In this document: positions 1-51,567 of the stretch, piece by piece
Layout of the letters: each line of letters starts with the position of its first letter
Numbering within the stretch: position 1 is the first letter of the stretch
Assembly (NCBI RefSeq): GCF_001194135.2
Contig: NC_068981.1
Location: forward strand, 78,578,919 to 78,630,485
Source: Octopus bimaculoides
Lineage: Eukaryota
Reading direction: 5' to 3'
DNA length: 51,567 nucleotides
Program-made: the position numbers and the translations under genes
Notes under the pieces: model-generated
Databases searched by the model: none
Told to the model about the DNA's origin: nothing
The model's input: only the letters and a program-made list of their open reading frames with translations

Positions 1-68
1 ATAGAGTGTTAGTATGATATTGGCAAATTAACAATTTAAAAAATAAACAAATAAATAAAATAAAATGA

Positions 69-115
<47 letters not shown>

Positions 116-120
116 TACAT

Positions 121-350
121 ATCATCATCATCATCATCGTTTAATGTCCACTTTCCATGCTAGCATGGGTTGGACGATTTGACTGAGGACTGGTGAAACC
201 AGATGGCTACACCAGGCTCCAATCTGATTTGGCAGAGTTTCTACAGCTGGATGCCCTTCCTAACGCCAACCACTCCGAGAGTGTAGTGGGTGCTTTTACG
301 TGCTACCGGCACGAGGGTTAGTCACGCGGTACTGGCAACGACCTCGCTCT
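121..350 (-). mobile_element. SINE family 1 copy (RTE-like 3' tail ending in (GAT)n)
   Basis: Reverse complement of the motif aggaagggcatccagctgtagaaactctgccaaatcag...ccaacccatgctagcatggaaag...gttaaacgatgatgat, which recurs many times in the window. Confidence 0.85.
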
Positions 351-364
351 AATGTTTTGTTCAC

Positions 365-945
365 ATGTCACTGGCACATGTTTCACTGCCATGTATCATA
401 GCTGTTTGCACATAGGCATCACACAATCTGCCTTTCACTCTGAGGGAGAGGTCTTTTGTTGCCAGCAGAGGTAGGAACTCTCTGAACTTTGCCCAGCCTA
501 ATCTTATTCTCACACCTACACTCTTGGAGAATCACCTCTGCTATTAACTTGGTCACCTAGATAACAGAAGCTATCTCCCACCTCCAGCTTTCCCCCACCC
601 CTGATAGTTGATGGAACCTGTTTCTGTACATTTTCGGTGCCTGTGCATCTTCCACACACAAAATCTATTTTTCCTGTTAACCTTCCTCTGATATTGCTGC
701 ACCTCTTATATGTCCATAGCTTACACTGGATATATCTTATGGAGTTTCTACCTATGCCTTTTCTACAGATTGAACAGGGCCATCCACCTCAAGGGATTTG
801 TGATTTGTCTGCCTTCCTACTTACTAAGACTTTGGTTTTTGCTTGGTTAAATCTGAGGCCCTTCAATTCTAGACCTTCCTTCCATAACTGAAACTTCTTC
901 TCTAGTTCTGGTAGTGATTCAGCTATAAGAAAAAGGTCATTTGCA
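365..945 (-). mobile_element. RTE-clade LINE reverse-transcriptase fragment, degenerate
   Basis: ANDLFLIAESLPELEKKFQLWKEGLELKGLRFNQAKTKVLVSRK (post-YADD region), followed by remnants of the Cys-rich segment and the FCYLG motif. Confidence 0.85.
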
Positions 946-1089
946 TATATATGTATATATATATTTATACACGTGTATCTATTATTTGAAATGTTCAGTA
1001 TTATATATCCATCATGGTTGATATTACCAATCCATTTTATCACAAGGAACAGAATGCAGTATTAGTTAACAATCTGATTACATAACCTT

Positions 1090-1850
1090 ACAGTCATGCG
1101 AGCTCCTGAACACTCTGGTTGGATGGCAAAAACCTGGTTAAGGGCATCAGCAGCAGAATCTCCAGCTTATCTTCAGGCAAAGAGATCTTTCCTGCTACCA
1201 CCCCATACTACGACCAAGCTCTGGTTGCCAGTGCTTTCAAGGATAGTATTAGTTGCATGCCAGGCCCCTGCTCCCACAAGAGAAAGCACCACCCAAAAGT
1301 GTTGGGGTTCACACCACCTTTCTCTTTCAGTATTAAGACCAGAATAGGCAAGATCTTCCTTAGATTAGTTGATAAACACTTACCCCGTACAAATAGATTC
1401 AACAAAATATTTGATTGACATTTCCTGAGAATATCCATTAGCAGTGCACCTAATGTAAAAAGATTTTAGTAAGTAGGCCCATGCCTGAGGCAGAGGCAAG
1501 ATGCTCATGCATGGGTAACACAACATATCCACTGAACAGCCACTCTAACACAGAGACAGTTGTGTATGAAGCAGAGGTAATGTCCATAGGATCCAATGGG
1601 CAACCGGGCATGCAAAAGTATGTGGGGAAACAGAAGGCCCTTTCAGAACCCACTTTAACAACCACAAGTCCTCCTTCAACATCCCAGAGAGACACATCAC
1701 CACAACCCTGGCCAAGCACATTTGGTCTTTGAAAGAAAATGTCACAGAGTACAACATAAAGTGGAAGATCCTGGAGAAATGTAAATCGTACTTCAATAAC
1801 AGTAGGAAGTGTAGGTTGTGCTTGGCTGATTTTAAATAGCAGGAGTGAAG
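1090..1850 (+). mobile_element. Penelope-like element fragment: RT C-terminus plus GIY-YIG endonuclease, with frameshifts and stops
   Basis: Translated pieces LSSGKEIF..TTPYYDQAL, GFTPPFSFSIKTRIGKIFLRLVDKHLP..RFNKIF, CSC..YPLN..VVYEAEV..YVG, then TEGPFRTHFNNHKSSF..TLAKHIWSLKE..NIKWKILEKCKSY..RKCRLCL. These match the PLE RT-thumb and GIY-YIG layout. Confidence 0.85.
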
Positions 1851-2384
1851 TGTTTGATCCTTGCCCACATGAAATGGAGTACATTCTATCATACCTGCGC
1901 ACACCATCATGACTACAACTACAGGTCCCCGACCATGACCTTCCACCAATACCCTCGAGCCTGGAAAAGAGTCTGACCAGAGCATAACTCAATACATCCA
2001 TGTACACATGCGCACACCCCAACAAGGTGGACATCCAGCAAATAGACTGCCTTCCACCACCCCCATCATATACCCCTTCACACACATATTACACACCACA
2101 CACTAACAAAAATCCCCCACAACCTTAACCAATAGATATACATATGATACCACTACACATCACATACCGCATCCCCACAGGAGCACCACACTTAATAACG
2201 CACACATCTCCCACAAACACTTCAAGATATCTCTTACCGGCTGTACAGTGAATCTAACCAAGGAATATAACTCCTAACCTAATCCCCTGCCCTTTTTCAT
2301 TTCACCAACCTTTTCAGAGCAACTGCAAACCGGATGTGTCAATTCACCTCTGACAATAGAGAGCAGTCACCATATTCTCTTACA

Positions 2385-2486
2385 TATCAGCTAACTCTAA
2401 TGAGCATAAGGTTGTATAATTGGATTGTTATCTGATACTATATTGTATTCCTTGTGTGAAACCTATTGGTAAGATCAGCCATGATG
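2385..2486 (+). ncRNA. Degenerate type I hammerhead-ribozyme-like motif downstream of the PLE
   Basis: CUAAUGA (2397-2403, G5>A), stem II GCAUAAGG/CCUUGUGU (2404-2411 with 2450-2457), GAAAC at 2458-2462, possible AUC at 2474-2476. Stems I and III are imperfect. Confidence 0.4.
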
Positions 2487-3164
2487 GATACATATAATAC
2501 TGCACATTTTGGATATATATACAAGTGCATCTTTTCCCTGACTTATGGACTTTTAGACAACTCTCTCTCTATATATATATATCAGAGAATACTTACACCT
2601 TCAAAAAAAGGATATAAACATCAAAATTATGATCTTAACTTGAAGAATATTTTCTGGACTGAAAATGATTATCCAATAAGAACTTGAAATAGAGATTGTT
2701 CATGTCTGATTTAATGGACAACTCTATTTTAAACAACTCAGAGTTTATAAAAGAAATCATTAAAGGGCCATACTGAGGGATATCAAGTTAAGGCCCTGAA
2801 GAGACTGCACCATTTTATAGTAGGGTTGCAATTGCAATGGTTACAATTCAAACATGTGTTGGTCTTAAAAGGCAGTATATAATTATAGAAAATAGTCTAG
2901 TATCAGGGCATCTAAACTCCTGTAATGGAAAAAAATTGGCCTTAATACCTATTCTTTACTGTTTTCTGTTACAGGGGTTTATATGCCCTAAAATTTGACT
3001 ATTTTCTGTAGTCAATACACATTGAAGGTCTATAATTCTATTTATAAAATGTCAATCACCATTATTTTCTAATTCACCAGAATTTGCACATGTTTATGTT
3101 TTGTGTGTGTGTATATATATATATATATGTGTGTGTTTGTGTGTTTTCCATCTTATTCTTATAT

Positions 3165-3238
3165 GTCCCTGTAGCTCAGAGGATAACATTTTAGACTTTT
3201 AATCCAGAGGTTGTGGGTTCATATCCCACCATGAGTCA
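3165..3238 (+). pseudogene. Decayed tRNA-like sequence (tRNA pseudogene or SINE head), most like tRNA-Arg(TCT) and now reading TTT
   Basis: gtccctgtagctcagagg...ttagacttttaatccagaggttgtgggttcatatcccac. The T-arm gtggg/cccac is intact, the anticodon loop is CTTTTAA, and the acceptor stem does not pair well. Confidence 0.5.
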
Positions 3239-3598
3239 TTTACATTCATATGGTTGTATGTGTGTGTATATATGTGTGTGTGTGAGTGACTGGGAAGTGG
3301 AAAGTGATATTCAACACGTTCAATAGGTGTTGTGTGTATTTAATAACAGTGTGGCTCAGCTCCATGCAAATTTATTTAAATACACACACACACACTTATT
3401 CACTTACATACATACATTTATACATATCTATACGTACATGTACACACACATATCTGTGTAAATAGTCCAATAAGGTCAAAGAATCTTAAAACTTCAAAAA
3501 AAAAAACCCACACAAATATAGAAAGAGATGAAATGTTATTCCAACTTCCAAGAACGGCTTCTCCATACTTGTGACAAATGTTTTGATTTTCAGGTGAC

Positions 3599-4299
3599 NN
3601 NNNNNNNNNNNNNNNNNNNNNNNNNNNNNNNNNNNNNNNNNNNNNNNNNNNNNNNNNNNNNNNNNNNNNNNNNNNNNNNNNNNNNNNNNNNNNNNNNNNN
3701 NNNNNNNNNNNNNNNNNNNNNNNNNNNNNNNNNNNNNNNNNNNNNNNNNNNNNNNNNNNNNNNNNNNNNNNNNNNNNNNNNNNNNNNNNNNNNNNNNNNN
3801 NNNNNNNNNNNNNNNNNNNNNNNNNNNNNNNNNNNNNNNNNNNNNNNNNNNNNNNNNNNNNNNNNNNNNNNNNNNNNNNNNNNNNNNNNNNNNNNNNNNN
3901 NNNNNNNNNNNNNNNNNNNNNNNNNNNNNNNNNNNNNNNNNNNNNNNNNNNNNNNNNNNNNNNNNNNNNNNNNNNNNNNNNNNNNNNNNNNNNNNNNNNN
4001 NNNNNNNNNNNNNNNNNNNNNNNNNNNNNNNNNNNNNNNNNNNNNNNNNNNNNNNNNNNNNNNNNNNNNNNNNNNNNNNNNNNNNNNNNNNNNNNNNNNN
4101 NNNNNNNNNNNNNNNNNNNNNNNNNNNNNNNNNNNNNNNNNNNNNNNNNNNNNNNNNNNNNNNNNNNNNNNNNNNNNNNNNNNNNNNNNNNNNNNNNNNN
4201 NNNNNNNNNNNNNNNNNNNNNNNNNNNNNNNNNNNNNNNNNNNNNNNNNNNNNNNNNNNNNNNNNNNNNNNNNNNNNNNNNNNNNNNNNNNNNNNNNNN
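3599..4299. other. Assembly gap (others at 9310-9339, 17817-18372, 46067-47004, 49182-49574)
   Basis: Runs of N. Confidence 1.
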
Positions 4300-5179
4300 G
4301 ACTTACTTAGCAAAAGTAAAAATTGCCAACTTCCTAGTCCTTTTTTTAATTGCCTAGACATATATAGTTCTCACTTTCTCTGCCCTTTCTCTCTTCCAAT
4401 CACTTCCCCCCCTCTCTCCCTCTCTCTCTCTCTCTCAAGAAAAGAAACAGACATTTAAGTTGAAGGCTTGGGGCTCACAAAGGATTCCTTTTTTCTTTAG
4501 CATTTTTGATAAATCAACACCCACCCCTGCCCTGCCCCAGTAACACCACTATCTTTGTTTTTTTTTTTGATTTTTCTTTGCATTTCTTTTTGTTTTCAAT
4601 TTTTTTTGTTTCATTTTCTTGTTTCATCCTTATTTTTATTAATATTATGATTATTTCATCTTGACATTTTGTTTGGTTATATATTGCCATTCCTATCTAA
4701 AGTGTCACTTTGGCAGAAATTGACAGAGTACTAGATAAAAAAAATTATAATATTTAGCCATTTCCTGCCACTGTTGAATTTGCCTGTCATTCTTCTGGGT
4801 TTGATAAGTACACTACCCAAGTGTTGAAGTCAATTACATTGACTGTGCCCTTCCACTAAAATACAAGATTCTCTGCCTAAGGATTCATTTTCACAACAGA
4901 GTAGACTTTTATTTTTATGTATTTTATTTATACTTTTCAGGCTTCTTTTGTTATTTTTCCATTATTTTGTTAAGCTTAATTCCTTCTTGATTTATATTTC
5001 ATTGAGTTAATTTTCATAATTTTTATTTTGTGTATGTGTATTTTATTTTGCCTATTTTCTAAATTCTATGAAATATTTTAAGTTCTATAATATTTTGAAT
5101 ATATGTAATTTCTATCATTTTGTAAATTCGCTATTCTTCATTTTAGAACTATGTATGTGTGTGTCTGTACATTTATGTT

Positions 5180-5432
5180 TATATGGGAGAATTTACGAAA
5201 AAAACAACAACAGACGAGGACAGGTGGTGTAAACAACAAAAGGATGTATTAGTTTAACGCTCGGGAATAGAGAAAGTCTTTAACGTTTTGAGCTACGCTC
5301 TTCAACAGAAAGAATACGGAGAAAACAAGGAGAAAAACATGGAGAAAAAAAATTGAATGTTTTGGTCAGCAATCTATCATGGCGACTGCCGGACAGAAAG
5401 TTCGCACAGGAGAGCTAAGAAAAAGGGGAGAT
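5180..5432 (-). mobile_element. Probable solo pseudo-LTR of a Penelope-like element inserted in TA/GT microsatellite
   Basis: About 250 bp between microsatellites, containing a minimal hammerhead motif at 5277-5313 on the minus strand. Confidence 0.55.
5277..5313 (-). ncRNA. Minimal type I hammerhead variant (this copy has G12>A)
   Basis: Minus strand reads UCUUU-CUGUUGA-A-GAGC-GUA-GCUC-AAAA-CGU-U-AAAGA. It has a perfect 5-bp stem I, a 4-bp stem II and a palindromic ACGU stem III. Confidence 0.6.
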
Positions 5433-5594
5433 ATATATCTCTCTCTCTCATATATATATATATTTAGGCCATAAAAGCAAAGTGGCAGGTTTGGAAGGAT
5501 TCAAAGAATGTAGGCAGCAGGGAATTATATTATACCAAGTTGCTGGAAAAGTGACTTGGTGATGGGTGTATTTAGCACCGGGAGAAGTAGAAAG

Positions 5595-6700
5595 GAAGAT
5601 GTTTTCCTAATCTGTTGGTTGCTGCAGAAGCTAGTAGTAGATAAAGGATTGGTGAGAGCTATCCAAACCATGTACAGGGATGCTGTCAGTAAGGTGAGAG
5701 TTAACAATGAGTATAGGGATAAATTTAGTATGCAGGTAGTTCACCTGGGTTAGACTCTCAGTCCCCTCCTATTTATCATTGTCCTCCAGGCCTTAACAGA
5801 GGAGTTTAAGGTTGGCTGCCTGTGGAAACTCCTTTATGCTGTTGATCTTCTTCCAATATCCAAATTGGTAGCAAAATTAGAAAAGGAATTCCATTGTGGA
5901 TGTAAAATCTGGAATCAAAGGGCCTTAAAGTTAAATTAGAAAAGACCAAAGTCCTAGTAAGCAAGGAACCAGGTAATATGCTTATCCTTTCAGGAAAATA
6001 GCCCTGATAGTAATTCCATATGGTGTACCCAGTGCAAATTATAGACACATAAGTGCAGTGGAATCTCTGGAAGATTAACAAAGTAGACTTTGTTTGTGGT
6101 AGATGTGCAGAAGCAATAAACACTAGGAACACACAGGAAATAGATTTTCTTGAATGTCCATGAGGATTCTTAGAAGTGGTAGACAGTTTCTGTTACTTGG
6201 GTAATCTAATTAGCAGTGGAGAAGGAGGCTCTGTAGTTGTTAGGATATTCACCAGCTACAGAGAAGGCTTTTACTTCAGGCTGTAACAAAAGGTCTCTCT
6301 CTCAGGGTGAAAAGCAGATTGTATGGTGCTTGCATATGAACAGCATTGCTACATAGCAATAAAACATGGACTGTAAATGCAGAGGACATGCAAAGGCTAG
6401 AAAGAAATGTAGCTAGCATGTTGGGTTGGATGTGCAATGTCAGCTGTGTGCATGTATTACAAAATGCAAATGTGCTGAAAGAAAATTTGAGCATAAAAGG
6501 CTTTAGATGAAGAGTGCAAGAGAGAAGGTTGTGCTGATATATGATGCATATGGATGAAGACAGCTGCATAAAGAAATGCTGATAACTGAATGTAAAAGAT
6601 ACTTGTAGAAGAGTGGAGACCCAGGAAGACATGGGACAAAATAGTGAAGTCTGATCTTAGGTCATTGAGATGAAGGAAATGACAAAGGGTTGAGATGAAT
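5595..6700 (+). mobile_element. RTE-clade LINE 3' half, heavily disrupted
   Basis: LVRAIQTMYRDAVSKVRVNNEY..VHLG.TLSPLLFIIVLQALTEEFKVGC.WKLLYA.DL, plus later FCYLG and C-terminal remnants. Confidence 0.85.
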
Positions 6701-7844
6701 GGCAGCTTGTCATGTTCTACAAGAGTTATCTATCTCAGCAAAAAAAAAAATGAGATCCTAAAAGCATATCATCAATGTCTATACTATTTGCACCCAATCT
6801 GTATCTGTCAAACCCTCCTGGTTACTCCTCCTCGTAACACCCACCCTTTCGTCATATTTCTAATTAGAGCACTATTGCTCAGCTGCTGTAATTAAATGAG
6901 AGCTGAACTGCACATATTCCTTCCTTTTTTCATGCTATTGGTGAATCCTCTTCTTGGAACCACTCCCTCTTACCACCCATCCTACCGTCCCATGAAACAT
7001 GCTTCCAGTACACTCTACAAAGTGGTTTGGATTATGAGGGAGGCATCCAGCAATAGAAATCTTGTCAAAGCAGATGATAGAGACTAACATAGCTGTCATG
7101 CTAGTCAAATCCTGTCAAATCATCCAATCCATGCCAGCATGGAATACAAACATTAAACAATAATGATGAGGAAGATGATGATATACATTATAGGCATAGC
7201 AAATGGCACAAGTGTGGTAATTAGTGTAGATATGATATGTTAGCAGACACAGACATCGTTGTGTGTATGAGAAGCTTGCTTCCCAGCCACATCACTTTTT
7301 ACACAGCACAGTTAGACAAAGGCTGCCAAAGCTCAGATAGGATAGTGTGCAGAGTGTGAGCCATGCTATAGAAGTAATAAACACAGAAAATGTATTTTAA
7401 GTTACGTAAACCATTGTGTTTCAGTAAAATTACTATCTTTATGAAGTAAGGCAATTAGCCCAGTAGCATTACACAGTTCATCCACCTCCTCAGTATTCAC
7501 AGGAAAAATATTTTTCGTTATGAGCACTGAGGAGGTAATTTAATTCCATTACATTCTCTGGCCTATTGCCTTGCGTAATAATGATATTCATTTTACTGAA
7601 ACACATGTATGTTCTACAAAACTTAATACATTGTTTTATTATTACTATCTAGTGTATGTGTACACACATACACACACATGCATATTCATATGTATATATA
7701 AATATATACATACACACACACATATGTATATATAAATATACACACACACATGACAGAAGTAGACACTCTTATAATCATTAAAATTTATTTAATTCTGAAA
7801 ATATTGATTCAAATTATTTATTAATTATTATAATGTGACTATCT

Positions 7845-8420
7845 AATATTTAGTATACATGCCCTTTGCATTTTTTCAATGCAAGGATCCTATTAGGTAT
7901 GCTACTGATCAGATGAATATTATCTTGAGGAATTTCTTTTAAGCTTCATGAAGTCATCTCAAAAGATCCAGCTTTCAGGATGTTTTCTTGTTCTTTTTAT
8001 GATGTATCCTACCCATTATGCCCCAGAGGTGTTCAATAGAGTTCATATCTGGTGACTGGCTTAGCCATGGAAGCTTTTCAATGTCATTCTCTTCTAACCA
8101 ATTTTGGGTCTTTTTTTAATCTTTTGACCACTGGAGAAGATTAGAAGGAGTCTTCCCTCACACTCCACCTGCTCTGATCGACCATTGCTCCAAATTGCTC
8201 CCCAGACCATCAGAGAATAGTCGCTGTGTTTCATTGTTGGCTGCAACCTTTTCATGTCAAATTCTTGATCACAGAGTTTCCAGACCCACGCTTCACCACT
8301 ACCTGAAATTACAGCAAATCTGAACTCATCAGAGAACATGACAGTGTTCCAAAATGCTAGTGGCCTCTCCACCATCTCACTGGCCCAATCTTTTCTCCAC
8401 TTGATATTTACTTTTGTCAT
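7845..8420 (-). mobile_element. Tc1-family (DD34E) transposase remnant
   Basis: FWNTVMFSDEFRF..VWK..LQPTMKH..SLMVWGAI, then after a break LPWLSQSPDMNSIEHLWG, matching the Tc1 FSDE and WPxQSPDLNPIEHLW motifs. Confidence 0.85.
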
Positions 8421-8589
8421 GTTTGTGTATGTGTGTGTATATATATATATATATATATAAACAATATATGAGTATATGCATATATATGTACATGTGTGTA
8501 TATACCTTCATCCACATGTACACATAGATACATAACTGGGTACATGACGTGGCAAAAGAACATGGACAAAATGATAAACAAGGTACAAC

Positions 8590-9275
8590 AAACAAGCAAG
8601 CCACATAGAAACATCTCCTTCATCAGCTGCCACCATTAAAACACCGGCATTTCGAAGAATGAAGGCAGTACGCATCATTGAAATGGTTCTTCCCACGAAC
8701 ACAAATTAAATCATTTTTGTGGAGGATAGTGGCGGACGGAAAACAAGACAGGAAAATGAAACGGTGAATAAATATATATATATATAATACACACACACAC
8801 ACTCGTTACCAAGCAAGGTAATATTCCTCCACTCTTAAGCACACAAATAGCACAACGGCCATGATTTAATATTGCAAACAATACTACCTATATGAGGGTG
8901 GAGTCTGTTCACAGTGGTGAGATGATGTCTAGGAAAGGAGATGTAAACACACACACACATATACACACAACCATTCACATATATGATAAGCTTCTTTCAA
9001 TTTCTATTTACCAAATTTTCTTGCAACATTTTGGTTGGTTGTCTGGCGTTAGGAAGGGCATCCAGCTGTAGAAACTCTGCCAAATTAGATTGGAGCCTGG
9101 TGTAGCCATCCGGTTGCACCAGTCCTCAGTCAAATCGTCCAACCCATGCTAGCATGGAAAGCGGACGTTAAACGATGATGATGATGATGATGATATATAT
9201 ATATATTCGAAATGCCGGTGTTAAAACGGGGGTAGCTGATGAAGTAGAATGTTCTCTATGTGGCTTGTGTGTTTT
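8590..9275. repeat. Inverted pair of a short repeat (about 8590-8654 and 9207-9275)
   Basis: caagccacatagaaacatctccttcatcagctgcc..aaaacaccggcatttcga is the reverse complement of tcgaaatgccggtgtt..agctgatgaag..ctatgtggcttg. Confidence 0.8.
9041..9192 (+). mobile_element. SINE family 1, 3' portion, well preserved
   Basis: Near-identical to the reverse complement of 121-270. Ends in (GAT)n. Confidence 0.85.
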
Positions 9276-9347
9276 CTCGTCTATGTTTTGTTTGCAATGT
9301 CCTGTACCCNNNNNNNNNNNNNNNNNNNNNNNNNNNNNNTACTATTT

Positions 9348-9384
<37 letters not shown>

Positions 9385-12024
9385 TACATTGAAAAAAAGG
9401 AGGTTGCCAGAATTTTGGAAAGAAATTTTTTATTTATTTATTATTATTATCACTTTCATTTGTTTTCAAACTTGTCAAATTAAATTGTGAATGTACAAAC
9501 AGGTTGTTCATTTATATAAATCAGGTGTTTTTTTTTTTGTTTTGTTTAAAAGAGGAGAACATTATTTTTGTTTTTTGGGGTGAGGCTCTAGGACAATGGA
9601 GATAGATAGATAGATAGATGCATAGATAGGTAGAGAGAGGGAGGAGGAAGGGATTTCTTTTCAATTTGGCATGTATTTACCATTTATTTATTTAGTTATT
9701 TACCATTATATAGCTATTGACATGCCAGTAGCTATACAATGATAAATAACTAAATAAATAAATAGATAAATAAATGGTAAATACATGCCAAATCGAAAAG
9801 AAATCCCTTCCTCTCTCTACCTATCTGCCTGTCTATCTATCTATCTATCTACCTATCTATCTCTATTGTCCTGGAACCTCACCCAAAAGACAAAAACAAT
9901 GTTTTCCTCATCTAAACAAAACAAGAAGCCCCTGATTTATATAAATGAACAATTTTATCTGACAAGTTTGAAAGTGAACAAAAACGCTAATAATAAGGAA
10001 TAGATAAAAAATGCTTTCCAAAATTCTAGCAACCTCCTTTTTTCTCAATATACAATATCTGTACACCACTTCTAACACTCTATACATATATATATATATT
10101 TAGTTTCCCCAACTATATTGCATTGAGTTCAGTACCACTGTGCAACACCTCAAGCAAATGTCTTCTACTAGTGACTCAAGCCAACCAAAGTGTTGTAAAT
10201 TTGGTAACTGGCAACTGGAAGAAGCCTATCATACATTTATGATCACTATTTTATTTTAATCTCTTCCTAGCTCCACTCCATTCATTCCCACTCTCTCTTC
10301 TACAGTAAGAAACCTGTTCTGCTCTGGCCCCTTCTCTTGTACATTAAACCCTCCTCTCTTGTGTAAAATCACTTCTCTTGGGGGTTTGTAACCATGCAAG
10401 CTGCTTGGCAACTTCACTTGTGCTAGTGCCACAAGAAAAAGCATCCAGTACATGCTGCAAAGTGGCTGGGGTTAAGAAGAGCATCTAGCTGTAAAAAACA
10501 TGCCAAAATAGACAGAAAAGCACAATGCAGTCCTCAGGCCTGTTGAATCCTCTCAAATCATACAACCAAGTCCAGCATGGAACATAGATGTTAAACGATG
10601 ATGATATATATTAATGTAAAGAGCCAGAAGCAATACCTCTTAGCATTTTGTCCAACATGTTAACAGTTCAGCCAGTTTGCCAGCTTAGTGGACTATGGCA
10701 CTGGTTTGAGACTCCAGGCTCTTCAAAAGCATAGGTTCAAATTCCAACATTTAAAATGGAAGTTGAGTTCCAAACAAAATGACATTTTGCAGTTTTTAAT
10801 TAGATCATTTTTAATTGCTCAGCTGACATCCTACCAGAGCTGATATCAATTCTCATAGTCTCAGGCTCTATAAACTAGATGCTATTCAAGTACAATTTAA
10901 TTGCCACTACCTCCACTCTACATCATAGTTTCTTTTGTTTGTTTGTTTGTTTTTTCTTTTTTTTTTTGTTTGCCTTGTGCCATGTTATTTAATCTCAGCT
11001 TCCAATTAAAAACATTACACTTTACAAATTTCTGTCACAAATTTCAAATTTATTTCCCCGTACTATAATATAATTTTAACCTTTCCATGACCATATTTCT
11101 ATCTATATGGCTCAATTGATTTGGAAACAAACATATTACTTGGTGGGATTCAATTTACTACACTTTGTCATTATTAATTTGGTGTTTGGAATATAACTTA
11201 ATAAAAGGGTTTTACACAAAATTATAATGGAAAATTTAAATCTTAATATGAACAAGCATTTTTTATTACATACAGACAGAGGCAGGCTCAAGCAACTTAG
11301 TACCAAAAGTGATAATGGTTTATCAAGTAGATTTTTTTCCCTCTTATTCCTTTTAATGTGAAGTATATATAACACAACATAACAAGTTTTGCCACCAGCA
11401 TTGTTCTATAAAGGAGTGTATGGTATTAGTAAAGTATTTAGTTGGTAACAGGATTTTCTTGTTGTTGTCTATTTTTTTTTTTTTCTTTCCTAAGAAAAGC
11501 ATAGATTGCAGCTGGGATTGTCATTATTTTTATGAGCCCAAGTTTTAATATTTCTGCTTCTAAATCTTTGTATTTGGGATTGTTTTATGATGAAAAGTTT
11601 TTTGGTCCAAGTAAATAATGTATGTTATTACTGTTGCTATTGCTTAGCCCTAGATCAGGTTTGATTGGGCAGATCTATATATGTTAAAAGGCCTTCCAGT
11701 TGTGACCACCTCATCTTCATTTTAGTAATAGTGTATCTTCATTTTAGTAATAGTGTATCTAAGACATTATTCATTTAGTTTGCCTTTTTTAATATAATAG
11801 TCTATAATTTGAGAGAGATTTGGCTGCTATTTCTAACTTAAAGTTCCTTTCGACAAAGAGAAAAGATTTTTTTCCTTTTTTTCTTCTTTTTTCTTTTCAT
11901 TATTATTTCTAGAAATTGTCCCCGTGTCTTGTTGCTCTATCAACCTCAAGAATTCAAGTTAGGATTAAACCATCTTTTGCTATGAAATTTCCAAATATGT
12001 TTAAGATCTTCAAGTAGATATAGG

Positions 12025-12430
12025 CACTGGCATGGCTGTGTGACAAGAGGCTTGCTTCCCAACCACATGGTTCTGGGTTCAAACTTACTGCGTGGCACCT
12101 TGGGCAAATGTCTTCTACTATAGCTTCAAGCCAACCAAAGCCTTGTGAATGGTAGATAGAAACTGAGAGTAGTCCATTGTATACAACATAAATACATATA
12201 TATCTATGTGTGTGATGTCTTTGTGTCTGTGTTTGATCATTACCACTGTTTGACAACCAGTGTTGGTGTGTTGACATCCCTGTAACTTAGTGGTTCAGCA
12301 AAAAGAGGTCAATAGAATAAGTATCAGATTTTCAGCAAACAAGTATGGGGGTAATTCATTTGAATAAAATTCTCGAAGGTGGTTCCCCAGCATGGCCGCA
12401 GTCTAGTGTCTAAAACAAGTAAACGTTAAA
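12025..12430 (+). mobile_element. tRNA-derived SINE family 3 with a CORE-like central segment (other copies near 10110, 25720 minus, 27950, 32620)
   Basis: Head ggcatggctgtgtg..gcttgcttcccaaccacatggttctgggttca, then gcgtggcaccttgggcaaatgtcttctactatagc, which resembles the CORE domain known in octopus OR-type SINEs. Family name not verified. Confidence 0.7.
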
Positions 12431-13464
12431 AGTATTTTGGCTAAACAGATGCAATGGGATCAAGATGGTTGATTCTTTCTTTAACTTTTTAGCATTTAAA
12501 CTGGCCATATCTGGCCCAAATAGTTTTCCTGTTTTATGCTCAAACTAGCCAGATCTTGCTTCTTAGACTACTGTTTATAAACAGCATTTATACTCCAGTA
12601 ATTGTACTGTCATATCAGTTTGTTACAACAGAATATGTTAACAGGGAATAATTATCAAAAATGAGATGTAATTTTTGTAATTGCAAACGTGATTCCTAAA
12701 GCCATGGCTTTATTTCATTTGATAAAACATTCAAATGAGAATTCCACTACATAAATTGTGAAGTGGTAACTAGAAAAATTCAACTATTTAAACATATTTG
12801 CCTATAAAACAAGAGCTTACCAAGGAATTAAGTATCATTCTATGAAGAAATTAAATTCTCATTCTTTTTATATCAAGACCAAAAGTATTGGACATTACTT
12901 ATGAGTGCTATGCTAGAATGGGAAAAATAAAAACAAAGAAGGATTAAATACTGACAAAAACATAAGTCAAAAATTAGGAATTGTCTGATATTTGTGTCAC
13001 TTGAACTGCATGAGTTACTAGAATCCTTGATAATGTTTAAAATACTTAGACATGTGAGAACTACATGTAGATTTCATGTGTCTGGGGTTGATGTAATCGA
13101 CTTTCCCCTCCCCCAAACTTGCTGGCTTTGTGCCAAAATTTGGAACCAATATTACCCTTGTTAGTTATTATGTGATCAACGATAACTTAATGCACTAAAG
13201 AGGATATAGCTTTTTACAAGGATAAATAAGCCAATATTAACTAGTCTTTCAAGAGGAAATATACATGTTATGATCACAATTGTGTTTTGTTCTTATCATT
13301 CTCCCAACCCCATCCAGTTTCTCTTTTTCTTTTTTTCTTTATATGTTAAATATTACTGCCAAATAAAATGATTGGATGGAAGGTTTCAAGGTTCATATCT
13401 CAATACTATGTATTTCCTTTCTGCTTAACTTTGAGTAAGCACTTTATGCCACAGCATTCAACTA

Positions 13465-14733
13465 TCAGGTTGTGTAAAAAGTAAGCAACGTTTTGAACCA
13501 TGAAGAGTTTGTGCCAGATTTTTGCAGAGTTTGGAATTTTTTTTAAGCACCTATTTTTCTATTGTCTGATAATACAAACATAGACTCACCCAAGTATATC
13601 ATTAAATTAACATTGATGTTTTTTGCATTGTTGTTACAATAATCTGAAATGAAAATATCAAAGCGCAACATTCAAGCAATTTTGCTATTCAACTTCAAAA
13701 AAGGGCATAACACAACTGAAACTGCTCATGATATCGAGATGTTTGGTGATGAAATGACCACTGAGTGGTCAGCTCAAAAATGGTTTAAACGATTTCGCAA
13801 TGGAGACCTGAGCCCTGAAGATTGTGAGCATAGTGGACGCCCATCTGTCATCGATGATGGTCAATCAAAGACCATCATTGAGAAAGATCCATGTAAAACC
13901 ACTCAAGAACTGACAAAAGAACTTCAACTTAGCCAGAAAACTGCCTGCAATCATTTGCATGCGATCAGAAAATCAAAAAAGCTTGACAATTGGATACCAC
14001 ACTATTTGAATGAAAATCAGAAAATGCGCAGATATGAAATTTGCTTGTCACTTCTTCTCCGTAACCAGACTGATCCATTTCTCAACTGTATTGTAGCTTG
14101 CAATGAAAAGTGGATTCTGTACAATGATAAAAAAATGTTCTTCGCAGTGGTTGGACAAAAATGACGCACCAAAAACCTTTCCTAAACCTGAACTCTTCAA
14201 AAAGAAGGTTATGGTGACTGTTTGGTGGTGTACTGCTGGACTCATCCGCTATAACTTCTTAAAACCCGGAAAAACTATTACTGCAGAAACATATTGCCAT
14301 GAAATTGTCAAAATGAATGAAAAACTGCTACTCCTCCACCCCAGACTGGCCAACAGAAGAGGGCCAATCATTCTTCATGAGAATGCTCGACCACACATTT
14401 CACTATTGATGCTTCAGAAGTTGAGGGAACTTGGCTACGAAGTTCTTCCCCAGACCTTTCTTCTACCGACTACCACTTTTTCAAGCACCTTGATGGTTTC
14501 CCTTGAGAGAAGGAGTTAAAAAATCAAACCAATGCTGAAAGTGCATTCAAAGAGTTTATCAGCTCCAGAACTCCAGCTTTCTATGTTACTGAAATAAACA
14601 AACTTGTAACTCGTTGGCAAAAATGTGTTGATTGTAATGGCACTTATTTCGATGAATAAAATTTCTGCATTGTTGAAATATATTCTGATGAATTTCATGT
14701 TTCAAAACGTTACTTACTTTTTACTAAGCCTGA
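13465..14733 (+). mobile_element. Full-length (1269 bp) non-functional mariner transposon with Hsmar1/cecropia-like TIRs
   Basis: TA at 13463-13464 and 14734-14735. Left TIR tcaggttgtgtaaaaagtaagcaacgttttgaa pairs with right TIR ttcaaaacgttacttactttttactaagcctga. Encloses the transposase pseudogene. Confidence 0.95.
13649..14659 (+). pseudogene. Mariner (DD34D) transposase pseudogene
   Basis: HTH N-terminus, WIPHYL (WVPHEL motif), CNEKW (first D>N), HENARPH (second D>E), PDLSSTDYHFF, and C-terminus RWQKCVDCNGTYFDE*. Frameshifts near 14130 and 14450 and an in-frame stop. Confidence 0.92.
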
Positions 14734-16189
14734 TACATCATCATCGTTTGCTACTTCTGCTGCAGTTGCTAACTCTTGAAGTGTGGGTGACCCTTCCAAG
14801 CCATCTGGAGATTTTTTTCATTTATTATTATATCATTAAGGCTCTCTCTATCCTTTTTAACATCTCCTATGGCCTTCTAGCCGTGCAATATAACCAATTC
14901 ATTGAAAGAGGGAAGGATAGGAAAAGAAGATGATGAAAAATGAATCAACCTCAGTTTTTGATTGGTACCTTATTCATCAGCAGAGAAGAGATCAAAAGAG
15001 AAATTAACCTTGATAGTACCTGAACAGCTGGAATAAGTACCACAAAGCATTCTGTCCAACACTTCAATGATTCTGCCATTTTACTTCCTTCTCAGCCAAA
15101 AATATATAAGCACTGTATAACTTCTAAATGTTTTTTTATTAACTAGTTGAGCTCTTAATTACCTTAGGAGCAGGAATCAATTCCAGAACATCATCTAATC
15201 CACAATAGGAAAACAAGCAAAATTCTATAAATAACATAGCTTCACTAAAGAAGGGATTAAGCTTTTCATGGAGCTCAGGGTACAGGTTGAGTTTGGTTCC
15301 CTTCAAGATTAGAATGCTTATACACAAATTCGATATCATTGAAATGGTGGTATTATTGTTGTTTTTGGTGGTGGTGGTGGTGGTGGTGGCGGTGGTGGTG
15401 GCAGCGGCAATATTGTTTAATCCTCCTCCTTGAGTTGTATGGTTTAACATCACCACTTGTTTTTTGGTGCTTTTAAAAACATTCATTCTGTTGAAAGCAT
15501 TTGGGCAGGTCTCTAGTTCAAGGACAACTTCCTTTCTTCTTTCTCACTGGTACTGGAAACCCTGGGTTATGAGTGTTATCCTTCATCCTTTCACTAAGCT
15601 GTTCAATAAAAAATTTTTTTTAAATCAGTAATTCATAAATCAACACTGACCTAACAGACCTGATAAAAGACATTCCTATCATGACAGTCAACACTTTTTT
15701 TTTTTGTATATCTAGGACTATAAATACAATCAAAGACATTCCATCTTTAACCATCCATCTTTTTTCCTCAAACATCAGATATCTCGGACTAAATCATTTA
15801 ATGTGTCTTTCCTTTTTATATTTAAGATGATAGGATGTGATTTGAAGGAAATGTACCTATTATTTATTAGCTGATCAAGTGGTCCCATTGAAATTTGTTC
15901 ATTATTCTCATATTTTTTATGCATATAGTCAGCTCTGATCAAACAAACCTATGATCAACCATTCCAAACACGACTGTGCCATCTTTTTTTCAAGCACTTT
16001 GTCTAAGGCTCCATTTATCCAGTGTGTCCTTCATTTCTTTTTCTTAAGATGACAAGATGTGGTGTGAGAGGAGTTTGGTTGATATTTCTAGTGGGTCAAA
16101 TAACCGGTGTCAAAACTCCCACATTTGTTCAACTTCTAGCTTTTACAAATGTGAGTGAGTAGTAGACTTTATCTGATGCCTGGTTTAAC

Positions 16190-16840
16190 TCGAAAACCTA
16201 TGGTGGGGAGAGCAGCTCTGTTGTGGATCCACACATGCCAGCCATCTCTGTCCCACATTAATGAAGGGAGGTATTTAGGGAGACATCTAGTGTCCCTGAT
16301 GAAATGATCTATGTACATTGTGTTCAGACAACCTGCTCAAGTACTGCCATACTTTGGCATCCATAGCAGTAGGTCACTTGTCATCTCTTGCTTGGCTCAC
16401 CAACAGTTACCTGCAAAGCACAAGTGCCTTTCTCTTATAATGGTGGAAGCAGGCAGGAGATCACCATGCAGCTATTTCATGGTTGGATAAATTCTCCAAA
16501 TTATATTTAAGATTGTCCTTAACATTGAAATGTATGTTCCATCTACCTCAGTTTCCAGTTTTTTGCTAAGCATCCAGGTTGTTACTCCATATGAAAGAAC
16601 TGGCTCTTTTGTTGCACAGAAAAAATTCCTCTTAAGGTTGTCTGAGAGGGTTGATATCCAAACAACATCCAGTTTGCTCAGGGCCAACTAAGTTTTTACA
16701 TTATTTTCAGTTGAGGTTATCTCAAAACCAAGGTACTTGAAATCAACTTGATTGTGGATCCACTCAAGCCATATCTCCCAGTCTGAATATAACTGCCTTC
16801 CTTCCTCTCTCTAGCTTTAGAGGCTTACAAAATGGTCATA
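16190..16840 (-). mobile_element. RTE/RTE-X-like LINE C-terminal fragment
   Basis: DFKYLG..SKL..VWISTLSDNLKRNFFCATKEPVLSYGVTTWMLSKKLETEVDGTYISMLRTILNIIW..PT..LHGDL...IIRERHLCFAGNCW. Confidence 0.8.
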
Positions 16841-17169
16841 GATGTTGGCCTTCCTCCTCTGGCTAAGCCATTAAAAGATAAATTAAAATAAGATAAAATA
16901 AACAACAACAATAGTGAGTTGGTTTCTGTCATCAAGGCCGTAGATTTGATTAATCAAACCTATCAGTTTCTGGCTTATTCATGAATCTTGTAGACATGAG
17001 TTAAGTGGTGATTGTACCAATAGCTGAATACTGCCAGTCAATCAATCACTTTCCACTTAGAGAATTCAATGAAGAATAGCAAACTATGCTAGTAGTTATA
17101 ATTAACAAGAATATCAATGCTGGTAAACAATAATATCAATACTAGCTGTAAGTTAATCATAGCAATAAT

Positions 17170-17625
17170 AATAATGACAATCCTTTCTACTATAGCCACT
17201 AGGCCTGAAATTTGTGGGAGGAGGATAGTTGATTACATCGACCCCAGTGCGTAACTGGTACTTATTTTATCAACCTGAAAAGGATGAAAGGCAAAGTCAA
17301 CCTTAGTGGAATTTGAACTCAAGAATGTGAAGATGGATGAAATATTGCTAAACATTTCACCCAGCATGCTAACAGTTTTACCAGCTCACCACCTTAATAA
17401 TAATAATAATAATGATAATAATAATAATAATTTCTATTATAGACATGAAGCCTGAAATTTTGGACAAGGGGACTAGTCCATAACATCAACCCCAGTATTC
17501 AACTGGTACTTTTATTTTATTGATCCCAAAAGGATAAAAGGCGAAATTTGAATTGAGAACAAGATGGACAAGATGCTACTAAGTATTTTGTCTGGCATGC
17601 TAACAATTCTGCCATCTCAATGCCT
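17170..17625 (-). mobile_element. Two tandem copies of SINE family 2 separated by (AAT)n
   Basis: The motif actggtacttattttatcaacc..gaaaggatgaaaggcaaagtcaacc..ggaatttgaactc occurs twice, with (AAT)n at about 17397-17430 between the copies. Confidence 0.8.
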
Positions 17626-17779
17626 TAATAGTAATGATAATAATAATGATTTCTTTTTATTTGCCTGAAGGGCATCAGATGAAGGGTGACATAACATGAA
17701 CAGTTTAACAAATTGTGAGAGAGTTTACATGAAACATGAGAGGGGAAAGAAGGGATAGGAGGAGGAAATGAGATTAAAA

Positions 17780-17815
<36 letters not shown>

Positions 17816-18993
17816 TNNNNNNNNNNNNNNNNNNNNNNNNNNNNNNNNNNNNNNNNNNNNNNNNNNNNNNNNNNNNNNNNNNNNNNNNNNNNNNNNNNNN
17901 NNNNNNNNNNNNNNNNNNNNNNNNNNNNNNNNNNNNNNNNNNNNNNNNNNNNNNNNNNNNNNNNNNNNNNNNNNNNNNNNNNNNNNNNNNNNNNNNNNNN
18001 NNNNNNNNNNNNNNNNNNNNNNNNNNNNNNNNNNNNNNNNNNNNNNNNNNNNNNNNNNNNNNNNNNNNNNNNNNNNNNNNNNNNNNNNNNNNNNNNNNNN
18101 NNNNNNNNNNNNNNNNNNNNNNNNNNNNNNNNNNNNNNNNNNNNNNNNNNNNNNNNNNNNNNNNNNNNNNNNNNNNNNNNNNNNNNNNNNNNNNNNNNNN
18201 NNNNNNNNNNNNNNNNNNNNNNNNNNNNNNNNNNNNNNNNNNNNNNNNNNNNNNNNNNNNNNNNNNNNNNNNNNNNNNNNNNNNNNNNNNNNNNNNNNNN
18301 NNNNNNNNNNNNNNNNNNNNNNNNNNNNNNNNNNNNNNNNNNNNNNNNNNNNNNNNNNNNNNNNNNNNNNNNATATATATATATATATATATATAGTATT
18401 CATGATATGTGGACACATTGATGATGCAGTCCTCTTCATGTAGAACTTCTAAATAGGACCAATCAAAGAAGCTCACAGATTCTGGGTCACCCTGACCACT
18501 AAAGACACAATCACTCATCCAACAGTTGGTCTCCATTCTACAAGCACTTGTCCATTCACCCTGTTTTTACCACAAATAATGATAGTAATGATAATAATAA
18601 TAATAATAATAATAGTAATAATAATACCAACAGCAACATTTATTTAAATTACCTATTCTGTTTTTTACTACCCATATTTAGGAATAAAGGTCTTTTTATT
18701 TTTTGATGTTGAATGTTTCTGATTTCTCTTTTAGTTTCCGCATGATTAACTTTTTAAAAATTTAATTTTTATTCCTTTTCTAATTTGTTTGTTTTTCTTG
18801 GTTTTGTATTTTCTTTGTGCAACTCAAGCTTTGTTTTTAATATTCTAGTTACTGAAAAATGACCAAAAAAAACAAACAAACAAAAAAAACGAAAAAAAAA
18901 CGGAAAGCTGCTCTGCTGACTGCACATGTTTTATACGTAAATTTAGCATGTTTGTTTTGTCTTGATATCGTTATATTTAACTGTTCTCTTCAG

Positions 18994-19059
18994 ATCCTCT
19001 AAGCATGCAAGCAGCTCGCAAGAAAAGAGAAAGTGTTAAAAACTCTACAACTATCAGAG
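18994..19059 (+). CDS. sdk: Probable 66-nt symmetric (phase 1-1) sidekick exon: (D)PLSMQAARKKRESVKNSTTIR(G)
   Basis: Preceded by ctgttctcttcAG and followed by GTcagt. Length is 22 codons with no stop in the frame that joins the phase-1 exon at 22266 (G|GA = Gly). Assignment to sdk is inferred from position, strand and phase, not from homology. Confidence 0.65.
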
Positions 19060-19465
19060 GTCAGTTCTGATATATTGAACTTATTCATTAATAACATCAT
19101 AATCATTTACTCATACACAATTTTTTTTTTCCCCTCCAACTCAAATCCTTTCCAATTAATCCTTAATTTCTAGGTCAGCTAATTTTACTCAGTATTCTGC
19201 CACATCAAACTAGTTAGATGTTGTTATAAGTAGGAAAGAATAACAACTAGCAGCATTAGACATGTTTCACAATTTACTTTTCTAAAATCACACTCTGAAT
19301 AATAATGTATGTTACAACAGGCAAGTTTAAAAGGTAGCCTCATTGTTGGCTATCTGATATTAACTTCTTAACTCTTGTTCATGAATTAATTGTAACTTAG
19401 CAGACAGCTTATTCATCTCTCATGAATTCTAGATGATATGATCCTTTGAAAGATTTTAATTAATA

Positions 19466-19606
19466 GATAATCAGATATCAAATAAAAGATAATCAGATAT
19501 CAAATAAAAGATAATCAGATATCAAATAAAAGATAATCAGATATCAAATAAATGATAATCAGATATCAAATAAAAGATAATCAGATATCAAATAAATGAT
19601 AATCAG
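19466..19606 (+). repeat. 22-bp minisatellite (GATAATCAGATATCAAATAAAW) x6 plus a partial unit
   Basis: Units start at 19466, 19488, 19510, 19532, 19554 and 19576, with a partial unit at 19598. Confidence 0.97.
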
Positions 19607-22265
19607 GTAACAAGCTGTGCAATAATCAGTTGATAGATTTTGAATAACCAGCTATGAAGTAGCAAGTCCTATGTCTTGTCACCAGCGTTGCCGGGTAGCC
19701 ATGATAGACAAATTGATCTTTCATTTAAATCTAAACTGAATATTGATAGATACTATACCGTAAGAGGAACTCACAACTGCAAATCAGCAGGAGCTCTCTA
19801 AAACTGGTTTGTATTTTGTTGTTTTGCAGTGTTCAACTTCCTCAGTAGGTGCAGCTCAGAGAGAGATGGTGACCAATTAGCTGGCATGCCTTTTAGTATT
19901 GTGGAAAACTACAAAACTTTTACAGTTTTGGAGGCATAATCCAATGTTTTTTCTAAAGATAGCACAGTGGTTATAGTGTGGAAAATGAAAAAGGATATTC
20001 TTCATTTGAGTTGCTTAAACATTAACCATTTAGCCTTAGCAGTTCTGATGCTATCTTGTCAAATATTTTACAATATTTTACACAATTTAAAATTTCTTTT
20101 AGATTTTACTATGTTTAATACCAGCTATATCTAAATACATTTTATTATTTAGCTTCAAGTCAACTCTGATCCAACAGACCTTAAACAAGGATATTCCAGT
20201 TGTGAATGTCCTGCATTTTAGTATACCTCACTATTATTTGTGTTTTCTTTTTCCTTTTTTAACACAGTAGTTAGTAAGTTGAAGGAAATTTAGCCACTAT
20301 TTCTACATGGTCAAGTGACCACCCAGAGCCTCTTTCAGTTGCTTTGAATTTGTATTAAATACATGTTTATTTTTTGGTGTGCACTTTGTAGTTCAGAATT
20401 CAACTTTGTCTGATTGAGATGGTTTGTTTGATGAATTTGACAGACTTTTCTTAACCACGAGCCAACATGCAAACAGCATCTGGTAATAAATAGTGAACAG
20501 TGGCTCTAGCAATGGCACATTGGTTGGTTTGGTTTATGCGATTACAAATGGTACTACAAAGTGTACAGTTAACCATTGAACATAATAATAGAACACTAAA
20601 ATTGCCGAGTGTTTTATTAGTTAAACAGTATCTGGTTCAAATTCCTTCTTAGACTATGAGGTAGAAGGTTAGAGAAATATTAATGTTTTAGTATTATAAG
20701 GGAGCTCTGTTGAGTAGAGGTGGGCTCCTGACTTAGAATGTAGTTTCAGTCCCATCACTGATGCCCCAAGGCAGTTTCCATATGAGCTTCAAGCCTATTT
20801 GAGAAACACGTTACAAAACCACTGCAGATTAAACCCCCAAAGCAATTATAAAATCTTATTATGTCCCAGTTTGAACATTTTAGTAAAAGTGAAATATATT
20901 TCCTATATAGTAATTAGAATATTTCATATGATACATGCATTGTATTTGAGATTTATAACATGCATGTAGTAATATAAAGTTGAACAGCAGTTGATAAAAC
21001 AAATGCTATATTTAACTGAAGTGGTTGAAATAGCTATTGCTACAAATGGAATCAGGTCACACTCTCAAATAGCTCGTTTCTATTTTATACCATCAACTCC
21101 TTCCAATTAAATGCCATAAGTGTGTAGGAGAATGGAATGACATAGTAATGTTCATGTTTTGTTTTGTTTTGCTTTGTTTCCTTTCTAAAGACAATAGTTA
21201 TGGAAGAGAAGTGACTTTGCTTTCAATATAGAATTAAAATCTGCTCGCAAATTTAGCTGTTCTAGAAACTTCTCCAAATTTTCATTCAAGGCTAAGTGTA
21301 AGCAAGCGTTGACATTTATTAAACAATTAGTGATTTAATTATAACCTTGAAAATAAGTTGAAATAGGGCAAGCACTAGAAGTGTCATTGTAATATTATCC
21401 TCCTTAAACGTTACCCTCAACTCCCACTACCACAAATATCTAAAGAAAATATATACTTTGTTTATTTATTTGCTCATAATATTTAAAAGTATATTAGGGT
21501 ATAAATTTTGTATCAATTGATTCTGACTTTGTGAGTAATAATTAGATTGATAAGACATTATTTTGGAAGAATACACAAACAAAATATTTTGGTTCTGGCT
21601 CAGAATCTAATGTTGAAATTTAGTTGTCAGTTAGTCTCTCCATTAATTTATAATTAAGAAATAAATGAAATTAATATTAAGGTGGAGCATCTTGTAACAT
21701 GAATTGTTCAAAACAAAACATTTAAGGGTCTGTACTTAAGGGATATGTCTTTCAAAATTAGCATATTAGGTTTTAAAACAAAATACTTTATTTAGGATTA
21801 AAATGTACTTCTTTCAGAATATGGATGCATATACTTAGCTACACAAACATGTACACATTTGCATGCATAAGATGAAGTGCCAATGAACAATAAGATACAA
21901 TATTCTTCATAATTAAAATAAAATTTTCATTTGTTTTGTTTTTTTTCTATTGGATATACATGCTGTATACTTTCATTAGTAATGTTTAAATCCATAGGAT
22001 TTCAAATGTTATTTTTCTATTCACTAAACCTCTGATAGGTGTTTGAAAATTTTGCACAAAGTAACTAGAAAATGCTTATTTATTTGTATTGTAGTTTTTG
22101 TGATTTTTTAAAATTATTTTTCTTATTTCACATTTTTCACATTTTTTCCATCTCTTTAGTTTCTAAAATTTATATTTTTATAATTCAGCTTGTATATTTG
22201 TAAATAACTAAAGCATGTTATCTAGATTATATTTTTGTATTTCATTTTTATCTTTACATTTTCAG

Positions 22266-22439
22266 GAAAATGGACTGATATTTTGTTGAAAGAATCACCA
22301 CAGACTGGTGCATTGCTTAATATTCACAGCTTAGATACTGGCAAAGTGTACCAATTCCGTGTACTTGCCTACAATTGGCTTGGAATTGGACCTCCAAGTG
22401 AACCATCTAAACCTATGTTGATACAAGATCCAGAAAAAG
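22266..22439 (+). CDS. sdk: Sidekick exon, C-terminal half of the last FN3 domain: (G)KWTDILLKESPQTGALLNIHSLDTGKVYQFRVLAYNWLGIGPPSEPSKPMLIQDPEK
   Basis: Acceptor tttacattttcAG, donor GTattt, 174 nt, phase 1-1. Contains the FN3 signature L-x-x-G-x-x-Y-x-F-R-V-x-A-x-N-x-x-G-x-G-x-P-S. Confidence 0.95.
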
Positions 22440-22691
22440 GTATTTAGTTTTTTAAAGCTATTTCTCATATGTTTTCCCATGCAAACGTAAGTAGACAGTA
22501 TTTTGAAAATTAAGACATTTGCATATTATTAGGAAAATTGTTTTTAGGATGCCTTTCCTGTTGGTAATCACTTATCAGGTTGTTTGTGAAGTCTATTGAG
22601 ACAAGCAATAAGATTTGAACGGCTAACAAGTTATTGGTAGTACACCATCTTTACTTATAAGTGATTGTATTTCTGTTAATGTATTTCAGTC

Positions 22692-22945
22692 CCAGCGGAG
22701 GTGCATGGCCAAGTGGTTAGGGAGTTGGGCTTATGATTGTAAGATTGTGGTTTCAATTCCTGGAACAGACGATGTGTTGTGTTCTTGAGCAAAACACTTC
22801 ATTTCACATTGCTCCAGTACACTCAGCTAGCAAAAATGAGTAATCCTGCAACAGATCGACATCCTGTCTAGGTGGGGAATATATACGCCACTGAATCCGG
22901 GAAACTGGCCCTTATGAGCCTGGCATGGCTCAAGAAGGAAACATT
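22692..22945 (+). mobile_element. tRNA-derived SINE family 4 (other copies at 29300-29635, 39255-39385 minus, 39637-39895, 48490-48690 minus)
   Basis: A-box tggccaagtggttag, B-box-like gtttcaattcc, and the shared central block ttgtgttcttgagcaaaacacttcatttcacattgctccag. Confidence 0.8.
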
Positions 22946-24229
22946 TATTATCCTTTATTTCAGTCCCAAAGTTGTTAATTATTTTCTGTCCATATAAATT
23001 TAATCAAGCAATTAAAAACTGAAGAATTAAGAGTTTCACTTTTGTTCTTACAGCAATATGCAACTCTTTGCTGCGCCAAGTAGGAGCAGTTAATATATAA
23101 GATATAGCAATCAACTTTCATTGATTAATTCTGACCTGCCATTAAAATGAAGTCTTCATCATCATCCTCATTCTAAATCTGCTTTCCATGCCAGCATGTG
23201 TTAGAGTAGTCATCACTGTTTAAGTCAGTTCTCTTTCAGAGTTACTGCCCTTCTAAATAGATTGGGTGACCGTGTCTTGCTCATACATTCTATTTTTTTG
23301 TCTTGATTTTTACCACTGGATGGTCTTTCTTGCACCAATCTCCCTACAGACCATGGTTAGTGAGATTTCATGTCATTACTAGCACTATATAAGACGGTGA
23401 GCTGGTAAAATCATTAGCATGCCAAACAAAATGCTTAGTGGCAGACAATTCATCTGTCTTTACATTATAAGTTCAAATTCCTCCAAGGTCAACTTTGCCT
23501 TTCATCCTTTCAAAGTCGATAAAATAAGTACCAGTTAAGCACTGAGGTCAATGCAATTGACTTACACCCTCCTCCAGAATTGCTGACCTTGTGCCAAAAT
23601 TTGAAATCATTATAAGCACTATATGGTCCACGACACTCTGTGTTGTCTCTACTCATTTACCAAATACCTTACTGAATTACTGTGGCACCAGTGCTAGTGA
23701 AATTGTGTTATTTCTCTCAAGACTAAAATTCTTCTACTACTCTTTCTATGCACATTTTATATTTTTTATGTACTGCTTCAACACACACAGATTTACAGCA
23801 TTTCCTAAATTATTATTATTATTATTATTGTCTTCTATTAGTACATTTTCTAAGATTATGGAGATATTGTGGTAAGCAAATAGGCCTGTTGTAAGGTATA
23901 AAAACATTTGTTTGAATGTTTCTAAATTTCAACAGCACTTTAATATTCTTATCTACTGTACCATTAGTAGGGATGTTATCACAGCAAATACATGTTGAAA
24001 GAAAGGAGTTTTTATTTGCATTAAAACTCATAGAGTTCAGACCTATCTTTAATAAGCATTAATACAAACATTTAATGCCTGAAGACCATGTTAAGATATT
24101 ACAATAAAACACGAGGCAACATTAAAATCTTGACAAATTAAAATTAATAATCTGGTCAATCTCGACTATATTTTGTTTCAGTGGTCATCGTCCTCACATC
24201 ATCAATATCACCACCACCACAACAACAAC

Positions 24230-24578
24230 CATAAACATTTCCATTGCCTGACTGGCACCTATGCTGGTAGCACATAAAAAGCACCATTGGAGCATTGTCA
24301 ATCCCAGTGCCGCCTGATTGGCATCTGTGCTGGTAGCACGTAAACAGCACCATTCAAGTGTGACCGATGCCAGTATCACCTGACTAGCTTCCATGCCAGT
24401 GGCATGTAAAAGCACCCACTACACTCTCAGAGTGGTTGGCATTAGGAAGGGCATCCAGCTGTAGAAACCTTGCCAAATCAGATTGGAGCGTGGTGTGGCC
24501 TCCTGGTTTGCCAGTTCTCAGTCAAACCCATGCCAGCATGGAAAGCGGATGTTAAACAACGATGATGATGATGATGAT
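24230..24578 (+). mobile_element. SINE family 1 with three internal repeats of about 66 bp
   Basis: Three ctgaytggca..gctggtagcacrtaaa..gcacc units lead into the aggaagggcatccagctgtag tail and (GAT)n. Confidence 0.8.
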
Positions 24579-24689
24579 TGCCATTTTAATGTCTATTTTC
24601 CCACACTAACATGGGTAAGTTCAAAACTTGATCATGTATGTGTGTGTATCAGTATATTGTTTGGATGTATTTATATGCATGTGTGTGTG

Positions 24690-24737
<48 letters not shown>

Positions 24738-25880
24738 TGCATATGTATGTATATGTTCTCTTCATAACCATCCTCTCACAACAATAAATCTTTTCCATTC
24801 ATCATGGGACTCTCTTTTCCTTTCCAAGCTACAAGTCAACCTCACTAGTATTAGTACCGCAAAGACCTCCTAATACAAATTCTTACTGGCTAGAAATCAA
24901 CTTGAGTAGTAACAACACAGGTATCAAGAAGATTCTTTAGTCTTGTTGATGACAAAGCAATCCCTATAGAGTTGGTGTCACAAAACAAAAAATGTACCTA
25001 GTTCACACATTAAAGGGGTTGGTCTTAAGAAGAGGAAACTATGTCAAAAGTGAAACACTGAAGCAACATTTTGTCCTCCAGCTCATGGAAATGACTTATA
25101 AAATGATGACAGTATGTGTGGATGAGGTGTTTATGTTGTCCTATTTGTATTTTGACATTGTTTCATGTCTGCTGCAAAAACATGTCTCACCATTGAGTGG
25201 TTCATCATTCAAAAAAATTAAAAAATGAAAACAAAGAACTAAATGACTTACTTGGAAATGTGTAAGGGCTGGTGACAATTGCCAATGTTTATGTAGTTTT
25301 CTGCAGACATCAAATGTTTATTTTATAAAAGGGCAGCTTTTGGCTAAGTTAAATTGAAATGTATACGCTCATTTAACACTGGTTTTCCCCTGAAAACCAG
25401 AGTCTAGTAAAAGAGATATTTGAGGCAGAATTTTATAGTTGGATTATCTTCCTGTTGCCAACCCTTACCTGTTGTTCAAATAAGGGTTTTCTGCATTCCA
25501 ACATGTTCTTACAAGCACAGAACAACTAATCATGTCAACAGGGAATGTCAAGATCAGCACTGCTTTGCTCAAGCAATGACAAGCGTAAAATATATAAAGC
25601 GATGCACACATTCACATACTCTCTCAAATGCATACAATAAGCTTCATACAATTTTCATGTTCCATATTCTTTCACATGGCATTAATCAACCTGGGGCTAT
25701 ATTAAAAGAGAGCCACTTATGGTGCCACACAATGGGACTAAACTTGAAACCACTTGGCCGCAAATAAACTTCTTAACCTCACAGCTATACTTGTTTCTTG
25801 AAACCAGAAACAAATGCAAATGAAGGGCCATTATTGAGATTTTATAATACATTATTGCTTTTTCATTTTTGTTTTTCCAA

Positions 25881-26130
25881 ATCATCATCATCATCATCAT
25901 CATCATCGTTTAACGTCCGCTTTCCATGCTAGCATGGGTTGGACGATTTGACTGAGGACTGGTGAAACCAGATGGCTACACCAGGCTTCAATCTGATTTG
26001 GCAGAGTTTCTACAGCTGGATGCCCTTCCTAACGCCAACCATTCCGAGAGTGTAGTGGGTGCTTTTACATGCCACCGGCACGAAGGCCAGTCAGGCAGTA
26101 CTAAGCAATGGCCACGCTCAAAATGGCAAC
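25881..26130 (-). mobile_element. SINE family 1, young copy, antisense to sdk
   Basis: Near-identical to 121-350 over about 200 bp. Confidence 0.88.
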
Positions 26131-26259
26131 GATCTCACTGGCAACGATCTCACTTGAAAGTCCTTCACACTGAGACTCCTGGCAGTTTACTGTGCTTAAG
26201 AATACACGTCAAGCTAAGTAAAATCAAGGTTGTCCTTGCATACAAGTATGTTCCCTGCA

Positions 26260-26532
26260 TCTCTCTCCAACTGAGTGTTCCTAATCTTGTGGGCTGGTGG
26301 GTACTGGTACCACATATAAAATACATGTACTGGTTCCATGTAAATGCAGCCATGCTGATGCTATGTATAAGCACCCAGAACACTTTGTATTGTGGTTGGC
26401 AATAGGAAAGGCATCCAGCCATAGAAACCATACCAAAACAGACATAGAGCCTGAGCAGCTCTTTAGCTAGCCAGCTCCTGTCAAACCTTCCAACCTATGC
26501 CAGCATGGAAAACAGATGTTAAATGATGATGT
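26260..26532 (+). mobile_element. SINE family 1, older copy just upstream of the TM exon
   Basis: aggaaaggcatccagccatagaaacc...ccaacctatgccagcatggaaaacagatgttaaatgatgat. Confidence 0.75.
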
Positions 26533-26656
26533 TGCATTATTTATTCTATTTTAAAATATCTTGGTATTGATCTGATTTTAAAGATTTTCATTTTCTTGTT
26601 TTACTGTCTGTTCTTTATATGCATCACTTTTATATATACTTTTCTTTTCTGCATAG

Positions 26657-26803
26657 GTGAAATTGGAAAAATGCGTACATTCAGTGAACGGCCGTTTCAT
26701 ACAGAATGGTGGTTCTTGCTTATTATTGCCCTGAGTGGTTTAATTGTCATAATGGCTGTTGTGCTGTTATTGGTCCTGGTTGGCAGGAAGCGAAAGATGA
26801 CCC
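26657..26803 (+). CDS. sdk: Sidekick transmembrane exon: (G)EIGKMRTFSERPFHTEWWFLLIIALSGLIVIMAVVLLLVLVGRKRKMT
   Basis: Acceptor ttttctgcatAG, donor GTaagt, 147 nt, phase 1-1. PF-x-x-EWWFL followed by a hydrophobic helix and a basic stop-transfer stretch matches the Sidekick juxtamembrane pattern. Confidence 0.95.
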
Positions 26804-28186
26804 GTAAGTAGAACTCATTCTTTAAATCAGAAACTCTCAAAGTGGCCTAATTAGTGTATTGTCAGATGTCAGAAAACTGAAAGCAATCTTCCATTTACAC
26901 AGCAATTAGTCTTGATGTATTTTTTCTTTAAATCCAAATGGGATATTACATTCTAAGCATCATGTTTTATCATTTTGTTTAACCAACTGTATGGTTTATA
27001 TAAGCTTAAAATAATCTTATAAACCTACAAGAGAAAGCAAGAAAAAAACTTTTAGTTAGTCTTTATTTCTGCGATGGAAATGTTATTATGCATTTAACCC
27101 TTTTAATACCAACCTGTCTGAGACCATCCCTGTAATACAAACTTCCTCTTTTAAAATGATGTAGATTAAAATCTTTCATCAAAATTTCACTTTATGTTCC
27201 AAACACCAGTTTAACAATGATAAGGTTATTTCACAGCATTCTTCAATGTTTTAAACATTAACTGAAACAAAGGCAATGTCTTTCAATGAAAACATAACAA
27301 AAGGGTTAAGGAGAATGAAAAGCCTTGAATTATCTGTTTTTAATTTATCCACTTGTCAGCATATTTATCAAAAATGCTTTTTGTTAACCCTAATGCTATG
27401 TTAGCAAGTCAATAGGGTATACATGCACACTAAAAACAATTTTACAAAATACTTCATGTTTGAGTAGAATTCATTGATTCATGAAAGCTGCAGTCTAGTT
27501 GAACATCAAACTGACTGAGTAATTGATAAATGTTGAGATGGATTTGGGAAATAGCTTTTAAATACTCTTAAGGTTGTATCATTTATGTAAAAGAGTGCAC
27601 AACTATTGCAAAAACTGGCATGGTTGGATGGTTTGACCTGGTCTCGTGGGTCTAAGGATTGCATTGCATTCTGTCGTCTACTTTGGCATGGTCTATATCC
27701 TTCCTAAAGCTAACCACCACAGTATGTAGTGGGTACTTTTTTCATACCACCAGTACTAATGACATCACGATGCAGCTCACAGGATTATGAACCCTTGCAG
27801 ATGTGGGTGTCAGTTTCATACTAGAGGAGAAGGGGTTAAAGTGTGAGAGAATGGGGAGTGATCAGAGCAGTTTCTTGTAGAGGATCTTCATAGCTACTCA
27901 CAGTTAGTAAGAGGTATGTATATATGTAAACATGTATATATATACAGGCACAGGCATGGTTGTGTCATAAGAAGCTTGCTTCCCAACCACATGGTTCCGG
28001 GTTCTGTCCCAGTGTGGCACCTTAAAGAAGTGTCTTCTACAAAGAATAAATCCTGGGGTCGATTCCTTTGACTAAAACCCTTTAAGGTGGTGCTCCAGCA
28101 TGGCTGCAGTCAAATGACTGAAACAAGTAAAAGAATATATATACACACACACACATGTATATACTTGTAAATATATATACATACAC

Positions 28187-28230
<44 letters not shown>

Positions 28231-28379
28231 GCATGCATGCACACACATACATACATACACATGCACACACACTTGCACACATATAAAAGAAAGCAGCTTG
28301 GAAGTCAAGTAAGAAAGGTTGTTAAATGTGGAGAATGCATGAGAAAGTAGGTCTTCCTAACAGGACCAACTATTCTAAC

Positions 28380-29070
28380 TGATAGCAGATTGATGAAGAA
28401 ATTAAGAATATGAAGGCAGGAAAAGCCCTGATTAATCAGGAATCACTGCTGAGATACTTAAAATATTTAACAGAGTAGGATATAGTTGTTAACTTGTATG
28501 GCTAATAGAGTTTGTACAAGAATGTGTTGCACTCAACAACTGATGTAGTAGCCATTATATTCAACTGTTAGAAGGGTAAAGAAGATGATTTTGAGAAAGA
28601 TCATAACAGAGGCATCAAATTACAAAAAAGTGTTATAGCTCAACAAATTAGAAAGAGAATTAACCTAGATGAGATGCTATTATTTGGTTTCGTGCCATGG
28701 AGAAATACTGCTGATGCCCTCTTTCTTGTAAGGCAACTTCACGAGAAGTATTTAGCCCAAAGTAAGCTGCTGTACTTGTCATTCATTAGTCTGGAGAAAG
28801 CCTCATTCCCTGATCTGATGGTCACTGCAGAAGCTAAATTTAGATAAATGGTTGGTGACAGCCATTCAAGTCATGTACAGTACAGAGGTGTTGTCAGTAA
28901 GGTGAGACTTAGCAAAGAGTACAATGATGAATTTAGTGTGCAAAGAAGAGTTCACTGGGGCTTGATTCTCAGCCCCCACCTATTTATTATATTCCTCTGG
29001 GCCATAACAGAGGAGTTTAAGATTTGGTGCCAGTGGGATCTACTTTTTGCTGATGACTTTGATGTATACT
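28380..29070 (+). mobile_element. RTE-clade LINE RT fragment
   Basis: FGFVP.RNTADALFLVRQLHEKYLA..FISLEKA, then VVSKVRL..EFSV..VH.G.ILSP.LFII..ITEEFK..WDLLFADD. Confidence 0.85.
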
Positions 29071-30076
29071 TTGATACTGAACCTGAATCTGTAGTATTTC
29101 TAGCTGATTCAGTGACAGTATAAAAGTTCCTTTTTGTTGGCTCATTGAGAGACTAAATGCTAATACATGTGGTTGATGTAACACAGTTTGCTCCACTAAC
29201 TACATTGTTTTCATTGTTGTTTAGCTCCATAGTCAAACCCATGATCAAAGGCATTCCAACTTGTATCATACTGTGCTTTTGGAGATATTTAAGGTTATTA
29301 TCCTTGGCTCAGTGGTTAGAGAGTCAGGCTCACAATAATGAGGTAGTGAGTTTGATTCCTGGACCAAGCAATTGTGTTGTGTTCTTGAGCAAAACGCTTT
29401 ATTTCACGTTGCTCCAGTTCACCCAGCTGTAGAAATGAGTTGCAACATCACTGGTGTCAAGCTGTATTGGCCATTGCCTTTCCCTTGGACAACATTGGTG
29501 ATGTGGAGTGGGAGGTTGGTATGCATGGGTGACTTGTTGGTCTTCCATGAGCAACTTTGTGCAAACTTGTGCCTCAGAGGGTAACTTTCTGGGTGCAACC
29601 ACATGGTCATTCATGACCAAAGGGAGTCTTTACCCTTTTTTACTTTCTTTTGCTCTGTTACCCATAACTATTCAGACAAAAGAAAGACAGTATCACTGAG
29701 GTGACTTCTGGGATTGACTCCTTATAGATTTCTGCAATTGAGTTAGGGATGTTCTTCAATAGCTTTCTTTGAACAAAATATTTCAGATCCTTTTACACCA
29801 TGTTTGCATGTTTGTTTACTTGATCAAAATAATACAACATATAGAAACTCCCGGCCTTGCTTGAACAAAACTAATCACCATTCTGTATTAGGTAAAGTGT
29901 TAACTGATTTCTTTGTTGGTACCTTGGTGCATTGTAATAGTTTCATATAATCCCACCCTTGAACTTGTATGCATGTTAACAATTTATTCATATTACCTGT
30001 CCTTATTATTAACATATACTTTGCTACTTAAATTTCTGACCTTACCTAATATTACCATTGTTACAACATTTTACAG

Positions 30077-30215
30077 GTGAAACTATTCGCAGACGTAACA
30101 CCCCACCTCTTCCACTGGAACCCCCAGTACTTGATGATGGAGGATTTTCTACATTTGATCGACGTCAGTCACGTAGAACTATCGGTCATCGTACCAATTC
30201 TTTGCGTAGTATGAG
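30077..30215 (+). CDS. sdk: Sidekick cytoplasmic exon: (R)ETIRRRNTPPLPLEPPVLDDGGFSTFDRRQSRRTIGHRTNSLRSM(R)
   Basis: Acceptor cattttacAG, donor GTtagt, 139 nt, phase 1 to 2. Joins both flanking exons in frame. Confidence 0.9.
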
Positions 30216-32316
30216 GTTAGTCTTACAATTAACCTTTGTAAATTATCAAAATTTCATATAATTTCTTATATAATTATAGCTAAACAGATAAGATGGCAAT
30301 CTCCCATTAATTTCAAATGTCACATCCCATATTTATTTGAGTGTAATGCACATTTTTTGCTAGATTATTAAATCTTAAAAATTTGTGTGTGCACATTAAA
30401 CACAAAAACTAGCTAAGTGATGTTATTTTAGCACCATTTTATAGTATGTATTATATACAAGAGATATTTTTGTTAGATTTCTTTACCTAGAATTAGATTT
30501 ATATTTTGTATATGATATGAGTATGTATTATACATAAATAAATAAATTTTCCCTCAAAATCCAGATCATAAGTAAAGATTTCAGGAGCACACTGTGTTGC
30601 TTGTGAAGAGTTTTGAAACTTGTACTTACTTTCTGAAAGATATGTGCTCTTTAAAGACTTGGAAAATGTACTTTTTAAATACTGGCACACCTAAGGTTTT
30701 CATCCTGTTCATGATGATGACAATACATTTACATAATCTTTCTCCATCATCTATTCTTCCAATTTTAATTAATTGGGTCTCTTGTACATCAACTCATTTC
30801 AAAAAGAGTTTTTTTTTAATTTTTAACTTATGTTATTATCTTTTCTTTGAGTTTATCTCTTTTCAGTATAAGTGATATAGTCTTAATGAATTAAAATTAT
30901 TATTATTGTAGCTTACAAAATCGAATGTGTTAGTGCTTACTTCACCACATAATCTTCAGTAAACAATAAAATTATGGATGTTGAGACTAAGTATTTCATT
31001 CCTCGGAATATTTATGTAATATTTAATGAACAAAAACAGGCGATTTAGATCAGGTAATGAGGCTATCACTGTTACTCCCCATTGAACATGCAGGCTCCAG
31101 GAACTTTGATTGTTCAACAGATAATTAGTTCACTGATTAGATATATTTCAACGTCTAACACATTAAAATAAACACAAGAGAGTAATTTGGGGGTTTATCC
31201 CTCCCCACCCCCCACACACAGAATTTTCTAAATAAATAATTTGATTATCTGTTTGATAAATGAGTGTATCGTTTTTTACAGCTGAACAGTGTTTTCAATG
31301 GACCACTAGATTAGAGTTGATTTAAGACATGACAAATCTCAAAGGATTTTGTTTGCTTTTTTAGCCTTATAAATTCTAAGGCAATTAAGAAAGCTAGTAA
31401 AATGACTTTGATTATTCCTATACCTCCACCATCATTACCACTGCTACTCTTACTGAGTTTAACAGTGGGAATAAGTTGACTGAAACAAATTTTTACTTAT
31501 GGTTTTGCAAGTGACGATTTTTTTTTTTTTTTTTTTTTTTAGATTGGTGTCACCATTGAGTAACTATTTCATGATTATATTCTTTTGCATATTTTTTTTT
31601 CTCTTTTCCTTAATTGCTATCATCATCTTAATCATCATCATCATCACCGTCATCATCATCATCATCATCATCACCGTCATCATCATCATCATTGTTATCA
31701 TCATCCAACTTTGCCTTTTATCCTTTTGAGTTCAGTAAAATAAAAACCAGTGGAGCACTGTTTGATGTAATTGAGTTCTTCCTTCTCTTAAAATTGCTGA
31801 CCTTGTGCTAAAATCAGAAAGGTTTATTTCAACTCACATTGTAGGCTGATCAGAAATCTATTCAGTGTGATCTTTGTGACAAATATTGATTCAATAATTC
31901 AACACAATTTTGTCTATAACTTTATAGAATAATGTGAAGTTTGATTTCAAGACTGGGCTGTTTTTGTTGTTTAGCCTCAAGTGAACAATGAATTAGCTAA
32001 CCTATGATCAAAAGCCATGGATGACTTTTGATCATCCTCCTTATCTCCCCTCCCCACTGGCATAGTATATCACTGACATAATACATATTCTCCATTATAG
32101 GCCTAAAATTTTTTTTTTTAAGTGGTAGAGTATGATTTTGTTGAAACTTGGCTGCTATTTCTTACAGTTCACATGACCATGTGGCAGATCCTTTGTTGGC
32201 TTGTGATTTTAAAGTTTTTCTTTTTGTTTCTTTTCTTAATATTCAGTGATGTTACATAGTTCTTGTTATAGATATTATGTTTACATTCAAGCACTGGAAT
32301 GAATTACTTTAATGTC

Positions 32317-32549
32317 TATTTCTTTATTGCCCACAAGGGGCTAAACATAGAGGGGACAAACGAGGACAGACAAGGGGATTAAGTCGATTACATCGATCCC
32401 AGTGTGTAACTGGTACTTAATTTATCGACCCCGAAAGGATGAAAGGCAAAGTCGACCTCGGCGGAATTTGAACTCAGAACGTAACGGCAGACAAAATACC
32501 GCTAAGCATTTCGCCCAGCATGCTAACGATTCTGCCAGCTCACCGCCTT
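32317..32549 (-). mobile_element. Young full-length SINE family 2 copy with a 14-bp target-site duplication
   Basis: TSD attactttaatgtc at 32303-32316 and 32550-32563. CpG-retaining head ggcggtgagctggcagaatcgttagc and B-box gagttcaaattcc. Confidence 0.92.
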
Positions 32550-33591
32550 ATTACTTTAATGTCAGGTACAACTCCATGATAAAGAAGCTTGCTTTGCCAT
32601 CATGCAGTTTTGCATTTGATCCCACTGCATGGCACCTTGGGCAAGTGTCTTCTGTTATAGTGCTAGAGTGACTAATACCTTGTTAGTGAAACCAGCAGGC
32701 TGAATCTGTACAGAAACTCATCATGCATGTGTGTGCGTGCACGCATGCATGCTTGAATGTATATGCATTTGTATTCACGTCTTTCCATGATACCATATCA
32801 GCTCTGATGCTGTTTATGCCTCCCATTAAAATACACACATATACTCTCTCCAACACACACACTCTCCCCCCCCTCTCTCTCTCTCTCACACATCTGGTAG
32901 TTGTTTGACAGTAGTATATGAAGAACAAGTGAGGGTTGATATCAAGAAAGACATTAGGCCACCTTTCTGTAGAGTGCTGCTTTTAGAAGTCTTGTACAAC
33001 CCATGCCAGCATGGGAAAAGCAGATGGAAATACAATGGTGATAACAAGTACACAGGTGACAAGTTTAAGTTATCTGGCAATGCTTTGTCATTGGAGTGGT
33101 ACTGCCTAAAACATGAGACTTTTTTCCTACCTCATACCAACCTAATTTCTTTCACTTTTGAATAGTTGTACTCACTTATTGCTCATCAAGATAATCATCA
33201 GTTTTAGTCTCTTTCAATCCCATTGTTTACTGTTACTGTTTAGCCTCATATCAGTTACAGAATTTACGGCTTTGTTGTGGCTGACATTTGTAATGTATAT
33301 TAGCATGGCAACCTAATACAATATTAGCCACAAGTGTCATATATGCTATTAACTCTGTCCTGTTCTAGCTATATAGCCACTGTTAAGTGTGTTGAGCTGG
33401 AATACACAACTACAGTGTCTACTTATCTAACTTTGCTGAAATAATTATCAAGTTGTTATTTATTCCTGTTTTGAATTGGAGTTTTTTTTTATTTATTTAT
33501 TCATTTTTTTTTTAATTCTATTTCTCTAGTGTTTTTCATTTTATTTTATTTTTTATTTTATTTATTTGTTTGTTTGTTTGTTTTTGTTCAG

Positions 33592-33715
33592 ATCACCACC
33601 ACGACCCAGTCCTGCTAGTGTGACATATTCTGATGATGACTTGGACACTAAACCTCCATTAGATGACAACAGTAGTAGCTTAACAGAAAAGCCAGATTTA
33701 GAAGAGTTGACAGAA
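33592..33715 (+). CDS. sdk: Sidekick cytoplasmic exon: (R)SPPRPSPASVTYSDDDLDTKPPLDDNSSSLTEKPDLEELTE
   Basis: Acceptor tttttgttcAG, donor GTaagt, 124 nt, phase 2 to 0. SPPRPSP-x-S and SS-x-TEKP are conserved Sidekick tail motifs. Confidence 0.95.
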
Positions 33716-34039
33716 GTAAGTCTGTTGAAAAGTTTTCTGCTTCTTCAGATATTCTTATAAACTGCAGCCTGAGACTTCTAGATGGAGTCAGATGAGAATT
33801 GAAAAGGGAACAGACAAATTGCTGTACTTAATAAAATTAAGATAATTTTGAAACCTTTTAAACTTGACCAACACCATAACAAAGGAAGATGCACAATCTG
33901 TTGCTTTTTTCTTAATAAAGAGGAAATGGTGAATAAAGGGGATTACATTATTATTTTGTTTTTTCTGGTGGGAGGGGAGCTGGTACTTGTAGGTTTGAGA
34001 ACCATTGCTTTAATATCTCACACCCCTGTTGAAGCAGAT

Positions 34040-34322
34040 TGGCCTACAAGAGCCCTGTGCTGGTACCATATAAAAGCACTCTTGCTGGTGTCTTGTAAAA
34101 AGTACCCAAGTCAGCACCACGTAATGGTATTCATGCTGGTGCCACATAAAAAGTACCCAACACATTCTGTGGAGTGGCTGGCATTAGGAAGGGCATCCAT
34201 CTGTTAAAATTAAATCAAATCAGACTGAAACCTGGTGCAGCTCTCCATCTTGCCAGCTCTAATCAAACTATCCAACACATGCCATCATGGATAACAGACA
34301 TTAAATGATGATGAAGATGATT
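34040..34322 (+). mobile_element. SINE family 1 copy with internal repeats
   Basis: Repeated gctggt..taaaaagYacc units, then aggaagggcatccatctg...catgccatcatgg..cattaaatgatgatg. Confidence 0.75.
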
Positions 34323-34949
34323 CTTATAAATGGGTTCCACAAGTGTGTGTGTGCACTAAATGCTAGAATCAAGCAGGTAGTGAAAGTGAATGATTTAGAG
34401 AGGCAGCCTACAAGAAAGAGACTCAAGGTGACTGGACACAGGAGGCTATGTTGTGGTATTATAAAGATGGTTGGTATTCCTTGTTTATCTGTAAGACTCA
34501 AAAGGCATTGAGATTCATATATCATTGTCTAGATTACATATATAAAATTACGATGAACCTACACACAAACACATATACAGATATTACTTGGACAGGCTGT
34601 CACAGTCTGAGTCATCTTCTGTTAGAAACTACTGCCTCCTTAGACTGATGCTCCTATATGTCATCTAGCTTGGTTTCTAAAGCTGGATGCCCTTCCTATC
34701 ACCAACAATTTTACAGAGTGTACTGGGTGCATTTTTCATGCCATCAGCTCTAGAGAGGTTGAATGAATAAACCCCCAGAACCCTCTGCAATCTTTACTCA
34801 GTTTGCCATTCACTGTACTGGCTATGTTGAATGCATTTTGTGGTACCAACATTAGATAGGTTGTCTCATTCACCTGTCCATCTCAGTGATTACATTTTGG
34901 TCAGCTGATACCAGTAAAGGTGGGGTCCTGAACACAAGACAATGTAGAG

Positions 34950-35400
34950 AGTATTCAGGACTCAGATATGTAGACTAGAGAGAAGAGATATGGGGCCAGA
35001 GCAAGAGAAGCAAATAAGTGTTGAGAGTGCTCAATAACTTAGGATGACTGCAAATGTTCAGGTGACCAAGGAGGGGATTAGAAGAGAGATCAATGATAAC
35101 AGTAGTGCCTGGGTGTTTGGATGGAAGAAAAGAGCTGTAGTTTGATGTATATGGCAAGACTGTTCAAAACAGCAGAGGTAGACATAGGTGTGGGTAGATG
35201 ATGGGGTAAGATAAAAATTAAGTGATGAGAAGGAATTTTAGAGGCCTGAGGACAGTGCAATGCAATCTTTTAAGCATGGGTCTTGTGAAGGGTAAGGGAG
35301 TTGGATGGTTGAAGAGGACCGGTGCATTTTCTTATACATAAGAGGAATGAAGGTGGGCCAATGAAGTGAAGAGTCAAAATATTTAATGGGTGTCAGGTGA
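34950..35400 (-). mobile_element. Possible CR1/L2-type LINE 3' remnant (similar sequence at about 38410-38670)
   Basis: Purine-rich on +. The minus-strand translation (YTSNYSSFLP) only loosely resembles CR1/L2 C-termini. Confidence 0.3.
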
Positions 35401-35489
35401 GTGGGGGAGGCAACAAAATGTAAGTTGTTTACTTTGCAGACTACAAAGTATCTCAGTATCTAAACACTATTTTCATGTCAGAGTACCTC

Positions 35490-36340
35490 CTGCATAGATG
35501 GCAGAGTCTTCTACAGCATCACACATCACAAGTCAGTTTGATCCTTTGTCATCACTTCTGTGAGATGCAGTATCTTCAGATCAACCTTCACCACTTCACC
35601 CAAAATCTTTCTTGAACTCCTTTTTTTCCACAGGTTCTATTAATTTGTAGTTCTCGGTAATTCTTTATGCAGTGGTCATTTTTCATATGCAGCATCTGCT
35701 TATACCAAACAGCCTTCTTATGCACTACACCTAATTCTGCTTATATCCACTTTCTCTCTCAACTCATTTATCCTTTTGGCTTCCATGCACATTAATGTTA
35801 CACATCTATAGGTGCAAGCTTGTTTCATTTCATTCTAGCCTTTGCAGTCTTCTACATTCAAGCCCCATATCTCACTAACATGCAGCATTGCAGTTCACAA
35901 GCATCATACAGTCAACCCTATACTCTGAGGGAGAAAACGTTTGTAGCCAACAGAGGTTATAGTCCCTTCAACTTTTTCCAATGGACTCAGACTTTGGTCA
36001 CTGTACTTTCTAAACAACCACCTCTTCTGCTAATTGTGTTATCTAAGTAACAGAAACTATTGACAACTCCAAGTGAGCCATTTAAGAGAGCCTAACCATT
36101 TTCCATATGCTCTTAGTGTATATTCCTTCAGTTTATCGTCTACATACAAAGCTTGCCTTCACTGTTAGTCTGCCTGTTATTCCACTACATTTCTTTGTGT
36201 ACCCATAACATATTGTGTGCCCATGCATACCTTCCTACTTATTAACACTTTAATCTTTGCTAAGTTTACTTGGAATCTTCTGTATTCTAGATTTTGCTTT
36301 CGTACCTAGAATTTCTTTTCTAATTCTTCTGCAGACTCAG
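35490..36340 (-). mobile_element. RTE-clade LINE 3' fragment ending about 50 bp upstream of the terminal exon
   Basis: Minus strand has KVNLAKIKVL, C-S-G-I-T-G-R-L, FCYLD and the later IRLGS..L..LL..K segments, homologous to the RTE fragments at 365-945 and 5595-6700. Confidence 0.75.
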
Positions 36341-36387
36341 CTTTGAAAACTAATTTGATTGTTTTGTTTTTTTTTCTTTCTTTATAG

Positions 36388-36651
36388 CCAAGTGACGAGA
36401 GTGAAGATGAAACTGTAAAAAATACAAATACCACAACTGCTGGAACATTCTACAATCAGTACGTTAACGATACAGTCCGCCAGTCTTGGCAGCAGAGCAA
36501 TCCTCGATCAATGTATAGCGCCTACAACTACACAGATAGTGAGGAAGCTGATAGTAGCACTTACGGCATGAATGTTAATGGTGGCTACATGATGGTTAAT
36601 AATACTGCAGGATCTCGAACACCAGTCGCAGGTTTTTCATCGTTTGTTTAA
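36388..36651 (+). CDS. sdk: Sidekick terminal coding exon, 87 aa plus stop: PSDESEDETVKNTNTTTAGTFYNQYVNDTVRQSWQQSNPRSMYSAYNYTDSEEADSSTYGMNVNGGYMMVNNTAGSRTPVAGFSSFV*
   Basis: Acceptor tttctttcttttatAG, phase 0, TAA at 36649-36651. Ends in GFSSFV, the Sidekick class I PDZ-binding end. Not in the supplied ORF track. Confidence 0.97.
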   Translation, partial: PSDESEDETVKNTNTTTAGTFYNQYVNDTVRQSWQQSNPRSMYSAYNYTDSEEADSSTYGMNVNGGYMMVNNTAGSRTPVAGFSSFV

Positions 36652-37260
36652 GAACTTGATCAGTTTTGATTCATTTTGAAAGATTTCTAGCTTTAACAGA
36701 GATAGATTTGATGAAGAAGAAACAATATGAATGATAATAACAAACAACTAACCAGAAAGAGAAAACATCATAATCATCATTGAAATCTGTGCCAAAAAGA
36801 AATTTGCAAAGAACAACTGTCAACATACATGCATAATGTATTTATGCAATATATGCACACTTGCATGTATAATGTGTATGTTTTGAAATGTTATGAAGCG
36901 TGGCTTGCTCTGATAAAACCACTGCAGCTGGTCAGCAATAATCTGGGTGATTCTTGCAGTCAATAATGCACTGATATTGCAGTTTGGTCCATGGTCTATG
37001 GTCCATTTTACTCTGGAAACAAAAGAGTCTGGGACATCTATGCTTGTCAACTCTCCCCCCCCCCGTTTGTGATATTTCTTTTATATGTGAGGAAACAGTA
37101 TGGACTCCTTCCAATCTATCTAACATTCTAACAAACTCCTACACAAACACACACACACACACACACATATATACACATACATACAAACACACATATATCT
37201 GTGTGTGTGTATATGTATGTGTGCATGTGCACATATATATATATATATACATGTGAATTC

Positions 37261-37291
<31 letters not shown>

Positions 37292-37732
37292 TATATATAT
37301 GAGGAGGGGAATGTAAAATTCCAGTTAATTTATAATATGCCTGACATATTTTTTAAATGTCAAAACCAAAAAATATATCGCATCAATTTTATTCTTTTAT
37401 TTTCCATTTTTATGTCCTTTCCATTTCTTTTTCCTTTTTTCCAATCCCTACCCTCACACTCACACACACACACACACACACATATATACACACAAATGCA
37501 CACATACTTTTTTCTGTTGAAATTTTTTTTCTTTTACTCCAATAATCATTGAAGCAATCAAGTTAATTGAATGAAAATAGATCAATGTATCATTGTCAGA
37601 TTTTCATGATTTTCCTAAAAATCTTTAAACTGGTGGAAGGGGAAGCCCTCCACCCTCACCCACCGCCACATCACCATCGCTGCTATTAAGAACGTACCTT
37701 TGTTTTGTATGTGTGTGTGTGTATGTATGTAG

Positions 37733-37797
<65 letters not shown>

Positions 37798-38346
37798 ATC
37801 AGCCCCATGGCAGTGTCCCATCATTGCTGCAGCCAAACAGCTGACAGTACCATAAGAGTAATCCCAATATACACGTCTTTTTCCTTGATTAATTTGTCAT
37901 CATCATCTTCATTATCACCATCAATATCATCAGTATTTTCATACAACACTGTGGTGCATCGAGAGGCAGTAAATTCTTGCAAACCAGAGTCCACAACTCA
38001 GTTTCAGTTGTCCAGATGAATTTGCTTGTCTTCAATCAACATTACTGATTCTGTTGGAAGAGTCATGATTGTCTCATAAATGTCTTTTCCCCAATCATCT
38101 CTGTTGAAAATTATCATCACCATCATCATTATTAATATTATTAATGTGGTGAGCTAGCATAATTGTTAGTATGCTGAACAAAATACTTGGTAGCATTTCT
38201 TCTGGCTCTGTGTTCTGAGTTCACATTCCACCAATGTCAACTTTGCCTTTCATTGTTATGAGTCAATAATATCTGAGTATTAGGGTCATTGTAATCAAGC
38301 AACCCCTTCCCCTAAAATTTCAGGCTATGAGCCTATAGTAAAAAGG

Positions 38347-38393
<47 letters not shown>

Positions 38394-38899
38394 AAATTTG
38401 TATTACCTATTTGTTGTGTAACAAATGAAAATGGGTTATAATACATGGCCATATAAGTAGAGGAAAAGATGAAATAGCAGTAAAAGAGAGCAAAAGTGTG
38501 TGAGTTAAATTACTGAGGGAAGAACTTAAAGAGTGATAAAGAAAATTGATGTGGGACATCGATGTGAAAGTATGAGAAATAAGACAATGTGGAAGAATGA
38601 TAAAATGGGAAAAGGAGCTGGGGAGGTAAATCATGTGAGAGCAGGTATGAATGAAGAAAAAGGGACATGCACATACAATCTCTCTCTTTCTCTCACTATA
38701 TATATATATAAACACACACACATACATAAATATTGTAAGCTAGAAGAGATTAGATAATCCTGATGCCTACCTCATGAAGCACTCATACAATTGATGGCTG
38801 TCTGGAATTGTAGAAAGGAGAATTTCTCCTGCAGAAAATCAGGTTTTGAACAAATGGAAAGTTCAAAAGGTTCCCTTTTGATGTAAAGTATAAATGATT

Positions 38900-39526
38900 A
38901 TAAGAGAAGAGTGGAGTTTATGGCATTACATTTATTCCATGGTTTACAATTGTTTCAGCAACTTGCAGGTGACCAATCACACTTCATGTCTGTAGGTATG
39001 GATAATAGCAACAATTTAGTCATGCATATTACATAATGTATATTACATAATAGAACTAAATTGGGAAAAAAATTTTCTTTGATTGGTTCTGAAGAAATAA
39101 CTTCTGGTGCTATTATGCAATATCACATGATCACATAACCAACCAGACTATGGAATGTTGTTATACATTGCTGGTGACAATGCACTTCGTATTGTTTTAG
39201 CCCTCTGAATAATGCCACCCCACTGGCTTGGCAAGCAGATCAGCATTCCCCCTGAGTGTACTAGAGCAGTGTGAAATGAAGTGTTTTGCTCAGGAACACA
39301 ACACACCACTTGGTCCAGGAATCAAATCCACAATCTGGTAATTGTGAGTGTGACACCCTGAACATTTGGCCATGCACCTTCACATTATGCAATGTACCAT
39401 ACATAATAAGCATAACTAATTCATCATTGTCATCTATGTCTATAGACACTATGTAAAATTGATCACCTGTAAGTTGTTGAAACAACTGTAAACCATGGAA
39501 TACCACAAACTCCATTCTTCACTTAT
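38900..39526. mobile_element. MITE-like fold-back element with long imperfect inverted arms (about 38900-39040 and 39382-39526) and a nested SINE
   Basis: attccatggtttacaattgtttcagcaacttgcaggtgaccaat pairs with attgatcacctgtaagttgttgaaacaactgtaaaccatggaat, and similarity extends for about 130 bp. Confidence 0.75.
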
Positions 39527-40727
39527 GATGTATGTGTTATATATATACTCTATATATAGTGTATACTATTTTTCATATATATTAAATATATAACACACAC
39601 ACACATACATCATATACATATATTTCTATATGCAGTGGAAGTGCATGGCTTAGTGGTTATGGTGAAGGTGTTGGACTTATGATCACAAGGTTGTGGTTTC
39701 AATTCCTGAACCAAGTGATGCATTGTGTTCTTGAGCAAAACACTTCATTTCACATTTCTCCAGTCTACTCAGCTGGCAAAAATGAGTAACGCTGCGATGG
39801 ACCAGCATCCCATCCAGGTGGAAAGCATATATGCCATAGAAATCAGAAAACTGGATTTCTGAATCTGTATGACTTAGAAAGGAGCTTTATCCCCCCTTTT
39901 TCCTTTTTTTTTTTTTATCCTTCTATATGCATACTTACACGAACTCTATGTATACATATATACAAGTTTAAGTAAATTACTTACATACATACATGCACAA
40001 AAATTATGTACTCATATCAAAGTTTTTTATTTTTTCACAACATAGATGTGTACACACACATACACACACACACATGAAAATGTTTGCAAATGATAAAAAA
40101 ATAAATCATTGAGGTTAATTAAAAAAAGTTAATTATATTAAATATTAACAAATACAAGTTCACAAACACATATTTACAGATGCAGATATGTGTATGCATA
40201 TAATTAAACTTACACACCCAGTCTCCTCATTCTCCCTCTCTGTTTCTAGGTTTCCTCACTCTGCTCCATCTGTAATCTGAAGGATGGATATTAGACTAAT
40301 TACTGTAAATATTCTCAAAGAAAACAAATCCATCACATTTTGTTTTTATTTACTGATCTTTGTCTACACCACAGATCTAAACCCTAAACTACTGTGAAAT
40401 ATTAAAATTTTATAATCAACAAATTTTGTTTACAGGCCAACAATGTAACCCTGTTGGTAATCTTTATTTTACTTATTAAAATTCCTTCTTTGTTATACCC
40501 CTCTCCACAACACATGCCTGTCACCTTCAAATGAAATATAAAATTATAAAGGCAATATCATTGTTACAATAAATAATTTTCTTTAAGTGTCCTAGGAATT
40601 GAGGAAGGCAGTGCTCTCAAGGTTTGAACTTTAAATGTAAAAAGCCAACATGAAAAATCAAGGCATTTTTAATGCACTGATGATTCTGACAATTTGCCTA
40701 CTTAATAATAATAATAATAATAATAAT

Positions 40728-41171
40728 ATTTTGCTTAATACCACAGATTTGCTTGTCAGTTGTTTGACCTTAACCAGCTGAGCATGTCCCTTGGTGGCTG
40801 ATGATATGTGCATCTCTGATCACGAGCTGAAGTAGTGGGGGAGCATCATAGCCATGTGTTGAGAGGAATTCTTTGGGGTTTGAATAATTCACCTTTGGAA
40901 ACATGGGTGTTTTAATCAACATCCTTAAACAAACCTTATTCAGGGACCTTTTGAGTGGGATGGGCTACTCGACCTGAAGAAAATTCTAACTGGGCCCCAC
41001 CTGCGAGGTCATGCGCTGTTTATCTTTATATGAGATCACCATATCGCGCACATATGGTTGTGATGCATGTGCTTGGTGTACCCTTATCAGACGGGTAGTC
41101 ATGATGGGTATAATGGGCTTCGTATATTTTACCCCAGTGTCACTTTGATGATATTCACTGCTCTCTCACTC
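40728..41171. mobile_element. Unclassified interspersed element of about 440 bp inserted in (AAT)n
   Basis: GC-richer unique-looking block bounded by (AAT)n at 40703-40727 and 41172-41184. No ORF. Confidence 0.5.
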
Positions 41172-41184
41172 AATAATAATAATA

Positions 41185-42082
41185 AGTAATAATGATTCTT
41201 TCTACTATAGGCACAAGTCTGGAAATTTTGTAGGAGAGGGCTAGTCAATTACATAGACCATTGTCAGTGCTTAACTGGCACTTGTTTTATCAAGCCTTTT
41301 TGGATGAAATGCAAAGTTGACCTTGATGGAATTTGAACTCAGAACAGAAAGGCAGAAGAAACACCACTAAGTATTTTGTCTTTCTTGCTAATGATTTTGC
41401 CTGCTCACTGCCTTAATGATAATAACAACAACAACAACTGTTTCTAACATAGGCTGAAGGCCTGAAATTTTGGGGAGGAGAATAGCCATTTATATCAATT
41501 ATTCATTTCAAATACTTGCCCTTCTTTATATATATAGATATACGCATATCTATAAATATATAAAGGGGTTTTGATTGGTCATAGTATTGCTGTATGAGAA
41601 CAAAATTAAAATTTCTCCTGTCTGTCTCACGTTTTCTTTTATTCTCTGTTACAGTATCAGACACAATGACTTGTCATATTTGTTCAAGATCTTTATTTAC
41701 AATCTGAGTTCAGATTCTGTGAAGTGCAACTTTGCTATTCACCCTACCCATGAAATATTGGGATCGCTATAATCAAAGCTATTCCCTTCCTCCAACTTTC
41801 AGGTCTTGTCTTTATATTAGAAATTATTATTATTTTTATTATTACAATTATTATTATTATTATTATTGTTATTATTATACAGCAGAATTGTTAGCATGCT
41901 GGACGAGATACTTAACAGTATTTCACCCCTTACTACATTCTGAGTTCAAATTCTGCCGAGGTCAACTTTGTCTTTCATCCTTTCAAGGTCAATAAAATAA
42001 GTACCAGTTGAAAACTGGGATCAATGTAATCAACTCATCCCCTCCCCCAAAAAACTGTTGCCCTTGTGGCAAAATTTGAAAC

Positions 42083-42118
<36 letters not shown>

Positions 42119-42330
42119 GGTGACGAACTGGCAGATTTGTTAGCATGCCGGGCAAAATGCTTAGTAGTATTTCATCTGTTTTCACATTCTGAGTTCAAAT
42201 GCCACCGAGTTCAACTTTGCCTTTCATCCTTTCAAGGTCGATAAATTAAGTACCAGTGAAATACTGGGTTCGATGTAATTGACTTAACCCTTCCCCCAAA
42301 ATTTCAGGCCTTGTGCCTATAGTAGAAAGG

Positions 42331-42367
<37 letters not shown>

Positions 42368-43695
42368 GATCAGTGGAATGGCTGAATCATTATAATGTTA
42401 TAAAATGCCTCACAGAATTTGGCTCTTGATGTTTAGAGTTCAAATCCTGCTGGGGTCAACTTTGCCTTTTATCCCTTTGTTGGGGTCAATAAAATAAAGA
42501 ACCAGTTAAATGCTAAAGTTGACAATATTGACTAACCCCAACCCTCAAAATTACTGGCCTTGTGCCAAAATTTGAAACAATTATTATTATTATTATTATT
42601 ATTATGAAAGCAGGGAAGTGGTAGAAACAGTTGAGTGCCATACTTTACAAAATACCTCAAAATATTTCTTTCTTTATATTCTGAGTTCAAATACTGCCAG
42701 GCAAACACTGCCTTTCAATCTTCAAAAGTACCAGAAGAGTATTCAGGATCCAATCAAATACATTTCTACACTACAACCCTTATGAAATTATTACTATTTC
42801 AAAGATTGGCAAAATTGGTAGAATGTTGGGCAAAATATTTTGTGGTATTTAGTTGCACTCATTTACATTTTCTGTTCAAATTTCACCAAAGTTTTTTTTT
42901 TTTTTTTTTTTTTTTGCTTTCCATCCTTCTGGGGGGGGGGGGGCAATAAAATGAAGTACTGGTCAAATACTGAGGTCAATTAAATACTGTTGCCTCTAAA
43001 ATTTGTAGCCTTTTGCCTATGTCAAAATGCTTGGCAGCATTTCTTCCGACTTCATGTTTTGAGTTCAAATACCACCTTGGTTGACTTTGCCTTTCATCCT
43101 TTCGAGGTTGATAAAAAAAGCGCCAGTTGAACCCTGGGGTTGATGTAATTGACTTACCCTTCCTCTGAAATTGGTGGCCTTGTGCCAAAATGTGAAATCA
43201 TCATCATCATTATTATTATTATTAAAGAATCACTAGAGTGTTGAAAAAATGTATTGTAGTATTTCTTTCAGCTCTGCACATTCTGGGTTCAAATCCCACT
43301 GTGGTCAACTTTGTTTTCAATACAATAAAGTAACAGTCAAGTACTGTGGTCAGTGGTTATCACTAACTCCTTTCCGTCAAAATTACTGACCTCGTGCTTA
43401 AATATTTGAAGCCATCATTGTCCTTATTTGCTTCCACATTTGATAGAATGATGTAATAGTCAAGTGCTGGATCGATATGATCAACTAACCCCTGCCCAAT
43501 CAATTTCAGGCTTTGTGCCTATATTAGAAACAATTTTCTGACACTTTATGTTCTGAGTTCTTTTCCTGCCGGGGCCAACTTTGCTGTTCATTCTTTCAGG
43601 GTTGATAAAATGAAATACCAGTCAAGTACTGGATTGATGGTTTTGATTGAGCCCCCATCCCCTCAAAATTGATGGCCATGTGCCTAAATCAGAGA

Positions 43696-43735
<40 letters not shown>

Positions 43736-44226
43736 CATTATCATCACCACTACTACTGGATCGGCAGAATTGTTGGAGCATTAGATGAAATGCTTTGAGG
43801 TATTTAGTTATGGTGTTTTATACTGTGAAGCCTGCTGAGGTCAACTTTGCCTTCCATCCCTCCAGGGTCGATCAAATAAAGCACTAGCCATGATATCAAC
43901 TAAACCCCTTCCCCTCAAAAAAAAAAAAAAAACTTCTGGCTTTGTGCCTAAATTAGAAAGAAATACCATTATTATTGTTATTGTTGTTGCTGTTGTTGTT
44001 ATTGGGTTGTTTTTTTATGGCAGAATTGTTAGAGCATCAGACAAAATACCTTGTGCTATTTCTTGCAGCTCTTTGCATTCTGAGTTCAAATCCCGCCAAG
44101 ATCAACCTTGCCTTTCATCCTTCTGAGGTCAATGAAATAATGTACCTGTCTGGTAATGGAGTTGGTGTTATCAACTAGATATCACACCTCAAAAAACAAT
44201 AATAATAATTCTTTCTAATTTAGAAA

Positions 44227-44269
<43 letters not shown>

Positions 44270-45262
44270 GCTGCCATCATCATCATCATCATCAATGTAA
44301 AAAACTAAGTTTCCTTATCATTCAGTTTCAATTATTAGGGCAGTGGAAACAATTAGAAAATCAGGTTTGGCTATTTCAAAATACAAATGTTCCTGAAATA
44401 CACTACATTAAGAGAAGTGCTGCTACCATCTACAAGTGAATACAGTATCAGATTCATATCTTCTTTCATATTTCATTACTGATAATGTTCTTAGTTAAGA
44501 TAGATACTTCCTTTGTTCGTGTTAGTCAATAAAATCATCATAAATCCTGCCAGTTTCAACTTTGCCTTTCATCTCCTCAAAGTCAAAAGAAAATTATAAT
44601 CACTTACAAACTGAGTCAATTCACCTATCAATAACTATTTATATTTCAATACTGATTTATCATGAGTACAATTTTTATGGTGGTGGAGTAGCATTGACTA
44701 GAGTTGAGTTCTTGAATGGACGGTGTCCATTAAAATATTTTCTTTCACTTTTTGCCACCGATGTCCCTTGAAAATGTGTGATTGTGCAAGCACAACCATC
44801 TTAACGGTTATCAGAATCATTGGAGCATCAGGTAAAATGCTTAGTGGCATTCCTTCCAAATCTTTACATTCTGAGTTCAAATTCCACCAAGGTCAACTTT
44901 GCCTTTCATCATTTCAGGATCAATAAAATAAGTGCTAGATAAGCACTTGTTGGCGGAGAATGGAGTCAATGTAAGAGACTGGCCTCCTCTCCTTAAAATT
45001 GCTGGCCTTGTGCTAAAATTTGAACGTATTATTATTATTATTATTATGGTGGTGAGCTGGCAGGATCATTAGCACACCAGGCAAAACGCTTAGTGGTATT
45101 TTGTCTGTCTTTACATTCTGAGTTCAAATTCCGCCAAGGTCAATTTTGTTGTTCATCCTTTCAGGGTCGATGAAATAAGTACCAGTTGAGTCCTGGGGTC
45201 AATGTAATTGACTTACCCCCAGTCCTGAAATTGCTGGTCTTGTGCCAAAATTTCAAACCATG

Positions 45263-45316
<54 letters not shown>

Positions 45317-45530
45317 ATTATTATTATCATTATTATTATTATTTATTATTATTACTACCGAATGTGACAGGTAGTAGATGACATACACAGAGGAGTGCCT
45401 TTAAGGATCAACTTTGACTTTCATTCTTCTGGGGTTGATAAAATAAGTACCAGTAATACATTGAAATTGATTCAGTTGACTGTATCTCTCTCTTCCAAAA
45501 TGGTGGCTCCTGTGCTCACTGTTGTTGTTA
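41185..45530 (+). repeat. Array of roughly 15 full or partial SINE family 2 copies, mostly head-to-tail on +, separated by (ATT)n
   Basis: The motif ctgagttcaaat..g(g)tcaactttgcctttcatcc..ataaaataagtaccag..aaatt..ggccttgtgcc recurs every 200-300 bp. The first one or two copies (41185-41510) are on the minus strand. Confidence 0.9.
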
Positions 45531-47079
45531 TTACTATTATTATTATTATTATGAAATGTAAAATGAGAGGAATGTTCTTGACAATCTGGATTTTCTCAGA
45601 ACTGTTTCATTTCTGATGCTTGTTGTCATAACAACAATATGAACAAACATTACAGCTTCCAAGTTCTTCATTTCAATATGTTGATTTTTTGTTCCTATAG
45701 AAGAAAAACAAAAACTTCGCTGGAAACATTACAATATCTTACATATTATTTTTTAAATTTATCAACAAATTTTTGTTTTATTTCTGAAATGGCCAAAAAT
45801 GCAATTGTTATATAATCTAATGTGTGTGTGTGTGTGCGTTTGAGAGAGAGAGAGAGAGAGAGAGGTTTGGCAGAAAAAGAATATTGAGAAACAACACAAA
45901 GAATATTTGATCTCTATGGGATTTTTCAAAACCCACCCGCAGAAAGAAAAAGAAAAGCAAAAGGTGGGGGCTGGAATATCTTCATGATTGCTTGACATAC
46001 TATAAATAGTAGCTATTTTACCCCCAAATCACAAACTAATGTCTTAAAAATGTGAGAAACATAGGANNNNNNNNNNNNNNNNNNNNNNNNNNNNNNNNNN
46101 NNNNNNNNNNNNNNNNNNNNNNNNNNNNNNNNNNNNNNNNNNNNNNNNNNNNNNNNNNNNNNNNNNNNNNNNNNNNNNNNNNNNNNNNNNNNNNNNNNNN
46201 NNNNNNNNNNNNNNNNNNNNNNNNNNNNNNNNNNNNNNNNNNNNNNNNNNNNNNNNNNNNNNNNNNNNNNNNNNNNNNNNNNNNNNNNNNNNNNNNNNNN
46301 NNNNNNNNNNNNNNNNNNNNNNNNNNNNNNNNNNNNNNNNNNNNNNNNNNNNNNNNNNNNNNNNNNNNNNNNNNNNNNNNNNNNNNNNNNNNNNNNNNNN
46401 NNNNNNNNNNNNNNNNNNNNNNNNNNNNNNNNNNNNNNNNNNNNNNNNNNNNNNNNNNNNNNNNNNNNNNNNNNNNNNNNNNNNNNNNNNNNNNNNNNNN
46501 NNNNNNNNNNNNNNNNNNNNNNNNNNNNNNNNNNNNNNNNNNNNNNNNNNNNNNNNNNNNNNNNNNNNNNNNNNNNNNNNNNNNNNNNNNNNNNNNNNNN
46601 NNNNNNNNNNNNNNNNNNNNNNNNNNNNNNNNNNNNNNNNNNNNNNNNNNNNNNNNNNNNNNNNNNNNNNNNNNNNNNNNNNNNNNNNNNNNNNNNNNNN
46701 NNNNNNNNNNNNNNNNNNNNNNNNNNNNNNNNNNNNNNNNNNNNNNNNNNNNNNNNNNNNNNNNNNNNNNNNNNNNNNNNNNNNNNNNNNNNNNNNNNNN
46801 NNNNNNNNNNNNNNNNNNNNNNNNNNNNNNNNNNNNNNNNNNNNNNNNNNNNNNNNNNNNNNNNNNNNNNNNNNNNNNNNNNNNNNNNNNNNNNNNNNNN
46901 NNNNNNNNNNNNNNNNNNNNNNNNNNNNNNNNNNNNNNNNNNNNNNNNNNNNNNNNNNNNNNNNNNNNNNNNNNNNNNNNNNNNNNNNNNNNNNNNNNNN
47001 NNNNATATATATATATATATGTATGTATATATATATATATATGTATGTATATATATATACATATGTGTGTATATATATA

Positions 47080-47676
47080 TGAGGGGAAGTAAAAAATTAT
47101 CCGCACTTTCGCCATAACATTATTGTCAAACTGCCTTCTGACCATGCATGCTTATAGTTGGTACTGTTGTGGTCATGTGATCAAAGTTTGATCCTGATCC
47201 TGCCATTTTTCTTTGTCTTTACAATGTAAGCATGACCGCTCCACTAGCAATGTGCTTCAAAGAAGAACAAAAATCAGTGATCCGAGAGATTGTAAAGGTG
47301 AACTGTTTCGTCATTACCATCTCTTGAGTTTGCTGAATCTTTTCATCAGTAGTGGAAGTTAGCAGGCGTCCTGCTTCATCTTTGTGCATCACGCTTGTCT
47401 GGCCACTTCTAAATTTCTCGATCCACTCGTACACATTTCTATGCAGTTGTGCACTGTACCCATATTGTCCTAATAACTTCCGATGAATTTCAGCACCTGA
47501 CACCTTCTGACCAGAGAAATCGGATCACTGCTCTTTGTTCTTTTTTGGTGCACATTGCTAGTGGAGCAGCCATGCTTACATTGTAAATCCAGAAAGAAAA
47601 ATCACATGTGCAGAAGGCATTGTAACAATAATAAAGATATGTTATGGCAAAAATTCAGATAACTTTTGATTTCCAT

Positions 47677-47679
<3 letters not shown>
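47080..47679. mobile_element. 600-bp fold-back mariner derivative built from two inverted left ends
   Basis: Ends tgaggggaagtaaaaaattatccgcactttcgccataac and gttatggcaaaaattcagataacttttgatttccatttg are inverse. Both arms contain the transposase start (MTAPLAMCFKEEQKSVIR on +, MAAPLAMCTKKEQRAVIRFLWSEG on -). The minus arm continues into the HTH (SGAEIHRKL..VYEWIEKFRSG). Confidence 0.9.
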
Positions 47680-47726
<47 letters not shown>

Positions 47727-47728
<2 letters not shown>

Positions 47729-48311
47729 TGTTTAAAACAGTGATTCAGATTCTAAGATAATTCAAGTTATGCAAACCCCTAAAAGAGCCTGTTCCCTCAG
47801 GCTGATGGTATATCTGAATACATGCAGACATGCATGCAAACTTATTTGTGCTCCCCACACACAACACACACCTACATACACACATAGTACACTTAAGCAC
47901 CATGCCAGCCCACCTGCAAATTCGCACTCCTTGCATATGCACACACGCACATTCACATGCATATACATGCAGACACGCATGCACACAAACCTATACACAC
48001 ACACACACTTATATACACATGCAGACAAGCTCATATGTCCACACCAAGACATTGTCGCCACCAACTTCCTGTTCAACCACATAGCCAAAGAAACTCTCTT
48101 TACTCATATAACTGCTGTCATTTACTAAAAAGTACTACCAACCGTGACATCACGTGACCTTCCTTCACTAGTTGCCCATCCACTAGTAGCCACTTTGGAT
48201 TCCTGTACCTCTCCATTCATTCGGATATATCACCAGCCTGAGGAGATAGGCTCCGTTGGGGCTTGAGAAACTTGAAGTAGCATGGAATCTTAAACTGTTT
48301 TGAATAATACA
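47727..48311. repeat. Imperfect inverted repeat (arms about 47727-47821 and 48217-48311) around a CA-rich spacer; each arm is hammerhead-like
   Basis: ctcaggctgatggtatatctgaat is the inverse of attcggatatatcaccagcctgag, and the similarity runs across about 95 bp. Confidence 0.8.
48222..48290 (+). ncRNA. Type I hammerhead ribozyme candidate with predicted GUA cleavage after 48279
   Basis: CUGAGGA at 48238-48244. Stem II UAGGCUC/GGGCUUG closes a 5-nt loop. GAAAC at 48267-48271. Stem III ACUU-G-AAGU is palindromic. Stem I CCAGC/GC(A)UGG. Position 11.1 is A rather than C in this copy. Confidence 0.7.
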
Positions 48312-48693
48312 TGTAACTCACAATAAATGTATTGAGTGCTCTTTCTTTCATCTGTACACTCACTCATATATATGTGTGTGTGTGTGTGTGTGCAGTGGAC
48401 TCTTCTGTTGTAGACAACAGATGAGGGTTCCACCATTTCTATATGAACGATCTGCACAAAAGATCTGTTTGCAGTGAACAAATGATTGTGCTGTACATTA
48501 GCTCACGCCATCAAATTGATGTTACCTTTACAGGTGCACAATGTACAACACATCAGATGTTGATATGATTGCAGAAGAACATGAAATGAAGCATTTAGCC
48601 CATGAACACAACACACCAACCAGTCAGGATATTGAAACCACAATTTTGTAATTGTGGGTGCTGTACCCTCATTACTAGGCCACGTCACCTCAC

Positions 48694-48732
<39 letters not shown>

Positions 48733-50008
48733 CAAAACACAGGCCGATCATGGCTAGAATGTCTTAGATTATAGGTAAATTATATCAACAACATAATAAT
48801 AATTAATGAATTAATAGCAACAAGATCACCCTTAGTTCAACTGTGATCACCATTTTCTGTTTCTGGTTGTGAAAAAAAAAAAAATTGTAATTATTCACGC
48901 CATCTTTCCTGATGCCCACCATCACCACCACCACAACCATCCAACACCATTATAAAAACAAATTTTAAAAAAAAGGAAATCAAAGAAGAAAATAATATCC
49001 TGACCAACAAATTGTTCATTAAAATAACAATAATCCCAATATATAAGACAAAAAAATTAAAAAATACAGAAGCAGTTTAAACTTTTATTTGTAATGCTAA
49101 AATTGTTTTCAAAATAAACTCCTTCTTCCATTCTTGGTATCATGCTTTTTTAAAAAAAAAATCATTTTTTTTTTTTTTTTTNNNNNNNNNNNNNNNNNNN
49201 NNNNNNNNNNNNNNNNNNNNNNNNNNNNNNNNNNNNNNNNNNNNNNNNNNNNNNNNNNNNNNNNNNNNNNNNNNNNNNNNNNNNNNNNNNNNNNNNNNNN
49301 NNNNNNNNNNNNNNNNNNNNNNNNNNNNNNNNNNNNNNNNNNNNNNNNNNNNNNNNNNNNNNNNNNNNNNNNNNNNNNNNNNNNNNNNNNNNNNNNNNNN
49401 NNNNNNNNNNNNNNNNNNNNNNNNNNNNNNNNNNNNNNNNNNNNNNNNNNNNNNNNNNNNNNNNNNNNNNNNNNNNNNNNNNNNNNNNNNNNNNNNNNNN
49501 NNNNNNNNNNNNNNNNNNNNNNNNNNNNNNNNNNNNNNNNNNNNNNNNNNNNNNNNNNNNNNNNNNNNNNNNNNGCTTCTCCAACATACTGAAAATTTAG
49601 AAATAGCAGTCAAAGAACTACTGATTCCAAACTACAAATTTTTTTCGAGTTATATAGACACTTTCAAATTTATTTGAATATTGTGCTGAAGATCGGAATA
49701 GAGTACCTTCATACTCTTAACCGTGAAACGTCGTACACGATTAACTAAAGGCAGGTTTGTTTTTGCTTTTCTCTTCTGTGTGTGCCATAAATATCGTCAT
49801 CCGTTAGAGAAAAAAATTTGTAGTTTGGAATCAGTAGTTCTTTGACTGCTATTTTTAAACCGTATGAGATGAATAACAGTAAGATTTATTGTAGCATTAA
49901 ATTGTATGTCTGTGTGTGAGTGAATGCGACATAATAAAACACATTATAAGACTGGCCGTCATGTAAAGAGAAAAGAGTGTGTGTAAGTAATTCATGTATG
50001 TGGGTACG

Positions 50009-50474
50009 AGAGATACACAGTATTGAATAGAGTCAGTAACACGTATAAGGATTGAAGATACCAGTTCTTAGAGTACACAGTGGTAAGTGTCTGCAACACC
50101 ATCGTACAACTACGAACTACAAGCATCGCCCCCGACGTAGCCAGCAGCAACACGACTCTACGACTACCAGCATCGCCGCCAGCGTCAACATGACTCTACA
50201 CGTACACAAGCTACCAACAGCTAACTGCAGCATTTCTCTTCGATTCTGTTTGTGCGATTTCTTCACCGCGATAATTAACAGCAAGAATTTAGCCTACGAA
50301 GAACATCTGTATTCAACCCGGCTTGGCATAGAAGCCCTAACATCACAACTAGTGATCGCTTTGCCACACACGCTTTAACTTCTTATATGCAGACACTTAC
50401 CACTGTGTACTCTAAGAACTGGTATCTTCAATCCTTATACGTGTTACTGACTCTATTCAATACTGTGTATCTCT
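50009..50474. repeat. Perfect 87-bp inverted repeat (50009-50095 and 50388-50474) with a 292-bp spacer
   Basis: Checked base by base: the arms are exact reverse complements and pairing stops at both edges. No TSD seen. Confidence 0.97.
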
Positions 50475-50882
50475 TTTGTTTAATTGTTCTGTTGTACAAC
50501 CAACATCTGCTGCGTACACCAAATGGGAATCTCTACTCGTCCTACTTTCCGTGTAAATCATAACATTTCTGTTATGATTCCTCATGGAATCGACTTGACT
50601 CATATTGTTGCACAGTGAACAGGGCTTACCACTCTTGCGTGCAGAAACTCCAATGTTAGTTTTCTTGGAATCAGAAGTAGAGGTTAATAGTTTGAAACGA
50701 GGATATTTTTCCGCAACATGCTGGTAACTTACATGTAACACTTTTGAAATGCCAGCGAAATTTCGGTGCCAGTTACTCACTAATGGAATTCTGTCACATA
50801 TTGTACTTTGTTTGCTACAATTATGCGTGAAAGTTTGACTTTCCTTACTAATCTTAGCTATGTCATTTGCAATTTCCTTTAA
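50457..50882 (-). CDS. Candidate terminal coding exon of an unidentified convergent gene (141 stop-free codons, possibly extending to 50950 across a 1-nt frameshift)
   Basis: The open frame LKEIANDIAKISKESQTFTHNCSKQ...SNWHRNFAG...KRDTQY* is longer than the ORF-track call and is neither microsatellite- nor SINE-derived. No family recognised. Confidence 0.4.
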   Translation of the reverse strand, partial: LKEIANDIAKISKESQTFTHNCSKQSTICDRIPLVSNWHRNFAGISKVLHVSYQHVAEKYPRFKLLTSTSDSKKTNIGVSARKSGKPCSLCNNMSQVDSMRNHNRNVMIYTESRTSRDSHLVYAADVGCTTEQLNKRDTQY

Positions 50883-51019
50883 TCATGATTCACTGCAACC
50901 GTGTTTGACATAATGGTGTACAAAAGCATTTGTATGTTTCCAGTAGTTCCCTATATCAATACAAATCCATTTTATCCTCAAAAATTGGCATTTCAGATTT
51001 GACCGAATTATATGATGTG

Positions 51020-51215
51020 GATGAGCGAAGTGGCGGTGGAGGTAAATGTGATTCCAGAAAACTTAACTTTTGTGTCCAAGAATTCAACGCTAGTAGACTT
51101 GCCTTTCATTTTTTCGGGCTCATTAAATAAGTACCTGCCGAGCACTGAGGTCGATGTAATCGACTTATCCTCCCCCACGAAATTACTGATCTTGTGCCAA
51201 AACGTGAAACCAATA
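51020..51215 (+). mobile_element. SINE family 2 copy
   Basis: gacttgcctttcatttt..aaataagtacc..gaggtcgatgtaatcgactta..aaattactgatcttgtgccaaaa. Confidence 0.75.
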
Positions 51216-51567
51216 TTAATAGTTTTAGTCTGGTTTGGTAATCAAACATGCGTGTCTGAATTTATTATTATGTCTACAAAGCAATCTGTCAGTCAATCCT
51301 TTTGTAAGTCACTCGTTTGGAATTTTTTGTCTATCAAATATCTCACGGTATTAAATTTTAGGTATTGTGGAACTCAGCTGGTTACTTTATTTGGCACCTC
51401 GAGTGCCGCCAAGCTCTCACCGCCCTCAGTCAGGCGGGCAGTGCGATCGGTAGTAGATCCACTCTAGCGTTCTATAGAGGGTTAGTGGGAGAAAAGTGCG
51501 ACGACGTTCTCGGGGTAACTCTAGGCGTCGAGGATAATCAGCTAAGCAGTCTGTTCAGGAGAACTTT

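Follow-up and report, generated by a model that had tools for sequence, protein, structure and literature searches.

A conserved cassette exon of octopus Sidekick with a predicted proprotein-convertase site in the membrane-proximal FN3 domain

The window, i.e., the whole analyzed stretch of 51,567 nt of Octopus bimaculoides DNA, carries on its + strand the 3' end of Sidekick (Sdk), a single cephalopod gene. We are highly confident that a 66-nt segment in the window, here called exon C, is a real and conserved cassette exon that inserts into the C-C' loop of FN3-13, the last and membrane-proximal FN3 domain of the protein. The exon encodes the sequence R-K-K-R, and the most likely mechanism, in which we have moderate confidence as judged from the sequence, is that the exon C-containing isoform is cleaved by a proprotein convertase and becomes a two-chain receptor. 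The splicing of exon C would then probably decide between one chain and two chains. Sidekicks act in homophilic recognition, in synaptic layer specificity in the vertebrate retina, and in cell patterning in the fly eye; neither how they are processed nor the majority of their splice variants has been characterised (PMC7479261). No paper on exon C, on convertase processing of Sidekick, or on cephalopod Sdk splicing was found in the literature. Exon C and the isoforms are already present in the automated RefSeq annotation, and the principle is known as well: protease sites can be supplied by alternative exons, and convertases cut in or beside membrane-proximal FN3 domains.

The gene had been named as Sidekick in a preliminary description of this DNA, and the assignment is borne out by the C-terminal tail and by the domain content of the full-length orthologue. 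The last coding exon ends in ...NNTAGSRTPVAGFSSFV followed by the stop codon, and the PDZ-binding hexapeptide GFSSFV is present. The tail ...MMVNNTAGSRTPVAGFSSFV is identical to that of the O. bimaculoides Sdk XP_029641972.1 quoted in PMC7479261. O. bimaculoides XP_052823500, with six I-set and 13 fn3 Pfam matches, is identical to the window over all of the window's exons (Table 1), and of its domains only the last 1.5 lie in the window. Over these exons the Sdk sequences of O. bimaculoides, O. sinensis, and O. vulgaris do not differ at the protein level. As had been claimed, the exon that follows exon C starts in the middle of the FN3 domain with GKWTDIL (ttttcAG/GAAAATGG, the slash marking the boundary). 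It begins at about position 34 of the 84 positions of the fn3 profile, with the Pfam match at profile positions 51-82, and it is identical in all Octopus isoforms. The upstream half of FN3-13 is not in the window: a tblastn search with the constitutive exon that precedes this intron, with exons A and B (described below), and with the alternative terminal exons recovered exon C alone, so the window begins inside the intron. An FN3-like ORF at 12275-12364 was considered as the upstream half of FN3-13 and rejected, as it is without usable splice sites and resembles an interspersed repeat.

Table 1. Features of the Sidekick gene in the window (positions are those of the window; a slash marks a splice boundary).
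Feature	Position	Strand	Remarks
3' splice region of exon C	18950-18993	+	Pyrimidine-rich tract and acceptor ...ctgttctcttcAG; acceptor PWM 3.4 bits
Cassette exon C, phase 1-1	18994-19059	+	(D)PLSMQAARKKRESVKNSTTIR(G); inserts into the C-C' loop of FN3-13
R-K-K-R codons CGC AAG AAA AGA	19017-19028	+	Predicted proprotein-convertase site; scissile bond after 19028
P1' Glu codon of the predicted convertase site	19029-19031	+	
N-S-T N-glycosylation sequon	19041-19049	+	5-7 residues past the predicted cut
5' splice site of exon C, GAG/gtcagt	19060-19065	+	Non-consensus C at +3; donor PWM 4.7 bits
Constitutive exon, phase 1-1, second half of FN3-13 (strands C' to G)	22266-22439	+	GKWTDILLKESPQ...MLIQDPEK; Pfam fn3 match
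Juxtamembrane stalk and transmembrane helix exon	26657-26803	+	GEIGKMRTFSERPFHTEWWFLLIIALSGLIVIMAVVLLLVLVGRKRKMT
Cytoplasmic exon	30077-30215	+	RETIRRRNTPPLPLEPPVLDDGGFSTFDRRQSRR...
Cytoplasmic exon	33592-33715	+	RSPPRPSPASVTYSDDDLD...EELTE
Last coding exon	36388-36651	+	Sdk PDZ-binding tail ...AGFSSFV, TAA stop

Re-reading of the sequence reproduced the coordinates and the translation of the preliminary description exactly, including the canonical AG and GT flanks, the frame-preserving length, and the presence of both R-K-K-R and N-S-T. The genomic sequence reads ...ctgttctcttcAG, then exon C (ATCCTCTAAGCATGCAAGCAGCTCGCAAGAAAAGAGAAAGTGTTAAAAACTCTACAACTATCAGAG), and then GTcagt. The exon C peptide is DPLSMQAARKKRESVKNSTTIR, and with the preceding G and the GA of the next exon the frame becomes D-P-L-S-M-Q-A-A-R-K-K-R-E-S-V-K-N-S-T-T-I-R-(G), in which there is no cysteine. 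The GC content of the exon is 39% versus 27% in the flanks. In a simple splice-site PWM the acceptor score lies between the extremes seen for the gene's five certain exons (0.4 to 10.4 bits) and the donor score above those of the same exons (−0.3 to 3.8 bits). With the candidate's own PWM scores as thresholds, no other AG...GT segment that was 27-150 nt long and open in phase 1-1 passed in the 22 kb before 22266, nor did any other on the whole + strand of the window, and Markov-simulated introns contained 0.07 such segments per intron. Because these thresholds were set post hoc, at the scores of exon C itself, this decoy test is supportive and not decisive. The trivial explanation would be that a large AT-rich intron happens to contain an open stretch between AG and GT, as short segments of this kind are common and lenient thresholds gave six decoys in the same 22 kb; it is refuted, however, by the exact peptide in three Octopus species and the homologues in Argonauta and in decapod mRNA contigs, and we give it practically no credence. 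The only other segment on either strand that passed the splice-site and open-frame thresholds, at 37925-37978 (−; DYCNNNAKNINVNLMIYLG), is taken as a chance decoy because it is of low complexity and lies downstream of the gene.

Two points of the preliminary description had to be modified. The exon had been called a micro-exon, a label that does not suit it since 66 nt exceeds the usual limits of 27 or 51 nt; it is a small cassette exon instead. The UGC element of SRRM4/eMIC-type microexons, located between the pyrimidine tract and the AG, was looked for, and the last 30 nt of the intron before exon C contain no TGC. The GCAUG elements that had been pointed out around the exon are indeed located at 18740, 18946, and 19003, and each lacks the leading T of TGCATG. 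Enriched or conserved (U)GCAUG near an exon would be a mark of Rbfox regulation. An enrichment of these elements is not supported: GCATG recurs on the + strand every 680 nt or so, and at that rate one to two comparable triplets are expected by chance somewhere in the window, so the cluster near exon C is not significant. Part of the upstream regulatory sequence of exon C is missing, because a 556-nt assembly gap (17817-18372) lies approximately 620 nt upstream.

To collect related proteins, an exhaustive HMMER search was carried out with the window-encoded C-terminal 304 residues, followed by a search with the Argonauta protein as the query, and the 90% clusters were opened. A word-indexed protein search with a 131-aa peptide of exon C, FN3, and TM gave no matches. 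The exact exon C peptide is present in the O. bimaculoides isoforms X1 and X2 (XP_052823500 and XP_052823505), in the O. sinensis isoforms X1-3, X5 (XP_036356590), and X6 (XP_036356596), and in O. vulgaris CAI9716807. A clean skip, AKKQ/GKWTDIL, is found in O. bimaculoides X3 (XP_052823515) and O. sinensis X8 (XP_036356608), and O. sinensis X4 (XP_036356588) and X7 (XP_036356601) are also without exon C and carry exons A and B or exon B. Exon C is therefore an annotated cassette exon, and the expectation that it can be skipped in frame agrees with these isoforms, which are RefSeq/GenBank model proteins, so that the splicing calls are those of the annotation.

In the full-length Sdk of Argonauta hians (GAB1600757), which aligns from query residue 1 and whose gene spans 567 kb, DSLSMQAARTKRDNVKNSTIR is located between ...LLQAKKQ and GKWTDIL. 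For decapods, inclusion is seen in two intron-less Logan RNA-seq contigs, L001 (SRR29271479) and L002 (SRR27666065), both of about 7 kb and with an uninterrupted 6.5-kb ORF in which 21 codons are homologous to exon C. The former clusters with the SDK of Acanthosepion pharaonis and the latter is from a second decapod. The insert is present in 16/16 sequences of the two decapod clusters, and the splicing switch may therefore be octopod-specific or rarely used elsewhere.

The intron that splits FN3-13 is a splicing hotspot in O. sinensis, where two more exons, both located outside the window, can precede exon C. Exon A encodes 45 aa (VCFSHHGQGHAGDGAPEYKYSRSNYHVEVPLLTREPHAYQPRDPES; VCFSHHGQGH...RDPES) and exon B 12 aa including cysteine (GDKKGYRKVCDC). 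Together they bring unpaired-looking cysteines just ahead of the predicted convertase site in O. sinensis isoforms. O. sinensis X9 and O. bimaculoides X4 and X5 stop shortly after ...LLQAKKQ by way of alternative terminal exons. FN3-13 breaks off in them after its first half, and neither TM helix nor tail follows, which makes them candidates for secreted Sdk ectodomains. Elsewhere in the protein, an 8-aa N-terminal mini-exon (EYITSLHK) directly after the signal peptide is alternatively present in Octopus isoforms, and O. sinensis X1 and X2 differ between FN3-1 and FN3-2 (QQQAPS versus QQPPS).

The position of the insert was determined from a 34-sequence alignment of FN3-13, in which it follows the C strand (...ILGYLLQAKKQ) and precedes the C' strand (GKWTDILL). 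Exon C thus adds 22 residues to the C-C' hairpin of the last FN3 domain, approximately 85 residues before the membrane. In this type I protein the predicted cut lies ahead of the TM helix, on the lumenal or extracellular side. The claimed location in the membrane-proximal FN3 domain is in this way confirmed and narrowed to one loop by the alignment together with AlphaFold2. Structural modeling of the loop had been proposed in the preliminary description. With exon C, the AlphaFold2 model had a mean pLDDT of 81, with values of about 90 or higher for the strands and 50-63 for the insert; it dropped to less than 50 at residues R58-S64, which surround the predicted scissile bond, and a weak helix was seen over P10-P2. 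Without exon C, the mean pLDDT was 91, and a strand at 38-45 was followed by two residues and then by a strand at 48-55. The core of the FN3-13 model resembles FN3 structures of titin, contactin, and Robo (TM approximately 0.8). According to the two models, skipping would give an intact, canonical FN3 domain and inclusion an exposed, flexible loop, and the convertase motif is predicted to lie in this exposed, flexible, and hydrophilic surface loop.

The non-cephalopod Sdk proteins in the alignment (gastropods, bivalves, Lingula, an annelid, a nemertean, arthropods, echinoderms, and vertebrates) have 4-9 residues in this loop, several insects having about eight more. The short loop described for fly and vertebrate Sdk is thereby corroborated, and other mollusc Sdk proteins have it likewise. 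Exon C is confined to coleoid cephalopods among the Sdk proteins compared, in line with the suggestion that the insert might be lineage-specific. No Nautilus Sdk was among the matches of the search with the full-length Argonauta protein.

Octopods and decapods diverged on the order of 200-300 million years ago. The coleoid inserts are aligned in Table 2. R-x-K-R-[E/D] is fixed in the four coleoid lineages, as RKKR/E in Octopus, RTKR/D in Argonauta, and RTKR/E in decapods, with K or T at P3 and always an acidic residue at P1'. This core fits the furin/proprotein-convertase consensus R-X-K/R-R, in which P3 is the free position. Six insert positions are invariant, and three of them are the P4 Arg, the P2 Lys, and the P1 Arg, so that R-x-K-R is the best-conserved part of exon C, while the flanks diverge. 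The NST sequon, in contrast, is confined to octopods, being present in Octopus and Argonauta; decapods have AVST, and only S-T is common to all four. Octopus uses AGA for the P1 Arg and decapods use CGA, with GAA or GAG for P1'; because the P1 codon changes synonymously, it is the protein that is under constraint rather than a purine-rich RNA element. Exon C supplies the single R-x-[KR]-R of the 1967-residue ectodomain. The same is true of every cephalopod Sdk examined, and isoforms without exon C have no such motif in the ectodomain. In 22 residues of ectodomain composition, the expected number of R-x-[KR]-R motifs is about 0.003.

Table 2. Alignment of the coleoid exon C inserts.
Insert	Residues
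Octopus insert	D P L S M Q A A R K K R E S V K N S T T I R
Argonauta insert	D S L S M Q A A R T K R D N V K N S - T I R
Cuttlefish-type insert	D P Q S S Q N Y R T K R E T E A V S - T K R
Second decapod insert	D L P N S A N Y R T K R E N G A V S - T K K

These data bear on the explanation that exon C is tolerated splicing noise or a neutral loop, in which the RKKR would be incidental, e.g., a by-product of a purine-rich exonic splicing enhancer (AAGAAAAGAGAAAG). We consider this improbable. The exon does evolve faster than the whole protein, the two decapod inserts being identical at 14/21 residues compared to 81% overall, the motif overlaps a GAR-rich stretch, and 5% of shuffles of exon C's own composition contain the motif. 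However, the exon is present in both octopods and decapods with its frame kept despite a 3-nt indel, and it is part of the dominant assembled decapod transcripts. In addition, the motif is kept at the protein level through the AGA/CGA switch and the K/T exchange at the free position, whereas conservation of an enhancer would predict otherwise.

The proposed mechanism of a convertase-nicked Sdk contains steps that we infer, namely the cleavage, the two-chain association, and any effect on adhesion. A furin-type convertase of the trans-Golgi or the cell surface would cleave the exon C isoform behind the RKKR. The N-terminal chain would consist of six Ig domains, 12 FN3 domains, and strands A-C of FN3-13, and the membrane chain of strands C'-G (C', E, F, and G), the TM helix, and the PDZ-binding tail. 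Since both sheets of the FN3 domain would mix strands of both chains, the chains should stay associated, initially held non-covalently as in the LAR-type phosphatases and L1, and the ectodomain of the nicked Sdk could later dissociate or be shed. The skipped isoform, with a tight canonical FN3 domain, would be an uncleavable, stable single-chain Sdk. Taken as a whole, the interpretation of the preliminary description, a splicing switch between an intact adhesive Sdk and a nicked or shed one, is partly supported. Some features could speak against cleavage. An acidic P1' residue is tolerated by furin but is not optimal, and the weak helix of the AlphaFold2 model covers P10-P2. The N-glycan site of octopods, five residues past the cut, and the conserved S-T could hinder the convertase, and a basic loop beside the membrane could act non-proteolytically. 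In the Sdk review the word "shed" does not occur, and the sole match to "cleav" is a cleavable signal peptide (PMC7479261).

A non-proteolytic role would mean that exon C is a real cassette exon whose flexible, positively charged, and glycosylated loop tunes the contact with the membrane, heparan sulfate, or a cis partner, or the spacing or flexibility of the stalk. We regard this as the less likely but still realistic explanation. It gains plausibility from the report that the FN3 domains of Sdk rest on the membrane (Tang et al. 2018, cited in PMC7479261), and mini-exons in FN3 and Ig loops of LAR-RPTPs alter binding without cleavage (PMC8711739). In all coleoids the net charge of the insert is positive, and in octopods the insert carries the NST sequon, which is however absent in decapods. 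A basic patch, on the other hand, would not need an exact R-x-K-R, while in exon C P4, P2, and P1 are fixed, P3 is free, P1' is acidic, and the rest drifts. Furthermore, independent lineages have placed R-x-R/K-R, and not just basic residues, into the same loop.

Such inserts were found outside the coleoids in three proteins. The Sdk of Elysia marginata (GFR99907) contains ...YQQLRARRKREDGTDTW... with the polybasic sequence RARRKR in the same C-C' loop of the last FN3 domain. Trichuris suis (KFD51708) has an insert of about 30 residues with RLRR, and Trichinella murrelli (KRX42346) an insert with RRRR, both in the same loop. As far as the sequences tell, the polybasic inserts of Elysia and the trichinellid nematodes are independent of the coleoid exon C. 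The repeated origin of polybasic inserts in Sdk FN3 loops is explained more easily by selection for proteolytic processing than by chance. Polybasic stretches were also noted by eye, from their flanks, in the apparent C-C' loops of more N-terminal FN3 domains: KRRRRR at residues ~985-1000 of the annelid Owenia fusiformis (approximately FN3-5) and RRRRKR at residues ~1365-1380 of the nemertean Tubulanus polymorphus (approximately FN3-11).

The convertase-nicked Sdk may be compared with several known systems. In the insulin receptor, the alternative mini-exon 11 (36 nt) lies just before the furin site, and the insert is in the C-C' loop. This disordered insert in the membrane-proximal FN3 domain carries the tetrabasic furin site RKRR at residues 720-723, through which one chain becomes two (PMC7039211). 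The Sdk insert is similar to the FnIII-2 insert domain of the insulin receptor and IGF1R in having a furin motif in the C-C' loop of the membrane-proximal FN3 domain. In contrast, the insert of the insulin receptor has approximately 120 residues, is constitutive, and gives disulfide-linked chains, while that of Sdk has 22 residues, no cysteine, and a site that is as a whole optional by splicing. A means of disulfide linkage between the chains is thus not provided by exon C, and cysteines occur only in the optional O. sinensis exons A and B. The likeness is a functional analogy and not homology.

L1 is cut at dibasic sequences within its third FN3 domain, giving fragments of 140 kDa and 80 kDa (PMC6403279), and plasmin and the convertase PC5A are implicated in its cleavage according to references 14 and 28 of that paper. 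Like the L1CAM family, to which it does not belong, Sdk is a neural IgSF adhesion molecule with a candidate basic cut site inside an FN3 domain; unlike in Sdk, the L1 site is in FN3-3 of five, constitutive, and not made by a cassette exon. In the LAR-type (IIa) phosphatases a furin-like cut is made near the end of the Ig/FN3 ectodomain, and the E and P subunits are held non-covalently and can later be shed (PMC8711739). The PTPRK-type (IIb) phosphatases are cut by furin as well, and their E and P subunits remain bound (PMC12067748). Both types resemble Sdk in bearing loop mini-exons, including meC in FN5, but their furin site is constitutive and absent from the mini-exons. In Kit ligand (exon 6), ErbB4 (JM-a/JM-b), and the neuregulin stalk variants, splicing sets the membrane-proximal cutting of type I proteins. 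The sites of these proteins are in unstructured stalks and are used by cell-surface sheddases, whereas in Sdk a convertase motif is inserted within a folded FN3 domain.

If the convertase-nicked Sdk is real, Sdk joins the few Ig/FN3 receptors (insulin receptor, L1, and LAR/PTPRK) that work as convertase-nicked two-chain molecules, and in Sdk the nick would be optional by splicing. Exon C would then be a possible and precise route by which the nervous system regulates the stability of Sdk adhesion. Without cleavage, exon C would still be a conserved, lineage-specific, and correctly annotated loop variant of modest interest. A broader reading, which we put forward as a speculation and hold to be unlikely in its entirety, joins several of the observations above. 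The C-C' loop of the last Sdk FN3 domain would be a recurrent convertase point that has evolved independently in coleoids, Elysia, and trichinellid nematodes, and the octopod intron would combine exon A, the Cys-containing exon B, the furin exon C, and the truncating terminal exons into an insulin-receptor-like insert domain, cell by cell. Neurons could in this way choose among a single-chain, a nicked two-chain, a secreted, and possibly a disulfide-bridged Sdk, and so tune the durability of the homophilic synaptic contact.

The remainder of the window is AT-rich intron sequence with many repeats. Assembly gaps (runs of N) are present, in addition to that upstream of exon C, at 3599-4299, 9310-9339, 46067-47004, and 49182-49574. 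A remnant of a mariner/Mos1-type transposase at 13643-14516 (+) matches HTH_48 (E-value 5 × 10−14) and Transposase_1 (E-value 1 × 10−23), and the copy is frameshifted, as the two domains are in two overlapping frames. Reverse-transcriptase-like ORF fragments at 28572-29120 (+) and 5514-5936 (+) are probably decayed intronic LINE copies; the first includes a weak RVT_1 match at 28848-29120 that is below the Pfam cut-off. An element of approximately 130 nt is repeated at 187-318 (+), 25956-26090 (+), and 9000-9125 (−), with the translation GLVKPDGYTRLQSDLAEFLQLDALPNA..., and is probably an abundant octopus interspersed repeat.

What the first reader, a model, noticed from the sequence alone, without database searches (positions are those of the whole stretch)
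50009..50474. Perfect 87-bp inverted repeat that sequesters the stop codon of a minus-strand reading frame
Seen: exact 87-bp arms, a 292-bp CpG-rich spacer, no TSD and no match to other repeats in the window. One arm contains the last codons and TGA (50459-50457) of the candidate ORF, then an in-frame TAG 15 codons later. The arms also contain a GTAAGT donor-like motif. Inference: a transcript would fold into a perfect duplex covering the stop, a substrate for Dicer or ADAR (recoding or stop read-through; UGA has a disfavoured 5' G, UAG is a favoured context). Alternatives are a very recent inversion or template switch, a new MITE, or an assembly artefact. A gap lies about 430 bp away.
Basis: partly seen in the sequence, partly recalled or inferred. 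Interest (0 to 1): 0.7.

Follow-up and report, generated by a model that had tools for sequence, protein, structure and literature searches.

The report
Young inverted duplication beside dead retroelement
The perfect 87-bp inverted repeat is really in the sequence, but the "reading frame" whose stop codon it covers is only a decayed fragment of a Penelope-like retrotransposon that breaks off where the repeat begins, so this is most likely a very recent local inverted duplication (or an assembly error) in junk DNA, not a recoding device.

Summary
The arms are 50009-50095 and 50388-50474, 87 nt and 100% complementary, with a 292-nt spacer. There is no TSD and no other copy in the window. The minus-strand TGA lies at 50459-50457, a TAG follows 15 codons later, GTAAGT lies in the arms, and a gap ends 434 bp away.

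The frame (stop-to-stop 50457-50882) is a relic of the linker and GIY-YIG endonuclease region of a multi-copy retroelement, probably Penelope-like. Three other copies are 71-89% identical to the window down to 50472-50474, the outer edge of the right arm. They continue for 400-480 bp that the window lacks. The TGA is simply the first stop in unrelated sequence.

A second near-perfect repeat (46 exact, 50 of 51) lies 149 bp upstream, 21 bp from the gap.

The most likely cause is a young local inverted duplication (template switch or micro-inversion with a duplicated breakpoint), at about 0.5. An assembly artefact (about 0.3) could not be excluded, because no independent copy of the locus could be reached. 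A MITE or a functional hairpin RNA is less likely. Interest is low.

The parts
50009..50095 (.). Left arm of the perfect inverted repeat (87 nt). Holds GTAAGT at 50083-50088.
   Evidence: the repeat finder I1; blastn self-match 100% over 87 nt; exact-match scan.
50096..50387 (.). Unique 292-nt spacer: GC 47%, 19 CpG (o/e 1.31), no tandem repeat, not self-complementary. Its 108-aa mechanical ORF has no homologues.
   Evidence: No match in JGI metagenome contigs or prokaryote genomes.
50388..50474 (.). Right arm of the perfect inverted repeat (87 nt). Holds the TGA (50459-50457) and the TAG 15 codons later on the minus strand.
50475..51093 (-). Decayed relic of a multi-copy retroelement, covering the linker and the start of the GIY-YIG endonuclease domain; probably Penelope-like. 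It is cut off on its 3' side at the edge of the right arm; the first three arm bases (AGA, 50474-50472) also match one relative, so the breakpoint is ambiguous by 0-3 bp.
   Evidence: phmmer found 8 relatives. Relative P0010 has Pfam GIY-YIG at 31.3 bits against a cut-off of 22.6; P0008 has a weak GIY-YIG hit. tblastn end points are 50472/50469. blastn: L001 77% over 51093-50506, L002/L003 81-89% to 50472, L004 to 50474. Alignments.
50457..50882 (-). It is the open stretch of the retroelement relic plus six codons and the TGA read from the arm.
   Evidence: 24 ORFs of at least 107 codons exist in the window.
49596..49859 (.). Second near-perfect inverted repeat: arms 49596-49646 and 49809-49859 (46 nt exact, 50 of 51 overall), 162-nt spacer. 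It is unique in the window and starts 21 bp after the gap.
   Evidence: The Rfam MIR821 'hit' here is only a generic hairpin match (38.7 bits against a gathering score of 249).
49182..49574 (.). Assembly gap (393 N) that separates the CpG-depleted 49 kb from the last contig, which holds both repeats.

Best explanation
The repeat is a very young, local inverted duplication in non-coding, transposon-derived DNA.

Shown:
- An old Penelope-like retroelement copy, about 20% diverged from its relatives, sits on the minus strand.
- It breaks off inside its GIY-YIG endonuclease domain at 50475.
- There it abuts an unrelated 466-bp unit made of an 87-bp segment, a 292-bp unique segment and the exact reverse complement of the first segment.

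Inferred:
- One arm was copied from the other in a single event.
- This happened either by a replication template switch to the complementary strand, or by a micro-inversion of the spacer made with staggered breaks, which duplicates the staggered 87 bp in inverted orientation.
- The event is recent enough that no substitution has yet occurred (0 of 87, which bounds arm divergence below about 3.4% at 95%).
- The neighbouring 46/51-bp repeat is a second product of the same local instability, or of the same multi-step event.

Consequences: the minus-strand TGA is merely the first stop after the junction. Any transcript through the region would form an 87-bp perfect duplex, but nothing indicates that this is used.
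For: - The repeat is exact and unique in the window.
- Three independent copies of the retroelement (L001, L002/L003, L004) match the window up to 50472-50474 and then continue for 400-480 bp. Those continuations are homologous to each other but absent from the whole window.
- Arm, spacer (either orientation) and left flank score no better against those continuations than dinucleotide shuffles do. The outer edge of the right arm is therefore a true breakpoint, and the repeat is not part of the element.
- The arm's first bases, AGA, also match what the closest relative (L002) has at that position. This is a 0-3 bp junction ambiguity compatible with microhomology-mediated joining.
- Arms at 0% divergence against about 20% for the retroelement relic mean the duplication is much younger than the element.
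- An older, unique repeat of the same geometry (arms about 81 nt, 87% identical, spacer 234, no TSD) lies at 47205-47602. A diverged repeat cannot be an assembly artefact, so such structures arise naturally in this genome and then decay.
- Template-switch mutations are documented to create perfect hairpins in one step, with events of 28 to 83 bases described (PMC10710096; PMC5453318).
Against: - No independent reads, second assembly or orthologous locus could be reached. All 12 contig look-ups are used and none found this locus. The structure rests on one draft assembly.
- Both perfect repeats lie in one short contig next to a gap, which also fits an artefact.
- Three junctions show no microhomology and the fourth shows 0-3 bp, less than is typical of template switching.
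- In the simplest switch-and-return model the retroelement should resume after the 87-bp copy. It does not, so an extra truncation or deletion has to be assumed.
- An 87-nt copy made 292 nt away is at the upper end of described short template switches.
Confidence: 0.5

Rival explanations
1. Assembly or gap-closing artefact. The true genome has one arm (or a different join), and the inverted second copy was introduced when short contigs were stitched together next to the gap.
For: - The window is a gapped short-read-style scaffold with five N runs.
- Its only two complex, near-perfect, close-range inverted repeats both lie within 900 bp of the gap at 49182-49574, in the last 2-kb contig.
- Perfect identity is what an artefact gives.
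- The retroelement breaks off exactly at the arm edge, as a false join would.
- Penelope-like insertions are noted to cause problems in short-read assemblies (PMC8557442).
- The total span of 466 bp is about the size of a paired-end insert (my inference).
Against: - All four junctions must exist in reads for a graph assembler to output them. Real inverted repeats themselves break short-read contigs, so closeness to a gap is expected either way (inference).
- A diverged repeat of the same geometry at 47205-47602 shows such structures are natural here.
- No adapter or linker sequence lies at the junctions. The 9-mer AGATCGGAA in the neighbouring spacer is only an 11-of-13 match to the Illumina adapter and is not at a junction.
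Confidence: 0.3
2. A miniature inverted-repeat or foldback transposon of 466 bp with 87-bp terminal inverted repeats, inserted next to or into the retroelement relic.
For: - The geometry (long terminal inverted repeats around a short non-coding core) fits.
- The unit is unrelated to its flank.
- Octopus genomes hold many TIR and MITE families (PMC13282606).
Against: - There is no target-site duplication of any length.
- The retroelement does not resume on the other side of the unit, nor anywhere in the window.
- There is no second copy in the 51.5 kb or in 17 kb of related loci. This is weak evidence.
- The termini do not resemble known superfamily ends (my own knowledge, not tested).
- Perfect 87-bp arms would require an extremely recent insertion.
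Confidence: 0.12
3. A functional hairpin-RNA locus. The region is transcribed and the 87-bp duplex is an ADAR hyper-editing target or a Dicer substrate giving endogenous siRNAs; it may recode or read through the covered stop codon.
For: - The fold is extremely stable in silico.
- The region is not CpG-depleted, so it is probably unmethylated in the germline.
- Donor-like GTAAGT motifs are present, and a good acceptor (cttcttatatgcag|) lies at 50392.
- Cephalopods edit RNA heavily (established knowledge).
- Template-switch hairpins can become miRNA genes (PMC10710096).
Against: - The 'stop codon' belongs to a dead transposon fragment with no start, a broken domain and no conservation beyond the junction. 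There is nothing to recode.
- No Rfam family matches.
- Perfect arms show no sign of selection, only youth.
- No expression data are available.
Confidence: 0.05

Closest known systems
Short-range template-switch mutations (four-point model of Löytynoja & Goldman; hairpins born in one step, Mönttinen et al.)
   Same: A reverse-complement copy of a nearby unique sequence gives a perfect stem in an otherwise unrelated context. It needs no transposon features and sits within a few hundred bp of its source.
   Different: The 87-nt copy with a 292-nt loop is at or beyond the upper sizes described (28-83 nt). The sequence after the copy is not the expected continuation of the interrupted retroelement. 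The ancestral state is unknown.
Inversions made by staggered breaks, which leave inverted duplications at the breakpoints (described for Drosophila inversions; my own knowledge, not checked in the library)
   Same: It predicts exactly arm - inverted segment - inverted copy of the arm, with blunt junctions lacking microhomology, as seen at three of the four junctions.
   Different: The known cases invert kilobases to megabases; here the inverted piece would be only 292 bp. The orientation of the spacer in the ancestor cannot be tested.
Penelope-like element insertion architecture (pseudo-LTRs, inverted 5'-truncated copy next to the element)
   Same: A Penelope-like relic lies directly beside an inverted repeat, and such elements are known to generate inverted-repeat structures and assembly trouble (PMC8557442).
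   Different: In those structures the arms are element sequence and the truncation is at the 5' end. Here the arms and spacer are unrelated to the element and the element is truncated at its 3' side.
Inverted SINE/Alu-type pairs that form dsRNA substrates for ADAR
   Same: Close inverted copies would form long dsRNA if transcribed.
   Different: Those arms are independent insertions of a dispersed repeat and are diverged; such pairs in this window are 70-87% identical. These arms are single-copy and identical.

Membership tests
Penelope-like retroelement (applies to the ORF, not to the repeat) | GIY-YIG endonuclease domain | tested here: inconclusive
   The window ORF has no Pfam hit of its own. 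It aligns (E 2e-12) to P0010, whose residues 116-174 hit PF01541 above the cut-off. Its closest relative, P0008, hits weakly (E 0.027). The window keeps only about the first 26 residues of the domain, with an 8-residue deletion.
Penelope-like retroelement (applies to the ORF, not to the repeat) | Cys-rich linker (CX2-5CxxC-like) upstream of GIY-YIG | tested here: inconclusive
   The window reads GKPCSLCNNM and P0010 reads GRPCRLCSHMC at the aligned position. The motif is described in PMC8557442. The third Cys is lost in the window.
Penelope-like retroelement (applies to the ORF, not to the repeat) | Reverse transcriptase domain upstream of the endonuclease | tested here: not met
   No RVT hit in the upstream ORF (51008-51241, minus strand) or in the relatives scanned for it (P0007-P0009). 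The relic is interrupted by a dispersed repeat at 51099-51227 and the window ends at 51567, so the RT part may lie outside it.
Penelope-like retroelement (applies to the ORF, not to the repeat) | Hammerhead ribozyme motif / pseudo-LTR | tested here: not met
   No hammerhead or other Rfam match at E up to 1 in 49575-51567. No direct repeat of element sequence.
Penelope-like retroelement (applies to the ORF, not to the repeat) | Dispersed multi-copy family with decayed copies | tested here: met
   8 diverged fragmentary relatives, 7 from Logan read assemblies and 1 from an ENA genome. DNA identity is 71-89%.
MITE / foldback DNA transposon (applies to the 466-bp unit) | Terminal inverted repeats | tested here: met
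   87-nt perfect arms.
MITE / foldback DNA transposon (applies to the 466-bp unit) | Target-site duplication flanking the element | tested here: not met
   The flanks are ...gggtacg| and |tttgttt, with no duplication of 2-10 bp.
MITE / foldback DNA transposon (applies to the 466-bp unit) | Many copies in the genome | not testable with these tools
   No second copy in the window or the fetched loci. The genome itself is not searchable here.
Template-switch / inverted-duplication mutation | Exact reverse-complement copy of a nearby unique sequence | tested here: met
Template-switch / inverted-duplication mutation | Ancestral or orthologous allele lacking the copy | not testable with these tools
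   No orthologous or independent sequence could be retrieved.
Template-switch / inverted-duplication mutation | Microhomology at the switch points | tested here: inconclusive
   0 bp at three junctions. 0-3 bp (AGA) at the retroelement/arm junction, judged against relative L002.
ADAR / Dicer hairpin-RNA substrate | Long, near-perfect intramolecular dsRNA | tested here: met
   -242 kcal/mol, z = -17, with all 87 pairs formed in silico.
ADAR / Dicer hairpin-RNA substrate | Transcription, A-to-G changes or phased small RNAs | not testable with these tools
   No expression data are reachable.

The most novel reading that the evidence does not exclude
The repeat is real and was born in one step by template switching in a germline-unmethylated stretch beside a dead retroelement. 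It is transcribed, so octopus neurons or germ cells carry a brand-new 87-bp perfect hairpin RNA that is hyper-edited by ADAR or diced into siRNAs. That would be a hairpin-RNA gene caught at birth, with a second one 149 bp away.
Probability: 0.06. Interest if true: 0.45.

Novelty: new member of a known kind. Interest (0 to 1): 0.15.

Why it matters
As it stands it matters little. It is a structural quirk in transposon-derived, non-coding DNA of a draft assembly.

It has two practical uses:
- It flags a spot where the assembly should be checked. Two perfect inverted repeats next to a gap either caused the gap or were caused by closing it.
- It is a caution for sequence-only scans. Long open frames in this genome are often transposon relics (24 frames of at least 107 codons in 51 kb), so a 'stop codon inside a hairpin' needs a gene before it needs a mechanism.

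If the repeat is real and transcribed, it would be a clean example of how a perfect dsRNA substrate arises in one mutational step in an animal that edits RNA heavily.

Tried and rejected
1. Independent copies of the locus. Eight look-ups of window ORFs, six of them on ORFs in and around the repeat, including M-start versions and two that span a whole arm with both its junctions. None is on record.
2. Exact arm and spacer patterns in JGI metagenome contigs and in prokaryote genomes. No matches, so there is no sign of contamination and no second copy.
3. The spacer as coding sequence. Its 108-aa ORF has no homologue among 5.8 billion proteins and only a sub-threshold Pfam match.
4. The arm as the continuation of the retroelement. 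MAFFT lined part of it up with the relatives, but local alignment scores are within the dinucleotide-shuffle range for the arm, the spacer in both orientations and the left flank. Rejected.
5. Penelope-style inverted 5'-truncated copy as the source of the repeat. Rejected, because the arms are not element sequence and the truncation is 3'.
6. Twin-priming or retrocopy idea, prompted by an A18 run on the minus strand at the gap edge. The retroelement does not resume beyond it, so it is unsupported.
7. Known RNA families. Only a meaningless long-hairpin match to MIR821 on the neighbouring repeat. No tRNA genes were found in the window.
8. A profile of the ORF family against PDB sequences. Nothing significant.
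9. Illumina adapter in the neighbouring spacer. AGATCGGAAtAGa is an 11-of-13 match that does not continue, is not at a junction, and is about what chance gives over the whole window.
10. SRA run identifiers of the related contigs in the paper library. No hits, so the species of those runs stays unknown.

Full report
**1. The observation**

The window is a gapped draft scaffold with five N runs, 35% GC, many microsatellites and dispersed repeats. A decayed mariner copy has its best protein match in Octopus vulgaris at 73% identity.

The inverted repeat is exactly as described. The arms are 50009-50095 and 50388-50474, 87 nt and 100% complementary, with 292 nt between them. Apart from the neighbouring 46-nt match described below, the longest other exact, non-simple inverted match within 1.5 kb anywhere in the window is 28 nt, so chance is excluded. 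Arm and spacer have no other copy in the window.

There is no target-site duplication, and similarity does not continue beyond either end of the arms. The minus-strand frame ends ...AAA AGA GAT ACA CAG TAT TGA at 50459-50457, and TAG is the 15th codon after it. GTAAGT is present in both arms. The gap 49182-49574 ends 434 bp to the left.

**2.

- A second repeat sits 149 bp to the left, at 49596-49646 / 49809-49859. It has 46 nt exact, 50 of 51 overall, and a spacer of 162 nt. It starts 21 bp after the gap. These two are the only complex, near-perfect, close-range inverted repeats in the whole window.
- The 'CpG-rich' spacer is rich only by contrast. The 49 kb before the gap has CpG observed/expected 0.22, while the whole contig after the gap has 0.91. 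That is about the value in related sequences from other data sets, 0.74-0.92.
- The likely reading, by inference, is a germline-methylated gene body to the left and ordinary unmethylated DNA to the right.

**3. The reading frame is a dead transposon**

The frame is 141 codons stop-to-stop (50457-50882), or 107 codons from the first GTG. Frames of this length are common here: 24 of at least 107 codons in the window. It has no Pfam match.

An exhaustive phmmer search of 1.84 billion representative proteins found eight relatives, with E from 6.5e-12 to 3e-5. All are unnamed singletons. Seven come from Logan read assemblies and one from an ENA genome contig.

One relative, P0010, carries a GIY-YIG nuclease domain above Pfam's cut-off: PF01541, 31.3 bits against 22.6, residues 116-174. 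The closest relative at the junction, P0008, hits the same domain weakly.

The alignment shows the window frame running through a conserved linker (IPLV.NWHRNF..., then a Cys-containing stretch GKPCSLC) into the first strand of the GIY-YIG core (HLVYAA...VGCTTEQLNKR). An 8-residue deletion lies inside the core.

A GIY-YIG endonuclease behind a Cys-rich linker, in a dispersed and decayed family, is the signature of endonuclease-bearing Penelope-like elements (PMC8557442). These elements are a known repeat class in octopus, with an old burst at about 0.2 divergence (PMC13282606). I did not find the reverse transcriptase part in the window, so 'Penelope-like' is probable, not proven.

**4. The element breaks off exactly where the repeat starts**

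I fetched the DNA of four related copies.

| Copy | Identity to window | Extent in window |
|---|---|---|
| L001 | 77-78% | 51093 down to 50506 |
| L002 / L003 | 81-89% | down to 50472 |
| L004 | 71-91% | down to 50474 |

Protein-level matches end at 50472 or 50469, and the right arm starts at 50474.

The other copies go on for another 400-480 bp. Those parts are homologous to one another, for example 70% over 362 bp between L001 and L002. Nothing like them exists in the arm, the spacer in either orientation, the left flank, or anywhere else in the window (all scores lie within the dinucleotide-shuffle range).

So 50474|50475 is a genuine breakpoint between an old retroelement and unrelated sequence. 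The six codons and the TGA that close the frame are read from the unrelated side. The only junction ambiguity is that the arm's first three bases, AGA, are also what the closest relative has there. That is 0-3 bp of possible microhomology.

**5. What the repeat is**

The 466-bp unit is not part of the retroelement, has no coding or RNA-family signal and no transposon hallmarks beyond the arms themselves. The arms are identical while the neighbouring relic is about 20% diverged from its relatives. Zero differences in 87 sites puts arm divergence below about 3.4% at 95% confidence.

An older single-copy repeat of the same geometry lies 2.4 kb upstream, at 47205-47285 / 47520-47602 (87% identical, spacer 234, no TSD). 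This shows that such local inverted duplications occur naturally here and then decay.

The best-supported reading is therefore a recent local inverted duplication. Two mechanisms give this product:
- A replication template switch to the complementary strand. This is documented to create perfect hairpins in one event, with 28- and 83-base examples (PMC10710096 and PMC5453318).
- A micro-inversion of the 292-bp segment made with staggered breaks, which duplicates the staggered stretch in inverted orientation and needs no microhomology. This fits the blunt junctions.

I cannot tell the two apart without the ancestral state. The simplest switch-and-return version is disfavoured, because the retroelement does not resume after the 87-bp copy.

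**6. The main rival**

Both perfect repeats lie in one short contig beside a gap in a short-read-style scaffold, and the retroelement ends exactly at an arm edge. A false join would look the same. Against this:
- Real inverted repeats are themselves a cause of contig breaks.
- All four junctions must have been present in reads.
- No linker or adapter sequence lies at the junctions.

I tried hard to reach independent data. Eight of the twelve contig look-ups went on window ORFs, six in and around the repeat, including two that span a whole arm with both its junctions. I also ran exact-pattern scans of public contig collections. Nothing was found. I put the artefact at about 0.3.

**7. Function**

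Either strand folds into a complete 87-bp duplex: the minus strand gives -242 kcal/mol, z = -17. A plus-strand donor (GTG|GTAAGT at 50082|50083) and a good acceptor (cttcttatatgcag| at 50392) could in principle define a 310-nt intron.

None of this can be tested here. With no gene to recode, the ADAR read-through idea loses its object. A role as a newborn hairpin-RNA locus is possible but unsupported (about 0.05).

**8. Verdict**

This is an ordinary kind of feature, a young inverted duplication next to a transposon relic, or an assembly error, and interest is low.

Noticed in passing
window 1-49181 versus 49575-51567: Sharp change in CpG depletion across the gap: observed/expected 0.22 over the first 49 kb against 0.91 in the last contig. 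GpC is about 1.0 in both. This suggests a heavily germline-methylated domain (perhaps a large gene body) ending at or inside the gap. Related transposon copies from other data sets have 0.74-0.92.
   Followed up: partly
window 49596-49646 / 49809-49859: Second near-perfect inverted repeat (46 nt exact, 50 of 51 overall, spacer 162), unique in the window, 21 bp from the gap and 149 bp from the 87-bp repeat. Its spacer holds AGATCGGAAtAGa, an 11-of-13 match to the Illumina adapter start, probably by chance.
   Followed up: partly
window 47205-47285 / 47520-47602: Older single-copy inverted repeat of the same geometry (arms about 81 nt, 87% identical, spacer 234, no target-site duplication), about 200 bp from the gap 46067-47004.
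   Followed up: partly
window 51099-51227: Dispersed repeat (probably a SINE) with at least eight copies elsewhere in the window at 72-82% identity (for example 23495-23613, 41968-42099, 43057-43200, 45152-45275). It abuts or interrupts the upstream part of the retroelement relic.
   Followed up: no
window 13649-14519 (+): Decayed mariner/Mos1-type transposase in two frames (Pfam HTH_48 and Transposase_1). The best protein match is an Octopus vulgaris 'SETMAR-like' protein at 73% identity.
   Followed up: partly
window 111-268, 9044-9202, 25887-26037: Three copies of a roughly 155-bp repeat at 95-97% identity, the youngest dispersed family seen in the window.
   Followed up: no
window 51380-51567: GC- and CpG-rich stretch at the window's end with no Rfam match above noise (MEG8_1, 20 bits against a gathering score of 70). 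Nature unknown; it runs off the window.
   Followed up: no
L001 173-826 and L004 816-1385: The gene caller behind the protein collection read these transposon relics through in-frame TGA codons ('translates_to_query: no'). Some of the 'proteins' that match the window ORF are therefore themselves artefactual read-through ORFs of decayed copies.
   Followed up: no
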